From an uncultured Bacteroidales bacterium (GTDB lineage Bacteria > Bacteroidota > Bacteroidia > Bacteroidales > PUMT01), in contig CAYQXY010000003.1 of NCBI GenBank assembly GCA_964421595.1, forward strand, positions 53,053 to 117,052: DNA of 64,000 nt, written 5' to 3'. Positions 1 through 64,000 of the stretch are shown one piece after another (within the stretch, counting starts at the first letter, position 1; each line of letters opens with the position of its first letter). A program made the translations under genes and the position numbers. The notes beneath the pieces were generated by a model, which had not been told where the DNA came from, ran no database searches, and saw only the letters and a program-made list of their open reading frames with translations.

Positions 1-470
1 CGATAAGAAAATTCTTTGTCATGGCAGGTTGTGATGGCCGTATGAAAGACAGAAATTATTATACTGAATTTGCAGAACAGCTTCCCAAGGATACAGTAAT
101 TCTCACAGCAGGCTGTGCCAAATACCGCTATAACAAATTGCCTTTGGGTGACATAGGCGGTATTCCAAGGGTTCTTGATGCAGGGCAGTGCAATGATTCT
201 TACTCACTGGCAGTGATAGCCATGAAACTCAAGGAGGTATTTGAGCTGAACGATATAAATGAATTGCCTATTTCCTACAACATAGCGTGGTATGAACAAA
301 AAGCAGTTATAGTGCTTCTTGCCCTTCTGTCACTGGGTGTAAAGAATATTCACCTGGGTCCGACTCTTCCTGCATTCCTGTCGCCGAACGTTGCAAAGGT
401 TCTTGTAGAGAATTTCGGGATTGCCGGAATCACTACACCCGATGAGGATATAAGGATGTTTTTGAATTAG
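1..470 (+). CDS. hcp: hydroxylamine reductase / hybrid-cluster protein, C-terminal part (5' end upstream of window)
   Basis: The frame of ORF 21..470 stays open back to base 3. The translated tail ([57 protein letters not shown]) matches the conserved Hcp C-terminal domain as I remember it. Confidence 0.85.
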
Positions 471-784
471 AGCAACCTTTGGAGGAGACACAGAATTGTC
501 TGTGCCTCCTTCACTTCTATTGGCTCCATCTGCCGCTTTGGCTGAAAGCTGCAATGGCTGTTTTAAACATTTCCCGGCAAGAAAGAGTACCTGAATAGAA
601 TTGAAAATCAAGTTGTTCTATGATCCTGCCTGATATAAATTTATAAGTCATTAAATTGATCCTGTCTGATTTTTCCTTTAAATTTGTATACATACCCTTT
701 TTATCATCATTATGCCAGTTAAAAAGCCGGTGCAGTTATAATTTCTCACTAAAGTTTGTTTCCAAACAACATAATCAGAACATT

Positions 785-2056
785 ATGCCAGTCAAATCAA
801 CAACCGCTATCATTGTGGCACTAGTTTGCCTTGCACAACAGACTTTTGCACAATTCACACTAAATGGGGAATTCAGGCCAAGAATGGAATACCGGCATGG
901 ATTTCAAACCCTCATGGATCCTGATGAAAATGCGGCATTTTTTATTTCGCAGAGATCCAGATTAAACCTCGGTATGAACGAAGAAAACTATTCCGTTGGC
1001 TTCAGCCTCCAGGATATCAGGGTGTGGGGAGAGGTTCCTCAATTGAACCGGAGCGACATAAATTCCTCTGTTCATGAAGCATGGGTTGATCTGAAGATTT
1101 TTAATAAGGCATTTCTGAGAGCCGGAAGACAGGAAATTATTTACGACAACAGCAGGATATTCGGAAATGTCGACTGGGCACAGCAGGCCAGGAGCCATGA
1201 TGCGGCAGTGTTAAAATGGAATCTGGAAAATGATCTTATTTTGCATGCAGGGCTGGCATTCAATCAGGAATCCGAACGGGTAAGGGAAACCTTTTACAGT
1301 TTGAACAATTACAAGACCTTTCAGTATTTTTGGCTAAACAAGAGTTGGGAAAAACTATCCGGGTCATTTCTATTCCTGAATAATGGCATACAGTTTGACC
1401 CAGCTAAAACAACATTCAGCCAGACCACCGGAAGCCGTCTTGTATACAATCCCGGCAACTTCTCCCTTTCCGGATCTGCTTATCTGCAGACTGGCAGAGA
1501 CGCAGCAAACCGCACGTTGAATGCTCATTACATATCTTTACATTATGATCAGCCTCTAACCCTGGGGGGACTAGGCCTGACAGCCGGGTTTGAGTTGCTT
1601 TCGGGAACAGATCAGGCAAATATGCAGGATCCGGGAAACCGAAGCAACACATCCTTTAGTCCGCTATACGGCACCAACCATGCATTTAACGGTCATATGG
1701 ATTATTTCTACGTGGGAAATCATTTCAATAATGCAGGTTTGAGAGATCTGTACGCAGGCTTGAACTACAATCCCCGATCCTGGTCGGCCGGCTTCAGGTT
1801 GCATTTTTTCTCCTCCGATGCCCTGCTTGTAAACCCTGCAACTCCGTCTGAAAGTATGCCCCGGTACCTGGGAACGGAAGTTGATATTTTTTTTGGTTAT
1901 AACCTGTACGAAAATATAGTACTCAGAATGGGCTATAGCGAGATGTTTGCCACCGAATCAATGGAAGTGCTTAAGGGTGGAAGTAAAAGTGAAACGAACA
2001 ACTGGGCATGGATGATGCTAATTGTTAAACCGGAATTTTTAAATATCCCAAGATAA
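785..2056 (+). CDS. outer-membrane porin, alginate-export (Alginate_exp)-like family
   Basis: ORF 656..2056. The internal ATG at 785 gives MPVKSTTAIIVALVCLAQQTFAQ, a signal peptide. The motif GRQEIIYDNSRIFGNVDWAQQARSHDAAVL resembles the alginate-export porin signature, and the composition is beta-strand rich. Confidence 0.65.
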   Translation: MPVKSTTAIIVALVCLAQQTFAQFTLNGEFRPRMEYRHGFQTLMDPDENAAFFISQRSRLNLGMNEENYSVGFSLQDIRVWGEVPQLNRSDINSSVHEAWVDLKIFNKAFLRAGRQEIIYDNSRIFGNVDWAQQARSHDAAVLKWNLENDLILHAGLAFNQESERVRETFYSLNNYKTFQYFWLNKSWEKLSGSFLFLNNGIQFDPAKTTFSQTTGSRLVYNPGNFSLSGSAYLQTGRDAANRTLNAHYISLHYDQPLTLGGLGLTAGFELLSGTDQANMQDPGNRSNTSFSPLYGTNHAFNGHMDYFYVGNHFNNAGLRDLYAGLNYNPRSWSAGFRLHFFSSDALLVNPATPSESMPRYLGTEVDIFFGYNLYENIVLRMGYSEMFATESMEVLKGGSKSETNNWAWMMLIVKPEFLNIPR

Positions 2057-2235
2057 TGTCAGTAGATATAATGGTTTGTACCTGTATGGAGGTATATGAA
2101 AGTGAAATAATAAAAGCAATCAAAGAAAAAAACCTTACAACAATAGATGCTGTAGGTGAAGAAACAGGGGCCGGAACAATTTGTGGCGACTGTAAGGATG
2201 AAATAGGTGATATCCTTGAGCGGGTAAACAGGTAA
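2056..2235 (+). CDS. BFD-like [2Fe-2S]-binding domain protein (59 aa), not in supplied ORF track
   Basis: My own translation is MSVDIMVCTCMEVYESEIIKAIKEKNLTTIDAVGEETGAGTICGDCKDEIGDILERVNR. It carries the CxC...CxxC pattern of the Bfd/NirB-type 2Fe-2S domain. The ATG overlaps the porin TAA by 1 nt (TAATG). Confidence 0.7.
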   Translation: MSVDIMVCTCMEVYESEIIKAIKEKNLTTIDAVGEETGAGTICGDCKDEIGDILERVNR

Positions 2236-2439
2236 ATAATACTATAGTCAATTTAATCGGGCGTGGCAAAAAACATGGATAGCCCATGTTTCACCAGATT
2301 TTAGAAGAATTGACCATAGAATGGTTTATGCAATCCTGACAACAATTTGATTTGTGATTGCAACTTGCTTAATCTAATACTAATAACTTTAATTATACGG
2401 ATGAACCTGTCATCCGTTAAACTAATAAATATAACCAAT

Positions 2440-2775
2440 ATGGAACAGAAAGAATTTCAAAAAGGCAGGGTTTTCCGCTTTGAAGGCGAAGTCGACTATG
2501 CTGCCGGTTCGGTGGTAAGTAAGAATGTACTAAAACGTGATACCGGCAATATATCATTATTCTCTTTTGATAAGGGAGAAGGACTCAGCGAGCATACAGC
2601 CCCGTTTGATGCACTTGTCCAGGTGGTTGACGGAAAAGCAGAAATAACTATTGATGGCAACCCACATCTGGTGGACAAAGGAGAGTCAATAATAATGCCG
2701 GCAAATATTCCCCATGCTCTAAAAGCAGTTGAAAACTTTAAAATGGTCCTGACAATGATTAAAGAGCCCAGGTAA
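2440..2775 (+). CDS. cupin domain protein
   Basis: ORF 2347..2775, with a likely start at the ATG at 2440 (MEQKEFQKG). The cupin-2-like motifs GEGLSEHTAPFDALVQVVDG and IIMPANIPHAL are present. Confidence 0.75.
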   Translation: MEQKEFQKGRVFRFEGEVDYAAGSVVSKNVLKRDTGNISLFSFDKGEGLSEHTAPFDALVQVVDGKAEITIDGNPHLVDKGESIIMPANIPHALKAVENFKMVLTMIKEPR

Positions 2776-2808
2776 GGATATATTAATTGTTAGACTGAAT
2801 TCAAATTA

Positions 2809-2839
2809 GCAACCCCCATTGTCAGGTTGCTTTTTTTTT
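2809..2839 (+). terminator. rho-independent terminator after cupin gene
   Basis: GCAACC (2809-2814) and GGTTGC (2825-2830) form a stem with a 10-nt loop, followed by T9 (2831-2839). Confidence 0.65.
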
Positions 2840-2939
2840 GATATTTTTGGATTGGCATGAAGCTATTTGGTACTGTTTCACCTATATAATGTCAGCTTAC
2901 AGGTAAGGTGATGCCCAGAATGAAACTAATAAGCAACTG

Positions 2940-3530
2940 ATGAAGCGGTTATTAAAAACATTGGAGCCACCACCGGGATGGAAACCGGCAGTTATAATAC
3001 TGCTGGGGACCCTTACAGGAATATTCTTTCTTGTTTTTCAGACATCTGAAGCCCATTCGTATATTTCCGATAACCCCGAGACCTGCATAAACTGCCATGT
3101 AATGTACCCGCAGTATGCTTCATGGGCAAGGAGCAGTCACCGCGAAACAGCTACCTGTGCTGAGTGCCATGTGCCCCAGGATAATTTTTTCAGTAAATAT
3201 TACGTAAAGGGAACCGATGGTATGAGGCATGCCTATGTTTTTACTTCGAGAACTGAACCACAGGTCATACAGATTAAGCAGCGCGGCATTAATGTGGTGC
3301 AGGAAAACTGCATACGCTGCCATCTGGACCTTGTTGATATGGTTAGCATTGTTGAGGTTACCGGGAATAATCATATGGAAGGTGAGGGTCATCGTTGCTG
3401 GGACTGCCATCAGACGGTCCCTCACGGGGATGTCAGGAGTTTGTCTTCGGCTCCCTTCTCGCTTGTGCCCAGGCTTCCATCGGTAATGCCGCGATGGCTT
3501 CAGGATTTTATGAATCGCAACAATGATTAA
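2940..3530 (+). CDS. nrfH: cytochrome c nitrite reductase small subunit NrfH (tetrahaem NapC/NirT family, membrane anchored)
   Basis: An N-terminal TM helix is followed by four CxxCH motifs (CINCH, CAECH, CIRCH, CWDCH). The gene lies directly upstream of nrfA. Confidence 0.9.
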   Translation: MKRLLKTLEPPPGWKPAVIILLGTLTGIFFLVFQTSEAHSYISDNPETCINCHVMYPQYASWARSSHRETATCAECHVPQDNFFSKYYVKGTDGMRHAYVFTSRTEPQVIQIKQRGINVVQENCIRCHLDLVDMVSIVEVTGNNHMEGEGHRCWDCHQTVPHGDVRSLSSAPFSLVPRLPSVMPRWLQDFMNRNND

Positions 3531-3612
3531 GGCATAATTTTCATTATTGAAAATTATGCCTGTTGAAACAGATGTAATCAAAATTAAAATATAATACATA
3601 AAGACCAAGCAT

Positions 3613-5091
3613 ATGGCAACCATTAAAGAACTTTCTGAAAAAAAGCCCTGGGTAAACTGGGTTCTTTTCTTTGGCACAGTAATCATTGTTTTTTTACTCG
3701 GCCTTTTTGCCGCCTCAATTGTTGAAAGGAGAAGCGAGGCTCAGGCTTATTTTCAGATGACCCATCCCCTGCCGGAATTTGAACCGAGAAATGAAATGTG
3801 GGGCCAGAACTTCCCAAGGCAGTATGAGTCATACAAGCAGACACTTGACACAACATTCGAAAGCAAGTACTATGGTTCAGTCATGATAGACTACCTTGAA
3901 AAGTATCCGGAAATGGTCATTATGTGGGCAGGGTATGCCTTTGCGAGGGATTACAGTCAGGGCAGGGGGCACTACTACTCTGCATATGATATACAAAGAA
4001 CCCTGCGTACAGTTCAGCCCCAGCCGGCTACCTGCTGGACCTGCAAGAGTACGGACGTGCCCAGAATGATGAATGAGGTTGGTGTTGCTGAGTTTTACAG
4101 TGGTACCTGGATTGACATGGGAAGCGAAATTATAAATCCGATCGGGTGCCAGGATTGCCATGACCCTGAGACCATGAACCTCAGGATTACAAGGCCTGCC
4201 CTGTCAGAGGCATTTGAAAGGCAGGGAAGAGACATAGAGCATTCTACCCACCAGGAAATGCGTTCACTTGTATGTGCCCAGTGCCATGTAGAATATTATT
4301 TTGGTGAGAATAATTATCTTACATTCCCGTGGGATGATGGCTTCAGTGCAGTTGCCATTGAAGAGTATTTTGATAGATATGAGCATACCGATTGGGTACA
4401 TAGTTTGAGCAGGGCACCTATGCTTAAGGCTCAGCATCCTGACTATGAGCATTACAAAACAGGTGTACACGCTGATCGTGGCGTTTCATGTGCCGATTGT
4501 CATATGCCTTACAAGAGGGAAGGCGGCCTGAAATTCACCAATCACCACCTGGTGAGTCCGCTGAATAATATAGAAGGATCCTGCCAGGTTTGCCATCGTG
4601 AGAGTGAAGAGACACTTCGCCAGAATGTCTACGACCGACAGTCAAAAGTAAGTGAATTGCGGCGTATTGCAGAAAAACATCTGGCAAGGCTGCACATCGA
4701 GGCAAAGGCTGCCTGGGATGCAGGTGCAACAGAAGAAGATATGGATGAGATACTTACCCTGATAAGGCATTCTCAGTGGAGATGGGACTGGGTGGCTGCG
4801 GCAAACAGCATGGGCTTTCATTCTCCCAACGAATCATTGAGAACCCTCGCCACATCCATAGATAAGGCGCAGGAAGCGCGAGTACTTCTTACAAGGGTGT
4901 TCAACAAATATGATGTTCCGCAGCCAATAGACCTTCCCGACTACTCGACCAAAGCATTGGCCCAGCAGTTACTCGGACTGGATATGGCGAACCTGGAACA
5001 GCAAAAAGACGTGTTCCTTAATACTGTATTGCCGGAATGGCTTGAGGACGCACGACAAAGGGAAGAGCTGTACCACCACCCTGAGGAATGA
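3613..5091 (+). CDS. nrfA: ammonia-forming cytochrome c nitrite reductase NrfA (pentahaem)
   Basis: The active-site haem motif CWTCK (CxxCK) is present, plus CQDCH, CAQCH, CADCH and CQVCH. There is an N-terminal hydrophobic anchor or signal. The 492-aa length is typical. Confidence 0.95.
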   Translation: MATIKELSEKKPWVNWVLFFGTVIIVFLLGLFAASIVERRSEAQAYFQMTHPLPEFEPRNEMWGQNFPRQYESYKQTLDTTFESKYYGSVMIDYLEKYPEMVIMWAGYAFARDYSQGRGHYYSAYDIQRTLRTVQPQPATCWTCKSTDVPRMMNEVGVAEFYSGTWIDMGSEIINPIGCQDCHDPETMNLRITRPALSEAFERQGRDIEHSTHQEMRSLVCAQCHVEYYFGENNYLTFPWDDGFSAVAIEEYFDRYEHTDWVHSLSRAPMLKAQHPDYEHYKTGVHADRGVSCADCHMPYKREGGLKFTNHHLVSPLNNIEGSCQVCHRESEETLRQNVYDRQSKVSELRRIAEKHLARLHIEAKAAWDAGATEEDMDEILTLIRHSQWRWDWVAAANSMGFHSPNESLRTLATSIDKAQEARVLLTRVFNKYDVPQPIDLPDYSTKALAQQLLGLDMANLEQQKDVFLNTVLPEWLEDARQREELYHHPEE

Positions 5092-5611
5092 CCTGCCTCT
5101 AACAAGGCTTATCAGGTTTTTCAATTATTTGTTGTATTTAATATCTGCACCGCTGTAGAATATCGGTAACTCCTTATTCATTCACTTAAATGGTAAATAG
5201 TTAATGTGTGCCTTACTTCGCACGAAGTTCATCTGTTCATAAACACCCCTGATAGGCGGGGGTTGAAAATGACCATGTATTATTCCTCCATCAGTTGGTA
5301 TAACCCTACTTTATTGATTTTTCTTTCCTTCAGGCGAAACATGATGCCGTTTTAATTCGTATTAAAAACTACCCTGATAATAATTCAGGTCCTGATATCC
5401 GGTTGTAAAACTTATAACCACTATCAGATCATTCTGATATAGCCTGTCCGGTTTTGTCAGTCTACCCGGCATGAACAGTTTCAAACTGGTTGGATATCCG
5501 GATAGACCGTACAGGTTAGTTGTTGTGTTAATTAATTAATACCTGAATTTTTCTAAAAATGGCGTACTTGAGCAATGATATCTTCCGGCTGCAACGATCA
5601 GGAACTTTCCG

Positions 5612-7729
5612 ATGCATATAAGTCAAAAAACTCAATTAAAGGCGGTCATGTCCTTGACAGTTGTTATTATAACAGCTACCGGACTGCTTGGGTATGGATT
5701 AAATCTCGCGCTTCAAACCCAAAGCATTCCGGTTATCCTGATTGTATCGCTTATCTGCATCATCCTGGCATTATTGGTTTCACTGCTTTTTTATTATTTG
5801 TATTCCCGCCCTCTTATAAAATTCTGGTTCAGGGCTGAACAACAGGCAAAGGTACAAACCAGGAAACAGTTTGCCGATTTCATGGATGACCTCCCCCTGG
5901 GTGTTTTTATTAAAGACGATAAAAGCAGGGCTATCTATCTGAATCAATATATGGACAATGTGTTCGGAAAGTCAAATTGCATAAGTAAATCGCCTTATAA
6001 TATCTTTGACCGGACTACGGCTGACAGGGTAATAAGTGAAGACAAAAGGGTCCTGGCGGGCGAAAATGTAATGGTAGAGGAATCGCTGACCGACAAAAAC
6101 GGCCGGAACAGGGTTTATATGACCCATAAGTTTCTTATGCAGGAGGTGGAGGCCGATCCGCTGATAGGTGGTATATCGATCGAAATAACACGAAGGAGGG
6201 AGGCAGAATACAAGCTCCGGATATTGTCAAAGGCAATCAGGAATTCACCTGTATGTGTAATAATTACCGACCCCGAAGGCATGATAGAGTATGTCAATCC
6301 GGCATTTGTAAATTCAACAGGATTTAGCTTTGCCGAGGTGATGGGGGAAAATACAAAGATTATCAACTCCGGCAAGCATGAGAAAGAGTTTTTCCGCAAT
6401 ATGTGGTCGGTTATAAAAGAGGGACATGACTGGCAGGGTGAGATTCTGAACAGAAAAAAAGACGGATCGCTTTTCTGGGAACTGGTCAATATCTCGTCAG
6501 TCAAGAACAATAACGGAGAAATAACTCATTTTGTTGCTATTAAAGACAACATCAGCAAGCGGAAACATATGGAAGAAGAGCTGCTGAGAGCCAAAGAGAA
6601 AGCTGAGGAGAGCGACAGACTCAAATCTGCTTTTCTGGCAAACATGTCACATGAGATCCGGACACCAATGAATGCAATTGTAGGCCTTTCCAGTCTCCTG
6701 TCAGATCCGCAGCTCCCTTTTTCGGAAAGGGAAGGCTTCTCGTCAATAATCCTTGAAAATTCAAATGTACTGTTGCAACTAATCGATGATATAGTAGATG
6801 TATCAAAGATAGAAGCAGGACAGATTAAGATACGTCCGTCTGTTTGTGAGATAACTGCATTATTGTGTGATATATACGAATCATTCGCTCTGCAGATAAG
6901 AAATAAGGGGAATTCTGTTAAGCTGGTTCTCAATGAAGCGATGTATGGTAAAAAGCTATACACATTGACCGACGCCTACAGGCTGAGACAGATTCTAACC
7001 AATTTAATAAGCAACGCTTTGAAATTTACCGAACATGGCACGGTAGAGTTTGGTTACAGCATGAAAAATGGGAGCGATATCCGGTTTTTTGTAAAAGATA
7101 CCGGTATTGGAATCCCGGCTGATAAGCATGATATGATATTTGACCGTTTCAGGCAGGCTGATGATACCAGGACAAGATATCACCAGGGTGCAGGACTGGG
7201 ACTGTCTATTTCAAAAAGCCTTGTTGAGCTCCTGGGGGGCCAAATATGGGTTGAATCAGAAAGAGACAGGGGGGCCTGTTTCTATTTCACCATCCCATTG
7301 CGCAAGTCGGCCGAAAACACAGCAACTGCAGCTCATAATACTGAGTTGTCAGCAGTTCCGGATCTTACCGGTAAAACTATTCTGGTGGTAGAAGATGTTG
7401 AGGTAAACTTTACCCTGCTTGAAGCACTCCTTAAAAAGACCGGCGCTGACCTGCCATGGGCTATCAACGGCACCAGGGCACTGGAGTTTTGCAAAGACAA
7501 CAATAACATATCTTTAGTATTACTTGACCTGAATCTTCCGGATATTCACGGACTGGATGTTTTGCGGGAAATCAAGAAAAAATACAAGAACCTGCCGGTA
7601 ATAATTCATACGGCATACGCCATGAATGGCGAGAAGGAACTCTGCATAAATGCCGGATGTGATGGGTTCATAACCAAGCCGATAGATCTGGAAAATCTTA
7701 TCAGGCTTATAAAGGAATGCAATATTTAA
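5612..7729 (+). CDS. hybrid sensor histidine kinase / response regulator (2 TM, PAS domains, HisKA, HATPase_c, REC)
   Basis: The H-box is SHEIRTPMNAI. N/G boxes are present (NLISNALKFT, DTGIGI, GAGLGLSI). The PAS region includes PEGMIEYVNPAF. The C-terminal receiver has LVLLDLNLPD and a KP motif. Confidence 0.9.
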   Translation: MHISQKTQLKAVMSLTVVIITATGLLGYGLNLALQTQSIPVILIVSLICIILALLVSLLFYYLYSRPLIKFWFRAEQQAKVQTRKQFADFMDDLPLGVFIKDDKSRAIYLNQYMDNVFGKSNCISKSPYNIFDRTTADRVISEDKRVLAGENVMVEESLTDKNGRNRVYMTHKFLMQEVEADPLIGGISIEITRRREAEYKLRILSKAIRNSPVCVIITDPEGMIEYVNPAFVNSTGFSFAEVMGENTKIINSGKHEKEFFRNMWSVIKEGHDWQGEILNRKKDGSLFWELVNISSVKNNNGEITHFVAIKDNISKRKHMEEELLRAKEKAEESDRLKSAFLANMSHEIRTPMNAIVGLSSLLSDPQLPFSEREGFSSIILENSNVLLQLIDDIVDVSKIEAGQIKIRPSVCEITALLCDIYESFALQIRNKGNSVKLVLNEAMYGKKLYTLTDAYRLRQILTNLISNALKFTEHGTVEFGYSMKNGSDIRFFVKDTGIGIPADKHDMIFDRFRQADDTRTRYHQGAGLGLSISKSLVELLGGQIWVESERDRGACFYFTIPLRKSAENTATAAHNTELSAVPDLTGKTILVVEDVEVNFTLLEALLKKTGADLPWAINGTRALEFCKDNNNISLVLLDLNLPDIHGLDVLREIKKKYKNLPVIIHTAYAMNGEKELCINAGCDGFITKPIDLENLIRLIKECNI

Positions 7730-7805
7730 ATAACAAGTATAAAATTTTTGTAATACAGATTTTTATATCTTTAGCTTAATTAATTTAACAAATAAGATCA
7801 AGGCG

Positions 7806-9713
7806 ATGTCAAACTCCATGCTGAAATTCAAGTTCGGATTAAAATCGAAACTGGGACTGATCCCGGGTACTTCCCGGCTGGAAGCCCGGAAAAATGAGCT
7901 CGAAAAGGAATACGAAGAATTCCTCAATTATGAGAAATCGAATGAACCAAAACGGTTTATGGAACTGGAAGAGATAGTTACTTCCCAGGATTTTGAAGAT
8001 CGGAGGAAGCACATTAATAACCAGAAATTTAAAGGATCTCCGGCATGGCAGAAGTTCAAAGATTATACTGCTCTCAAAAACTCCCGGGAATTCAAAGGAT
8101 ATTTTGCAATTGTAAATTCCAAAGAATTTGATGATTACAGGAAATGTGAAAATTCCTCGGAATTGAAGGAATTTGAGAACCTGGGTGCATATTTGAAATC
8201 ACCTGAATTCAAAGCTATAAAAAAATCTAAATTCAAAGAGAGTGAAGCATGGCATAAATACATGGAATACAAAAGGCTCAGCAAAAAACCTGAGATTAAG
8301 GACTACTTCAGGATCAAACATTCTAAAAATTACAAGGCACTCAAAGAAGTTGAGGGTAGTAAAACTTTAGCCCATTTTGAGGAACTTCATCAACTTGTAA
8401 ATTCTTCTGAGTTCCTTGTGATGAAAAGATCAATGTCTGCATCGGAATTCAAACAGACAACCGAATATGCCAAATACAAGGAGTATAAAAGCCTTGAATC
8501 TGATCCTGATATCAGGGGTTATAATGAACTTTTAAGGGACAAGGCTTATTCAAGTTTTAAGGTACTTGAGAATTCGCCTGAGATAAGGGAATTTGAAAAC
8601 CTTGAAAATTATGTTAACTCTTCGGAATATAAAAATGCCAGAAAGGATTTCGAACTGAAAAAAGCAGCAGAACTGCATAAGCAGAATGATTACAATAACC
8701 TGAGAAAATCGGTTAAGTTCAAATCATACTATAAAATCAAAGACTCCAGGGATCTCCTTCATTATAAGAAAATCAAGGATTCGCCCGAGCTTGAAAACTT
8801 TTATGAACTTGAGAAATATATCTTATCAACAGAGTTCAAGGAAACAAAGTCCTATCTTGAATCACGGGACAAGTATAAAAAATCACCTGATTATGTTCAA
8901 TTAATTGCATATGAAGAATTAAAAAAATCAAGAAAGCTTAAATGGTATTATAAGCTTAAAAAATCCGGTAAATTTGAGGAAGTTAAAAAGTGGAAGCTTG
9001 TATTTTCCGATGATTTTACCGGCAGCGAGCTTGACAAAACCAAATGGCTCACATCATTTTACTGGGGAAAAGAATTGTTGAAGGATAGCTACTCGCTTGG
9101 GTCTGACCCCCACTTTTACAGTGATGGGAATAACCTTGAAGTTGATAACAGCCTCTTAAAACTCCATACCAGAAAAGAACAGGTTACCGGACAGGCATGG
9201 GATCCTGCAATCGGGTTTTTTCCGAAGGAATTCGCCTATACATCAGGACTTGTTAATACCGGTGACAGTTTCCGTCAGAAATATGGCGCATTTGAAGCCA
9301 AAATCAGAATGCATCCATCGAAAGCGGTAAACCATGCATTCTGGATGTTGTCAGATACGGCTGTTCCGCATATAGATATTTTCCGTTATTCCGGGCTAAA
9401 CAAGAGACAAATTGAGCTTAATAATTACTGGGAACAGGGTCAGGTGCCCGGAGAGATAAGAAGGAATGCTGATAATGTTGGCGGAATTGATTTCTCTAAG
9501 GGCTTTTTTATTTTCCGGCTTGAATGGTATCCTGACAAGCTTGTATGGAAAATTAATGAAACAGTTGTGAAAATTGAAGAGGAGGGCATTCCGGATGTAC
9601 CAATGTACCTGCTCCTTAGTTCAGGAGTAGAAGATAATGCCGATGGCAACGGATTGCCGTCAACTATTGATATTGACTGGGTTAAATGCTACAGGCTGGA
9701 AAAGCCTGAGTAA
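7806..9713 (+). CDS. repeat-rich protein with C-terminal GH16-like (concanavalin-like glucanase fold) domain; catalytic motif degenerate
   Basis: The 635-aa ORF has five ~70-aa K/E/F/Y-rich repeats over roughly aa 40-390. The C-terminal part aligns to the GH16 pattern (FSDDF, YTSGLVNT, YGAFEAKIRM, HAFWML, IDIDWVKCYRL). The ExDxxE site reads HIDIFR. Confidence 0.75.
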   Translation: MSNSMLKFKFGLKSKLGLIPGTSRLEARKNELEKEYEEFLNYEKSNEPKRFMELEEIVTSQDFEDRRKHINNQKFKGSPAWQKFKDYTALKNSREFKGYFAIVNSKEFDDYRKCENSSELKEFENLGAYLKSPEFKAIKKSKFKESEAWHKYMEYKRLSKKPEIKDYFRIKHSKNYKALKEVEGSKTLAHFEELHQLVNSSEFLVMKRSMSASEFKQTTEYAKYKEYKSLESDPDIRGYNELLRDKAYSSFKVLENSPEIREFENLENYVNSSEYKNARKDFELKKAAELHKQNDYNNLRKSVKFKSYYKIKDSRDLLHYKKIKDSPELENFYELEKYILSTEFKETKSYLESRDKYKKSPDYVQLIAYEELKKSRKLKWYYKLKKSGKFEEVKKWKLVFSDDFTGSELDKTKWLTSFYWGKELLKDSYSLGSDPHFYSDGNNLEVDNSLLKLHTRKEQVTGQAWDPAIGFFPKEFAYTSGLVNTGDSFRQKYGAFEAKIRMHPSKAVNHAFWMLSDTAVPHIDIFRYSGLNKRQIELNNYWEQGQVPGEIRRNADNVGGIDFSKGFFIFRLEWYPDKLVWKINETVVKIEEEGIPDVPMYLLLSSGVEDNADGNGLPSTIDIDWVKCYRLEKPE

Positions 9714-9768
9714 TATAAGGCTGTCAATAAGGTAACTTAATGCATCGCCCTGTATAGTCGGTGTAGCA

Positions 9769-11385
9769 TTATTGCAGGTGTATTGTCTCACCTACCCCAA
9801 TCGGGAGGTTCAGGCCATACCATACGAAAAGCAATAAAACCCACATGACAAACAGTATTACTGCGTAGGGAACAAGCAATGAGACTATAGTGCCAATTCC
9901 GATCTTGTTGTTGTATTTATGTACCCAGCCCAGAAGCAAGGGGAAATATACATATAGTGGTGTTACACAATTCGTTATTGAATCGCCAACCCGGTACATG
10001 AGCTGAACGAATGCGGGACTATAACCCAGTTGAGCAAGCATGGGGATGAATATAGGCGCAAAAATAGCCCATTTGGCCGAACCACTGCCCAGAAAGATGT
10101 TCAGGATAGCTACGAGCACCATATAGAGGGTGAACATAACCGGGCCTGTTAAACCGGTCGATTTCAGGAATTCTGCCCCTTTTATGGCAAGGATGGTGTC
10201 AAGCTGTGACCAGTTGAAGAGGTTAATAAACTGGGCGACCACGAGCATCAGGACAATATAGCCTGACAACTCCTTCATGCCGTGCTCCATCTGTTTTAGC
10301 ACGTCGTTTGGAACCTTTATTATACCGATGGTTTTTCCGTAGAAATAGCCGGGTATTGCAAAGAAGAAAAACAGTATGGGAATTAATCCGCGCAGAAAAG
10401 GCGAAGGAACGATCCCACCTGTTTCCTGATTACGCAATGGAGCACCTTCCGGGGCAACAAGCAGCACTATCAGTGCAACATAAATAAGAAGTGAGATGCC
10501 GGCTCTTCTCAGCGCCTTCTTTTCAATGGAGGAAAGCGCTACATTACCTGTTACCGTGATATTTTCACCGGAATAATCGAATCGCCGGCACGAGGGTATG
10601 GTATACTTTTTTGCAACAAAGGCACCGCCAATACCAAGCAGGATAGTCGAGGCAATCATGAAGTACCAGTTAGCGGTGGCACTAACTTCCATACCACCTT
10701 CCATTTGCCCGGTTATTTCCGAACTTATGCCTGCCAGCAGCACGTCTGTTCCGGCAATAAAGAAATTTGCAGTGAAACCTGCCGTTGCACCGGCATATCC
10801 CGCAATTAATCCGGCGATTGGATTAAGTCCCATCTGGGCAAATATCAGTGCAGCTATCGGTGGGACAATTACTATCCCGGCATCGGAACCTATGTTACCG
10901 CATGCTCCTATTATAAAAATTACCGGAAGAACTATTTGTTTCGGAACGGAAAAGGCCACTGTTCGAAGTACAATGGTCAGCAGCCCGCTTCTCTCAGCAA
11001 TGGAAACTCCCATAAGCATTACAAGCACGAGGCCAAATGGTGCAAATTGTGCAAAATTGCTGACCATCTCCTCTATGAACCTTCTTAATCCTTCGCCGGA
11101 AACGAGGTTCTGTGCCTGAACCAGCCGGCCGCTGCCGGGATCAACAGCACTGACACCAAGCATGGAGGTTATCCCGCTTAGAATTACAATGAAAATGCAT
11201 ATCCAGAGAAATATCCAGAAGGGATGGGGCAACTTATTGCCCATATCTTCTATCCAGGCCAGGATGCCTTTTGATCCGGTTGTGGAGGTACCGGTTGTAT
11301 TTTCTTCAATCAACGGCTTATCATGGCCAGATTTTTCAGGCTTATTCAAAGCCTTTTCATTTTTGTCCTTTTCCTTTCCTTCCAT
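9769..11385 (-). CDS. AbgT family transporter (p-aminobenzoyl-glutamate transporter family)
   Basis: This 538-aa polytopic membrane protein has the N-terminal motif MGNKLPHPFWIFLW, typical of AbgT/MtrF. A ~45-aa hydrophilic N-terminal extension means the true start could be further downstream. Confidence 0.8.
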   Translation of the reverse strand: MEGKEKDKNEKALNKPEKSGHDKPLIEENTTGTSTTGSKGILAWIEDMGNKLPHPFWIFLWICIFIVILSGITSMLGVSAVDPGSGRLVQAQNLVSGEGLRRFIEEMVSNFAQFAPFGLVLVMLMGVSIAERSGLLTIVLRTVAFSVPKQIVLPVIFIIGACGNIGSDAGIVIVPPIAALIFAQMGLNPIAGLIAGYAGATAGFTANFFIAGTDVLLAGISSEITGQMEGGMEVSATANWYFMIASTILLGIGGAFVAKKYTIPSCRRFDYSGENITVTGNVALSSIEKKALRRAGISLLIYVALIVLLVAPEGAPLRNQETGGIVPSPFLRGLIPILFFFFAIPGYFYGKTIGIIKVPNDVLKQMEHGMKELSGYIVLMLVVAQFINLFNWSQLDTILAIKGAEFLKSTGLTGPVMFTLYMVLVAILNIFLGSGSAKWAIFAPIFIPMLAQLGYSPAFVQLMYRVGDSITNCVTPLYVYFPLLLGWVHKYNNKIGIGTIVSLLVPYAVILFVMWVLLLFVWYGLNLPIGVGETIHLQ

Positions 11386-11518
11386 AACCCGGGTTTATGA
11401 AATTAAATCACAAAAGCACCGAAGGTAAAAAAAAAAATAATATCCATGATCAGGCAGGATTAATCATTTGCCTTATGCTGTAAAATTAACTTCTGCGGGA
11501 CCCCTTAATCAGCCCGGG

Positions 11519-12094
11519 TCAGGGTTTGGTGAACCTGGAAATGTAACGTTCAAAAAAACCGGATATGGATTTTAATATCTCTTCCTTTTCCGGCACATAC
11601 TCTACTTGCTCTTCCTCTTTAAATATTTTGAAACCCCGGTCAATATAATTCTTAAGAGCTGATCCCGAATCATTGGAACAGGTATGTAGCCATACCCTTC
11701 GTGCATTCATGCCAAATGCACTGTCTACAGCGTGAGAAAGAAACATTCCTCCAAGTCCGCTACCGAGAAAACCAGGAAAAAGTCCGAAGAACTTAATTTC
11801 CACATTTTGATCTTCATCTTCTTCAATCTCATAATATCCTATGATCTTGTTACCCTTAAAACCAAGAAATGTTTTAACTTTTCCGGAAGAGAAGTAAGCG
11901 TCCCATTGTTCCATGGTCCAGTCAAGCCTGCTGTACCATTTCCATGGAAGACCTACTCCGGCGAACAAGGTAAAATTGATGTATATGTCATTTTCAACTT
12001 CCCTTACTTCAATTCGCTTTCTGAAACCATCCTTTGGTATGAATTGATTTTTCCCCGTAAGTTCAAGATAAACTGTATTTACTTTTATCTCCAT
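11519..12094 (-). CDS. GNAT family N-acetyltransferase
   Basis: The acetyl-CoA binding-like segment is GFLGSGLGGMFLSHAVDSAF, and the C-terminal part is ALKNYIDRGFKIF. Length is 191 aa. Confidence 0.7.
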   Translation of the reverse strand: MEIKVNTVYLELTGKNQFIPKDGFRKRIEVREVENDIYINFTLFAGVGLPWKWYSRLDWTMEQWDAYFSSGKVKTFLGFKGNKIIGYYEIEEDEDQNVEIKFFGLFPGFLGSGLGGMFLSHAVDSAFGMNARRVWLHTCSNDSGSALKNYIDRGFKIFKEEEQVEYVPEKEEILKSISGFFERYISRFTKP

Positions 12095-12251
12095 AAATTA
12101 AAAGAAGTTACGTTTTAAACACTGCTTTTAATGGCAATAAATATATATTTTTTTGCCCATTTCACGGTATTTGTGCAACCTAAACCTTGAATTAAGCGTA
12201 TTAACGCATAGTCGGTGATACATTTTTTACCAATCAACTTTCAAACAACAA

Positions 12252-12467
12252 ATGATCGAAACTACACAGCTATCTCTCCAGGAAATTATTCAGGATTTTA
12301 ACCAGGAAATTGATCGCAATCCAAAATTAGCTGACGCATATTGTTCAAGAGGCATGCTAAAACTATGTGTAAATGATATTGCGGGTGCATTCATGGACCT
12401 GACCACAGCAATTGACCTTGGTTGTAAAGATGCATTTATACTTGTGAAATACTTTTCCTACCTGTAA
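12252..12467 (+). CDS. hypothetical small protein with one TPR-like motif
   Basis: A 71-aa ORF. ADAYCSRGMLKLCVNDIAGAFMDLTTAIDLG resembles a single TPR. There is no other support. Confidence 0.3.
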   Translation: MIETTQLSLQEIIQDFNQEIDRNPKLADAYCSRGMLKLCVNDIAGAFMDLTTAIDLGCKDAFILVKYFSYL

Positions 12468-12475
12468 ACTCCGCT

Positions 12476-13918
12476 TTAATTTTCTGCCCTCACAATTCGG
12501 CTTCTGATGCTGGCCGTAAAATCTATATGATGGAGTTTTGAAATATGCTCAATCAGTACCTGTGCAGTAATAATGCCCATGGAGGTTCCCTGATCTTCAC
12601 GATCAAAATCAAATGCGCTGGCAATGTAACTTGGCATTCCGACAAGAAACTTCCTGTTATTTGTGAGTTCTGCATTAGCAGAGTCAAAGACCTTTATTCC
12701 CTGCAGGTTGTCATCAGAGGTGAGGTGAACCTCAATAAATCCTCCGGATATCTGGACTGAAGGCAATTTTCTTGAACTCAGGCTGTTCCCTATAAGGCTC
12801 TTTATCTCATTATATGTCAAATTCATCACAACCAACTCATTGCCAAAAGGGTCCATCTCAAAAATATCTTTAACACTAATTTCACCTTCCATACTGTCGA
12901 CCCTGATACCTCCGTAATTCTGGAAGGCCAGATCAAGTTCACCGTATTCGCGATAGGCATCTGTAATAAAACCTCCAAGTGCCTGTTTGTCTTCAAGGGG
13001 ATTTAACAGCCTGCCAATTACGCGATTCAGCGCGGGATTATCCTTATAACTGTCTACAAGTTCAGTAATTTGCAGATCCTTCCCGTTTACAGATTCCAAA
13101 CTTATCATTTCGGCTTTTCGCTCAGCTAAATCACCTCCCCTGAATACAAGAGTTATCTTTCCGGCATACATCAGATTTGCTCCTGCATGACTCACCAGAA
13201 CATCATTATATTCGACTGGTTCAAGGGTAAGTGTATGGCTGTGACCCCCGATAATAATATCAAGCCACGGATTCTGCCATGCCATCAGGGTATCAGAAAC
13301 AAATCCGTGATGGGTCAGCCCGATTACCACATCAGCCCGGTCGGCAAGAAATTTATATCTGGAGACTGTTTCGAGTGGTTGAAAAAATTCGATCCCTTTG
13401 ACTTTATCAGGATGAGTGGAAGGAATTCCCTGCCTGTTTAACTGAACAAGCCCAAGAAAAGCTATTTTATTGCGGCCGGCATTTATAATTTGATAAGGTT
13501 CAGGCTGTGCCATACCGGAACTTTTCGTGTCCAGGTTTGCAAGGATAAACGGAAAATCTGCCTGACGCATCCTGTCTTCGAGTATATCAATGCCATAATC
13601 AAATTCATGGTTACCTATTGTATGTAAATCATATCCGATACGGTTCATCAAATCGATTACAGGAAACCCCGGAGGTTCATAATTGTCTACTAATGGATTT
13701 CCGGAGAAAATATCACCAGCACTGACAAGAATAACATGATCGGTGGTTTCGCGTTCCTGATTTACAAGGTACGAAAGTGCGGGAAAATTATCTATCTGAG
13801 CATGCGAATCATTGGTATGAAAAATCACTATATGTGTCTCCTGCTCAGCACAACCTGATAAAAATAATGCTATTGCAAATATAAACGGAACAACCAGTCG
13901 CCTGTAAATTTTGAACAT
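12476..13918 (-). CDS. bifunctional metallophosphatase / 5'-nucleotidase lipoprotein (UshA-like)
   Basis: A lipobox (FLSGC) is present. Calcineurin-like motifs are present (HTNDSH, GDIFSGN, GNHEFDYG, GGHSH). A C-terminal 5'-nucleotidase-like domain follows. Confidence 0.85.
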   Translation of the reverse strand: MFKIYRRLVVPFIFAIALFLSGCAEQETHIVIFHTNDSHAQIDNFPALSYLVNQERETTDHVILVSAGDIFSGNPLVDNYEPPGFPVIDLMNRIGYDLHTIGNHEFDYGIDILEDRMRQADFPFILANLDTKSSGMAQPEPYQIINAGRNKIAFLGLVQLNRQGIPSTHPDKVKGIEFFQPLETVSRYKFLADRADVVIGLTHHGFVSDTLMAWQNPWLDIIIGGHSHTLTLEPVEYNDVLVSHAGANLMYAGKITLVFRGGDLAERKAEMISLESVNGKDLQITELVDSYKDNPALNRVIGRLLNPLEDKQALGGFITDAYREYGELDLAFQNYGGIRVDSMEGEISVKDIFEMDPFGNELVVMNLTYNEIKSLIGNSLSSRKLPSVQISGGFIEVHLTSDDNLQGIKVFDSANAELTNNRKFLVGMPSYIASAFDFDREDQGTSMGIITAQVLIEHISKLHHIDFTASIRSRIVRAEN

Positions 13919-13950
13919 AGTTAATTTAATTTGATATCATAAAATTTTAT

Positions 13951-14148
13951 TCACAATTCAGTAAAAAAAATACGATCGCATTCGCTCAGACTACCATCGT
14001 GAAAAATAATATTTCCCTGGTAATCGAATATCCGTATTAATCGGTGATCAAATACTCTAAACCGTTCAGAACAGTATTTGTTCAGAGCATCACAGATCCT
14101 GGCTCCTTCAAAAATATCAACAGGTTCATTATTTACGTAAACTCTCAT
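13951..14148 (-). CDS. hypothetical protein (65 aa)
   Basis: This rests on the ORF only. It lies directly upstream of the 5'-nucleotidase gene on the same strand. No recognisable motif. Confidence 0.3.
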   Translation of the reverse strand: MRVYVNNEPVDIFEGARICDALNKYCSERFRVFDHRLIRIFDYQGNIIFHDGSLSECDRIFFTEL

Positions 14149-14297
14149 CCAGGCCGGTAATTACCGGCAAATATATAGTAAAAATAATCACAAATGCCAG
14201 GGGGAAATTGTAAATCAATGACCTGTTGTAAGGGTTGTATATACGTAAAGTTTACCAGGTATGGGGTCAGTTAACATATACCTCCGGAATTCAAAAT

Positions 14298-14368
14298 AAA
14301 AAATTCACCAGAATCGGACTATCCACCACCTTATTCACACATGCCTTTCGGGCTAAACCCTGACATGA
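14298..14368 (+). repeat. short internally deleted copy of intergenic repeat family (see 39166..39322)
   Basis: AAAAAATTCACCAGAATCGGACTATCCACCACCTTA matches AAAAAATTCGCTAAAATCGGACCATCCACCACCTTA at 39166. CACACATGCCTTTCGGGCTAAACCCTGACATGAC matches CACACAGGGCCTTTCGGGCATAGCCCCGCCAGGACATGAC at 39251. Confidence 0.6.
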
Positions 14369-14478
14369 CAGTCCCACTACAGATAATAAAATATATCCGG
14401 AAACAACTGTAACTTCAGTCTTCATGACCAATAAAATTGCTAACTGGTGGTTCCGGCATTTCGTACAATTGGTACTAA

Positions 14479-16326
14479 TCAGTTTACAGCCAGTGTAGGT
14501 TGAACTTTACCTGACTTTTTAGAACTGGAAACTTTTGAACCACCTCTTAAGGGAAGTGAAAAATAAAAAGCAGATCCTTTTCCAGGTTCGCTGTCAACCC
14601 AAATTTTCCCACCATGAACACTAACAAATTCCTTGCAAAGCATTAGTCCCAGACCTGTCCCCGCTTCATTCGCTGTTCCTCGTGTTGAGATAATATCTGA
14701 CATCCCGAATAGCTGGATTCTGTTTTCAGGTTCAATACCTATTCCGTTATCGGAAACACACACAACTACCCTTCTGTCAGATTTTTCTGCGTTAACCTTA
14801 ATTTTACCATCGTTCCCTGTAAACTTGATCGCATTCGACAGAAGATTTCGCAAGATAGATTTAAGCATATCACGGTCGGCAAAAATCTCTACCTTATTAT
14901 CAATTAAACAGCTAACTGTGATATTCTTTTCTCTGGCGCTATGAATCTGGTATTTATAGACATGCTGGCAAATTTCTTTTAAATTATACATTTTAGGTTC
15001 GAAGGGTAACTGGCCTGATTGCGCCTTAGTCCATTGAAGCAAATCTTCAAGAAGATGATATGTGTTTTTAGTTACTGCATTAATATAGTGCACATAAACT
15101 TCAATTTTATCCTTCTCCAGAGTTTTCATGTCTTTTACAAGAATTTCAAGAAATCCGAGAATACTGTTAAACGGGTTTCTGAGATCATGCCCCAGAATTG
15201 AAATGAACCGGTCCTTATCAGCATTATGTTTTTCCAGCTCGGTGTTTAGCATATCTATCTGCCTGGCATGTCGATTGGTATTTATCAGGGCAGAGGACAA
15301 TAAAAACAATAATAAACTGATTGACAGCCCGGATATTAATACAATCATCAGATCACCATGCAGCAGTGACATTTCACTGCTTCTTTTGGTAAATACCATT
15401 GTCCATTCCTTGCCATTAAGATTTACCAGTTTAGTTACCGATAGATTGGGATTGTAAGTTTCAGGCCACTCTTCATTGCCCTGGCTGTCATATATCACCG
15501 ACTCTTCTGATTGATCGTTGGTGTCGAAAATTCTAAGACGGATCCTGTTTTTACCGGGCAAGTCCCAGTTACCGAGTATTCCCTCTGTCAGGTCATTAAT
15601 TCTGTAGGGGCTGTAAACCCAGCCGCTTATGGCAGTCCTCCTTTCATCAACGGTATTTACAGGCATTCCTTTCCGGTAAACCGGAATATACATCAGGGCT
15701 CCTGCCTGAACATGATCTTCATTTGCCTCCTGCATCAGGATAACCTTTCCTGAGAGAACTGCATGATTTGAATCCCTGGCTTCCTCCATTGCCTGGCGGC
15801 GTACCGGCTCAGAGAACATGTCATACCCAAATGCAAGCAGGTTTCTGTCGGTAAATGGTTCCAGGTAAATTATTGAGGTATATATTTCCCTGTCATCAGC
15901 CGGGAATACATTATAATCAGGAAAGCCGTTTTCCCGCAGTGTCTGTATATGGTTTTCAAGCTGATCATTTGGAATAATATGTGCGTAGCCAAACCCCTGC
16001 ATCCCGGGGAAGTATTTCCATACTCTCTTATTCTCATAAAACTCCTGCCAGATTTCCCTGGTAACCGTATCAGAAACTGCAAAAAGGGCAGAACCACTGC
16101 GAAGTAAATGAGCGTGAGCCCTGAGGCGTGCATCCATCTTTGTCTGCAGATGGCTGGATGCGAATTCAAAATCCTGAATTACAGTTTTTTGAATATACGA
16201 TCTTGTGTAATAAACAGATATGGCCGTAAGACTCAAAGCTATGAACAAAACACCCAGAGTTTTCCATGAATAATCCAGGTTCAAACCAGTGCCTTTAAAA
16301 AGATTTTCTGAATCATTTTCCTTCAT
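14479..16326 (-). CDS. CHASE-domain sensor histidine kinase
   Basis: An N-terminal TM is followed by a periplasmic CHASE-like region (YAHIIPNDQL, IIYLEPFTDRNLLAFGYDMFSEPVRRQAMEEARD) and a second TM. H-box is GHDLRNPFNSI. The ATPase G-boxes are DNGIGI and GTGLGL. Confidence 0.85.
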   Translation of the reverse strand: MKENDSENLFKGTGLNLDYSWKTLGVLFIALSLTAISVYYTRSYIQKTVIQDFEFASSHLQTKMDARLRAHAHLLRSGSALFAVSDTVTREIWQEFYENKRVWKYFPGMQGFGYAHIIPNDQLENHIQTLRENGFPDYNVFPADDREIYTSIIYLEPFTDRNLLAFGYDMFSEPVRRQAMEEARDSNHAVLSGKVILMQEANEDHVQAGALMYIPVYRKGMPVNTVDERRTAISGWVYSPYRINDLTEGILGNWDLPGKNRIRLRIFDTNDQSEESVIYDSQGNEEWPETYNPNLSVTKLVNLNGKEWTMVFTKRSSEMSLLHGDLMIVLISGLSISLLLFLLSSALINTNRHARQIDMLNTELEKHNADKDRFISILGHDLRNPFNSILGFLEILVKDMKTLEKDKIEVYVHYINAVTKNTYHLLEDLLQWTKAQSGQLPFEPKMYNLKEICQHVYKYQIHSAREKNITVSCLIDNKVEIFADRDMLKSILRNLLSNAIKFTGNDGKIKVNAEKSDRRVVVCVSDNGIGIEPENRIQLFGMSDIISTRGTANEAGTGLGLMLCKEFVSVHGGKIWVDSEPGKGSAFYFSLPLRGGSKVSSSKKSGKVQPTLAVN

Positions 16327-16833
16327 CAGAATCGATTGTAATTGTTAATTTGGTTCACTATCCACATCACTTTGTTGGCAGGGATGAACCGCCATTGATT
16401 TATTCGTATACTATTATTTACGCGATCTTGTAGAGTTAACCGGCATGTTTATTTACACTGTACAATAAACCGAATTGTAAATAGTATCGGCAATTTTCGA
16501 CTATTGCCAGAGGAACAATAAAAAATCTCTTTATGTGAATACTGACAAATATTTTTCATATATAACTATGCCCAGGTGTACGAGTTAAAAATAAGCCATT
16601 TATAAACAAGGAAATATATAACATTATTGTTGTATACCATATCCGAAATACGATTTTTTAAAATTTAACACAAACAGTTAAATTACCTAATATACTGATA
16701 AGTTACATATAATTTTCTATAAGGAGTACGAAATTACCGGTAATAATATTGTGGAAGTCCTATACCAGGGGCACTAACATTTTCAAGATGATTTTCATAC
16801 ATGTCGACAATGGAGATATCAAGGGTTAGTCTA

Positions 16834-18318
16834 TCAGGTGTTTATAGAATTACCGGATTTGTCGAGCTTAAGGCGTTCGAATACCTGATTTATACTTGAT
16901 TGGTCATCTGCAATTATTATCAATATATCATTTGCTTCAATTACAGTTGACCCATTTGGCGTAATAAACTTTCCCTCCCTGTTGATTACAGCTATCGAAG
17001 AAGTCTTTGGAAAATGCAGCTCAATAATCTCTTTACCTACCGCATAACAATCAGGTGGTATCTCAATTTCATCCATTACAGTTTTAGCACGATCGGACAA
17101 GAACAATTCAACTGAAGATCTTGGTTTAACTCTTTCCGGCAGGGCTACATGCAGCCATTTTGCAATAATTGATAAAGTTGTACCCTGTATTAATACAGAA
17201 GTTACCGATACAAAAAACACAATATTAAAAATCATATTTGCCTTTTCAATTCCAGCTATAAGGGGATATGTAGCAAATACAATCGGAACAGCACCTCTCA
17301 GACCAATCCATGATATATAAATTCGCCTTCTGAATCTCATCCTGAAAGGGATTAAACTCACCAGCACACTGAGAGGACGGGCAATAAAGATTAAAAACAA
17401 TGAAATAAGGACTCCGATCCCAAGAACAGGCACTACCTGTGAAGGGAATACCAGTAATCCAAGAGTAAGGAACAAGACTATCTGCATGAGCCATGCAAGA
17501 CCATCAAAAACTTTTAACACAGACTTCTTATGAATAAAATCCTGATTACCGAGATAGACAGCACAAATATAAATTGCCAGAAATCCGTTCCCTCCTACAA
17601 AATCGGTGGCCGAAAAGGTTAAAAACATCAATGCAATTACAAGCACAGGATAAAGCCCTTCAAAATCCAACTTTATCTTATTGATTATAAAAGTGCTGAT
17701 TTTGCCAAAAAGATAACCAGCCAAAGCACCGATAATCATTTGCTGGAGAAGTAACGGTATAACAGTAATAAAGCTCTTTTCCTGATTTACAACCAACCCT
17801 AAAAATGCAATGGTCAGAACATAAGCCATCGGATCATTACTTCCGCTTTCCAACTCCAGGGTCGGTCGTAGCTTACTTTTAAGTGCAAGACGATTTGATC
17901 GTAGTATCGAAAATACAGCTGCAGCATCGGTGGAAGAAACAATTGCACCTAAAAGCAATCCCTCATAAATTGTGAAATCGGTTATTTGCCATACGAAAAT
18001 CCCCAATGCAACTGCTGTAAGCAATACGCCGAGGGAAGATAAGGAAACCCCCTGCCAGAGAACAGGCCTGATTGACTGCCAGTCAGTATCAAGGCCACCT
18101 GAAAACAGAATAAAATTCAGCGATACTATGCCAATAAACTGTGCAATTTTGGGGTCATCGAAAATTATACCCAGTCCGTCAGCCCCTGCAATCATTCCGA
18201 TTGCCAAAAACAATATCAGCGTAGGAACACCAAATTTATAGGAAGTTTTGCCAGCTATAATACTTACCAATAGCAGCAAAGATCCGATTAACAGTATATT
18301 TTCAATGTTTAAGCTCAT
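16834..18318 (-). CDS. K+/H+ (cation/proton) antiporter, CPA1 NhaP2-type with C-terminal TrkA-C domain
   Basis: A 494-aa protein with about 12 TM segments. It has the motif SSTDAAAVFSIL and a soluble C-terminal RCK_C-like domain. Confidence 0.8.
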   Translation of the reverse strand: MSLNIENILLIGSLLLLVSIIAGKTSYKFGVPTLILFLAIGMIAGADGLGIIFDDPKIAQFIGIVSLNFILFSGGLDTDWQSIRPVLWQGVSLSSLGVLLTAVALGIFVWQITDFTIYEGLLLGAIVSSTDAAAVFSILRSNRLALKSKLRPTLELESGSNDPMAYVLTIAFLGLVVNQEKSFITVIPLLLQQMIIGALAGYLFGKISTFIINKIKLDFEGLYPVLVIALMFLTFSATDFVGGNGFLAIYICAVYLGNQDFIHKKSVLKVFDGLAWLMQIVLFLTLGLLVFPSQVVPVLGIGVLISLFLIFIARPLSVLVSLIPFRMRFRRRIYISWIGLRGAVPIVFATYPLIAGIEKANMIFNIVFFVSVTSVLIQGTTLSIIAKWLHVALPERVKPRSSVELFLSDRAKTVMDEIEIPPDCYAVGKEIIELHFPKTSSIAVINREGKFITPNGSTVIEANDILIIIADDQSSINQVFERLKLDKSGNSINT

Positions 18319-18593
18319 TCACGATATAACTTATTAAGATCCCGGCAAATAAATGAAGATTAAATGTCTTCGTAAAATTAATAAAACTGAAACATGAAAT
18401 TGCTGCAATTTTAAATTAAGACCTTTTTCTCCCACAAAACGGGACACCCAAAAAGAAATGAATGAAGCATGGGCGATCTATCACGTGTAATACTTAATAT
18501 GAATTAATTATAAAACATTATTTACAGCGGTGTCACATTTTGATGCTATCGCTTCAAATGAATCTTGCTCAGCTATTAACGACTTCCCTAACG

Positions 18594-18773
18594 TCATTTC
18601 CTAGTCGGACTTACCATACTTCTGCATTGCACTCTAATGCTTACATCGCTTTGGCAAATGCCGCACGTTTCAACCTTTACGTCCACTTGATGGTCGCCAA
18701 TAGGGCCAAGGTCGTATTCAAACTCTTTCAACTTACCATGTGGTTCGATGGCAGCATACCCGATAGTTTTCAT
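18594..18773 (-). pseudogene. relic of the N-terminus of a zinc-dependent alcohol dehydrogenase (59 codons then stop)
   Basis: My minus-strand translation is MKTIGYAAIEPHGKLKEFEYDLGPIGDHQVDVKVETCGICQSDVSIRVQCRSMVSPTRK*. This matches the start of MDR/YahK-type ADHs up to the CGICxSD zinc site (His replaced by Gln), then degenerates. Full-length homologues are about 350 aa. Confidence 0.55.
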
Positions 18774-19110
18774 TTTTTTTGAATTTTAGTGTTTACGAAT
18801 TAAATTAATTTTATATCACAACTTAAAATGCTTAAGTAAATGTTGCCAAAACAATTATCCTCAATTTCTATTGTCGAAATAGTGATAATCTTATAAAATG
18901 CCACACAACTTCCCGGTGGAGGGAATACCATTTATTTTTGCTCAACGTTCAGGAACAAAGAAAATCTCTTACTGACAGCGGTTTAATGTCGTTGTTTTGT
19001 AATAGCCTTTAGAACCATCAAACGCCAATTCAAAGTTATGCTGGGTTGTGAAACTGCTGTTGCATATTTCTTGCAAAGAGTAGGACTTTTATTGCTGTAT
19101 GGCAAGATAA

Positions 19111-19187
19111 TTTTTTACCACTTTCGGGCATAAACAAAAAAGACCACTGCAATCTCCTGATTCAATATTGTTTTACAGATGGTCTGT
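19111..19187. repeat. module A: TTTTTTACCAC box plus terminator-like hairpin, related to the sequence downstream of tRNA-Arg
   Basis: Module A reads TTTTTTACCACTTTCGGGCATAAACAAAAAAGACCACTGCAATCT...TTTTACAGATGGTCTGT. The copy at 23862-23930 reads TTTTTTTACCACTTTCGGACATTAAAACGAAAAAGACCACTGCAATCT...TTTACAGCGGTCTGT. Confidence 0.65.
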
Positions 19188-19261
19188 TCCGGCAACCTGA
19201 ATGAATGTTTAGCAGATTATAAATCATGAAAGGAATTAATTGAAATATTTTTCCTAAAAAG

Positions 19262-19318
19262 TTGCACTTATTCTTAAAGTATTCTATATTTGTAGAATCC
19301 ACTAACAATATGTAGAAT
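19262..19318 (+). promoter_or_regulatory. putative blaI promoter (-33 TTG 19262-19264, -7 TATATTTG 19285-19292) overlapping a putative BlaI operator dyad
   Basis: TATATTTG fits the Bacteroidota TAnnTTTG -7 consensus. The imperfect palindrome ATTCTATA-tt-TGTAGAAT (19281-19298) spans it. A second TGTAGAAT (19311-19318) abuts the start codon. Confidence 0.45.
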
Positions 19319-19319
19319 T

Positions 19320-19691
19320 ATGAAGCTTTCAAAAACCGAAGAGAAGTTAATGGAACTTATCTGGAAAAATGAAAAAGTATTTCTTAAAGACCTTATTGAC
19401 AGTTATCCAAACCCTAAACCAGCTCCTTCAACCATTGCAACCTATTTGAAAAGGATGCAGGACAAAGGATTTGTAGGGTATAAACTTTATGGAAACTCAA
19501 GGCAATATTACCCGCTGGTAAATAAGGATGACTACTTTTCAAGTAAGGTTAAAGGGATAATAAAGAATTATTTCAGCGATTCAGCTCTTCAGTTTGCATC
19601 ATTTTTTACAACAACCAGCAGTCTGTCCGAACAGGAATTAGAGGAACTAAAGAAAATTATCGACAAGGAAATCAAAAGAAAGAAACAATGA
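19320..19691 (+). CDS. blaI: BlaI/MecI/CopY family transcriptional repressor
   Basis: A 123-aa winged-helix protein (EEKLMELIWKN, STIATYLKRMQDKGFV). Its stop overlaps the start of the M56 gene (ATGA). Confidence 0.85.
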   Translation: MKLSKTEEKLMELIWKNEKVFLKDLIDSYPNPKPAPSTIATYLKRMQDKGFVGYKLYGNSRQYYPLVNKDDYFSSKVKGIIKNYFSDSALQFASFFTTTSSLSEQELEELKKIIDKEIKRKKQ

Positions 19692-21217
19692 TAGCCTACA
19701 TCCTTAAAGCGACCCTTTTTTCGGCACTACTTTTCCTTGTATACGCACTTTTTATGGAAAAGGAGAAAATGCACCGGTTTAAAAGGTTCTACCTTTTAGC
19801 TAGCATTGCACTTCCTTTCATTGCTCCAATATTAACCATTCCCTCCCTTTCCTTTATACCGCAGCTACCCTTAGCCATTAATCGGTCTGCTATAAGTCCG
19901 GGGAGTTTTGAAATTCCCGCCTCTATAACTTTTTACAACACAACCGAAGGTGACATACCAGCGAACAATACTCAGAATACGGTACCACAAGCGGTATCTG
20001 TTTCAGGAAGTCAAGAAATTTGGTTCATAATATTTGCAATCAGTTACCTTATAGTGACATTGGTTATGATAATCAGATTTATCAGAAATATTATTTCTAT
20101 TTACCTTACAATAAAATCCAACAGATTCGTTTCATACTTTGAAGGGACGCTTGTTTTAACTAAAGAGAACCGGATACCACACAGTTTCCTTAAGTATATC
20201 TTCGTCAACCGGGAGGATTATGAAAATGGGTTGATTGAAAAGGAAATATTGAGACATGAATATACTCATGTAAGCCAAAAACATTCCTTAGATATTTTGT
20301 TTGTTGAACTTATTGTGACTTTTGCCTGGATAAATCCGCTCTTGTTTTTTTACCAGAAAGCGATCAGGCTCAATCATGAATTTTTAGCCGACCAGGCTGT
20401 TATAGAAGAATATTCCGACACTCAGAAATATCAATATCTGTTATTTGAAAAAACCAGACTTATAAATAGTTTATCCCTTTCAAGCCCATTCAATTATTTA
20501 CTAACTAAGAAAAGAATAATGATGATGAGCAGAAAAGCATCTCCCGGGATTGCAATTCTGAAACAAATTGCAATCATACCATTTATTGCAGTCACAGGTT
20601 TATTATTTACTGCAAAGGGAAGTGATGAGGACATGACCGGTGCAATAGATAAGCAACACGTAATCGCAGAACAAACTGATGCATCATTCTGGGAGCTGGT
20701 TGTCAGAACTGACGACTCGGGGAATGTAATTGAGGAAATAATCGGAGAATTTAAAGGAACAATGGATGATAATTATGTCTCAGATGTACCAATAAAAGTT
20801 AAAGTTTTTGTTACAAAGCGTAAGGAAGGAGAAATGTTCACCGAGTTCTATGAAGCAGATGGTACTACACCGGAGAATTTGCATAAAAAAAATAGTCAGC
20901 TTGTAAATTTCAAAACACAGTCTTTTGTTGATCTTGAAATAAGCCTCCGCTCTGGAGAGACTTTAGAGATGCAACAAATGGTTGGGGGATCGCATATATG
21001 GGATTTCTATACTAAAGTTGTTCCACCTCCTCCCGGCGCCCCTGAAGGTTTAAGGTTTGGTGAACCCAGAACTGGGGATTTGCTGAAGCTCATTATGGAG
21101 CAAGATAGCAGAGTTAGCATTAAGGTTGATTTCCGGACAACTGAAGAATTTAGCAACAAAATATATCGTTTTGATATTGACCCTGCCGGCCTGAAAGAGT
21201 TATTCTCAAAGTTATAA
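19688..21217 (+). CDS. BlaR1-like M56 family peptidase / signal transducer with non-canonical C-terminal domain
   Basis: N-terminal TM helices are followed by the zinc motif HEYTHVSQKH (HExxH). The C-terminal ~200 aa has a PPPPGAPEG linker. I recognise no penicillin-binding or TonB_C motif there. Confidence 0.8.
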   Translation: MIAYILKATLFSALLFLVYALFMEKEKMHRFKRFYLLASIALPFIAPILTIPSLSFIPQLPLAINRSAISPGSFEIPASITFYNTTEGDIPANNTQNTVPQAVSVSGSQEIWFIIFAISYLIVTLVMIIRFIRNIISIYLTIKSNRFVSYFEGTLVLTKENRIPHSFLKYIFVNREDYENGLIEKEILRHEYTHVSQKHSLDILFVELIVTFAWINPLLFFYQKAIRLNHEFLADQAVIEEYSDTQKYQYLLFEKTRLINSLSLSSPFNYLLTKKRIMMMSRKASPGIAILKQIAIIPFIAVTGLLFTAKGSDEDMTGAIDKQHVIAEQTDASFWELVVRTDDSGNVIEEIIGEFKGTMDDNYVSDVPIKVKVFVTKRKEGEMFTEFYEADGTTPENLHKKNSQLVNFKTQSFVDLEISLRSGETLEMQQMVGGSHIWDFYTKVVPPPPGAPEGLRFGEPRTGDLLKLIMEQDSRVSIKVDFRTTEEFSNKIYRFDIDPAGLKELFSKL

Positions 21218-21370
21218 TTTAAGCCTGATTTACCTGTAATTGCCCAAACAGCATATAGTACCGAAGCTGACAAAAATAAAGCTTTGGCATGTGGTTTTTC
21301 AGATTTTATGAGCAAACCCATTAACAAAAATTTGTTATTATCTAAAATTTATGAACAACTTAATAAATAG
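21218..21370 (+). pseudogene. 3' relic of a response-regulator receiver domain (about 50 codons)
   Basis: It translates as FKPDLPVIAQTAYSTEADKNKALACGFSDFMSKPINKNLLLSKIYEQLNK*, which is the last beta/alpha units of a REC domain including the conserved KP. It has no start codon and begins immediately after the blaR1 TAA, in frame with it. Confidence 0.6.
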
Positions 21371-21424
21371 ATTTTCTTAAAAATTGCAAAATTTTGGTAT
21401 AAAAAAATGGTTATATTGCCTGCA

Positions 21425-21796
21425 ATGAAAATAATACTAGCAATCGGTACAGGTAGTTTTATCGGCGGAGTTCTTCGTTACCTTCTATCCCACCTTGTAC
21501 AAACAAAATTTCTCTCTGCTTTTCCCTTCGGCACACTTACAGTAAATATTATTGGTTGCTTCCTTATCGGGTTGGTATTCGGATTGACAGAAAAAGGTAT
21601 TCTTACACAAGAATGGAGGCTATTCCTTGCAACCGGACTGCTTGGCGGATTTACAACTTTTTCGGCTTTCTCAATAGAGACAATGTCCATGTTTCGGGAT
21701 GGACAGTTTTTATATGCTGCCGTTTACATCTCTTCAAGTGTGTTGGTCGGTATAATTGCAACATTTACCGGATTTGCAATAATTAAATTATTTTAA
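21425..21796 (+). CDS. crcB: fluoride ion channel CrcB/FluC
   Basis: ORF 21407..21796, with a likely start at MKIILAIGTGSFIGGVLRY (21425). It has four TM segments, the GGFTTFSAFS motif, and a length of about 124 aa. Confidence 0.9.
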   Translation: MKIILAIGTGSFIGGVLRYLLSHLVQTKFLSAFPFGTLTVNIIGCFLIGLVFGLTEKGILTQEWRLFLATGLLGGFTTFSAFSIETMSMFRDGQFLYAAVYISSSVLVGIIATFTGFAIIKLF

Positions 21797-21819
21797 ATTA
21801 TTGAAACACCCCGAATTAC

Positions 21820-21940
21820 TTTTTTACCACATTTCATGCTAAAACGAAAAGACCGCTGCAATCATTTGATTTACCGCGGTCTGCAATTACTGGAGTAGCC
21901 TCATCAGAACTAATTTTTTCCATATCCTGCTGATTATCAA
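21820..21940. repeat. module B: TTTTTTACCAC box, terminator-like hairpin, degenerate tRNA-Arg 3'-end 14-mer (21896-21909) and shared element arm
   Basis: TAGCCTCATCAGAA matches 12 of 14 positions of the tRNA 3' end TAGCCTCACCAGGA. The following ACTAATTTTTTCCATATCCTGCTGATTATCAA matches the arm at 22697-22728. A further TTTTTTACCACAT box lies at 21947. Confidence 0.65.
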
Positions 21941-22063
21941 ATATCCTTTTTTACCACATCGGTGCAGATATTTTACAAGGAAAGATGGAGGTTGGTGAGA
22001 AATTAATTGATATAAAGTAAATTTTTATTTACCTTTATGATTAGATCAAGACCAGAATAACTA

Positions 22064-22249
22064 ATGAAATGTTCTGAACTTTACAGGATTCTGATTAAAG
22101 ATGGATGGTATCCGTTTTCACAAAAGGGGTAACATGTAAAAATGAAACATGATAAAAAAGACGGGGTCATTGTTTTTCCCAGTCATGGTAGCCAGGAAGT
22201 TGGAAAGGGACTTGAAAAGAAAATATTAAAAGACGCAGGATTAAGATAG
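22064..22249 (+). pseudogene. hicA: hicA toxin gene interrupted by an in-frame TAA at 22130-22132
   Basis: It translates as MKCSELYRILIKDGWYPFSQKG*HVKMKHDKKDGVIVFPSHGSQEVGKGLEKKILKDAGLR. This is the HicA pattern with the Ser of the conserved G-S-H replaced by a stop (TAA versus TCA). The gene ends 3 nt before hicB. Confidence 0.8.
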
Positions 22250-22252
22250 TGA

Positions 22253-22669
22253 ATGAAAGGGATGCTTATTATGCAAACAACAAAGAAAAAAATAAAAGTC
22301 ATCGTTGAAAAAACAGATACAGGGTTCTCTGCCTTCTGTGATGATTATCCAGTATTTACCACAGGCAGGACAGTGCCTGAACTGATTGATAATGCACTGG
22401 AAGCAGTTAATCTTTATTTCGAAGATGAAGGTTTAGAGTTCACCCATGATAATTTGAGTTTTGAAATTGACTTTAAACAGTTTTTTCAATATTACAAAGT
22501 ATTGAACTCGAAATTTCTTGCTCACAAAATAGGAATGAACCCAACCCTTCTTTCACAGTATGTCCAGGGTCATAAAAAACCATCGGCAAAACAAACTGAA
22601 AAAATTTTGGCAGGTATTCATCAGATTGGAAAGGAATTGTCTGAGATCAACCTGATAAATAAAAAATAA
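22253..22669 (+). CDS. hicB: HicB family antitoxin with C-terminal XRE-type HTH
   Basis: An N-terminal HicB/UPF0150-like fold is present (KVIVEKTDTGFSAFCDDYPVFTTGRTVPELIDNALEAVNLYFE). The C-terminal HTH is LAHKIGMNPTLLSQYVQGHKKPS. Confidence 0.8.
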   Translation: MKGMLIMQTTKKKIKVIVEKTDTGFSAFCDDYPVFTTGRTVPELIDNALEAVNLYFEDEGLEFTHDNLSFEIDFKQFFQYYKVLNSKFLAHKIGMNPTLLSQYVQGHKKPSAKQTEKILAGIHQIGKELSEINLINKK

Positions 22670-22683
22670 TTTGTCTAATGTGT

Positions 22684-22728
22684 TAGCCTCACCAGGACTA
22701 AATTTTATCATATTCCACTGATTATCAA
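22684..22728. repeat. module C: perfect 14-nt copy of the tRNA-Arg 3' end (22684-22697) plus shared element arm
   Basis: TAGCCTCACCAGGA is identical to 23941-23954. The following CTAAATTTTATCATATTCCACTGATTATCAA parallels module B. A TTTTTTACCACAT box lies at 22799-22811. Confidence 0.65.
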
Positions 22729-22877
22729 GACCACTTTTTAAATAATTGGCACTTTTTATATCACAAATCTTGTATAAGGTACAACAGACCTATTGAAATT
22801 TTTTACCACATAAGGATGTCTAATAAAACTGATAGATCCGAATATATCCTGCCTATGGTTAAGTTATAATTGTCTCG

Positions 22878-22885
22878 TATATTTG
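22878..22885 (+). promoter_or_regulatory. candidate -7 promoter box TATATTTG upstream of the nucleotidyltransferase gene
   Basis: It matches the TAnnTTTG consensus and lies 29 nt upstream of the ATG at 22914. Confidence 0.35.
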
Positions 22886-22913
22886 TGATAATCGATTAAA
22901 TGTCTAGGTAACC

Positions 22914-23237
22914 ATGACAACTAATATAGAAATTCTAAAAGCTGTTAAATCACGCTTAAAAGTGGAACTGGGCGATAATTTAAACAAGGTAATTTTATTT
23001 GGTTCGAGGATAACTAAAAAGGTAAACGAGTTTAGTGATTTTGATGTTCTTATTATCCTTAATGCACCTTTTCACTGGACAACTAAAAATCTTATACGTG
23101 ATATCTGTTACGAAATATCCCTGGAGAAGGATGTTTTAATCGATTCAAAAATTATTTATGCGGCCGATCCGGAAACAAAATTCTGGGGTAAACATCCATT
23201 ATTTACTGATACAATAAAAAACGGTATTCATGTCTGA
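22914..23237 (+). CDS. nucleotidyltransferase domain protein (MNT-type antitoxin-like)
   Basis: The GS-x10-DxD motif is present (LFGSRITKKVNEFSDFDVLII). Length is 107 aa. No HEPN partner is adjacent. Confidence 0.75.
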   Translation: MTTNIEILKAVKSRLKVELGDNLNKVILFGSRITKKVNEFSDFDVLIILNAPFHWTTKNLIRDICYEISLEKDVLIDSKIIYAADPETKFWGKHPLFTDTIKNGIHV

Positions 23238-23248
23238 AAATTTGACTT

Positions 23249-23713
23249 ATGAGACAAAGAATTTATATTGATACATCAGTAATAGGTGGTTATTATGACG
23301 ATGAGTTTGAAGATCCTACAAAAGCCCTTTTTAATCGCTTTGATAATGACGAAATAATTTTTGTGGTTTCAGATTTGCTTGATCTTGAATTGACTTTCGC
23401 CCCAGAACGAGTTAAAAACCTGCTGCGAAAATACCCTGGCGTGAAATTTGAACGAATAACACTTACCGAAGAAGCAATACAACTTGCGGATAAATAAATA
23501 TCAGAGAAAGTTGTCGGGAGAACAAGCCTTGAAGATTGCAGACATATTGCCATTGCCACTATAAATCGTGTTGATGTATTAGCCAGTTGGAATTTTAAAC
23601 ACATTGTAAACCTGGAAAAAATTAAAGGATATAATTCCGTAAATTTGCGAATGGGTTATCCAATGTTGGAAATAAGAAGTCCTAAAGACCTCCTTAGATA
23701 TGAAAACGACTAA
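23249..23713 (+). pseudogene. PIN-like (VapC-like) gene interrupted by an in-frame TAA at 23495-23497
   Basis: ORF 23249..23497 (MRQRIYIDTSVIGG...) continues in the same frame after the stop as ISEKVVGRTSLEDCRHIAIATINRVDVLASWNFKHIVN...END*. The two parts together give about 154 aa with the acidic residues and D-x-x-H-I-A motif of a PIN fold. Confidence 0.6.
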
Positions 23714-23861
23714 AGTAAAAACTTTTGATGCGGTGAAGATTCAGCGTGAAATTCGGAATAAAATAAGTTCCGAAACAGCCAACATGTCCTTTGCCGAGTT
23801 AAAAAATTACATTATGCATAGAGTTGAGAAAAGTGGATTTAAGCCAATCGGAAAGGACTAA
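23700..23861 (+). CDS. hypothetical small protein (53 aa), not in ORF track
   Basis: My translation is MKTTKVKTFDAVKIQREIRNKISSETANMSFAELKNYIMHRVEKSGFKPIGKD. The start overlaps the PIN-like reading frame by 14 nt, suggesting a coupled pair. Confidence 0.4.
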   Translation: MKTTKVKTFDAVKIQREIRNKISSETANMSFAELKNYIMHRVEKSGFKPIGKD

Positions 23862-23889
23862 TTTTTTTACCACTTTCGGACATTAAAAC

Positions 23890-23927
23890 GAAAAAGACCA
23901 CTGCAATCTATTGATTTACAGCGGTCT
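23890..23927 (-). terminator. rho-independent terminator of tRNA-Arg
   Basis: On the minus strand, AGACCGCTG and CAGTGGTCT form a 9-bp stem followed by TTTTT, starting 13 nt after the tRNA 3' end. Confidence 0.6.
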
Positions 23928-23940
23928 GTGATTTTAGAAG

Positions 23941-24012
23941 TAGCCTCACCAGGAATCGAACCTGGATCTACGGTTTAGGAAACCGCTATTCTATCCATTG
24001 AACTATGAGGCC
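23941..24012 (-). tRNA. tRNA-Arg (anticodon CCT)
   Basis: The reverse complement is GGCCTCATAGTTCAATGGATAGAATAGCGGTTTCCTAAACCGTAGATCCAGGTTCGATTCCTGGTGAGGCTA. It folds as a cloverleaf with a 7-bp acceptor stem, TTCGATT T-loop and anticodon loop TTCCTAA. No CCA is encoded. Confidence 0.9.
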
Positions 24013-24282
24013 GGTAATACGTTTTTAAGAACTTGATCTGACAGCAAAAAGGCCGGAGACTTAACCCGTGCATTTTTTGAAGCCGGGGACAAAAATAACT
24101 ATAATTGCTGTTGAAACAAAAATCCGGGTCAAAATAGTTTAACTAATTGTCACAAGTCATATAATGATTATCTTTGAGGCCTGAACAAGGGAGTTGACAG
24201 GGGACTGATTCCACCGGTCAATTTCCGGATGTGGAAGCAGGAATATCCTTAAAAGAATATAATAAACCAACATTAAGCCAGA

Positions 24283-24825
24283 TTGAATTATATAGATCTT
24301 ATTATCCTGCTGGTATTTGCATGGGCAGCTTTCAGGGGTTTTACAAAGGGGCTTGTAGTAATGGTTGCGGCATTTATTGCCCTGATAATCGGCCTGTGGG
24401 GAGCCGTGAAGTATTCTGGAATTGTAGCCGGCTGGCTTGTTGATACAATGAATGTTTCATCGCCTTATATGCAGCTTGTATCATTCACAGTAACATTCCT
24501 CGGGATAGTAATTGCCATAAATGTGGCTGCATTCTTACTGAGCCGGCTGCTTGATGCTATCGCGCTGGGTTTTGTAAACCGGTTGCTTGGCGTTTTTTTC
24601 GGAATATTAAAAATGGCCTTACTACTGAGTGTGCTCTTCCTTGTACTCAATTCAATAAATGTCAGATATGAATTTTTACCGGAAGATGATGTTGATAATT
24701 CAATGCTTTACAAGCCTGTTGCAAAACTGGCCCCCGGTATCTTTCCTTTCCTGCAATTTGATACCATCTCCAAAGAAATTGAAAAACTGGTAGGAGATTC
24801 CATTGATCAGACCAATCATATTTAA
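24283..24825 (+). CDS. cvpA: CvpA family membrane protein
   Basis: The N-terminus MNYIDLIILLVFAWAAFRGFTKGLV is typical. The protein has four TM segments and is 180 aa long. Confidence 0.8.
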   Translation: MNYIDLIILLVFAWAAFRGFTKGLVVMVAAFIALIIGLWGAVKYSGIVAGWLVDTMNVSSPYMQLVSFTVTFLGIVIAINVAAFLLSRLLDAIALGFVNRLLGVFFGILKMALLLSVLFLVLNSINVRYEFLPEDDVDNSMLYKPVAKLAPGIFPFLQFDTISKEIEKLVGDSIDQTNHI

Positions 24826-24999
24826 CCCGGATAATTTCTTTTCCTTCTAATATTACCCTGATATTTCATTCTACAAAGAGCCTAAGGCTTTTTCTAGAAT
24901 TCAGCATTCTGATCGGTTATTTCTGGAAAATATAATTGTGATCACGGGGCAGTTAACCTGGTTCAGAAATGGGTTTAATGTTTTAATCCATCCTTGAAA

Positions 25000-26586
25000 T
25001 TAAAACTGTGAGAGTATCTGTACAAATATTATAAGGAGAACCATGGCAATCGGGTAAACAGTTGCGTATGCAATCTGTGGTGCATTACTTGTTGTGACAG
25101 GGTCAATTGCTGCCAGGCCGGGAGTGCTTGTCATACCACCGGTAATTGTGCCAAAAAGCGTAAGCAGATTCATCCTGAAAAAAAAATGTGCAACAACTGA
25201 CGAAATTATCATCGGGATAATTGTGATCAAAATTCCGGCAATAAACAGATTAATGCCATAAGACTGGTAGGTTTCAACAAGATGTTCCCCTGCCTGAGTC
25301 CCAACTGCTGCAAGAAAAAACAGAAGTCCAAGTTGTCTTAACAACTGGTTGGCCGATGCTGACATTGACCATACAACCGGCCCTGTCCTGCCAAGGTTGC
25401 CAAGCACCAGGGCAACCAGCAGCACTCCGCCGGCAAGTCCGGGACTAAAACTAAAATCTTCTGAAAAACTGATATTAATACGACCGACAAGAATGCCTAA
25501 GATAATTCCTGCTGCAATTGGAAACATATTGGTATCTGAAAGCTTTTTTTCCTGATTCCCAAATATAATGGCCACAGTCTTCATATTCTCCTTGTTCGAA
25601 GCAATAAGCAACTTATCGCCAAAACGAATCTGAGAAGTATCAGTGGGAACTATATCTATTCCACTCCTCCTGATGCGTGTAATAGTGGCATTGAAGTTTG
25701 AGAACAGGTTCAGCTGACCGACGGTCTTGTTAACAACCTCTTTATTTGTGACCAGTATTGACTGAACATCATAATCTTCGCCCAGGGGGATTTGTCGGTC
25801 AGTAGGCCGTCCAATCAGAAACTTCACTTTATTGAGGGCCTCCCTGCTTCCGACGGCCCTGACAAGATCACCCCTGTGAAGTATTGTTCCCGGCGAAGGT
25901 GTCATGGCCATTCCTTCTGAAAGCACCCTGGAGATACTTGCTCCTGTCATACTCCTGATCTTCAGATCGCCAATAGTTTTTCCATGTATATTCTCGTTCT
26001 CAACAACAAAATGGCGGTTACAAACTTCGGGATATATATTCTGAAGCTGCATGTCAATATCTTGCTCCGCATCTTTGACCCGGTAATTCAGAATACCCGG
26101 AAGAAGCCTGATAAATAAAATTACACCGATAACGCCAAACGGATAAGCAATTCCATAACCAATTGACGCAAGGGAAGACCCGGTTGTATCTATTGCCGCA
26201 GCAAGCCCGGGAGTGCTGGTAAGGGCCCCGGTAAACAGTCCCACTGCCATGTAATAATCGATATCAAATAGCCATGCAGTAAAAAGGGCAGTACCTGCAG
26301 CAAGGCTGACAAGTAATGAAGCTACGAGTATAAGAGAGGGGCCCCTTGAAGCAAAGGACTGAAAAAAACCTGGGCCGGCCTGCAGGCCAATGGTAAAAAT
26401 AAAGAGAACCATACCCACTTCCTGGAACTCTGATGGAATGATAATTCCAAAGTGCCCAAAAAATAGTGCAACAAAAATTACTGCTGATATATCCAGTGAA
26501 ATTCCTTTTATCTTTATTCGCCCAATGATAAACCCAATGGCAATTATCAGAAAAAGAGTAAATGAGGCAACTAAAAAGACAGACAT
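25000..26586 (-). CDS. YidE/YbjL-type (AAE family) transporter with two central TrkA-C domains
   Basis: Duplicated membrane halves flank two RCK_C-like segments. The ATG at 26586 (MSVFLV) is preferred over the GTG at 26610, because that GTG overlaps the promoter box. Confidence 0.75.
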   Translation of the reverse strand: MSVFLVASFTLFLIIAIGFIIGRIKIKGISLDISAVIFVALFFGHFGIIIPSEFQEVGMVLFIFTIGLQAGPGFFQSFASRGPSLILVASLLVSLAAGTALFTAWLFDIDYYMAVGLFTGALTSTPGLAAAIDTTGSSLASIGYGIAYPFGVIGVILFIRLLPGILNYRVKDAEQDIDMQLQNIYPEVCNRHFVVENENIHGKTIGDLKIRSMTGASISRVLSEGMAMTPSPGTILHRGDLVRAVGSREALNKVKFLIGRPTDRQIPLGEDYDVQSILVTNKEVVNKTVGQLNLFSNFNATITRIRRSGIDIVPTDTSQIRFGDKLLIASNKENMKTVAIIFGNQEKKLSDTNMFPIAAGIILGILVGRINISFSEDFSFSPGLAGGVLLVALVLGNLGRTGPVVWSMSASANQLLRQLGLLFFLAAVGTQAGEHLVETYQSYGINLFIAGILITIIPMIISSVVAHFFFRMNLLTLFGTITGGMTSTPGLAAIDPVTTSNAPQIAYATVYPIAMVLLIIFVQILSQF

Positions 26587-26609
26587 TATTATAAGAAGTT
26601 TAAGCAGCA

Positions 26610-26617
26610 CAAAATTA
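26610..26617 (-). promoter_or_regulatory. candidate -7 box TAATTTTG for the YidE-like gene
   Basis: The minus-strand sequence TAATTTTG matches TAnnTTTG and ends 23 nt upstream of the ATG at 26586. Confidence 0.35.
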
Positions 26618-26792
26618 TGCTAAAAATTCAGATATTCCGTTTTATTAACATCTTAATCCCTTCTTGATTTTAGGGTGTTTATGAATGGGTTGAAATTAAT
26701 AAATGAAAAATATTACTGGTTAGTAATTTTTTTTTTAAAAATTGATTAAAATTGTAATTATAAATTAATTGACATTCTATTTTTTAAAAGTG

Positions 26793-27023
26793 ATGAAGTC
26801 TAAAAAGTCGTCAGGAGATTTTCAGGAAAACGATGCTTTCAGAGGTAAGAGAAAGCATAAACTTGCTCCTGTCAAAAAGCAAAAATCACAGAAAACTCAA
26901 TTTCTGGATGAAATAGAGGACTTTGATGATGATTTTCTTGATTACAAAGCCGAAGATCTGGATGATCTGTATGAAGATCTTGATGAAGATGATGAGGATG
27001 ATGATGATGAGGATGATGACTGA
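26793..27023 (+). CDS. hypothetical protein with basic N-terminus and poly-acidic C-terminus
   Basis: ORF 26769..27023, with an ATG at 26793 (MKSKKSS). The C-terminal 45 aa is almost entirely D/E (DEDDEDDDDEDDD). Confidence 0.4.
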   Translation: MKSKKSSGDFQENDAFRGKRKHKLAPVKKQKSQKTQFLDEIEDFDDDFLDYKAEDLDDLYEDLDEDDEDDDDEDDD

Positions 27024-27109
27024 CCCGGACCGGGAAACAGTTTTTGTCTTGTCCTGATATCGATATCATATATTACAGGCTCAGTGCCTTAATACAGACG
27101 ATTACCGTA

Positions 27110-27793
27110 CTAAAGTAGTTTCTTGATATTTTCAGTCACTACATGGCCATCGAAAAGGTGAATTATCCTGTTTGCCTTTTCAGCATCTGATGGTGAATGC
27201 GTTACCATAACAATGGTAGTGCCTTCATCATTTAACTGCTGAAGCAGATTCATCACTTCTTCACCGTTTGCTGAATCAAGATTTCCGGTCGGCTCATCGG
27301 CAAGGATGAGTTTTGGATTTGCTACTACTGCCCGGCAAATTGCAACCCTTTGTTGTTGCCCCCCGGAAAGTTGCTGAGGAAAATGTTTTCTTCGATGGGC
27401 AATCTGCATTCGCTCAAGCACTTTTTCCACTTTCTGCTTTCTCTCAGAAGATGGCATCTTTAGATACAGCAATGGTAATTCAATATTTTCAAAAACTGTA
27501 AGCTCATCAATCAGGTTGAAACTTTGAAAGACAAAGCCGACATTGGATTTCCTGAGTATTGTTCTTTTCCTTTCCGTATACCCTGAAACCTCGGTATCAT
27601 TGAAAAAAAATGCTCCTGAGGAAGGATTGTCCAGAAGCCCAATAATATTGAGCAGGGTAGATTTACCACAACCTGACGGTCCCATTATAGCAACGAACTC
27701 CCCCTTCTTTATTTCAAGGGAAACCTTGTTTAGTGCCGTAGTCTCAACCTCATCGGTCCTGAAGACTTTAGTAAGATCTTTTGTTTTTATCAT
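27110..27793 (-). CDS. ABC transporter ATP-binding protein (MacB/LolD/FtsE-like)
   Basis: Walker A is GPSGCGKST, the signature is LSGGQQQR, Walker B is LILADEPT, and the H-loop is VTHS. Confidence 0.9.
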
Positions 27794-28192
27794 CCGATGT
27801 AGAATTTTAATTTTCAGTTAATATCTTTTGATCAATATTTTATGAATTATATTCAAAATACCATCTCAAAAATGAACCGGAAGCTGATGAAAATAATATC
27901 AGGCAACTCATCTGCTTATGTATAAATGATTAATATTGCAAAACAAGTCCATATAAAAGTACAAAAACATTTGAATAGAGACCGGTTCTTTATAAATTAA
28001 ATTCGCTTCCATATTCAGACGTACGAATTTAAGGATGGTTACAATAATAGCCACCCTTTCTACTTTCCAGAAAAGCGTTGACTTTTTTTAAAGAAGAAAT
28101 ATATATTTTCGGCATTAATTACTACCTTGCTGCTTAATTAACCGTTCAAAAATGAAATTTGATGCGGTGAAGGAGAATGATTTGGATTAAAG

Positions 28193-28591
28193 ATGCCTGT
28201 AATAATGGACAAACCCGGAAAACTGATCTTTATGGTTGATGACGATAAAGTTATCCTTAACCTTCTTGAATATGTCTTCCAGAGTAAAAACGGCTACAAT
28301 ATAAAGACATTTTTCTCAGGCGAAGATTGCCTGAAAAATATGAATCTGAACCCCGATCTCGTGGTACTTGACTACATCTTAAACGAGAAGGACAAAACAA
28401 ATATGAACGGACTGGAAACTCTCAAAAAACTTCTTGAAAAAGATAAAGATCTTCCCGTAATAATATTATCAGGTCAGACAGATGATCATATCGGTCAACT
28501 GATGCTCAGGTCAGGGGCGAAGCAGGTGCTGAAGAAAGATGATTTTTTTGTTGACAGGCTGGAGAAGTACATTGCCTGTGAAATAGGATAA
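28193..28591 (+). CDS. single-domain response regulator (CheY-like receiver)
   Basis: Receiver motifs are present: MVDDD, the acceptor region LVVLDYIL, and PVIILSG. There is no output domain. Confidence 0.8.
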   Translation: MPVIMDKPGKLIFMVDDDKVILNLLEYVFQSKNGYNIKTFFSGEDCLKNMNLNPDLVVLDYILNEKDKTNMNGLETLKKLLEKDKDLPVIILSGQTDDHIGQLMLRSGAKQVLKKDDFFVDRLEKYIACEIG

Positions 28592-28718
28592 ATTAATATC
28601 CGGGAATTACCAAAGGCTCCACCGAAAATGCTTGCCATTTACCTCAGGTACGCAATCTTATCAGAGGTACACGGAAAGCTTCTCAGCTATTTTTCTTTTT
28701 TTATTTAATATTTAATTA

Positions 28719-28726
28719 TACTTTTG
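28719..28726 (+). promoter_or_regulatory. candidate -7 box TACTTTTG for the yceD-rpmF-plsX operon
   Basis: It matches TAnnTTTG and lies 19 nt upstream of the ATG at 28745. It overlaps the TTG start used in the ORF track, which argues against that start. Confidence 0.4.
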
Positions 28727-28744
28727 CACGATCATTTTTCTGAG

Positions 28745-29266
28745 ATGCCAGCTTTTATTGAGCAATACAGCATACTGTTCAAAAGCTTGAGTACCGGGGT
28801 TCATAGTTTCAATTTTATGCTGAATACCCGGCTTTTTGAGCATTTTGATAATCCTGAATGCCCGGGAGGGACATTCAGTGTTGATTTGGAACTGGATAAA
28901 AAGAGCCATTTACTCTCTTTGTCCTTTACTTTTTCTGGCGAGGCTACAGTAATATGTGACAGGTGCCTTGACGAATTCAGTCTCCCGCTGGAATTCAATT
29001 CAAGGCTTTTTGTCAGGTTTGGAGAAGAAGTGATGGAAACAGACGCAGATGTGATTTACCTTGATCCGAATGAATATAAACTCAATGTGGCCGAATATTT
29101 ATTCGAAACCATTTGTCTGAATCTTCCTGTAAAAAGGGTTCACAAAAGCATTGAGAATTGCAACAAGGAAATGATTAGTAAACTGGACAAACACAGAATA
29201 AATCCTGATGAAAAAGGAACTGATCCCAGATGGGATTCCCTCAGGGATATAAAGAATAAAAATTGA
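28745..29266 (+). CDS. yceD: YceD/DUF177 family protein
   Basis: The CDRCLDEF motif is present. The gene holds the conserved position immediately upstream of rpmF and plsX. Confidence 0.8.
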   Translation: MPAFIEQYSILFKSLSTGVHSFNFMLNTRLFEHFDNPECPGGTFSVDLELDKKSHLLSLSFTFSGEATVICDRCLDEFSLPLEFNSRLFVRFGEEVMETDADVIYLDPNEYKLNVAEYLFETICLNLPVKRVHKSIENCNKEMISKLDKHRINPDEKGTDPRWDSLRDIKNKN

Positions 29267-29285
29267 TTAACTAATAACTACTGAA

Positions 29286-29471
29286 ATGGCACATCCCAAA
29301 AGAAAGATCTCGAAAACAAGAAGAAATAAAAGAAGGACTCACTATAAGGCCATAGTTCCAACAATGTCAACTTGCCAGAATTGTGGAACCACTGTTTTGT
29401 ACCACAGGGTTTGTGGCGAATGCGGATATTATCGCGGAAAACTGGCAATTGAAAAGGCAGCAGTTTCCTAA
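29286..29471 (+). CDS. rpmF: 50S ribosomal protein L32
   Basis: MAHPKRKISKTRRNKRRTHYK is followed by a CxxC...CxxC zinc ribbon. Length is 61 aa. Confidence 0.95.
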   Translation: MAHPKRKISKTRRNKRRTHYKAIVPTMSTCQNCGTTVLYHRVCGECGYYRGKLAIEKAAVS

Positions 29472-29642
29472 GCCGGAACAGAAGCCGGCAGAATGCCCGG
29501 ACAAATCCGATTATTTTCGCCTAATGAAACTGCTATTTTCCAATATCGTAAAATGATTCTCCCGGATGGATCTCCCTTACATTATTATTTATTGTCAGGG
29601 CGATCCTTTCAAATATATTTAACTAACTAATTCCGGAATAAA

Positions 29643-30584
29643 ATGAAAATTGCCCTGGATGCCATGGGAGGTGATTATGCCCCTGAAGCAACTGTAATGG
29701 GAGCAATTGTTGCTTCCTCAATCCTTCCTGAAAATGTTAAGATAGTGCTGATTGGCGACAAGGAAAAGATCCTTGAAATAACCAGTCGGGAGAATTTTGA
29801 TCACTCAGTATTTGACATTGTTCATGCTGATGAAGTGATAACTATGGGAGACCATCCTGCCAAAGCATTTTCTAAAAAGACAAAATCCAGCATTGTTACA
29901 GGATTTGGAATGCTAACCTCCGGAAAGGTCGATGCTTTCGCAAGTTGTGGGAATACAGGTGCAATGATGGTAGGCGCAATGTTTATGGTGAAATCAATTC
30001 CCGGAGTTATACGCCCCTGCATCTCAGCACAAGTGCCAAATATTGCCGGCGGCTCTTCAACTTTGCTGGATGTTGGCATAAATCCTGATTGCAGGCCTGA
30101 TGTACTGTATCAGTATGGAATACTGGGGTCTCTTTACGCTCAGTATGTTTTTCATATTGATAAGCCAAAAGTTTGTTTGCTCAACCTTGGTTCGGAAGAA
30201 GAAAAGGGGAACCTGATCACAAAAGCTACGCATGAGCTCATGAAGGGATCTCAGGATTTTAATTTTGCCGGCAACATTGAGGGTAATGAACTTTTTAATG
30301 AAGGCAAATCAGATGTGATTGTTTGTGAAGGGTTTGTAGGCAATGTAATTCTTAAGGAGGCGGAAGCCTTTTACACATTGTTAAAAAGAAGGAAAATTGA
30401 CGACGATTATTTCGAACGGTTTAATTTTGAAAATTACGGGGGGACACCCATACTGGGAATTAACCAGCCAGTGATAATTGGTCATGGAATTTCGAATTCT
30501 ACTGCTATAAAGAACCTGCTTATTCATGCAAAAGATGTTGTTGAAGCCGGACTGATCGATAAGTTCAAGGAAGCTTTCAGATAA
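29643..30584 (+). CDS. plsX: phosphate acyltransferase PlsX
   Basis: The protein starts MKIALDAMGGDYAP and contains the GNTGA motif. Length is 313 aa. Confidence 0.95.
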   Translation: MKIALDAMGGDYAPEATVMGAIVASSILPENVKIVLIGDKEKILEITSRENFDHSVFDIVHADEVITMGDHPAKAFSKKTKSSIVTGFGMLTSGKVDAFASCGNTGAMMVGAMFMVKSIPGVIRPCISAQVPNIAGGSSTLLDVGINPDCRPDVLYQYGILGSLYAQYVFHIDKPKVCLLNLGSEEEKGNLITKATHELMKGSQDFNFAGNIEGNELFNEGKSDVIVCEGFVGNVILKEAEAFYTLLKRRKIDDDYFERFNFENYGGTPILGINQPVIIGHGISNSTAIKNLLIHAKDVVEAGLIDKFKEAFR

Positions 30585-30758
30585 TTATCCGGGCCCGGGC
30601 AACTATAGCCCAAATTGCGGAAAAATTGACCGGATATTTTCTAACTAATGGTTAAACATCCAAAAAGGTCGGTATTTGAACAATAAATATTATATTTTTA
30701 CTGTATTGTTATTGTTATTTTTTCACCCCGATTACTAATTCAGCAATTTTTAATAATA

Positions 30759-31187
30759 ATGTTTAATAAAATAAACCGCAATACAATGGCCAAAATTAAT
30801 GAAAATGATTCCAATGTAATCAATCTTGTTGGTTCAGGAACTGAAATCACAGGAGATGTTAACTGTAGCGGGGATATCCGGATAGACGGCGTTATAAACG
30901 GAAACCTGCATACCAAAGGCAAGGTGGTAATCGGGGAGACAGGAAAAACAAATGGAGAAGTAAACTGCAAAAATGCTGATATATCGGGAAAAATAGAAGG
31001 AAAAATTGTAGTTACTGAACTGCTCTCACTAAAACCCACTGCCCTGATAGTTGGAGATGTTGTTTCGGGTAAACTGGCAATAGAACCCGGTGCCAGGTTT
31101 ACCGGTAACTGCAATATGACAGGACCAGACCCTCGCCCGGTTGCAGCCGAAGAGAGCAAAAAGGTCATTGAACCTGTCAAGAAGTAA
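30759..31187 (+). CDS. bactofilin family polymer-forming protein
   Basis: Repetitive beta-helix motifs are present (ITGDVNCSGDIRIDGVINGNL, GKVVIGETGKTNGEV, ISGKIEGKI, VGDVVSGKLAIEPGARFTG). Confidence 0.8.
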   Translation: MFNKINRNTMAKINENDSNVINLVGSGTEITGDVNCSGDIRIDGVINGNLHTKGKVVIGETGKTNGEVNCKNADISGKIEGKIVVTELLSLKPTALIVGDVVSGKLAIEPGARFTGNCNMTGPDPRPVAAEESKKVIEPVKK

Positions 31188-31361
31188 TTCCATTTGGCTT
31201 ATATTAACCCTCTCCGGAACCAAACTCTCGTTTTCCGCGATTTTTACGAGGCTGGATAAGTTAACTGCTGCTTTTATAGTTGGAGTCATGTAAAAGCATA
31301 ATGAAAAAAATATTTCTATATTAGCGGGGCATAGATTTATTTATCAAGAAAATTAACAGCA

Positions 31362-31742
31362 ATGTCAGCTAAGCTTAAGTTTTTAAATTCCCTGCTTTTT
31401 TTTTCGGCTCTGGTATTCTTAACAGGATATGCTGTTTTCTCTTTACTTCTCAGGGATTATTTTTTACCTGTATCTTTTGTAATTCTGGTTTACTTTATAC
31501 TCCTCACCTTTGCAGGGAGGGTTATCTTACTCAGTGGTAGTACTGAAGCCTCAGGCAACTTCAATATCCGCTACTTCATGGTTCGGTGGATTAAGGTTTT
31601 TTTTCATTTAACATTTATTGTAATATACCTTTTTATCGACCGTGACAATGCATTTGCCTTTATACTGACATTTCTGGCAGCATACATAATATACTCATTA
31701 TTTGACGTTTACACTCTGGGCATTTATCTGAAAAAAAAGTAA
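31362..31742 (+). CDS. hypothetical 4-TM membrane protein preceding atpB (AtpI-like position)
   Basis: A 126-aa hydrophobic ORF. The link to AtpI is positional only. Confidence 0.45.
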   Translation: MSAKLKFLNSLLFFSALVFLTGYAVFSLLLRDYFLPVSFVILVYFILLTFAGRVILLSGSTEASGNFNIRYFMVRWIKVFFHLTFIVIYLFIDRDNAFAFILTFLAAYIIYSLFDVYTLGIYLKKK

Positions 31743-31828
31743 CTTATTTCATTGACAGCCGTAAAAGATAATTACTTTTGCTCATCAGGGCTCACACAAA
31801 AAAGGTGATTTTGATATTTGATGTAAAG

Positions 31829-32896
31829 ATGTTACGGATTTTGCTTATACTGATTTTTGTAAACTTATTATACAGTCAACCTGCTTATACTGCCGAAAGT
31901 ACTTCCGGAGACAAGTTTGATCCGGGAACATTTATTTTCGGTCACATAGCAGATGCATATGACTGGCATTTGTTTACAATATACGGCACTCATTACAGCG
32001 TTCCCCTACCCATAATATTATACAGTCCGGGAAAGGGACTGAATATTTTCATGTCCAGCAAATTTGATCATGGCCACAGTCCATACAGAGGATTCATGAT
32101 CGCCACCGAGGGACCTTCAAAAGGAAAGATAGTTCATGCAAACGGAAATGGCACAGGCGATCCTGAAGGTGCGATTATCATAAACCTGTCAATGACCAAA
32201 AATGTTACCGGGATGCTATTCGCATCACTGCTCATACTTGTCATTTTCATAAGCATCGGACAAAAGTACAGGAAAAATCCTCTGGCTGCCCCAAGCGGCT
32301 TGCAGGGCCTGTTTGAGCCTATAATACTGTTTGTCATGGAAGATATTGTCAGGCCAGCTCTGGGCAGTAAAAAATGTGAGAAATTTTTCCCCTATCTTCT
32401 TACTTTGTTTTTTTTCATATGGATTAACAATATGCTGGGATTAATCCCCATATTTCCAATGGGAGCGAATGTTACCGGGAATATCTCGGTTACAATGGGA
32501 CTTGCACTTACATCGTTCATGGTAATCAACCTGAGCGGAAACAGACAATACTGGCAGCATATTTTTAATACCCCCAATGTGCCGACATTCTTAAAACTGC
32601 CAATACCATTGATGCCTTTAATCGAGGTGATAGGGATGATTACGAAGCCGTTTGTGCTGATGGTACGTTTGTTTGCCAATATCACGGCAGGTCATATAAT
32701 AACCATGGGCTTTTTCAGTTTGATATTTATTTTCGCTGAGGTTTCACCGTCTTTTGGCTACGGAGCAACTTTTCTCTCAGTAGGCTTTGGTATTTTTATT
32801 ACATTTCTTGAATTGCTGGTTGCACTAATCCAGGCGTATGTTTTTACATTGCTTACCTCCCTGTTCATCGGGGCAGCAATTGAAGATGGTCATTGA
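31829..32896 (+). CDS. atpB: F0F1 ATP synthase subunit a
   Basis: The conserved MVRLFANITAGH motif is present and the operon context fits. The ATG at 31829 (MLRILLIL) is preferred over the TTG at 31778. Confidence 0.9.
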   Translation: MLRILLILIFVNLLYSQPAYTAESTSGDKFDPGTFIFGHIADAYDWHLFTIYGTHYSVPLPIILYSPGKGLNIFMSSKFDHGHSPYRGFMIATEGPSKGKIVHANGNGTGDPEGAIIINLSMTKNVTGMLFASLLILVIFISIGQKYRKNPLAAPSGLQGLFEPIILFVMEDIVRPALGSKKCEKFFPYLLTLFFFIWINNMLGLIPIFPMGANVTGNISVTMGLALTSFMVINLSGNRQYWQHIFNTPNVPTFLKLPIPLMPLIEVIGMITKPFVLMVRLFANITAGHIITMGFFSLIFIFAEVSPSFGYGATFLSVGFGIFITFLELLVALIQAYVFTLLTSLFIGAAIEDGH

Positions 32897-32953
32897 TAAT
32901 TATTATTAACTATTTACTATAATTACTATTCGTTATCCTTAAAATTAAAAATT

Positions 32954-33211
32954 ATGCTCGTATTATCTGTAATTCTTCAAGCCACTATGGCTGCTGCTAT
33001 TTCTAAAGTAGGAGCTGCCCTTGGCGCAGCTATCAGCCTCCTGGGGGCAAGCTATGGCATCAGCAAGATCGGGGTTTCGGCCCTTGAGGCAATTGCCCGC
33101 CAACCGGAAGCAGCAGGGGATGTTCGCTCAAACCTGATAGTTGCTGCAGCTTTGATTGAAGGTGTGGCTTTTTTCGCAATAGTAGTGTGTTTGCTTGTAC
33201 TTTTTCTTTAG
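32954..33211 (+). CDS. atpE: F0F1 ATP synthase subunit c
   Basis: A two-helix hairpin with the ARQPE loop and the carboxylate in AAALIEGVAFF. Confidence 0.9.
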   Translation: MLVLSVILQATMAAAISKVGAALGAAISLLGASYGISKIGVSALEAIARQPEAAGDVRSNLIVAAALIEGVAFFAIVVCLLVLFL

Positions 33212-33292
33212 TCAGACTTATCGGGTCCCCGGGATTACCGGGGACAAACCGGTGAATGTTGCCGATTAAAGAAAATCTAAAATACAAATTCA

Positions 33293-33787
33293 ATGGATCT
33301 GATAACTCCTGATTTCGGATTATTTTTCTGGATGCTCGTAACCTTTATGATGGTTTTCATAATCCTGAAAAAATTTGCCTGGAAGCCAATAGTCCAGGCT
33401 CTAAAAGAACGTGAGGAAAATATAAGGGAGGGTATTGAGAATGCTGAGGATGCCAGGAATGAACTTGCAAACGTCAAGGTCAAATCTGATGCATTATTGT
33501 CTGAAGCTGTTGTTGAGCGTGATGAGCTCATCAGGCAGGGAAGGAAGATTAAAGAAAAGATTGTTTCAGAAGCCCGGGCGGAGGCTGAAGCCGAAGCCAG
33601 GAAGATTATAGATGCAGCAAAGAGACTTATAGAAGATGAAAAAGTTGCAGCTATAAACCTTATCAAGGTACAGATTGCCTCATTATCATTGGAGATAGCC
33701 GAAAAGATCCTTCGCAAAAAACTTGAAGATGATGCCTCCCAGAAGGAACTGATGTCCAGTCTGCTGGAAGAATTCAAACTTAACTGA
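33293..33787 (+). CDS. atpF: F0F1 ATP synthase subunit b
   Basis: A single N-terminal TM is followed by a long charged helix. The operon position fits. Confidence 0.85.
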   Translation: MDLITPDFGLFFWMLVTFMMVFIILKKFAWKPIVQALKEREENIREGIENAEDARNELANVKVKSDALLSEAVVERDELIRQGRKIKEKIVSEARAEAEAEARKIIDAAKRLIEDEKVAAINLIKVQIASLSLEIAEKILRKKLEDDASQKELMSSLLEEFKLN

Positions 33788-33807
33788 TTATTGTACTTAT
33801 CCATATC

Positions 33808-34404
33808 ATGAACCAAAGCAAGATCCCTGTCAGGTATGCCAAAGCACTCTTCCTCCTTGGAAAAGAGAAAGGTGTTCTTTCGAACCTTTCTCAGGAAGCA
33901 GGCCAGCTGGCAAAATTCTTCGCAGAAACACCTGTTTTGATGACATGGTTAAGGAGTCCGGTTATAAAAATTGAGGAAAAAAAAGAACTTTTCCATAGCC
34001 GGTTCGAAGGTCAGTTCTCACAATTACTGTTTAGATTTATAGATCTGGTAATAAATAAAAAGCGTGAAAGGTATTTTCCTGACATGCTGAGAAATTTCCT
34101 GAGTTATCAAAAAGCTGATGCAGGTATTAAAACACTGACACTTACAACAGCCGTTAAAGTTGATGATGTATTCAGGCAAAAAGTCAGTCAACTGTTTGTT
34201 CAAAAGGATACTGGCATTGAAATGGTATCAAAGGTAAAACCTTCGTTAATCGGAGGTTTTACAGTACAGGTAGATGATACGCTATATGATGCATCTCTGG
34301 CAACCGAAATTAAAAGGCTTAATAAGGAGCTTACCGGTCAGCTTATGGCAGGAACCGGCAATAAAGAAGTTTCAGATCCGGAGAACATGGAAGGACATGA
34401 ATAA
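33808..34404 (+). CDS. atpH: F0F1 ATP synthase subunit delta (OSCP)
   Basis: The start IPVRYAKALF is typical, and LIGGFTVQVDDTLYDASL is present near the C-terminus. Confidence 0.8.
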   Translation: MNQSKIPVRYAKALFLLGKEKGVLSNLSQEAGQLAKFFAETPVLMTWLRSPVIKIEEKKELFHSRFEGQFSQLLFRFIDLVINKKRERYFPDMLRNFLSYQKADAGIKTLTLTTAVKVDDVFRQKVSQLFVQKDTGIEMVSKVKPSLIGGFTVQVDDTLYDASLATEIKRLNKELTGQLMAGTGNKEVSDPENMEGHE

Positions 34405-34464
34405 CCCGGTATACAATTCGGCGTTAACCGGGAATGAATATGAATAATATTAATATCAAAGGGA

Positions 34465-36063
34465 ATGAGTGAACTAAAACCTGCTGAGGTATCGGAAATT
34501 ATCAAACAGCAGCTTGACGATTTTGATCTGAAGATTGAGCATGAAGAGGTAGGTACCGTTTTGCAGGTAGGCGACGGTATCGCAAGGCTATACGGTCTTT
34601 CCAATGTAAGATCCAATGAGCTGATAGAATTTGAATCAGGAGTGAAGGGTATAGTCCTTAACCTGGAAGAAGACCATGTCGGTGCAGTTTTGCTTGGCAA
34701 TTCCGAAACAATTAATGAAGGTGATATTGCACGGCGTACCGGACAGATAGCTTCGCTTAATGTTGGCGAGGGCTTGCTTGGTCGGGTAATAAACACTCTG
34801 GGCGAGCCAATTGACGGCAAAGGCCGAATTTCAGGCGAATTATACGAACTTCCCTTTGAGAGAAAGGCTCCCGGCGTAATCTACAGGCAACCTGTGTCGG
34901 AACCTTTGCAGACCGGGATAAAGGCCATTGATTCGATGATACCTGTTGGACGCGGACAAAGGGAATTGATAATCGGCGACAGACAAACAGGAAAGACTGC
35001 AATTGCAATAGATACTATACTGAATCAACGGTCTTTTTATGATAAAGGAGAACCGGTATATTGCATTTATGTGGCAATTGGACAAAAAGGCTCTACAATT
35101 GCACAAATTGCAAGGGTTCTTGAGGAAAAAGGTGCTTTGGAGTATACCATTATTGTAGCTGCTACCGCTTCAGATCCTGCTGCATTACAATTCTATGCCC
35201 CTTTCGCCGGGGCTGCCATCGGTGAGTTTTTCCGTGACACAGGAAGGGCTGCCCTGATAATTTATGATGACCTTTCAAAGCAGGCTGTATCCTATCGTGA
35301 AGTTTCATTACTTTTGCGTCGCCCGCCGGGCAGGGAAGCCTATCCTGGTGATGTATTTTACCTCCATTCCCGTCTGCTCGAAAGAGCCGCCAAGATAATC
35401 CAGTCTGATGAGATAGCGGCCCAGATGAATGATTTGCCCGATGTTCTCAGGCCAATTGTTAAAGGAGGAGGCTCTCTTACCGCCCTGCCTATAATTGAGA
35501 CCCAGGCAGGTGATGTCTCGGCATACATTCCTACAAATGTAATATCTATTACCGACGGACAGATCTTTCTTGACAGCAACCTGTTTAATGCAGGGGTCAG
35601 GCCGGCCATCAATGTCGGAATATCTGTATCCCGTGTAGGGGGAAGGGCGCAGATAAATTCTATGAAGAAAGTAGCAGGGACACTGAAACTTGACCAGGCG
35701 CAATACAGGGAACTGGAAGCTTTTTCCAAGTTCGGTTCTGACCTTGATCCAGCCACAATGGCTGTGTTAAATAAAGGTTCAAGGAATGTTGAGATCCTGA
35801 AGCAGGATCAGTATAAACCTATGACTGTCGGCAAGCAGGTTGCCATAATATATTGCGGAACACGGGGCTGGCTTAATGAACTCCCTGTAGAGAAAATTAA
35901 ACAGTTTGAATCAGAATTTCTGAATCATCTTGAGAATACGGTTCCTGATGTGCTTGATAACCTCAAATCGGGAATTTGGAATGAAGATATCATAAAACAA
36001 CTTGAGCTTTCAGCCAAGGAAGTAGCCGATAGATTTATCATAAAAAAACCGGCAGGTATATAA
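34465..36063 (+). CDS. atpA: F0F1 ATP synthase subunit alpha
   Basis: Walker A is GDRQTGKT. Other alpha-subunit blocks are conserved. Confidence 0.95.
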
Positions 36064-36081
36064 GAGCTGTAAAAATAATAA

Positions 36082-36975
36082 ATGGCCAATCTTAAAGAAA
36101 TACGGACAAGGATCAGTTCTGTTTCATCAACAAGACAGATCACCAGTGCCATGAAAATGGTATCGGCAGCAAAGCTGAGAAAGTCTCAGGACGCAATAAT
36201 CCAGATGCGGCCATATGCATTGAAGCTTCATCAGATCCTTAACCATTGTCAGATGTGCATGCCAAATCGCGAGACCCCATACTATTCCCATCGCGAAATC
36301 AAGAAAGTTCTCATCATTGTAATAGGTTCAAACAGGGGTCTTTGTGGCGCATTCAATATTAATGTCTCAAAAAAAGCTATTGCACTAATTGATAAGACTT
36401 ATCGCGCATTGGCCTCCAAAGGCAAGGTTGATATTTTTTGTATTGGAAAAAAAGCAGAAGAGTATTTGCGGTCAAAAGAATTCAAAGTTACAAGGTCGAG
36501 AAATGACCTGCTTGATGATCTGAACTTCGAACAGGTAAATCCATTTATTCAGAGCCTTTTGGATAGTTTCACAGGAGGCACATATGACAGGATTGAGATA
36601 GTGTATAACCAGTTTAAAAACGCCGCAGTTCAGATAGTCACCCATGAAACATTCCTGCCTATTAGTCCGCCCCAGGAATTCAGCACACCACAGGAGATCG
36701 AAACAGCAAGGCACAGTTATATAATTGAACCCTCAGAAGATTTTATGGTGGAGCGTCTTATGCCGAAGGTCCTCAAAACCGAATTTTATAAGGCCCTTCT
36801 TGATTCAGCAGCCTCTGAGTTTGGAGCCAGAATGACCTCTATGCACAAGGCTACCGACAATGCAGACGAGCTGATAAGGGAACTCCGCATGCAGTACAAT
36901 AAAGCCCGGCAGTCAAGTATAACAAATGAGATTATTGAGATAGTAGGGGGAGCCGAAGCATTAAGTAATAAGTAA
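36082..36975 (+). CDS. atpG: F0F1 ATP synthase subunit gamma
   Basis: The N-terminus is MANLKEIRTRISSVSSTRQITSAMKMVSAAKLRK. The C-terminus contains ITNEIIEIVGGAEAL. Confidence 0.9.
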   Translation: MANLKEIRTRISSVSSTRQITSAMKMVSAAKLRKSQDAIIQMRPYALKLHQILNHCQMCMPNRETPYYSHREIKKVLIIVIGSNRGLCGAFNINVSKKAIALIDKTYRALASKGKVDIFCIGKKAEEYLRSKEFKVTRSRNDLLDDLNFEQVNPFIQSLLDSFTGGTYDRIEIVYNQFKNAAVQIVTHETFLPISPPQEFSTPQEIETARHSYIIEPSEDFMVERLMPKVLKTEFYKALLDSAASEFGARMTSMHKATDNADELIRELRMQYNKARQSSITNEIIEIVGGAEALSNK

Positions 36976-37155
36976 GTATCTGCCGTGAGTATCAACAACC
37001 CTTAGCCCGGGGAAACAGCTCACATCGATTGATCAGGTTATACTTTCCGGCTATGAAAAGTTTCTTTAACAACTCCCGGATTAAGGATTTCAGGTCTGCA
37101 CTTAATAGTTTCTATTATTGGCTCATTGCCGCAAAAGTTCCTTCTGACAAGTTTT

Positions 37156-38847
37156 TCAGTCAAACCTTTCTATCAGACTTTCAGTTACATTGACAATATG
37201 ATCGCCCATCCTTTCACAATGTGAGATTATGTCATTGTACACAATGCCGGCATCGTATTTATAGGCTTTTTCCTTCAGTTTCTTAATGTGCTCTTTTTTC
37301 AGTTTATTGCGGAAGCGGTTAATCCTGAATTCCATGTCAATGGCTGAATCTACTTTAACATTATGGTAGTCATCATCCAGGTTTTCTATCATAATCAACT
37401 GGGCCTGCTCTATGAGATCGAACATTTCGTTAACGTTCTCACGCAGGGCGGCAGTAAAAACAATTTTTTTCTGTTTTTTCCTGTAAACTGCCCTGGCAAC
37501 ATTATAACACGAATCGCCAATGCTTTCAATATTATCAATAAGTTTGAGCATCGTCTGCAGGCGTTGAGAACCCCGTGTACTGAGATGTCCGCCTGACACT
37601 TTAGTGAGGAAGGTAGCAATCTCCACCTCTATCCTGTCGCTAATCTCTTCATATTTTTCCACTTTCGCGAAGAAAAATTCGACATCTGCCTCTTTTGTTG
37701 CATTGAAAAGTGAACGCGAGTATGAAATCATCTGATGACTCCTCCTGGCATAGAGAGAAATCTCTTTTTTAGCCTGAAAGAGTGATAGCTCGGCGGTCGA
37801 AAGGATGCCTGTATTTATATACTGTAGTCTGAATTCCTCTTCATCTTCTTCTTTAAGAGGTACCAGCCGGGTAACGATAGTCGCAATCAGCGGCGCGAAT
37901 CCCATTAGCAGCACTGCATTAAAGACATTAAAAACCGTGTGGAATACAGAAAGAGCTATAGGAATACCCTGTGGTGCGTCGTAAGGAGAAAGAAGCCCTG
38001 CTCCAACCAGGAAACCATCAATTCCCCTGAGAAAAAAATTAAAGACCAGTAAAACCCATACAACTCCAACCAGATTGAAAATGAGATGAGCACGTGCCGT
38101 CCTTTTAGCCGACACGTTTGCAATCATTGCAGCAATATTGGCAGTAATTGTGGTTCCTATATTCTCACCAAGTACCATGGCTGCAGCCATCTCGTATGGT
38201 ATCCAGCCATTATTGGTCATAACCAGGGTAAGTGCCATGGTGGCACTTGATGATTGTATTACAAAAGTAAGCAGGGTGCCAATTGTCAGGAATAGAAGCA
38301 CCGACCACAGGCCCATCTGGGTATAGTCGGTCAAAAAGCTCAGTATCTCAGGATGGTCCTGAATATTGGGAAGCGACTCTTTCAAAAATTCAAGTCCGAT
38401 AAATATCATCGCAAAGCCAATAAGAATTTCGGCTATTGATTTTCTCTTTTTTGATTTTGAGAACATGAATGGGAAGCTTATCCCGATCAGCGGCAAGGAT
38501 ATAACACTAATGCTGAACTTGAACCCGAGAAGCGAAATAAGCCAGGCTGTTACCGTAGTGCCTATGTTTGCTCCCATCACCACACCAATTGCCTGGATCA
38601 GATTTATAAGTCCGGCATTGACAAAACTTACAAGCATCACCGTTGTGGCGGTAGACGACTGGACCAGGGCCGTTATCATAAACCCTGTAAAGATACCCTT
38701 GATCCTGCTGGAGGTCATAGCTGCGAGGATGCTTCTAAGTTTGTCCCCGGCAACTTTCTGCAGTGCTTCACTCATGGATTTCATCCCGAAAAGAAAGAAC
38801 CCAAGCGAACCCAGCAGGGCAAGAAAATCAATAAAGGTATATTGCAT
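37156..38847 (-). CDS. Na/Pi cotransporter family protein with C-terminal PhoU-like domain
   Basis: Duplicated QSSSAT/QSSTAT motifs are present in the membrane part. The C-terminal helical PhoU-like part has paired D-x-x-D motifs. Confidence 0.85.
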   Translation of the reverse strand: MQYTFIDFLALLGSLGFFLFGMKSMSEALQKVAGDKLRSILAAMTSSRIKGIFTGFMITALVQSSTATTVMLVSFVNAGLINLIQAIGVVMGANIGTTVTAWLISLLGFKFSISVISLPLIGISFPFMFSKSKKRKSIAEILIGFAMIFIGLEFLKESLPNIQDHPEILSFLTDYTQMGLWSVLLFLTIGTLLTFVIQSSSATMALTLVMTNNGWIPYEMAAAMVLGENIGTTITANIAAMIANVSAKRTARAHLIFNLVGVVWVLLVFNFFLRGIDGFLVGAGLLSPYDAPQGIPIALSVFHTVFNVFNAVLLMGFAPLIATIVTRLVPLKEEDEEEFRLQYINTGILSTAELSLFQAKKEISLYARRSHQMISYSRSLFNATKEADVEFFFAKVEKYEEISDRIEVEIATFLTKVSGGHLSTRGSQRLQTMLKLIDNIESIGDSCYNVARAVYRKKQKKIVFTAALRENVNEMFDLIEQAQLIMIENLDDDYHNVKVDSAIDMEFRINRFRNKLKKEHIKKLKEKAYKYDAGIVYNDIISHCERMGDHIVNVTESLIERFD

Positions 38848-39165
38848 TATGATCTATAAGTTGATGCCAAATTTAGCAGAATTATTAAAAACTAAAAAAA
38901 ACATCAGCATACAAATGGTAAAAATCATAGTCACCAGTAAGATCAGCAAATTTAGAAAAAAATATTTCCATTAAGCTGGTCAGGAACATGAACAGATCGC
39001 CGTAACTTATATCAGAATAACCGAAAAAATCTTCTTTAATGATAATTATCTGGATGAAGAGGATTTCCCATAAATTTTTTTTATCCGTTTGCCTGTAATT
39101 ACGGATAAAAAAATTTGACTTGAAGGTCGATTACCCATGCAATGTCCTTATCGCTGTTCGATAGT

Positions 39166-39322
39166 AAAAAATTCGCTAAAATCGGACCATCCACCACCTT
39201 AGGAGGTGGCTTTAAGCCCGATTTTTGCTGCGCATCGCGAATTTTCCCAGCACACAGGGCCTTTCGGGCATAGCCCCGCCAGGACATGACCACGTTCTAT
39301 GAACGTGGATTTTTTAATGAAA
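39166..39322 (+). repeat. full-length copy (~157 bp) of an intergenic hairpin-rich repeat family (MITE/REP-like or small-RNA-like)
   Basis: Both termini recur at 46621-46685 in inverted orientation, and partially at 14298-14368. It contains the hairpin CCACCT-TAGG-AGGTGG. It also contains a terminator-like CCACGTTC-TAT-GAACGTGG followed by A and T6. Confidence 0.65.
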
Positions 39323-39414
39323 TTAAATTGATTGGAAATTCATGTATATTTGCCCCTTTTAAAAAATAATAATAACCTGTTCATTTACGGGTTAATAAAT
39401 ACAGCAAACTTATA

Positions 39415-41838
39415 ATGTTCTCAGCTATAGCAGGAATAATACTCCGGTACCGGATATTACTCCTTTTCTTCCTTATTTCCGTAACGGTATTCATGGGATA
39501 CAATGCACAAAATGTGAGGCTTTCATATGAGCATACCTCCCTTCTGCCCGAATCTGATTCTGCCCTGATCGAATATAACAGGTACAGGGAAATTTTCGGC
39601 GGTGATGGAAATGTTGTGATAATCGGAATAAAGAACCCTGATTTTTTTGATTTGGCTTATATTGGCGACTGGTTCATTCTGATGGATTCACTGGGCGCAA
39701 TTCCCGGAGTGAAAAATGCAGTCTCAATAACCAATATTTTTAATTTAACGAAAAATACCGGCAACAGATCGTTTGAGGTCTCACCAATCACAAACGGTGT
39801 ACCTGTCTCACAGGAGGAGGCAGATGATTTGAAACTAACAATCAAGTCACTCCCATTTTACAAGGACCTTCTTTACAATGAGAATTCCGGCACATACCTG
39901 ATACTGGTAACACTGGATAAAGAAATTCTGCATAGTGACGACCGGAACAGGCTTATTGAAGATTTAGAAACTCTCAGCGACCAATACTCTTCCATTCACA
40001 ATTTGAGTGTGCATTATAGCGGACTGCCTTATATCAGGATCAAGACTGCAGCAAAAATCGAAGGTGAGCTTTATATGTTCATTTTACTGGCACTTATTAT
40101 TACCGGAATTATTCTTTTTCTGTTTTTCCGCTCTTTCAGGGTGGTCATATTCTCACTTGTGGTGGTTGGAACCGGCGTGATCTGGGCCCTGGGAACAATG
40201 GCGCTTCTTGGTTACGAAATAACTCTTCTCACAGCGATGATCCCCCCCCTGCTTATTGTTATCGGCATACCGAACTCTGTTTTCCTGCTGAACAAATACC
40301 ATAATGAATTCCGTAATCACGGGAACAAAATAAAGGCCTTGCAGCGGGTAATACAGAAGATCGGGGCAGCGACTTTTCTGACCAACCTTACCACCTCAGC
40401 AGGTTTTGCAACTTTCATACTTACCAGCACCAGGATTCTTCAGGAATTTGGCGTTGTAGCATCGTTGAACATTATGGGGATCTATATTCTTTCTTTATTG
40501 CTTATACCCATAATTTTCAGCATGATGCCTGATCCGCAAGAAAGGCATGTAAGGCATCTGGAAAACAATGCTGTCAGGAAGGTAGTTGGACTATTTGAGT
40601 ACCTGGCTGTCAACCACCGCATGAAAATATACCCTGTTGCGCTCCTGATTATCCTTGTTGCAATTGCAGGTATAACAAAAATTGAAAGCACTGGTTATGT
40701 TGTTGACGATTTACCTAAGAATGACCCGGTTTATGTAGATCTGAAATATTTTGAGGAACATTTCAAGGGACTAATCCCTCTTGAGATATCAATTGATGCA
40801 AAGCGCCCGAGAGCAGCAATGTCGCAGACTACTTTGCAAAACATTGAACAGCTTCAGACTGCCCTTAAAAAGTATCCGGAATTATCCCGGCCCGTCTCGA
40901 TAGCAGAAGCGTTCAAATTTGCAAGACAATCATTTTTTGATGGAGCTGAGCATCATTACCGTCTGCCCGGGAGTACCGAAAGGAATTTTATACTCTCCTA
41001 TATGGGCAGCCTGGCAGGCGATAATACCCTTGCATCATCTTTTCTTGATCCTGAAGGACAGATAACCAGGCTAAGTTATAAGGTATCCGATGCAGGCACC
41101 GGAAGGATAAGACAAATTCACGAGCAGGTAAGACAGGAAATTGACAGTATATTTCCGGCCGAAAGGTATGATGTCGTAATTACAGGGGCCAGCATCCTTT
41201 CTTTCAAGGGAAATAAGTTTCTTATAAAGAGCCTTTTTACCAGCCTGTTCATAGCTATACTGATCATTTCATTATTCATGGCATGGATGTTTTCTTCAGC
41301 AAGAATGATGCTGATCTCGCTAATCCCAAACCTGGTTCCGTTATTGATAACGGCTTCATTCATGGGATTTTACTCGATCCCGATAAAACCATCAACAGTT
41401 CTTGTGTTCAGTATTGCTTTTGGGATATCGGTCGATAATACAATTCATTTCCTGGCTAAATACCGGCAGGAGCTAAAGTCTACCGGACTTGACATAAAAA
41501 AATCGGTGAGTAACGCCATCAGAGAGGCAGGAGTTAGCATGCTTTATACATCAATTGTTCTTTTTTTCGGATTTGGCATTTTCTCGCTCTCCGGTTTTGG
41601 CGGAACTGTAGCTCTTGGAGTGCTCATTTCATTTACGTTGCTGATAGCAGTAACTTCAAATTTAATTTTACTACCTTCGATGCTGTTAAGTGTTGAAAAG
41701 ATCATTGTCGACAAGAATTTCGAAGAGCCTCTGATGCATATTTATAACGATCCGGAAGAGACAAATCTGGAGGAGCCTGAAGAGGAAGAGGAAACAGCAG
41801 AAAGAAAATGTAGAAACATTGAAGCCTATAAAGGCTGA
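39415..41838 (+). CDS. MMPL/RND superfamily transporter (two 6-TM bundles, two large loops)
   Basis: An 807-aa protein with duplicated topology. SSD/MMPL-like TM blocks are present, and the C-terminal tail is acidic. Confidence 0.75.
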   Translation: MFSAIAGIILRYRILLLFFLISVTVFMGYNAQNVRLSYEHTSLLPESDSALIEYNRYREIFGGDGNVVIIGIKNPDFFDLAYIGDWFILMDSLGAIPGVKNAVSITNIFNLTKNTGNRSFEVSPITNGVPVSQEEADDLKLTIKSLPFYKDLLYNENSGTYLILVTLDKEILHSDDRNRLIEDLETLSDQYSSIHNLSVHYSGLPYIRIKTAAKIEGELYMFILLALIITGIILFLFFRSFRVVIFSLVVVGTGVIWALGTMALLGYEITLLTAMIPPLLIVIGIPNSVFLLNKYHNEFRNHGNKIKALQRVIQKIGAATFLTNLTTSAGFATFILTSTRILQEFGVVASLNIMGIYILSLLLIPIIFSMMPDPQERHVRHLENNAVRKVVGLFEYLAVNHRMKIYPVALLIILVAIAGITKIESTGYVVDDLPKNDPVYVDLKYFEEHFKGLIPLEISIDAKRPRAAMSQTTLQNIEQLQTALKKYPELSRPVSIAEAFKFARQSFFDGAEHHYRLPGSTERNFILSYMGSLAGDNTLASSFLDPEGQITRLSYKVSDAGTGRIRQIHEQVRQEIDSIFPAERYDVVITGASILSFKGNKFLIKSLFTSLFIAILIISLFMAWMFSSARMMLISLIPNLVPLLITASFMGFYSIPIKPSTVLVFSIAFGISVDNTIHFLAKYRQELKSTGLDIKKSVSNAIREAGVSMLYTSIVLFFGFGIFSLSGFGGTVALGVLISFTLLIAVTSNLILLPSMLLSVEKIIVDKNFEEPLMHIYNDPEETNLEEPEEEEETAERKCRNIEAYKG

Positions 41839-41887
41839 GCATTAATATGAATTCAACCGGAACTTTCATTATTTAGTATCCTTACCT

Positions 41888-42868
41888 ATGGCAGTACATA
41901 GTATTGAAAAGCTTCGTGAGATAATTGACAGTGAAATTATCAAAATGGATTTTGCGGCGCTCCGGCCCGGGGAACTTTATATGCCGGTAAGCTATATCAT
42001 GTCCAATGGCGGAAAACGTCTGAGACCTTCACTTACACTAATGGCCTGCAACCTTTTCTCTGACGATCTTTTACCTGCTATCAAACCAGCTGTGGCGATC
42101 GAATTGTTTCATAATTTCACCCTCCTTCATGATGATATCATGGATAAAGCCGAGATGAGGAGGGGGAAGCCTACAGTACACAAAAAATGGGATGAAAATA
42201 CAGCCATCCTTTCAGGCGATGCTATGGTGGTAATGTCATTCAAGCTTATATCATCAACTAACCCTGACATTCTGCCTTCAATGCTTTCTGTATTTAACAG
42301 AACCGCGCTTGAGGTTTGCGAAGGCCAGCAACTGGATATTAATTACGAAAATATGCCGGAAGTTGATGAGGCCGGATACCTTGAAATGATTAGACTAAAG
42401 ACTTCTGTTCTGATTGCTGCCTCAATGTCAATTGGCGCAATAGCCGGAGGTGCTTCACCCGGGGATGCCTCTCTTCTGTATGATTCAGGAATGAATCTGG
42501 GACTGGCTTTTCAGCTCCAGGATGATCTGCTTGATCTTTATGGCAGTCAGGAAGAGTTTGGTAAAATGCCCGGCGGCGATATCCTGATGAATAAAAAAAC
42601 ATACCTTCTTATAAAGGCCCTTGAACAGGCAAATGATGAGACAGCCGGGAAGATCAGGAGCCTGATGGAGAACGAAAAGGATCCGCATACCAAGATCAGG
42701 GAGGTTACAGGTTTATTTAATGAACTGAATATTAAAGCAGTTACAGAAAAAAAAGCAGAAACTTATTTTAACCTGGCAATTGAAAATCTAAATCTGGCAA
42801 GTCCGGTTGATGAGAGAAAAACAGAGCTTACTTCTTTTATAAAAAAGGTTATGAACAGAAAATCCTGA
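41888..42868 (+). CDS. polyprenyl diphosphate synthase (trans-isoprenyl transferase, IspA/GGPPS family)
   Basis: The first Asp-rich motif is LLHDDIMD, followed by RRGKPT. The second Asp-rich motif is QLQDDLLD. Confidence 0.9.
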   Translation: MAVHSIEKLREIIDSEIIKMDFAALRPGELYMPVSYIMSNGGKRLRPSLTLMACNLFSDDLLPAIKPAVAIELFHNFTLLHDDIMDKAEMRRGKPTVHKKWDENTAILSGDAMVVMSFKLISSTNPDILPSMLSVFNRTALEVCEGQQLDINYENMPEVDEAGYLEMIRLKTSVLIAASMSIGAIAGGASPGDASLLYDSGMNLGLAFQLQDDLLDLYGSQEEFGKMPGGDILMNKKTYLLIKALEQANDETAGKIRSLMENEKDPHTKIREVTGLFNELNIKAVTEKKAETYFNLAIENLNLASPVDERKTELTSFIKKVMNRKS

Positions 42869-43034
42869 TTTTTCCAGGTTTTCTGCAATGACTTTTATTG
42901 TAACATATAACTTCCGGTTTGCGTATAAAATTCCTGTTAACCTTTTATAATATTTGTTCAGCTATAATATATCAAATATACTCTCAAGTACGTTTTTACA
43001 AATTGAAATAAACTATCACGATCATCCTTAATAA

Positions 43035-44558
<1,524 letters not shown>

Positions 44559-44568
44559 TCGCGCCAGT

Positions 44569-44823
44569 ATGCATCTTGAAATACTTACACCCGATAAAAC
44601 TGTTTTTTCCGGAAGGATTAAGTCGATAACTGTTCCGGGGACGAAGGGGCCGTTTACGGTACTTAAGAACCATGCCCCTATTATCTCAACCCTTGAAAAC
44701 GGAGAAATGAGTTTTTTGACGGCTACCGGACACGATCAGTTTTACATTATCAGCCAGGGCATGATAGAGGTTAACAAGAACAGGATAATGGTCCTTGTCG
44801 AAAAAATTAGAACGCTCGATTAG
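44569..44823 (+). CDS. atpC: F0F1 ATP synthase subunit epsilon (short form, beta-sandwich only)
   Basis: The start MHLEILTPDKTVFSG is typical. At 84 aa the protein lacks the C-terminal helical hairpin. Confidence 0.85.
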   Translation: MHLEILTPDKTVFSGRIKSITVPGTKGPFTVLKNHAPIISTLENGEMSFLTATGHDQFYIISQGMIEVNKNRIMVLVEKIRTLD

Positions 44824-45566
44824 TGAAGTTAAAAATACAATTTTTTGCACTGTTTTTGCTTCCGGCTTTCATATCTCTCAGCGCACAAACCAGGGTGAGT
44901 TTCTCATCTGCTGACGGACTGAATGTAGTGGCAGATAAATATTTTGTTCATGATACCCTGCCCTGGATCGTGATGTTCCACCAGTCCGGATCGAGCCGTG
45001 GTGAATTCAGGGAAATAGCACCAAAAATAGTAAGGTTGGGCTACAACGCCCTGGCCGTGGATCTGCGCCATGGGAAAGAGATTAACTTTGTAACCAATGA
45101 AACAAGTATAGCAGCCCAGGATAAGAATTTACCAAGGACCATGACAGACGCAAGGATGGATATGCTCGCAGCAATGGAATGGGTAAGGAACCGCAGTGAC
45201 AAACCTTTTGTTCTTTTCGGGAGTTCCTATTCGGCCTCCCTTGCAATGATACTCGCAAGGGATAACCCCTTTACTTCAGCAGTTATAGCCTTTAGTCCCG
45301 GAGAATTCTTCGGGGCACCAAACCTTGTAAGGAATGCTGTACGTAACCTTGATGTACCGGTCTTTCTTGCCTCTACCAGGCGCGAATACCCATACATTAC
45401 AGAGCTTAGTTCGGGTATAGGCACGGATAAAAAAATAATCTTTACCCCTTCTGATAGTCAGGGAGCCCACGGGGCTAAAGCTTTGTGGGATTCTGAACCA
45501 TGCAGTAAGGAATACTGGCTGGGGCTTCTATTGTTTTTTAACCGGATACAAAATACCGGAAACTAA
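44823..45566 (+). CDS. secreted alpha/beta hydrolase
   Basis: A GTG start overlaps the atpC TAG. A signal peptide ends in SLSAQ. The nucleophile-elbow-like motif is FGSSYSAS. Confidence 0.65.
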   Translation: MKLKIQFFALFLLPAFISLSAQTRVSFSSADGLNVVADKYFVHDTLPWIVMFHQSGSSRGEFREIAPKIVRLGYNALAVDLRHGKEINFVTNETSIAAQDKNLPRTMTDARMDMLAAMEWVRNRSDKPFVLFGSSYSASLAMILARDNPFTSAVIAFSPGEFFGAPNLVRNAVRNLDVPVFLASTRREYPYITELSSGIGTDKKIIFTPSDSQGAHGAKALWDSEPCSKEYWLGLLLFFNRIQNTGN

Positions 45567-45585
45567 GATTACAGGTTACATAGTT

Positions 45586-46617
45586 ATGACAATGCAGGAT
45601 AATCAGACAGACGATTTAAATGAATTGCAGGTTAAGTTTCTTGTAATCAGGCTTAGTTCTATTGGCGATATTGTACTTACCACTCCTGTGGTCAGGTGCC
45701 TGAAGCAACAGGTACCAAATGCTGAGGTGCATTTTCTTACAAAAAAACAATTCATTCCTGTTTTAAAAGCCAATCCACACCTTGACGGAATTCACGAATA
45801 TAATGGCACAGCTGCCGTTTTACGGCTGATAAAAGATAACGGATTTCATTATATAATTGACCTTCATAATAACCTGCGAACGGCATTGATCAAATCCCGA
45901 TCACCAGTAATCGCCTTCTCATTTAAAAAGCTCAATATTCAAAAATGGCTTCTTGTGAACTTCAAAAAAGATATTATGCCAGATGTTCATATAGTCGACC
46001 GCTACCTTGATACACTAAAACTTTTCGATGTTGTAAATGATAACAAGGGGCTTGATTATTTTATTCCCCCCGAAGATGAGGTCGAACCAGCCGGTTTGCC
46101 GGAGGCTTTCGGCAAGGGATATATTCTGTTTGCAATAGGGGCAAATCATTCTACAAAACGGCTTACAACAGAAAAAATCATTGCCGTTTGCAAACAAATC
46201 AACCTGCCTGTTCTTCTTGCAGGGGGGCCGGAAGATGCTGCCCGTGGAGATCTGATTGCTGGATCGGTGGGTAAACTAATCCTGAATGTTTGTGGAAGAT
46301 ATAATATCAACCAGTCAGCATCGCTTGTCAGGCAAGCCCGGGTAGTAATAAGTCATGATACCGGACTGATGCATATTGCTGCTGCATATAAAAAAAAGAT
46401 TATATCTGTCTGGGGAAACACTATCCCCCGCCTTGGAATGGCCCCGTACATGCCTGACAGTGAATCTGCTGTTTTTGAAGTGGGCGGATTGAAGTGCAGG
46501 CCTTGCAGCAAAATTGGTTATGACAAATGCCCCAAAGGACATTTTAAATGCATGAAGGAACAGGATGAGAAAGAAATTGCCGGCTACGCAAGAAAAATTT
46601 TTCCTGAAACCAGGTGA
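45586..46617 (+). CDS. glycosyltransferase family 9 (heptosyltransferase-like)
   Basis: The N-terminal motif is IRLSSIGDIVLTTP and the C-terminal motif is HDTGLMHIAAA. Confidence 0.8.
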   Translation: MTMQDNQTDDLNELQVKFLVIRLSSIGDIVLTTPVVRCLKQQVPNAEVHFLTKKQFIPVLKANPHLDGIHEYNGTAAVLRLIKDNGFHYIIDLHNNLRTALIKSRSPVIAFSFKKLNIQKWLLVNFKKDIMPDVHIVDRYLDTLKLFDVVNDNKGLDYFIPPEDEVEPAGLPEAFGKGYILFAIGANHSTKRLTTEKIIAVCKQINLPVLLAGGPEDAARGDLIAGSVGKLILNVCGRYNINQSASLVRQARVVISHDTGLMHIAAAYKKKIISVWGNTIPRLGMAPYMPDSESAVFEVGGLKCRPCSKIGYDKCPKGHFKCMKEQDEKEIAGYARKIFPETR

Positions 46618-46620
46618 TTC

Positions 46621-46685
46621 AGTTTCATTAAAAACCCCACGTTCTTAGAACGTGGTCATGTCCTGGCGGGGCATCGAATTTTTTA
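46621..46685 (-). repeat. short copy (~65 bp, termini only) of the 39166..39322 repeat family, inverted
   Basis: The reverse complement is AGTAAAAAATTCGATGCCCCGCCAGGACATGACCACGTTCTAAGAACGTGGGGTTTTTAATGAAACT. This shares 13 nt of the 5' end and about 46 of 50 nt of the 3' end with the full copy. Confidence 0.7.
46630..46655 (-). terminator. candidate terminator for the 976-aa gene, supplied by the repeat element
   Basis: The minus strand reads CCACGTTC-TAA-GAACGTGG, an 8-bp stem, followed by GGTTTTT. It lies about 140 nt downstream of the stop at 46794. Confidence 0.5.
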
Positions 46686-46793
46686 CTTATCCGGCTCTTT
46701 TCTGCAATAATACCTGACCATTTTTCCAATTGACAGACAGAGGCAACAGATCAACAGCGAAAGATTTTGCAATTGACATCTAAAGTATACATG

Positions 46794-49694
46794 TCAGAAA
46801 ACATCCAGGTCAAGTGCTATAGAAAAAATGAATTCAAATTTATCCCCGGAAGGGATATGTGCAAATCCTGCAGTCATATTTACCGGGGCTATAAACCGGA
46901 ACAGGTGGAAATTGGAAGTAAGGCTTCCGCCCCATGAAAAGAGCTCTTCCCGATGCCAGGTCTTAAGGCCTGACCCGCTGGCAGCCTTCCTGTAGCGATT
47001 TATCCCTGCATCGGCAAACAGTCCGCCATGTACCCTTTTCAGGTAAAGAATACCCGGAACAGCAAGGTCTGGATATATCAGTGGAAAGGAGTAGCTGCTT
47101 TTAAAAACATGCAGCTTTTCTCCTGATTGGCGTGGATATCCTGCTGGTAAACCAATCAGTCCGGAAAAAGAGTATTTCACCGGATCCTGACTCTCGGTGG
47201 CTGCACTGAGTCTGAGACTATGATGACGGTATATTCCCGGGAAATAAAGTGTCAGCTCCAGAGCATTTATCACTCCGAGGTTCTCCGACTCAAATGGTGC
47301 ACTTCGCCTCTGCCACCGCAATATCTGTCCCCATTCCGGAGCAAGGTCGCGCATACTTCTGCGCCGGTACCGGTATGCCAGGAATTGTGTCTGAAGGATT
47401 GACATTCCTCTTTTATATGTGTCTTCCCGGTCATAATGATAAAGGGAGTTATTGTATGTAAACCTTGCAAGTGGTTCTATACCGGCAATATGACTTCCCC
47501 CGGAAAGATTCAGTGGAATTGAAACAGTCCCGTTAATATTGAAACTGTTAAACCGGGACTGGTCGCCGGCACCAATGGTGTCCCTGCCCTGAAAAACCAT
47601 AGGTTCGCCTCCATAATCAAAACCGGCTTCAATCACAGGATACCAGCCCCGGTAAATAAAGTTGCCGTGGAACATATGCCTCCCCTTCTGATACGAATAA
47701 CCGAGTATGGTATTGGCAGTGCCAAGCAGGTTCTGAGATAACAGTGTAACCCCCGGGTAGACAGGTTGCTCCTGTATTTTGAATTCTCTGTAGTCATAAT
47801 AAAACGGAGCCCAGCTGTGAAACCGGAACAGATGCAGTCCCTTCCGGTAGGGACTGCTCTGCCAGTGTCCCTGACTGGATGATGTATCAGGCATGATACC
47901 GGATTCATGAGATACAAGTATTTCCATATTGTCTCTTCTGAAATATGAGTTGCCTTCATAATTTCTGAGTGTGCTCATATCAAAATCTGAAACAGCAAGA
48001 TTAAATCCGTCAGATGAATATTCTGAAAATGCAAGCTTACTGCCTGAAGAAGAAAGGTTCCCCTCAAGTGCTCCTATATATGAATTAGATACACGATAAA
48101 GTCTGCCACTGCCAGGTTTTGTTGCATACAAGTTGTCAATTCCGGATATATCGGAATGAAAGCAAACCATATTATCACATTCAAAGACTCCTGAAATATT
48201 CACAAAAGAAGGTGCTACCAGAACTCTCCATTCACCTGTCTTCATGTCAAGTGCCATAATTCCTGTACCTTCGGTGCAGACGGAGGTCAGGTATATTTCA
48301 TCACCATTACGGGACCAGGATGGCTGCTGCAGGTTTTTTCCTTCCTCCCCGGGATATCTCCCGGCTTCTTCTCCGGTAACTGAATTAATAAGGATTATGG
48401 AATTACGGTTTTCCGGGTCCACCTCAATAACCGCCAGAAAAAGCCCATCCGGAGCAAATGCGGGTGCGAAATACCTGCTTCCTGAACTTATACGTCTTTC
48501 GGTGCCTGTGTGTGTATCGTAGATTTTAATAACAGAAAATTGCCGCAGTCCCCAGCGGATATCTGATTTAAACTCAGACCAGGCAACGCGGCTGCCTGAA
48601 GATGACAAAACCGGGGCTGAAAGTTGCCCTGTATAAATCAGGCTCTTTTCATTGCCCTCCATATCGAGTTTCACGAGTTCAGAAACCTGTCCCAGTCCGG
48701 TTTTAAGCGAAATTATTGCAGAGTCACCCATCCATACAGGATATCGGTAGTTATGATAAACTTCATCAGTACGCCGGTTGATTATATCCGGATAATTGTT
48801 GACTCCGTCCATTTCTTCCGGGGTGTTTTCCCATTCCTTACCTATACGGGTAAGTACAATCTCATGCAGTTCTTCGAGACCCGAACCCGTCTGACTCCTG
48901 AGAGATCTGGAAAAGGCACCGGGAATGACGGGCCACCTGGCTAAATGATCAATTGTGTTTGCCCATATCTCAGGGCCGTATTCCTGCCGGAGGGTCGAGA
49001 CCAGCTGGTAACCGTAGTGATAGTGATCAGGAACATAGTCCTTATAAGATCCGAAAAGGTACTTGTCATAGCTGTACCTTTCCTTGTCGCTTAACAGCAG
49101 GGCGCGCAGAGGCATCTCAAATGAGGCAGTCCTCCCCCTGCCTGAATGAGTTAAGGTGGTTTCGGTCAATACCGCATCTCCTTCAAGAAACCAGAGAGGC
49201 AACTGACCCAGTGCGATACCTGATGCCTGTTCTCCGAAAAGGTGAAAGGCAAACTTTGTTAATCCCTTATTCATTTTGTCAATCTGCACTACATGCCTTT
49301 GCTCGTGCACTGCAAGATGCTGAAGCCATTCACCGCCCGGTGCTGACTGTGGTGGTGTAGTATAAAGCTCCATTCTCTTGGGTGCCCAAACAACCAGTCC
49401 GTTAGACCTTGAGTTGTGATTGTGAACGAGCACCGGAATTTTGGCCGGCCTGTGCCCGAGAGTATGACTTGTCAGCTCCCGTGAATCTTCGAGCAGTCCG
49501 GCAAGCCTGAAGGCCTGTGAGCTGAATGTTTCAGGGTATATAAGTTTAAAATTTTCAGTATTGATCTGCTTCCATTTAACAGAAGCAGGTGGCTGGCCGG
49601 TGATGTAAAACTGCGCAGAAAGATTGCCGGCTGAGGTCAGCAGAGTGATCAGAACAATTATATATTTATACAGCACACCGGGATTTTTAATCAT
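46794..49694 (-). CDS. large secreted protein: MA-clan HExxH peptidase-like domain, TolB/PD40-like beta-propeller, and C-terminal beta-barrel-like region
   Basis: The ATG at 49694 gives a signal peptide (MIKNPGVLYKYIIVLITLLTSAGNLSAQ). HEQRH is followed downstream by WFLEGDA (Peptidase_MA_2-like). Propeller-like repeats are present (FAPDGLFLAV, SWSRNGDEIYL, SSSGSKLAF). The C-terminal third has alternating aromatic residues and ends in Phe. Confidence 0.65.
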   Translation of the reverse strand: MIKNPGVLYKYIIVLITLLTSAGNLSAQFYITGQPPASVKWKQINTENFKLIYPETFSSQAFRLAGLLEDSRELTSHTLGHRPAKIPVLVHNHNSRSNGLVVWAPKRMELYTTPPQSAPGGEWLQHLAVHEQRHVVQIDKMNKGLTKFAFHLFGEQASGIALGQLPLWFLEGDAVLTETTLTHSGRGRTASFEMPLRALLLSDKERYSYDKYLFGSYKDYVPDHYHYGYQLVSTLRQEYGPEIWANTIDHLARWPVIPGAFSRSLRSQTGSGLEELHEIVLTRIGKEWENTPEEMDGVNNYPDIINRRTDEVYHNYRYPVWMGDSAIISLKTGLGQVSELVKLDMEGNEKSLIYTGQLSAPVLSSSGSRVAWSEFKSDIRWGLRQFSVIKIYDTHTGTERRISSGSRYFAPAFAPDGLFLAVIEVDPENRNSIILINSVTGEEAGRYPGEEGKNLQQPSWSRNGDEIYLTSVCTEGTGIMALDMKTGEWRVLVAPSFVNISGVFECDNMVCFHSDISGIDNLYATKPGSGRLYRVSNSYIGALEGNLSSSGSKLAFSEYSSDGFNLAVSDFDMSTLRNYEGNSYFRRDNMEILVSHESGIMPDTSSSQGHWQSSPYRKGLHLFRFHSWAPFYYDYREFKIQEQPVYPGVTLLSQNLLGTANTILGYSYQKGRHMFHGNFIYRGWYPVIEAGFDYGGEPMVFQGRDTIGAGDQSRFNSFNINGTVSIPLNLSGGSHIAGIEPLARFTYNNSLYHYDREDTYKRGMSILQTQFLAYRYRRRSMRDLAPEWGQILRWQRRSAPFESENLGVINALELTLYFPGIYRHHSLRLSAATESQDPVKYSFSGLIGLPAGYPRQSGEKLHVFKSSYSFPLIYPDLAVPGILYLKRVHGGLFADAGINRYRKAASGSGLKTWHREELFSWGGSLTSNFHLFRFIAPVNMTAGFAHIPSGDKFEFIFSIALDLDVF

Positions 49695-49888
49695 CAGTAG
49701 AAATATGTCTGCACTGAATTGCAAAAATTAAAAAAACTTAGCCGGGAAATAGCAGCCCCTGGTATGGCGCTTTCATTATATGCTTTGTCAGGATCCAGGG
49801 TCGAATTTCGGTGGCAGATTAACATTTAAATAATCATGAAGGATACTTATTAACTCAAAAAAGGGTATTTTGTTTATGCGAATATGGA

Positions 49889-50236
49889 TCAGCCTCCGGC
49901 TTTTTTCACCTTGTATCCAGATGCAGTGAGAATATCTATTACCTTATCACGAAAATCACCCTGTATCAGTATTTCGCCGTCTTTGACTGCGCCTCCTGTC
50001 CCAAGCCTGCTCTTGAGGGTTTTTCCAAGATCATCAAGGTCATCCTGTTTACCCACAAAACCAGTTATCAGCGTAACAACTTTACCCTTTCTCTGTTTTT
50101 TATCCAGCCATATCCTGAGATCTTGTTTTTCCGGCGGGAAAGTTTCCATATCCGGATGCCCATCTGTCTGATAATTGAAGTCCGGGTTAGTTGAATAGAC
50201 AACCCCGGTGCGCTTTTTACTGGATTTTTTGGCCAT
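49889..50236 (-). CDS. yciH: translation initiation factor SUI1 / YciH
   Basis: A 115-aa protein with GKVVTLITGF and GTGGAVKDGEILIQGD motifs. Confidence 0.9.
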   Translation of the reverse strand: MAKKSSKKRTGVVYSTNPDFNYQTDGHPDMETFPPEKQDLRIWLDKKQRKGKVVTLITGFVGKQDDLDDLGKTLKSRLGTGGAVKDGEILIQGDFRDKVIDILTASGYKVKKAGG

Positions 50237-50339
50237 GACTTCTTAATAAATATTCTTGTTGGAATATCAGTAAAAATAACTAAAACTGTTGGTTTTCAAA
50301 AACCGGGAAAAGCTAATAATCAAAGTGTCTTTCTTTAAA

Positions 50340-50645
50340 CCGTGAACTCGCTACATTTAACTTTAACTTTTTTTCTACAGCAAAAAAAAGTTACAAAAAA
50401 ATGCCGCCGCTACATGAAAAAGCCTAAAAATCTGCATCTTTTTCTAAAAACCGTGAACTCGCTACTCTTTGCTTTAACTTTTTTTCTACAGCAAAAAAAA
50501 GTTACAAAAAAATGCCGCCGCTACATGAAAAAGCCTAAAAATCTGCATCTTTTTCTAAAAACCGTGAACTCGCTGCGCTCAGACAGCACGGTTTTCTTAA
50601 CGAAAAAGACTTGATTTTCTTAACGGCTTTTTCATTAGGCGGGGG
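50340..50645 (+). repeat. 2 x 111-bp near-identical tandem repeat plus partial third unit closing into a hairpin and an inverted partial copy
   Basis: Units at 50340-50450 and 50451-50561 differ at four positions, clustered at unit positions 16-23. The third unit start, CCGTGAACTCGCT at 50562, continues as GCGCTCAGACAGCACGGTTTTCTT. GGCTTTTTCATTAGGCGGGG (50626-50645) is an inverted imperfect copy of CCGCCGCTACATGAAAAAGCC found within the units. Confidence 0.8.
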
Positions 50646-50843
50646 GAAGACCTTTTCAAACAACTACTGCAACAAACTCCAATTACGACAAATTCTACTC
50701 ACACAAAACTAAATGTGACAAAAAATATCCGTCGCTAAACGAAATAGTCTAGTATGGCAAATTTTTATGCAAAAAATTTGGAAAATTTAAAATACTGACG
50801 TAATATTGTGATATCATTATGATATCAATTTAATATTTTAATC

Positions 50844-51695
50844 ATGGAAAAGGAAAGAATTTCATCTCCCTACTCGGGATATCTGGGGGTTTTTATTGGT
50901 CTGGCACTGTTTTTTGGTCCGATTGCACTGGCAATATATGTCAGTCCCTGGTGGCTTTTGTTGATTATTGCCGATTTATTCTGCTGGATCGGCCTGATGG
51001 TTGTTAATCCTAATGAATCGGCGGTTCTGGTTCTATTCGGGAATTATTCAGGTACATTTAAAAGGAATGGTTTTTACTGGATCAACCCGTTCTTTGTAAG
51101 AAAAAAGATCTCGCTAAGGGCCCGGAACCTTAACTCGGAACCCATCAAGGTGAACGATAAGCATGGTAATCCGGTTATGATTGGTATCGTCCTTGTCTGG
51201 AAAGTCGAAAACACCTTCAAGGCAGCATTTGAGGTGGATGATTATATACGTTTTGTAGACATCCAGAGCGAAGCTGCAATAAGAAAACTTGCAGGCATAT
51301 ATCCTTATGATAATTTCGACGATCTGGAAGCTGATATTTCGCTGCGTGCCGGTGGAGAAGAGGTAAATTCCCAGCTGGAAGATGAACTTCGGGACAGGCT
51401 TAAAATTGCTGGTATCAATGTCATGGAGGCACGGATTGCATATCTTGCATATGCTTCGGAAATAGCAGGAGCCATGTTACGCAGGCAACAGGCCACGGCA
51501 ATTGTGGCGGCAAGGCAGAAAATTGTTGAAGGTGCGGTAGGAATGGTAGACCTGGCCCTGGCACAATTATCGTCTAAAGAAATAGTTGAACTGGATGAAG
51601 AGAGAAAGGCTGCAATGGTAAGCAACCTGATGGTTGTCCTTTGTTCAGATAAAGATGTAAGTCCGGTAATTAATGCCGGAACCTTATATCAGTAA
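50844..51695 (+). CDS. SPFH/band 7 domain membrane protein
   Basis: Two N-terminal TM helices are followed by a prohibitin-like core and an A/E-rich coiled-coil segment (RRQQATAIVAARQKIVEGAV). Confidence 0.8.
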   Translation: MEKERISSPYSGYLGVFIGLALFFGPIALAIYVSPWWLLLIIADLFCWIGLMVVNPNESAVLVLFGNYSGTFKRNGFYWINPFFVRKKISLRARNLNSEPIKVNDKHGNPVMIGIVLVWKVENTFKAAFEVDDYIRFVDIQSEAAIRKLAGIYPYDNFDDLEADISLRAGGEEVNSQLEDELRDRLKIAGINVMEARIAYLAYASEIAGAMLRRQQATAIVAARQKIVEGAVGMVDLALAQLSSKEIVELDEERKAAMVSNLMVVLCSDKDVSPVINAGTLYQ

Positions 51696-51839
51696 CCAGC
51701 TTTTTTGAATAAAACAGGAATATATAGCCTTAAGCTAAAAGTGATTAACAAATTCCGTTAAGGCATATCAATGAACAAAAAAGGTGCTGGGCCAATTCCT
51801 GTTTTACAGTCATTCAAGGCCGGACCCTAAATAAATCAT

Positions 51840-52037
51840 ATGGCGAAGAAGAAACCATTTGTACTCAGACTGAAGCCTGAAATGATGGAAGCCCTTGAGA
51901 AGTGGTCGGCTGATGAATTCCGCAGTGTTAACGGGCAGATTGAATGGATAATCAGTCGTGCACTCCGGGAGGCCGGCCGGATAAAGGAAGGCAATAAGGC
52001 TGATAATGATGATGCCGGAAAAGACTCATATGAATAA
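51840..52037 (+). CDS. Arc/MetJ-type ribbon-helix-helix DNA-binding protein
   Basis: KKPFVLRLKPEMMEALEKWSADEFRSVNGQIEWIISRAL fits the RHH pattern (beta strand followed by two helices). Length is 65 aa. Confidence 0.55.
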   Translation: MAKKKPFVLRLKPEMMEALEKWSADEFRSVNGQIEWIISRALREAGRIKEGNKADNDDAGKDSYE

Positions 52038-52072
52038 TGTGCGGATATAAGGTGATTAAATAAGTATATCTA

Positions 52073-52735
52073 ATGAATCAGGGATATAAAGAAAAAATTA
52101 TAATGCATTCCCTTTATCCGAAAAGGGTGAATTCAACTGAGATGGGATCAATCCAGTATCTTAATTTCTATGCATGTCTGTTCGACCTTACGGAAAAAAA
52201 GGTTTTTCGTATTGATGATAACCGGATATGGTGTAGTAATACTGAAACCGGAGATCCGGTTCTTGATATGGTAATTTCGATGATGGTGCCGCTTTCGGGC
52301 AAGAAAATATCCCGACTCCAGTTACTGGTTCCCCAAAAGGCAGGTGCTGTTTACAGAAAACAAATTGAACTGATGATAGAAAAGGATTACCTGAGAAAGG
52401 AAGACATAATGTTTATTTCATGGAAAGTGGGAAGCAAATACAGCGTCAGGAAACCGGATCTTCTTAAACCAGGTATTACTAAACTTGAAAGGTCGCTTGT
52501 CTATGGCCGTAAACCCGACAGGGAAACATGGCTGCTGGCGCTCCTTGCCGGTGAGGGGAAGTTTTTCAGTAATATTTTTGCCACCAGGGAATTCAGGGAA
52601 AGGGCGAATTCACGATACAGGGAATTCATCGGGTCTGAAAAGTATGAACAGGATGTTACTGTTTCGGCACTCCTTTCTACACTAAGAAAATCTATAAAAA
52701 CGAAGAAAGCTGTTTCTGCAATTGCAAAATCATAG
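52073..52735 (+). CDS. hypothetical protein, possibly GPP34/GOLPH3-like
   Basis: It loosely matches the GPP34 pattern (TGDPVLDMVI, MIEKDYLRKE, ETWLLALLAGEGKFFSNIF). Confidence in the product is low. Confidence 0.45.
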   Translation: MNQGYKEKIIMHSLYPKRVNSTEMGSIQYLNFYACLFDLTEKKVFRIDDNRIWCSNTETGDPVLDMVISMMVPLSGKKISRLQLLVPQKAGAVYRKQIELMIEKDYLRKEDIMFISWKVGSKYSVRKPDLLKPGITKLERSLVYGRKPDRETWLLALLAGEGKFFSNIFATREFRERANSRYREFIGSEKYEQDVTVSALLSTLRKSIKTKKAVSAIAKS

Positions 52736-52754
52736 CCGGTTACATTGCGGATTT

Positions 52755-55535
52755 TCAATGTGCCTCCAGCCAGTTTCCTCCGGTGCCGGAATCAACAGTA
52801 AGGGGAACTGTCAGGCTTACAACTTCCTGCATCGCTTTAATTACCAACTGCCTTATATGATCAAGTTCAGGTTTATATACATCAAAAACAAGTTCATCAT
52901 GCACCTGCAATATCATTCTTGAACGCAGTCTTTCACCATCGATCTGATTCTGGATCCGGATCATGGCAAGTTTGATTATATCTGCAGCTGAACCCTGTAT
53001 TGGAGCATTAATTGCATTCCTTTCTGCGTTGCCCCTTATCATAGCATTGCGGGAGTTTATATCAGGCAGGAATCTCTTACGACCCATTAAAGTCGCAACG
53101 TAGCCCTTTTCACGTGCTTCGTAAATACAACTATCCATGTATTCCTTAACTCCCGGATATGACCTGAAATAACCGTCAATGAGCTGCCTTGCCTCTTCCC
53201 TTGGAATACTTAGCCGCTGAGACAGGCCAAAGGCAGATATTCCGTAAATTATTCCAAAATTGGCTGTTTTTGCCTTGGCCCGCATTTCCCTGCTTACGTC
53301 TCCGCTCCCAACCTGAAATATTTTTGACGCTGTGGATGAATGGATATCTTCATTGTTGCTGAAAGCTTCTATCATCCCTCTGTCGCCGCTCATATGTGCC
53401 ATAAGCCTTAATTCAATCTGGGAATAATCGGCCGCCAGAATAACATGCTCATCATCACGCGGAATAAAGGCTTTTCTTATTTCCCGCCCCCTCGCTTCCC
53501 TTATTGGTATATTCTGCAGGTTTGGATTTGTTGAGCTTAGTCTGCCGGTTGATGTGACAGCCTGATTAAATGATGTGTGTATCCTGCCGGTGTTTTGATT
53601 AATCAGTTTCGGCAATGCATCGACATAGGTAGACAGAAGCTTTTTCAGACCCCGGTGCTCAAGTATCAATCCGATTACCGGATGCTTGTCCCTTAGCTTG
53701 TCAAGTACCTCCTCTCCTGTCGAAAACTGTTTTGTCTTGGTCCTTTTAGCATTATCAATTATTTTCATCCTTTGAAACAGAACCTCACCCATTTGTTTAG
53801 GCGATCCGATATTAAACTCCGTACCGGCCATTTTAAAGATCTCTTTTTCAAGGTTGCCTATGTCCATTACAAGCTCTGCACTGATCGATTTCAGGGCTTC
53901 GGCATTTAATCTGACACCGGCCTCTTCCATAGATGCCAGAACTAAGGCAAGGGGCATTTCAAGCCCGGAGGCAAGCTCAGAGAGATTGGCCTGCTCAATT
54001 TCCTTCTTAAGGATATCTTTTAATTGCCACGTTATATCAGCATCTTCAGAAGCATACTCCTTTACCTTCTCAATATCGACCGATCGCATGGTAAGCTGAT
54101 TCCTTCCCTTTAAACCGATCAGGTCTTCTATAGGGATGGGAGTATAATTAAGGTAAACCTCTGAGAGAAAATTAAGGTTATGCCTTTGTTCTGGCTGTAA
54201 AAGGTAATGGGCAAGCATTGTATCAAATATCTTACCTTTTACATGAATGTTATAACCCGACATTACCAGAATATCATACTTTATATTCTGCCCAACCTTC
54301 CCAATCTGTTCATTTTCAAGCACACCCCTGAAATCTTCCACAACCGACAGGGCATCTTCCCTGTTTTCCGGAACAGATACATAATAAGCCTCACGGGCCT
54401 TAAAACAAAATGCTATCCCAACAAGTCGGGCATTATGAGGATTCAGGCTATCGGTCTCGGTATCAAAACAGAACTCTTCTTGCCCGGCAAGTAAGGCAAC
54501 CAGTCTTTGCCTTTCCTCCCTGCTTGTTACCAGGTAATAATTGTGATCTACATTTTCAAGCCTAAGTAAATTGCTCTCTGCTTTTTCCTGAGCCGCTGTT
54601 TCCTGTTCGGCAAAAAGCGATCCCTGCAGAGGAACACCGGCCTTTGGCTGTACTTCAGTATTTGAAAGTATTCTCGATGCTGTAGTCCGGAATTCAAGTT
54701 CATCAAAAAGCTTTTTCAACTCTGAAAGATCGGGTTCCTTAAGCCTTAGTTGCTCATCATCAAACTCAACCGGCGCATCGAGATGTATGGTTACAAGCTT
54801 TTTTGATAAGGCAAGTACCGAAAAGGATCTTTCAATGTTCTCCCTGAGTTTACCCTTGAATTCATCTATATTTTCAAGTACTTTTTCAACGGTTTTCCAG
54901 GTTGAGATGATTTTTATTGCTGTAACTTCTCCAACTCCCGGAACACCGGGAATATTATCAGAAGTGTCACCCATCATGGCAAGGACATCTATAACCTGAA
55001 GCGGATCGTCAATTTTATAATGATTTTTCACCTCTTCAGGCCCCCATACTTCAGCCTGGTTTCCTGACCGTTTTGGTTTGAAGAGCAGAATATTTTCCGA
55101 TACCAGTTGACAAAAATCCTTATCGGGTGTCATCATATAAGTCAGGTACCCTCGTTGTTCAGCTTTTTTGGCAAGAGTTCCAATAACGTCATCGGCTTCA
55201 TATCCGGGTGATTCAATGACTGGTATATTATATGCGTGAAGTATTTGTTTAATGATCGGAACCGCAATCAGAATGTCTTCAGGAGTTTTATCCCTCTGTG
55301 CCTTGTACTGTTCAAACATATCATGCCGGAACGTTGGCGTTGGTGGATCAAAAACCACAGCTATATGAGTTGGTTTTTCATTCCTGATAACCTCATCAAG
55401 AGTATTAACAAACCCAAAAACGGCAGAGGTATTAAGGCCCTTTGAATTAATCCGGGGATTCCTGATGAAAGCATAAAATGAACGGTAAATAAGCGCATAT
55501 GCATCGAGCAGGAATAGCTTCTTATCTGATGGCAT
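52755..55535 (-). CDS. polA: DNA polymerase I
   Basis: A 926-aa protein with a 5'-nuclease domain (LLDAYALIYRSFYA), a 3'-5' exonuclease region, and polymerase motifs (ADYSQIELR, RAKAKTANFGIIYG, QVHDELVF). Confidence 0.95.
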   Translation of the reverse strand: MPSDKKLFLLDAYALIYRSFYAFIRNPRINSKGLNTSAVFGFVNTLDEVIRNEKPTHIAVVFDPPTPTFRHDMFEQYKAQRDKTPEDILIAVPIIKQILHAYNIPVIESPGYEADDVIGTLAKKAEQRGYLTYMMTPDKDFCQLVSENILLFKPKRSGNQAEVWGPEEVKNHYKIDDPLQVIDVLAMMGDTSDNIPGVPGVGEVTAIKIISTWKTVEKVLENIDEFKGKLRENIERSFSVLALSKKLVTIHLDAPVEFDDEQLRLKEPDLSELKKLFDELEFRTTASRILSNTEVQPKAGVPLQGSLFAEQETAAQEKAESNLLRLENVDHNYYLVTSREERQRLVALLAGQEEFCFDTETDSLNPHNARLVGIAFCFKAREAYYVSVPENREDALSVVEDFRGVLENEQIGKVGQNIKYDILVMSGYNIHVKGKIFDTMLAHYLLQPEQRHNLNFLSEVYLNYTPIPIEDLIGLKGRNQLTMRSVDIEKVKEYASEDADITWQLKDILKKEIEQANLSELASGLEMPLALVLASMEEAGVRLNAEALKSISAELVMDIGNLEKEIFKMAGTEFNIGSPKQMGEVLFQRMKIIDNAKRTKTKQFSTGEEVLDKLRDKHPVIGLILEHRGLKKLLSTYVDALPKLINQNTGRIHTSFNQAVTSTGRLSSTNPNLQNIPIREARGREIRKAFIPRDDEHVILAADYSQIELRLMAHMSGDRGMIEAFSNNEDIHSSTASKIFQVGSGDVSREMRAKAKTANFGIIYGISAFGLSQRLSIPREEARQLIDGYFRSYPGVKEYMDSCIYEAREKGYVATLMGRKRFLPDINSRNAMIRGNAERNAINAPIQGSAADIIKLAMIRIQNQIDGERLRSRMILQVHDELVFDVYKPELDHIRQLVIKAMQEVVSLTVPLTVDSGTGGNWLEAH

Positions 55536-55556
55536 CTATTTGAATTTTATATTTTC

Positions 55557-56006
55557 TTATTTATTGTCTGATTCAAACCATTCGGCATAGGATGTTGCGG
55601 TTTCATGAAGCCTTAGAGAAAAAAGTTCAATTCCTGAGGGTAGTTTTTCCCTTATGCGCCGGGCAAAATCGGCTATCATATTCTCACATGTAGGCTGATA
55701 ATCAACAAGCCGGAGTTTTTCAAGCATCTGGCCCATTCCGCTGTAAAGTTCTTTAGGTACAGCCCGGTTAAGCATCACTGCATGATCAAACTCATTAATT
55801 ATTTCGGTCTTAATTATTTTTTTCAAGTCGCCGAAATCTATCAGCATGCCGTTTTTAGGGCTTGATTCCTGTTTGATAACATCTCCTGTAACGGTAACGA
55901 ACAACCTGTAGGAGTGACCATGAATATTCCTGCACGGTCCATCATAATTCCAGAGGGCATGTGCCATCTCGAAATCAAATTGTTTTGTTACCCTGACTTT
56001 TGCCAT
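55557..56006 (-). CDS. queD: 6-carboxytetrahydropterin synthase QueD / PTPS family
   Basis: The sequence FDFEMAHALWNYDGPCRNIHGHSY carries the Cys/His motif. Confidence 0.85.
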   Translation of the reverse strand: MAKVRVTKQFDFEMAHALWNYDGPCRNIHGHSYRLFVTVTGDVIKQESSPKNGMLIDFGDLKKIIKTEIINEFDHAVMLNRAVPKELYSGMGQMLEKLRLVDYQPTCENMIADFARRIREKLPSGIELFSLRLHETATSYAEWFESDNK

Positions 56007-56057
56007 TTAAACCGGTATAATTTAACACAAATATACAAATCATTTGATCAACGTTCA

Positions 56058-56552
56058 TTATGCACGATCTGCTTCGACAGTAGTATCTGTCCATGCTACA
56101 TGATTTTGGTCGCATACCTCTGAAAGCTTGTTTTTCAGGGTTTTTATATCATTATAGAATATTTCCCCGAGTTTCATTTTCCATATACTACCTTTTACAG
56201 TATGAAAATATACCCTGAGAGTTTTAATTTCAACTTTCCTGACCTCATTCCAGGTGATTGTGCGGGATGGGTAGAAAAAAGAAAGCTTATATTCGATTTT
56301 ATTGCTGTTTAGTATGATATACCTGCGTTTGATGCGGAAGAAAAAACCAAAGGTGTACAGAATCATATTCAATCCTAAAATAAACATAAGATTATAAATG
56401 AACTGATTCCAGTATCTTTCTCCGGCAAAGGTTTTCACTGCAATGATAATTCCTGAAACAATTATTAGTGCTGAACCGATAATTGTATTGAAAAATCTGC
56501 CACTCTTTGAGATTTTCTGGTATTGATCCAGATTAATGATCAGCTCATCCAT
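56058..56552 (-). CDS. hypothetical membrane protein (2 TM plus soluble C-terminal domain)
   Basis: A 164-aa ORF with two hydrophobic helices. I recognise no motif. Confidence 0.45.
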   Translation of the reverse strand: MDELIINLDQYQKISKSGRFFNTIIGSALIIVSGIIIAVKTFAGERYWNQFIYNLMFILGLNMILYTFGFFFRIKRRYIILNSNKIEYKLSFFYPSRTITWNEVRKVEIKTLRVYFHTVKGSIWKMKLGEIFYNDIKTLKNKLSEVCDQNHVAWTDTTVEADRA

Positions 56553-56590
56553 ATTACAATAAATTTATATGACCTGGTCTGTTCAGAACA

Positions 56591-56821
56591 TTAAGGGACA
56601 GGGTCATGGCCGTGTCCGCCCCACGGATTACACCTGGCAATCCTCCTTATGGCGAGCCATCCGCCTTTTAGCGGACCATGCTTCTGGATTGCCTCAATAC
56701 CGTAGGCAGAACACGTTGGGGTGTACCGGCAAGATGCCATGGTCAGGGGAGAGATTGCATATTGATAAAACCTGACAAGGGCTATCAGTATATAACTAAA
56801 GAATGTCCTGACCAGTTGCAT
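56591..56821 (-). CDS. yidD: membrane protein insertion efficiency factor YidD
   Basis: The motifs [17 protein letters not shown] and [20 protein letters not shown] are present. Confidence 0.9.
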
Positions 56822-57200
56822 TTTCCTGAATGAATTTCTGAATAAGTTCCCTGAGTTTCAAATTTATAAAATCGAAGGCATAAACAGAACCGGAATTATA
56901 AATTATCATAAAGTCAATTTTCAGGTTATTGTTCTCAAGGGCTTCATGAAGGATCTCCCTGTTTCTCCTGTATGATTCCCTTACCAGCCTCTTGACAAGG
57001 TTTCTCTTTACTGCCTTCCGGATACGCCGTACAGGAACACTGATAGCAATCGTCGCAGGATGCAATGCCCCGGAACCTGAATTAAGCCAGACCATCCGAA
57101 AAGGATAATGATAAACGCTGTTACCTTCAGTAAACAGTTTTCCAATGATTTTCCGGCTGCCAAGACGTTCAGTTTTTCTAAATTTTCCCATAAAGATCAT
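56796..57200 (-). CDS. rnpA: ribonuclease P protein component
   Basis: A basic 134-aa protein containing [18 protein letters not shown] (RNR motif). It overlaps yidD by 26 nt. Confidence 0.8.
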
Positions 57201-57314
57201 ATATCCCGGAAAAAGGCTTAAAACCGGTATTCCCCGGACATAACCCGTAAAGTGAGTAGTAACGATTTTGCCAACTGCCAGTCTGCGACCATCAGGATGC
57301 AGACCATCTGGGTA

Positions 57315-58082
57315 TTATTTTCCGTGACCGTTTTTGTTATATTCTTTGATGAAAATTTCAAGTGCCATGGTCATTGAGGGCGCCTTGACAGACGGTGCTT
57401 CAATGTCAAGCCGCAACCCTGCTTTTTTTATAGCCTTGGCAGTGTGTGGACCAAAACAGGCAATCTTAGTATCGTTCTGAACAAAATCCGGAAAATTATG
57501 GAAAAGGGATTTTATCCCGGAAGGACTGTAAAACACAAGCACATCATAATTAACATCGGTCAGGTCAGAAAGATCGCTGCTGACGGTTCTGTAAAGAATG
57601 GCTTTTGTATATTTAATCTTGTTTTTATCGAGTATTCTGGGAATTTCGGGTTTATGAATATCGGAAAGCGGAACCAGGAACTTTTCTGCCGAATGCTTGC
57701 TTATAACTTGTTCTACAAGGTCTTTGAATACGTTACTTCCATAAAATATTTTACGCTTACGGTAAACAATATACTTCTGCAAATACAATGCTATTGATTC
57801 AGATATACAGAAATACTTCATGGTATCAGGCACAACCAGCCTTATTTCCTCAGCAATTCTAAAAAAATGATCAATTGCGGTGCGACTTGTAAAGATAACA
57901 CCCGTATGCTCAAGTATATCAATACGTTCCTGCCGGAATTCCCTGGCAGGAATACCTTCAACTTTAATAAAAGGCCGGAAATCAATTTTAAGATTATTTC
58001 TTTCTGCCAGCTCCAGATAAGGAGACTTGTCATTCACAGGTTTTGGCTGTGACACCAATATCTTTTTTATTTTCAAGGCCAT
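57315..58082 (-). CDS. hemD: uroporphyrinogen-III synthase (HemD family)
   Basis: The sequence KKILVSQPKP...HTGVIFTSRTAIDHFF and the duplicated flavodoxin-like halves are typical of the Bacteroidota HemD-like protein. Confidence 0.7.
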   Translation of the reverse strand: MALKIKKILVSQPKPVNDKSPYLELAERNNLKIDFRPFIKVEGIPAREFRQERIDILEHTGVIFTSRTAIDHFFRIAEEIRLVVPDTMKYFCISESIALYLQKYIVYRKRKIFYGSNVFKDLVEQVISKHSAEKFLVPLSDIHKPEIPRILDKNKIKYTKAILYRTVSSDLSDLTDVNYDVLVFYSPSGIKSLFHNFPDFVQNDTKIACFGPHTAKAIKKAGLRLDIEAPSVKAPSMTMALEIFIKEYNKNGHGK

Positions 58083-58119
58083 AGAGTTTTTAAATGAAAA
58101 AACCAGCTTTATCCTTTCA

Positions 58120-59496
58120 CTACATAAAAAATGTTTGAACCACTTTGTATATAACCATTATCGGGAAAATTTCGAAGGCACAAAGGTACAAAATCAAATA
58201 AAAAATTGAAAAATCTTTTCTGACTATTATTTCGAACCCCCTGAACAGTTGCAACAAATAAAATACCCCGCCCAGTGCCAATCCTGCATAGATTATTGTA
58301 TCATGTATGACATCAGAGCCATAAAGTATGCCAACAACAAGGGGAAGCAGCAGCAGGCCATAAATTTTATTATACAGGGATATATTGTAGCTGTATTCTG
58401 AGAAAAGCCTCTGCTTGTCAAATAAAAAACCAAGCAGTTTCAGAGAAAAAGATTTTAACATATACAACAAGACCAGACATGCAAAGGCTCCAAGGAATAA
58501 AAGGACAGGTTTAATGTCGGGAAGATCCAGATTGAAAAATCCTGAAACAAACAAAAGGAACAATCCTCCGTTTATCGCAAATATTACATTCAGAATAAGG
58601 AAAGCATTCTGTGCTGGCGCATTTTTGCCATGGTAAAGTTTAACCGATTCTTTATAGTTGAATGCCGAGACCAGAACAGGAGTAAGAAATTGAACATAAA
58701 TAAGTTTGATCCAGGCCAGAAGTAAAAGGGACAAGATTACCAGTGCAGGTATCCAAATAGTGGACTGATGAATCTCAAAAGACATATTCGACTCATTATC
58801 TTCTTGAATATATGCTATATAAGCTCCGTTAGCTTTATTGATACTTGAAGGATTGGGTTGATTAAAAACAGTATATGGCCCGGAAAGTTCACTCCCATCC
58901 TTGCTTTTTGAGGGAAAAAGATACTGGTTCGAATCAAATTTCCGGCCATTCTCAAGAAATTCCGATGCATCATACCTGAACGTCTTCTCAGGTATAATTT
59001 TTATTTCATTTTCTTTTACGGGTGCAGGCCTGGCAGGAGCGACAGTCGATGAGATGCGTGAACTATCAATCTGTCTCTCTCTGGTCTCAATTCTATCCCA
59101 AACAGAGTTTTGCAATGAATCAGATCCTGAGGAAGTAAGATTAACAGAACCGGAAGCATTGATATTGCCAGGAGTATCAGAAATTATTCCTGTACTGTCG
59201 GGTACTGCAAGAACAGCGTTTTGAATTTCAATGGTCTTAAGAGTATCCTGCTGATTTTCCAGACTTGATTCGGGTAAGGTACTTATCTCAGTCACAGGTG
59301 GTATTTGCAAAAGCGTATCTGGCAACTCAGGTGAACCTGAGTCGCCGACTAAGGTATCTGATGCAGGACTGGAAAGATTCACGGGATCCTGACCAATGTA
59401 TACCGGCACCTCATCTTCCAAAACCACTCCTTGCCCGGCATGATTGCCGGTAAGTGATAACAATTCTTCAGCTTTCTCTCTTCTATCCCTTTCCAT
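58120..59496 (-). CDS. membrane protein, DUF4271-like (disordered S/P/T-rich N-terminal half, 6-TM C-terminal half)
   Basis: The architecture and the position upstream of hemD match what I recall for DUF4271 proteins in Bacteroidota. This rests on memory only. Confidence 0.55.
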   Translation of the reverse strand: MERDRREKAEELLSLTGNHAGQGVVLEDEVPVYIGQDPVNLSSPASDTLVGDSGSPELPDTLLQIPPVTEISTLPESSLENQQDTLKTIEIQNAVLAVPDSTGIISDTPGNINASGSVNLTSSGSDSLQNSVWDRIETRERQIDSSRISSTVAPARPAPVKENEIKIIPEKTFRYDASEFLENGRKFDSNQYLFPSKSKDGSELSGPYTVFNQPNPSSINKANGAYIAYIQEDNESNMSFEIHQSTIWIPALVILSLLLLAWIKLIYVQFLTPVLVSAFNYKESVKLYHGKNAPAQNAFLILNVIFAINGGLFLLFVSGFFNLDLPDIKPVLLFLGAFACLVLLYMLKSFSLKLLGFLFDKQRLFSEYSYNISLYNKIYGLLLLPLVVGILYGSDVIHDTIIYAGLALGGVFYLLQLFRGFEIIVRKDFSIFYLILYLCAFEIFPIMVIYKVVQTFFM

Positions 59497-59857
59497 GTAA
59501 TCGGTTTCAGTTGAAAAATCGAGGCAAAATTACTAAAATCCTGATCAATTCCAAGAATTGACCATTAATCTGAACTTACTGCAAATATGGAATTGGCTAA
59601 GGATAATAGATATTAACTCAATACTTTAAACGTCAAAACAGAGTTTGGGGTTTCAAAAAAATATTTCTATCTAGATTAAAATAAATATTGTTTTTCCGGG
59701 ATTTATTCAGGGCTGAATTTCATTATATATTTAAGCACTGTCAGAAAATCGCTTTATGCATTTACCGAAAAGCAAAGCGTCTGGCCACTCCTGTCCGGAT
59801 AATTTCCTGCTTAAACATTAAAGCAGGATATACCGGGTAAATCTGCAGCCTCTAAAT

Positions 59858-61264
59858 CTATTCAACCTCAACTTTATTCTGATGCATATTTCCTCTTGCG
59901 TATGAGGCATATATACCAAATATACAAAGTCCGAAAAACAACCAGAAGGCTACTTTAATACTAAGCAGGAAATCTGGTGAATTCTCTACTGTAACCGGAA
60001 CTCTTCCTATAAAAAATGACATTATCAGCATCACAATTCCCATGGAAAACATTTGTCCGAGTAACCTCATCGTACCCATTGTTCCGGAGGCAATGCCATA
60101 ATGTTTCTTACTTACCGAACTCATAATCGCATTACTGTTTGGTGAAGAAAAAAGTCCAAAACCCGTTCCCAGCAGTATTAATGTTGAAACAAGCAAGGGA
60201 ATGCTCATACTGTTTACGAATACCAGCATAAAAAGGCCGATTGAGGTAATTGTCATTCCGGCTGTGGCAAGGAGGCGCGGCTCAACCCTGTCGGACAATT
60301 TACCGGCCAGTGGCGAAACCACTGCCATTATAACAGGCTGGGAAAGCAGGATCAATCCGGCATCCCGGGCTGAATAATCTTTAATATACTGCAGAAAAAG
60401 ACTTAATATAAATCCAACTGCAAAGGTAGCGCTGTAGTTTATCAGTGCTGCTGTATTTGACCAGGCAAAAATCGTGTTATTCCTGAAAAGATTCAGTTGC
60501 ATTACCGGAAACGGATTTCGAAGTTCATACATGATAAAAATGAAAATTCCGGCTACTCCAGGTATAAGGAGAAAAAAGCCAACAGATGAAGGAAGCCGGC
60601 TCAGTCCGTAAATCAGCATGCAAAGAGAGGCCCCGTAGATCAGTGATCCTTTCCAGTCAAATGGTTCACCGGCCGATTCTGCCCATTCGCCTTTTACTTT
60701 TCTCAGCAGGAAGTATATACATGTAATACCAAGCAGGACAGTAAAGAGAAATATGCTTCGCCAACCCAGGTATTCGGTCAGGATACCGCCGGCAAACGGC
60801 CCGACCGACAATCCCGTGTATACAGAAGCTATCGTCATGCCTATTGCCTTTCCTCTTTCACGCACCGGGAAGACCGATGTTACAATTGCTATACCTGTGG
60901 CAAAGATCATAGAACTGCCCATGCCCTGGAACACACGAAAGACAAGGAGAGTGGATATATTGGGAGCAATGGAAGAGACAAGCGAGGAGAGTGTGAAAAT
61001 TATCATTCCCGAGAGAAACACTTTTTTTCTTCCGTGTATGTCAGCAAGACGGCCAAATGGTAAAAGAAATACTGCACTTGAAAGCAGGTAGGCTGTTGCA
61101 ATCCAGCCAAGTAAAATAGCATCGGTATTGAACTCTTTGCCAATTGAGGGTAAAGCAAGATTAATTGCCGATCCCATAAAGGGAGTCAGGAATGCTGAAA
61201 TTACCGCTACAAATAAAATAGACGACTTCTGTCCGTCAACTGTATCATCACCTGTCATAGTCAA
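59858..61264 (-). CDS. MFS transporter, DHA2 (14-TM, EmrB/QacA-like) type
   Basis: The MFS motif GRLADIHGRKK is present. About 14 hydrophobic segments are predicted. Length is 468 aa. Confidence 0.85.
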   Translation of the reverse strand: MTMTGDDTVDGQKSSILFVAVISAFLTPFMGSAINLALPSIGKEFNTDAILLGWIATAYLLSSAVFLLPFGRLADIHGRKKVFLSGMIIFTLSSLVSSIAPNISTLLVFRVFQGMGSSMIFATGIAIVTSVFPVRERGKAIGMTIASVYTGLSVGPFAGGILTEYLGWRSIFLFTVLLGITCIYFLLRKVKGEWAESAGEPFDWKGSLIYGASLCMLIYGLSRLPSSVGFFLLIPGVAGIFIFIMYELRNPFPVMQLNLFRNNTIFAWSNTAALINYSATFAVGFILSLFLQYIKDYSARDAGLILLSQPVIMAVVSPLAGKLSDRVEPRLLATAGMTITSIGLFMLVFVNSMSIPLLVSTLILLGTGFGLFSSPNSNAIMSSVSKKHYGIASGTMGTMRLLGQMFSMGIVMLIMSFFIGRVPVTVENSPDFLLSIKVAFWLFFGLCIFGIYASYARGNMHQNKVEVE

Positions 61265-61576
61265 ACTAAAAATGTAAAGGTAGTGTATTGTTGTGAACCA
61301 CCTCCTTCTATTTTTGCGCCATTTGGCAATGGGGTAGAAAAAAATCTTTGCAAGGTTTATAAGTATGATCGGTACTTAAAAATTTTATCACCCGGTAACC
61401 AGGGCGCAAAAAAATGAACAATGTGATCCGATTGCTACAACCAGGCGACTAAAAGCTTTTTCTTCCATATTTATCAAACATGCCATTATATATTTCGGAA
61501 TAAACCTTTTTCATTACTTAAATCAAGAGTTTACATTTACATGGTACTGCAATTTTAAATCAGGCGGGTATAAGTT

Positions 61577-62029
61577 TCATTCCTTGTTCCTTGAATCGAT
61601 AATAATGGTAACCGGGCCACTGTTAATTAGTTCAACATCCATTTCTGCTCCAAACTCCCCGGTCTTAACATCCCTGCCGCTGTATTCAGCTATCTTTTCG
61701 ACGAAGCTGTTGTATAGCGGAATTGCATGGTCAGGGCCTGCGGCCTGGATATAGGAGGGACGGTTCCCCTTTCTGGTTTTTGCATGCAGAGTGAATTGAC
61801 TAATAATCAGAAGACTTCCACCCGATTGTTTAATGTCATGGTTCATCACGCCATTTGCATCGTCAAAAATTCTCAGCCCGGAAATTTTCCGGCTCAACCA
61901 ATCTGCATCGTCAGTGGTATCTGCCTGCTCAATTCCCAGAAAAACGAGTAATCCGCTTTCAACCGAAGATATAACCTGGCCCCCTGTTTTTACTGAGGCT
62001 GATTTAACCCGTTGAATAACTGCTCTCAT
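61577..62029 (-). CDS. dtd: D-aminoacyl-tRNA deacylase
   Basis: The protein starts MRAVIQRV, contains SQFTL and the C-terminal NSGPVT motif, and is 150 aa long. Confidence 0.95.
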   Translation of the reverse strand: MRAVIQRVKSASVKTGGQVISSVESGLLVFLGIEQADTTDDADWLSRKISGLRIFDDANGVMNHDIKQSGGSLLIISQFTLHAKTRKGNRPSYIQAAGPDHAIPLYNSFVEKIAEYSGRDVKTGEFGAEMDVELINSGPVTIIIDSRNKE

Positions 62030-62568
62030 AATACATTATATTAAAGTATCAGTTCAATAATATGTGACAGTTGACAAGTTTACAGATGTTTATTGTTAAT
62101 ATACAAATAGCTCTTGCCGGCATACTGTCGGTGGAAATTCAAAATCAGACTGGTGTAATGCATTGTTTAGAGTCAGCAACCAATTTATACGACTCAGGAA
62201 AATCTGTTCAATTTATATCGGCAGGCCGGCAGTGTTAAATATACCCTGCTGATCATTAACGCGTTTACATGGTCTGGTTCAAGTATTAATAAAAAGGCCT
62301 TAAACATCGCACCTTTAGAAATATTTTAAGATGGTTCCAAAGATGAATAAACAGAATGCAGACCAATTTAGTAAAAATTATTAAATCAGACCGGATAGAA
62401 TGTTTCCGGATAATACTCGCGGCAAAAAAAATTGTTATCAATTTAAAAAATGTATTTTTATGACCAGTAATCTCTAATAATTAACAGATATCTTCAGGTA
62501 ACCTGTATGTGTCAGATTCTTTAAGCAGCTGCAATACAGTTTTCCTGGCTAAATTGAAAATTAAAAAA

Positions 62569-64000
62569 ATGCGCAAACCCGTTTTATTTCTTGCATCACT
62601 TTTTATCACTGCAAATATTCTTGCAGATACTTTAACCATGCCTCAATGGCTTGTAGTTTCCGGGCCTCAACCATATATGCCGGCCTTTTCAGAAACAGAA
62701 AATATAAAAGGAAAGACCTTTTCAGAAAAGGACTTGTTTTCGTTTAGTCAGGTTGATTTCTCCGGTTATTTTCCCGAAGAGGGCAAATTTCTTCCCGGAG
62801 TTCCCGGAAACGAATCTAAATGGACTGTGGAAATGGCAGATGAGTCCGGATCTGTCAATCTTGAAAAGCCCGTTCAAGGCACATATGCGGTGAAATATCT
62901 CGCGGCTTATTTAACACTGGACAGATGGACAGAAGTAGGGATTGAACTTCACAGCCGCCAGATGATTGAAGTTTACCTCAATGGCAAAAAGCTGGATTCG
63001 AAATCATCGGTTGAGAAAACAGATAAAGAACCGGGCAAATTATCGGAAAAAGCCGGACTAGCTGCAGGAAAGCACCTCTTAATGGTTAAGACATTCTATA
63101 CAAGTGATGAAGATAGTCCCTGGCTGATAAAGGGTATTATCAATCTGCCCGATTATACAACGCTTTCCGATGCCGGCACTGAACTTCATCCCCGACAGGG
63201 AAAAAATATTCACCATCTGCTTGATGGAATCAAAACCACTTCTGCTTCGCTTTCTCCTGAGGGAAAATTCTATGCCATAAGTTACAGACGGACACTGCCT
63301 CCTTCAGACAAGTCTGAAAGCTGGACAGACATAAAGAGGGTAAGTGATTCGAGACTTGTCCAGTCCTTTCGCCATGCATCTGTACAGTCCATTTCATGGG
63401 CCCCGTCCGGGAATTTATTTTCCTACAGGACCACCAGGGATGGAAAATCAAGTATCTGGGTTTTTGATATCGAAAGTGGTACCCAAACGGCCGTGCTGGA
63501 AGATGTTGAAGATTTCGGGTCATATTCATGGTCGCCCGATACCCGGTTCCTGATCTATTCAATACGTGAACAGGAAACAGGAGCCAGCGAAGACCTGAAA
63601 AGATTGCTGGGTATGCAGGACCGGCTTCCGGGTTTCCGTGCCAGGCAATTCCTTTACAAAGTAGATATTGCAACGGGTACAAGGCAGAGGCTGACTCACG
63701 GACATATCACCACCTCATTGCAGGATATCAGTCCCGACAGTAAAAAGATACTTTTCAGTCAGAGTCGCCCTGATTATCTTGAAAGACCTTACTCCAAACA
63801 GGATCTGTTTATTATGGATCTCCAGACGGGCAGCACCGATACATTGTTCAAGGATTTGAGATGGGGTGTTTCCGGCACTTTTTCTCCTGATGGAGAGCAT
63901 CTGTTGTTAACCGGTGGACCATCTGCCTTTGGCTCTTTAGGTGAAAATGTACCCGACGAAGTGATTCCTAATAATTATGACCGGCAGGCATATATTTACG
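62569..64000 (+). CDS. S9-family peptidase-like protein, N-terminal part (signal peptide plus beta-propeller); continues beyond window
   Basis: This ORF is not in the track because it has no stop. I translated from the ATG at 62569 (MRKPVLFLASLFITANILA) and saw no stop to base 64000. PD40/DPP-IV-like blades recur (SLSPEGKFYAISY, ISWAPSGNLFSY, YSWSPDTRFLIY, ISPDSKKILFS, TFSPDGEHLLL). The minus-strand ORFs here are shadows. Confidence 0.7.
   Translation, partial: MRKPVLFLASLFITANILADTLTMPQWLVVSGPQPYMPAFSETENIKGKTFSEKDLFSFSQVDFSGYFPEEGKFLPGVPGNESKWTVEMADESGSVNLEKPVQGTYAVKYLAAYLTLDRWTEVGIELHSRQMIEVYLNGKKLDSKSSVEKTDKEPGKLSEKAGLAAGKHLLMVKTFYTSDEDSPWLIKGIINLPDYTTLSDAGTELHPRQGKNIHHLLDGIKTTSASLSPEGKFYAISYRRTLPPSDKSESWTDIKRVSDSRLVQSFRHASVQSISWAPSGNLFSYRTTRDGKSSIWVFDIESGTQTAVLEDVEDFGSYSWSPDTRFLIYSIREQETGASEDLKRLLGMQDRLPGFRARQFLYKVDIATGTRQRLTHGHITTSLQDISPDSKKILFSQSRPDYLERPYSKQDLFIMDLQTGSTDTLFKDLRWGVSGTFSPDGEHLLLTGGPSAFGSLGENVPDEVIPNNYDRQAYIY

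What the first reader, a model, noticed from the sequence alone, without database searches (positions are those of the whole stretch)
7806..9713. Signal-less protein with five ~70-aa K/E/F/Y-rich repeats fused to a GH16-like domain lacking both catalytic glutamates
From about aa 40 to 390 the protein consists of five degenerate super-repeats. Each contains a block such as ENSxELKEFENLxxYLxSxEFK, then a (E/K)YKxL block and an IKDYFxIKxSK-type block. The C-terminal 240 aa aligns well to the GH16 jelly-roll. Where GH16 enzymes have E-I-D-I-M-E, this protein has H-I-D-I-F-R, so both the nucleophile and the acid/base are missing. I can see no signal peptide, lipobox or T9SS C-terminal domain. This points to a non-catalytic, possibly cytoplasmic, glycan-binding or scaffolding role of unknown type.
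Basis: partly seen in the sequence, partly recalled or inferred. Interest (0 to 1): 0.55.

Follow-up and report, generated by a model that had tools for sequence, protein, structure and literature searches.

The report
Signal-less dead GH16 with helical repeats
This gene encodes one member of a widespread, uncharacterised Bacteroidales protein family that databases label "beta-glucanase": a rod of five novel helical repeats joined to a glucanase-like domain that has lost its catalytic residues and has no export signal, so it is probably not a secreted sugar-cutting enzyme.

Summary
ORF 7806-9713 (+, 635 aa) has five tandem ~70-aa helical repeats (aa 44-396) followed by a GH16 jelly-roll (aa 396-632). 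The catalytic strand reads H522-I-D524-I-F-R527 where laminarinases have E-I-D-I-M-E.

It is not a one-off decay. Relatives occur in at least 534 species genomes, and the 80 best loci kept are all labelled Bacteroidales/Bacteroidota MAGs except one labelled Chlorobiota. In 121 aligned relatives the acid/base Glu is never present (K/R, or deleted). The nucleophile position is H (77%), E (14%) or Q (9%).

None of 226 full-length relatives has a signal peptide, lipobox or transmembrane segment. The protein ends just after the GH16 domain, so there is no room for a T9SS domain.

The repeat module occurs only in this family, in 2-7 copies. It matches no Pfam family and no PDB or BFVD structure.

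Most canonical laminarin-contacting residues are also replaced, so glycan binding is not shown. Gene neighbourhood is not conserved across clades.

Best reading: an intracellular, non-hydrolytic binding or scaffold protein derived from GH16, with an unknown ligand. Source databases name it a GH16 beta-glucanase or hydrolase. I rate it a new variant of a known kind (catalytically dead GH16-like proteins), of moderate interest.

The parts
7806..9713 (+). Whole ORF, 635 aa plus stop. Most homologues begin at the residue that aligns with Met5 (ATG at 7818), so the true start may be 7818.
   Evidence: 146 of 223 homologues have M at the column of query position 5.
7839..7883 (+). Conserved N-terminal motif LKSKLGLIPGTSRLE (aa 12-26). 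Family pattern: h-[KR]-x-h-[LF]-G-[LM]-[IFY]-P-x-T-x-x-[IYLV]-E. It is not a signal peptide. AF2 is confident about it only when the C-terminal domain is present.
   Evidence: G17 89%, P20 87%, T22 86% and E26 95% of 223 sequences. pLDDT for aa 1-20 is 93/92 in the full-length model against 51/54 in the model of aa 1-395. Translation.
7935..8147 (+). Helical repeat unit 1 (aa 44-114)
   Evidence: Unit HMM domain E = 4.5e-24. All short helices in AF2.
8151..8351 (+). Helical repeat unit 2 (aa 116-182)
   Evidence: Unit HMM domain E = 3.1e-18.
8355..8567 (+). Helical repeat unit 3 (aa 184-254)
   Evidence: Unit HMM domain E = 6e-21.
8571..8774 (+). Helical repeat unit 4 (aa 256-323)
   Evidence: Unit HMM domain E = 1.6e-15.
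8778..8993 (+). Helical repeat unit 5 (aa 325-396)
   Evidence: Unit HMM domain E = 1.6e-20.
8991..9701 (+). GH16-derived beta-jelly-roll domain (aa 396-632)
   Evidence: Pfam PF00722. PDB sequence and profile hits to laminarinases. Foldseek E of about 1e-17 to 4dfs, 3azx and 2vy0.
9369..9386 (+). Degenerate catalytic motif H522-I-D524-I-F-R527 in place of E-x-D-x-x-E

Best explanation
The gene encodes a soluble, most probably cytoplasmic, two-module protein.

**Module 1 (aa 1-396).** A basic region (pI 9.35, net +20) of short helices. It has a conserved about 43-aa N-terminal cap followed by five tandem ~70-aa repeat units. Each unit has about five or six helices of 7-13 residues. The best-conserved positions are Ser residues, several of them just before predicted helices, and buried aromatic or aliphatic residues. 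I read this as a structural arm or spacer whose length varies across the family with copy number (2-7 units).

**Module 2 (aa 396-632).** A GH16-derived beta-jelly-roll 'head'. The nucleophile Glu is His and the acid/base Glu is Arg, so the canonical retaining hydrolysis or transglycosylation mechanism of GH16 cannot operate.

**What the head still does.** The former catalytic strand, P-[H/E/Q]-[IV]-D-[IV]-x-[K/R], remains one of the better-conserved segments in a family that has diverged to about 30% identity. A family-specific insert G-x-x-W-x-P-x-x-G-F is invariant. The old cleft region is therefore still under selection. The most likely use is to bind, not cut, a ligand. Replacing two carboxylates with His and Lys/Arg would favour an anionic or strongly polar partner.

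**N-terminal motif.** The conserved G-L-I-P-x-T-x-x-h-E motif is predicted to pack on the head domain.

**Shown versus inferred.** Shown: the architecture, the loss of both Glu, the family-wide conservation, the absence of export signals, and the exclusivity and novelty of the repeat. Inferred: cytoplasmic location, a binding rather than catalytic role, a spacer role for the repeats, and docking of the N-terminus on the head.
For: - **Catalytic residues.** HIDIFR lies under EIDIME in three laminarinase alignments and in the profile alignment. In 121 relatives the acid/base position is never Glu, the nucleophile is H93/E17/Q11, Asp is 112/121 and P521 is invariant.
- **Fold.** AF2 pLDDT is 92 and Foldseek gives E of about 1e-17 to GH16 laminarinases.
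- **Selection.** 53 positions of the C-domain are at least 85% conserved, including the family-specific G462, W465, G470 and F471. The gene is therefore not decaying.
- **No export signal.** The upstream stop is at 7740. There is no hydrophobic segment (maximum KD19 of 0.6). 226 relatives have no transmembrane segment; the highest whole-protein KD19 is 1.7, in one protein whose start looks mis-called. Only 3 have any Cys in the first 30 aa. No domain follows the GH16 module.
- **Repeats.** Copy number is 2-7.
- **Exclusivity of the repeat module.** A phmmer search of aa 1-393 against 1.84 billion representatives gave 228 hits. Of the 144 not seen before, every one lacking the GH16-like domain is 409 aa or shorter, which looks like a fragment.
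- **Novelty of the repeat module.** No Pfam family recurs. There is no PDB sequence hit. Foldseek best E is 0.45 against PDB and 0.036 against BFVD.
- **N-terminus and head.** pLDDT of aa 1-20 drops from 93/92 to 51/54 when aa 396-635 are removed.
- **Distribution.** At least 534 species genomes.
Against: - No experiment supports any part of this, and no ligand is identified.
- Most canonical laminarin-binding residues are replaced, so 'binding' rests only on conservation of the cleft strand.
- 14% of relatives keep the nucleophile Glu, and H/D/K could in principle support another chemistry.
- Absence of a recognisable signal does not prove cytoplasmic location. SignalP was not run and non-classical export exists.
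- The N-terminus-to-head contact rests on a pLDDT difference only. Covariation between the N-terminus and the C-domain is no higher than between the repeats and the C-domain.
- Gene neighbourhood gives no functional clue.
Confidence: 0.6

Rival explanations
1. It is still an enzyme with a re-tooled active site. His/Glu/Gln, Asp and Lys/Arg on the old catalytic strand would catalyse a different reaction on a cytoplasmic sugar-containing substrate. Examples are beta-elimination on an acidic glycan (as in jelly-roll polysaccharide lyases), phosphorolysis, or hydrolysis that uses an exogenous or substrate-borne base.
For: - The strand P-[H/E/Q]-[IV]-D-[IV]-x-[K/R] is strongly conserved, with P521 invariant, D 93% and the basic residue invariably K or R wherever that position aligns.
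- 17 of 121 relatives keep the nucleophile Glu.
- The closest catalytic relative found, on viral contigs L082/L084, has the same 'LPEIDI' context with an intact EIDIIE. The family therefore descends directly from active enzymes.
- From my own knowledge, not tested here: several polysaccharide lyase families share the beta-jelly-roll fold and use His, Tyr, Arg and Gln.
Against: - H/E/Q interchange at one position, and D/N at another, is typical of hydrogen-bonding residues rather than a fixed catalytic residue.
- Most subsite residues of GH16 laminarinases are lost.
- No lyase or phosphorylase family was detected by Pfam, NCBIfam or PDB searches.
- No sugar-metabolism genes are consistently adjacent.
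Confidence: 0.15
2. It is exported by a route that needs no classical signal, such as vesicles, lysis or an unknown system that recognises the conserved N-terminal motif. It then acts outside the cell as a lectin or adhesin on a stalk, as surface glycan-binding proteins do.
For: - As far as I know, characterised bacterial GH16 proteins act outside the cytoplasm (general knowledge).
- A variable-length spacer with a binding head is the usual design of surface proteins.
- The N-terminal motif is unusually conserved for a cytoplasmic protein.
- The invariant D624 aligns with the Asp that binds calcium in GH16 enzymes (PMC5595797).
Against: - There is no h-region in the query (LKFKFGLKSKLGLIPG). 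No relative has a lipobox Cys or a T9SS domain.
- The motif is predicted to pack on the protein's own head domain rather than to be cleaved.
- No secretion-system genes are in the conserved neighbourhoods.
- The family is not in a polysaccharide-utilisation locus in any of the 81 loci examined.
Confidence: 0.15
3. It is a conventional secreted laminarinase whose start codon or active site was misread, or a decaying pseudogene.
For: Source databases name relatives 'beta-glucanase (GH16 family)' or 'family 16 glycosylhydrolase'.
Against: - A stop lies 66 nt upstream, with no start codon between it and the ATG.
- Homologues start at the same conserved motif.
- Both Glu are absent in every alignment.
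- The reading frame is intact, with 53 highly conserved positions across at least 534 species.
Confidence: 0.02

Closest known systems
GH16 endo-beta-1,3-glucanases (laminarinases), e.g. Thermotoga TmLam 3azx/4dfs, Pyrococcus PfLamA 2vy0, Flavobacterium ULam111 5wut
   Same: They share the beta-jelly-roll fold (Foldseek E of about 1e-17, target TM of about 0.7). Identity over about 240 aa is 24-26%. Shared structural motifs are FxxEF/W at the start, YTS, YGxxEAK, AFWM, the central Asp, EW...W and DW/DY-V-R-x-Y.
   Different: - Both catalytic Glu are replaced (H522, R527).
- The substrate Arg becomes Leu, two of the three stacking Trp are lost, and the GNGE loop is replaced.
- A family-specific invariant insert GxxWxPxxGF is added.
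- There is no signal peptide.
- It is fused to an about 395-aa helical repeat region absent from all of these enzymes.
Glucanase-like domains of invertebrate beta-1,3-glucan recognition proteins (betaGRP/GNBP)
   Same: These are GH16-derived domains that have lost catalytic residues and act as non-enzymatic recognition or assembly modules, joined to a separate N-terminal region (PMC2375007 for the architecture; loss of catalytic residues is from general knowledge of the family).
   Different: They are animal, secreted immune proteins. Their N-terminal region is an about 100-aa beta-glucan-binding domain, not a helical repeat. No specific sequence relationship was found here.
Mycobacterium tuberculosis Rv0315, an inactive GH16 beta-1,3-glucanase
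   Same: It is a bacterial GH16-fold protein with no detectable glucanase activity (PMC4606783).
   Different: Rv0315 keeps both catalytic Glu (E171, E176) and has a signal peptide. Its inactivity is attributed to an over-wide groove. It has no repeat module.
Catalytically intact GH16 on IMG/VR contigs (L082/L084, ORF 7935-8822)
   Same: This is the closest catalytic relative seen, at 28-29% identity over aa 378-632. It has the same 'LP-x-IDI' context without the Trp-containing loop of laminarinases.
   Different: It keeps E-I-D-I-I-E and WPAFW. It is only 295 aa, with a hydrophobic N-terminal segment and no helical repeats.

Membership tests
Glycoside hydrolase family 16 (as a fold/sequence family, Pfam PF00722) | Significant match to the GH16 profile, and a beta-jelly-roll fold | tested here: met
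   PF00722 scores 49.4 bits against a cut-off of 22, E = 4.6e-13. Foldseek gives E of about 1e-17 to GH16 structures.
Glycoside hydrolase family 16 (as active retaining glycosidases/transglycosylases) | Catalytic motif E-x-D-x-(x)-E, with a Glu nucleophile and a Glu general acid/base | tested here: not met
   The motif is H522-I-D524-I-F-R527. Across the family the first position is H/E/Q and the last is K/R, never Glu.
Glycoside hydrolase family 16 (as active retaining glycosidases/transglycosylases) | Hydrolytic or transglycosylating activity on a glycan | not testable with these tools
   This needs an enzyme assay.
GH16 laminarinases (beta-1,3-glucan binding site) | Conserved sugar-contact residues: three stacking Trp, an Arg, and the Asn/Glu of the GNGE loop (listed for ULam111 in PMC5595797) | tested here: not met
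   R71/R85 becomes L/I/M. W98/W112 becomes variable. W113/W127 becomes V/L/T/I. Only W102/W116 is kept, at 97%. The GNGE loop becomes [DE]-x-[HQ].
Secreted / surface Bacteroidota CAZymes | N-terminal Sec or lipoprotein signal peptide, and for T9SS cargo a C-terminal sorting domain | tested here: not met
   The query and 226 relatives have no hydrophobic h-region or transmembrane segment. The query has no Cys in its first 30 aa and only 3 of the 226 relatives have one, so there is no lipobox pattern. The chain ends 3 aa after the GH16 domain and has no further Pfam or NCBIfam domain. SignalP was not available.
Known helical repeat families (TPR, Sel1, HEAT, ARM, spectrin and others) | Match of the repeat unit to a Pfam repeat profile or to a solved repeat structure | tested here: not met
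   No Pfam family recurs among 70 units. The PDB profile search gives a best E of 0.19. Foldseek gives a best E of 0.45 against PDB and 0.036 against BFVD, with TM of about 0.2.
Anti-phage defence / phage proteins | Match to PADLOC or PHROGs models, or presence on viral contigs | tested here: not met
   PADLOC gives 0 hits. PHROGs gives only E of 0.05 or worse. Viral contigs hold only plain GH16 domains, without the repeats.

The most novel reading that the evidence does not exclude
The family is a previously unrecognised class of intracellular pseudo-glycosidase. In it, a remodelled, now cationic GH16 cleft binds a cytoplasmic anionic polymer or lipid-linked glycan precursor. A new type of helical solenoid acts as a length-tunable arm. 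The invariant N-terminal peptide (with E26) docks into or beside the old active site as a plug or as a trans-supplied carboxylate. This would make it a regulated sensor or scaffold of envelope-glycan assembly specific to Bacteroidales.
Probability: 0.12. Interest if true: 0.75.

Novelty: new variant of a known kind. Interest (0 to 1): 0.5.

Why it matters
**Annotation.** At least 534 species-level genomes, mostly environmental Bacteroidales, carry a gene that source databases call 'beta-glucanase (GH16 family)' or 'family 16 glycosylhydrolase'. Such labels can be counted as laminarin-degrading capacity in metagenomic CAZyme surveys. The data here say it cannot be a canonical GH16 hydrolase and is not exported. 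Those counts would therefore be inflated, and the family should be flagged.

**Biology.**
- It appears to be a bacterial, intracellular example of a glycosidase fold recruited to a non-catalytic role.
- It brings a ~70-aa helical repeat with no Pfam entry and no structural relative.
- It has a conserved N-terminal motif of unknown purpose.

Finding its ligand could reveal an unknown cytoplasmic process in this order.

Tried and rejected
- **Upstream start or hidden signal peptide.** Rejected. A stop lies at 7740 and homologues begin at the same motif.
- **N-terminal amphipathic membrane-targeting helix.** Rejected. The helical hydrophobic moment is 0.11 for the query and averages 0.24 across the family, below the shuffled controls at 0.32.
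- **Operon or context clue.** The 81 loci fall into several clade-specific synteny types with no shared neighbour. A hybrid histidine kinase lies upstream in the query's clade. The kinase next to the gene in Salinivirgaceae is only 22-25% identical, so it is not an orthologue. I dropped this as a functional link.
- **Covariation between the N-terminal motif and the GH16-like domain.** Top MI-APC pairs are no stronger than for repeat-versus-domain pairs. The result is inconclusive and probably reflects phylogeny and an indel.
- **Repeat module in other architectures.** None were found. Every hit has the GH16-like domain or looks like a short fragment.
- **Remote homology of the repeat.** Searches of Pfam, PDB sequences, PDB structures and BFVD found nothing significant.
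- **Defence or phage origin.** No support.
- **Rfam.** No match in or next to the gene; the only hit in the whole window is a distant tRNA. The promoter and terminator scan found no more than chance, and it does not model Bacteroidota promoters.
- **Literature.** No paper was found on this family or on three of its GenBank accessions.
- **Not run.** I did not search the big protein database with the unit profile, because the listing limit would have been filled by family members.
Full report
**Observation**

Reading back in frame from the ATG, there is a TAA at 7740-7742 and no start codon in between. A longer protein with a hidden signal peptide is therefore impossible. Most homologues begin at the residue that aligns with Met5, so the real start may be the ATG at 7818. 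This changes nothing else.

**The repeats are real**

- A gapless self-comparison of aa 1-395 shows raised diagonals at offsets 12, 24, 48, 72, about 140, about 209 and about 282. The best mean diagonal score is 0.33, against a maximum of 0.15 in 100 shuffles.
- Cutting the region at the helix boundaries gives five units that align over their whole length.
- All ten unit pairs score above 300 composition-preserving shuffles, with z between 5.6 and 13.9.
- A unit HMM iterated on the family places the units at aa 44-114, 116-182, 184-254, 256-323 and 325-396, with domain E-values between 1e-15 and 1e-24.
- The region has K 17.7%, E 13.2%, S 9.9%, Y 7.3% and F 6.1%, a pI of 9.35 and a net charge of +20.
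- AlphaFold2 with a 121-sequence alignment models it with high confidence (mean pLDDT 92) as a string of 26 short helices, five or six per unit.
- The best-conserved repeat positions are Ser residues (S45, S60, S117, S302, S314, S326), several of them just before predicted helices, and hydrophobic or aromatic residues such as L54, F63 and F344. I read these as helix caps and core positions. This pattern fits a structural element rather than a specific binding surface.

**The C-terminal domain is GH16 with a dead catalytic motif**

- Pfam PF00722 matches aa 440-626 at E = 4.6e-13, above the curated cut-off.
- The best solved relatives are the laminarinases 2vy0, 4dfs and 3azx, aligned over aa 391-629.
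- The model's best Foldseek hits are the same enzymes, at E of about 1e-17 and target TM of about 0.7.
- In all three pairwise alignments, and in the family-profile alignment, H522-I-D524-I-F-R527 lies under E-I-D-I-M-E. The segment is a predicted beta-strand, aa 522-529.
- I could not make a residue-level 3D superposition because the tools do not return coordinates.

**It is a family, not an accident**

- The protein database search returned 156 relatives. Many are full length and 35-91% identical. The only functional names their sources give are 'beta-glucanase (GH16 family)', 'family 16 glycosylhydrolase' and similar; others are called hypothetical or carry no name.
The 80 best loci kept are all labelled as MAGs, all but one (labelled Chlorobiota) of Bacteroidales/Bacteroidota, including Marinilabiliales, Salinivirgaceae, Marinifilaceae and Rikenellaceae. 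The closest come from 'CSSed', 'T3Sed' and 'B1Sed' sediment MAGs.
- In 121 aligned sequences the catalytic strand reads P(100%)-[H 77% / E 14% / Q 9%]-[I/V]-[D 93% / N]-[I/V]-x-[K/R]. No member has Glu at the acid/base position.
- Fifty-three positions of the domain are at least 85% conserved. They include a family-specific insert, G462-x-x-W465-x-P-x-x-G470-F471, that laminarinases lack.
- The domain is therefore under purifying selection, including around the old active site. It is a functional protein that no longer uses the GH16 mechanism.
- The nearest catalytically intact relative I found is a 295-aa GH16 on two IMG/VR contigs, with 'LPEIDIIEH'.

**Is it still a glucan binder?**

I mapped the residues reported to contact laminarin in ULam111 (PMC5595797) through the alignments.

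| Laminarinase residue | State in this family |
|---|---|
| Hydrogen-bonding Arg | L/I/M in every member |
| Stacking Trp 1 | variable residues |
| Stacking Trp 2 | W513 retained, 97% |
| Stacking Trp 3 | V/L/T/I |
| GNGE loop | [D/E]-x-[H/Q] |

The canonical beta-1,3-glucan site is largely gone. What can be said is that the cleft strand and new invariant aromatics are conserved. Two carboxylates have become His and Lys/Arg, which would suit an anionic or polar ligand.

**Location**

- The query has no hydrophobic stretch (maximum Kyte-Doolittle 19-residue window 0.6) and no Cys in its first 30 aa, so no lipobox.
- Among 226 full-length relatives the highest N-terminal 12-residue hydrophobicity is 2.3 and the median is 1.1. 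Only three have any Cys in the first 30 residues.
- The chain stops three residues after the jelly-roll, so there is no room for a T9SS C-terminal domain, and none was detected.
- Instead of a signal peptide, the family has a sequence-conserved N-terminal motif, h-[KR]-x-h-[LF]-G-[LM]-[IFY]-P-x-T-x-x-h-E, with G17 89%, P20 87%, T22 86% and E26 95%. Real signal peptides are not conserved like this.
- The segment is not an amphipathic helix.
- AF2 is confident about aa 1-20 only when the GH16-like domain is present: pLDDT is 93/92 in the full model against 51/54 in a model of aa 1-395. This suggests the N-terminus packs on the head. It is an inference. Covariation could not confirm it.

**The repeat module**

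- A phmmer search of aa 1-393 against 1.84 billion cluster representatives gave only 228 hits.
- Of the 144 new proteins among the 150 best hits listed, 105 carry the GH16-like domain. The other 39 are 409 aa or shorter and look like fragments.
- Copy number ranges from 2 to 7. Three units (68 proteins) and five units (94 proteins) are the most common.
- Seventy diverse units scanned individually hit no recurring Pfam family.
- The unit profile finds nothing in PDB sequences, best E = 0.19.
- The high-confidence N-terminal model has no significant structural neighbour. The best PDB hit is E = 0.45 and the best BFVD hit is E = 0.036, with TM of about 0.2. The weak hits are long coiled-coil arms, which says only that the model is elongated.
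- The module is new to the databases I could reach and exclusive to this family.

**Context**

In the window the gene follows nrfH (2940-3530), nrfA (3613-5091) and a PAS-containing hybrid histidine kinase (5612-7729). It converges on an AbgT-family transporter gene. This order is kept in the closest sediment MAGs. Other clades have entirely different neighbours:

- a putative metallopeptidase lipoprotein upstream, with an ECF sigma, FecR and CarboxypepD_reg set downstream;
- ATP synthase genes, an alpha/beta-hydrolase-like gene and a heptosyltransferase-like gene (both judged from their sequences only);
- others.

The kinase next to the gene in Salinivirgaceae is not an orthologue of the one here. 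There is no polysaccharide-utilisation locus, secretion system or phage context. PADLOC and PHROGs give nothing.

**Interpretation**

The best-supported reading (confidence about 0.6) is an intracellular, non-hydrolytic, GH16-derived binding or scaffold protein. It has a conserved N-terminal cap, a length-variable helical arm and a remodelled head.

Rivals:
- A re-tooled enzyme (about 0.15). The conserved H/D/K strand and the 14% of members that keep the nucleophile Glu favour it. The H/E/Q interchange and the lost subsites count against it.
- Non-classical export as a surface lectin (about 0.15).
- A mis-annotated ordinary laminarinase or a pseudogene is effectively excluded.

**Comparison with known systems**

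It works like the catalytically dead GH16-like domains of invertebrate beta-glucan recognition proteins (architecture in PMC2375007). It is also loosely like the inactive mycobacterial GH16 Rv0315 (PMC4606783), which keeps its Glu residues and its signal peptide. It belongs to GH16 as a fold and sequence family. It fails the defining catalytic-motif test for an active GH16, and it fails the laminarin-site test. The bacterial, signal-less setting and the new repeat module make it a new variant of a known kind rather than something categorically new.

**Score**

Interest is 0.5. The protein is well defined, widespread, apparently mis-named and structurally novel in half its length. However, it has no demonstrated function and no link to a standing open question.

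Noticed in passing
window 2940-5091 (+): There is an nrfH-like tetrahaem gene (2940-3530, four CxxCH motifs) and nrfA (3613-5091, Pfam Cytochrom_C552, E = 6.7e-166). Together they make a cytochrome c nitrite reductase operon directly upstream. The order nrfH, nrfA, hybrid kinase, this gene is conserved in the closest sediment MAGs (L001-L014, L054).
   Followed up: partly
window 5612-7729 (+): A hybrid sensor histidine kinase (two PAS domains, HisKA, HATPase_c, receiver) ends 77 nt before the gene. Kinases of this broad type lie within about four genes of the family member in 33 of 81 loci. Outside the query's own clade they are at most about 41% identical to it, and the ones directly upstream in Salinivirgaceae only 22-25%, so I did not treat this as a functional link.
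   Followed up: partly
L082 and L084, ORF 7935-8822 (L084 copy truncated at 8510): IMG/VR contigs carry a 295-aa GH16 with an intact EIDIIE motif and a hydrophobic N-terminus. It sits next to a 565-aa ORF whose product I did not identify. It is the nearest catalytic relative of the family (28-29% identity) and might mark its origin.
   Followed up: partly
L005 282-2203: In one sediment MAG the family gene is split into two adjacent ORFs of 482 and 158 aa that overlap by 4 nt. This is likely a frameshift or an assembly error.
   Followed up: no
window 23941-24012 (-): This tRNA gene is the only Rfam match at gathering threshold in the whole 64-kb window.
   Followed up: no
window 9369-9398 and family alignment A1: A four-residue indel lies just after the old catalytic strand. 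RYSG-type residues (aa 527-530) are present in 42 of 121 relatives and absent in 79. The indel splits the family into two structural subtypes and dominates the covariation signal.
   Followed up: partly
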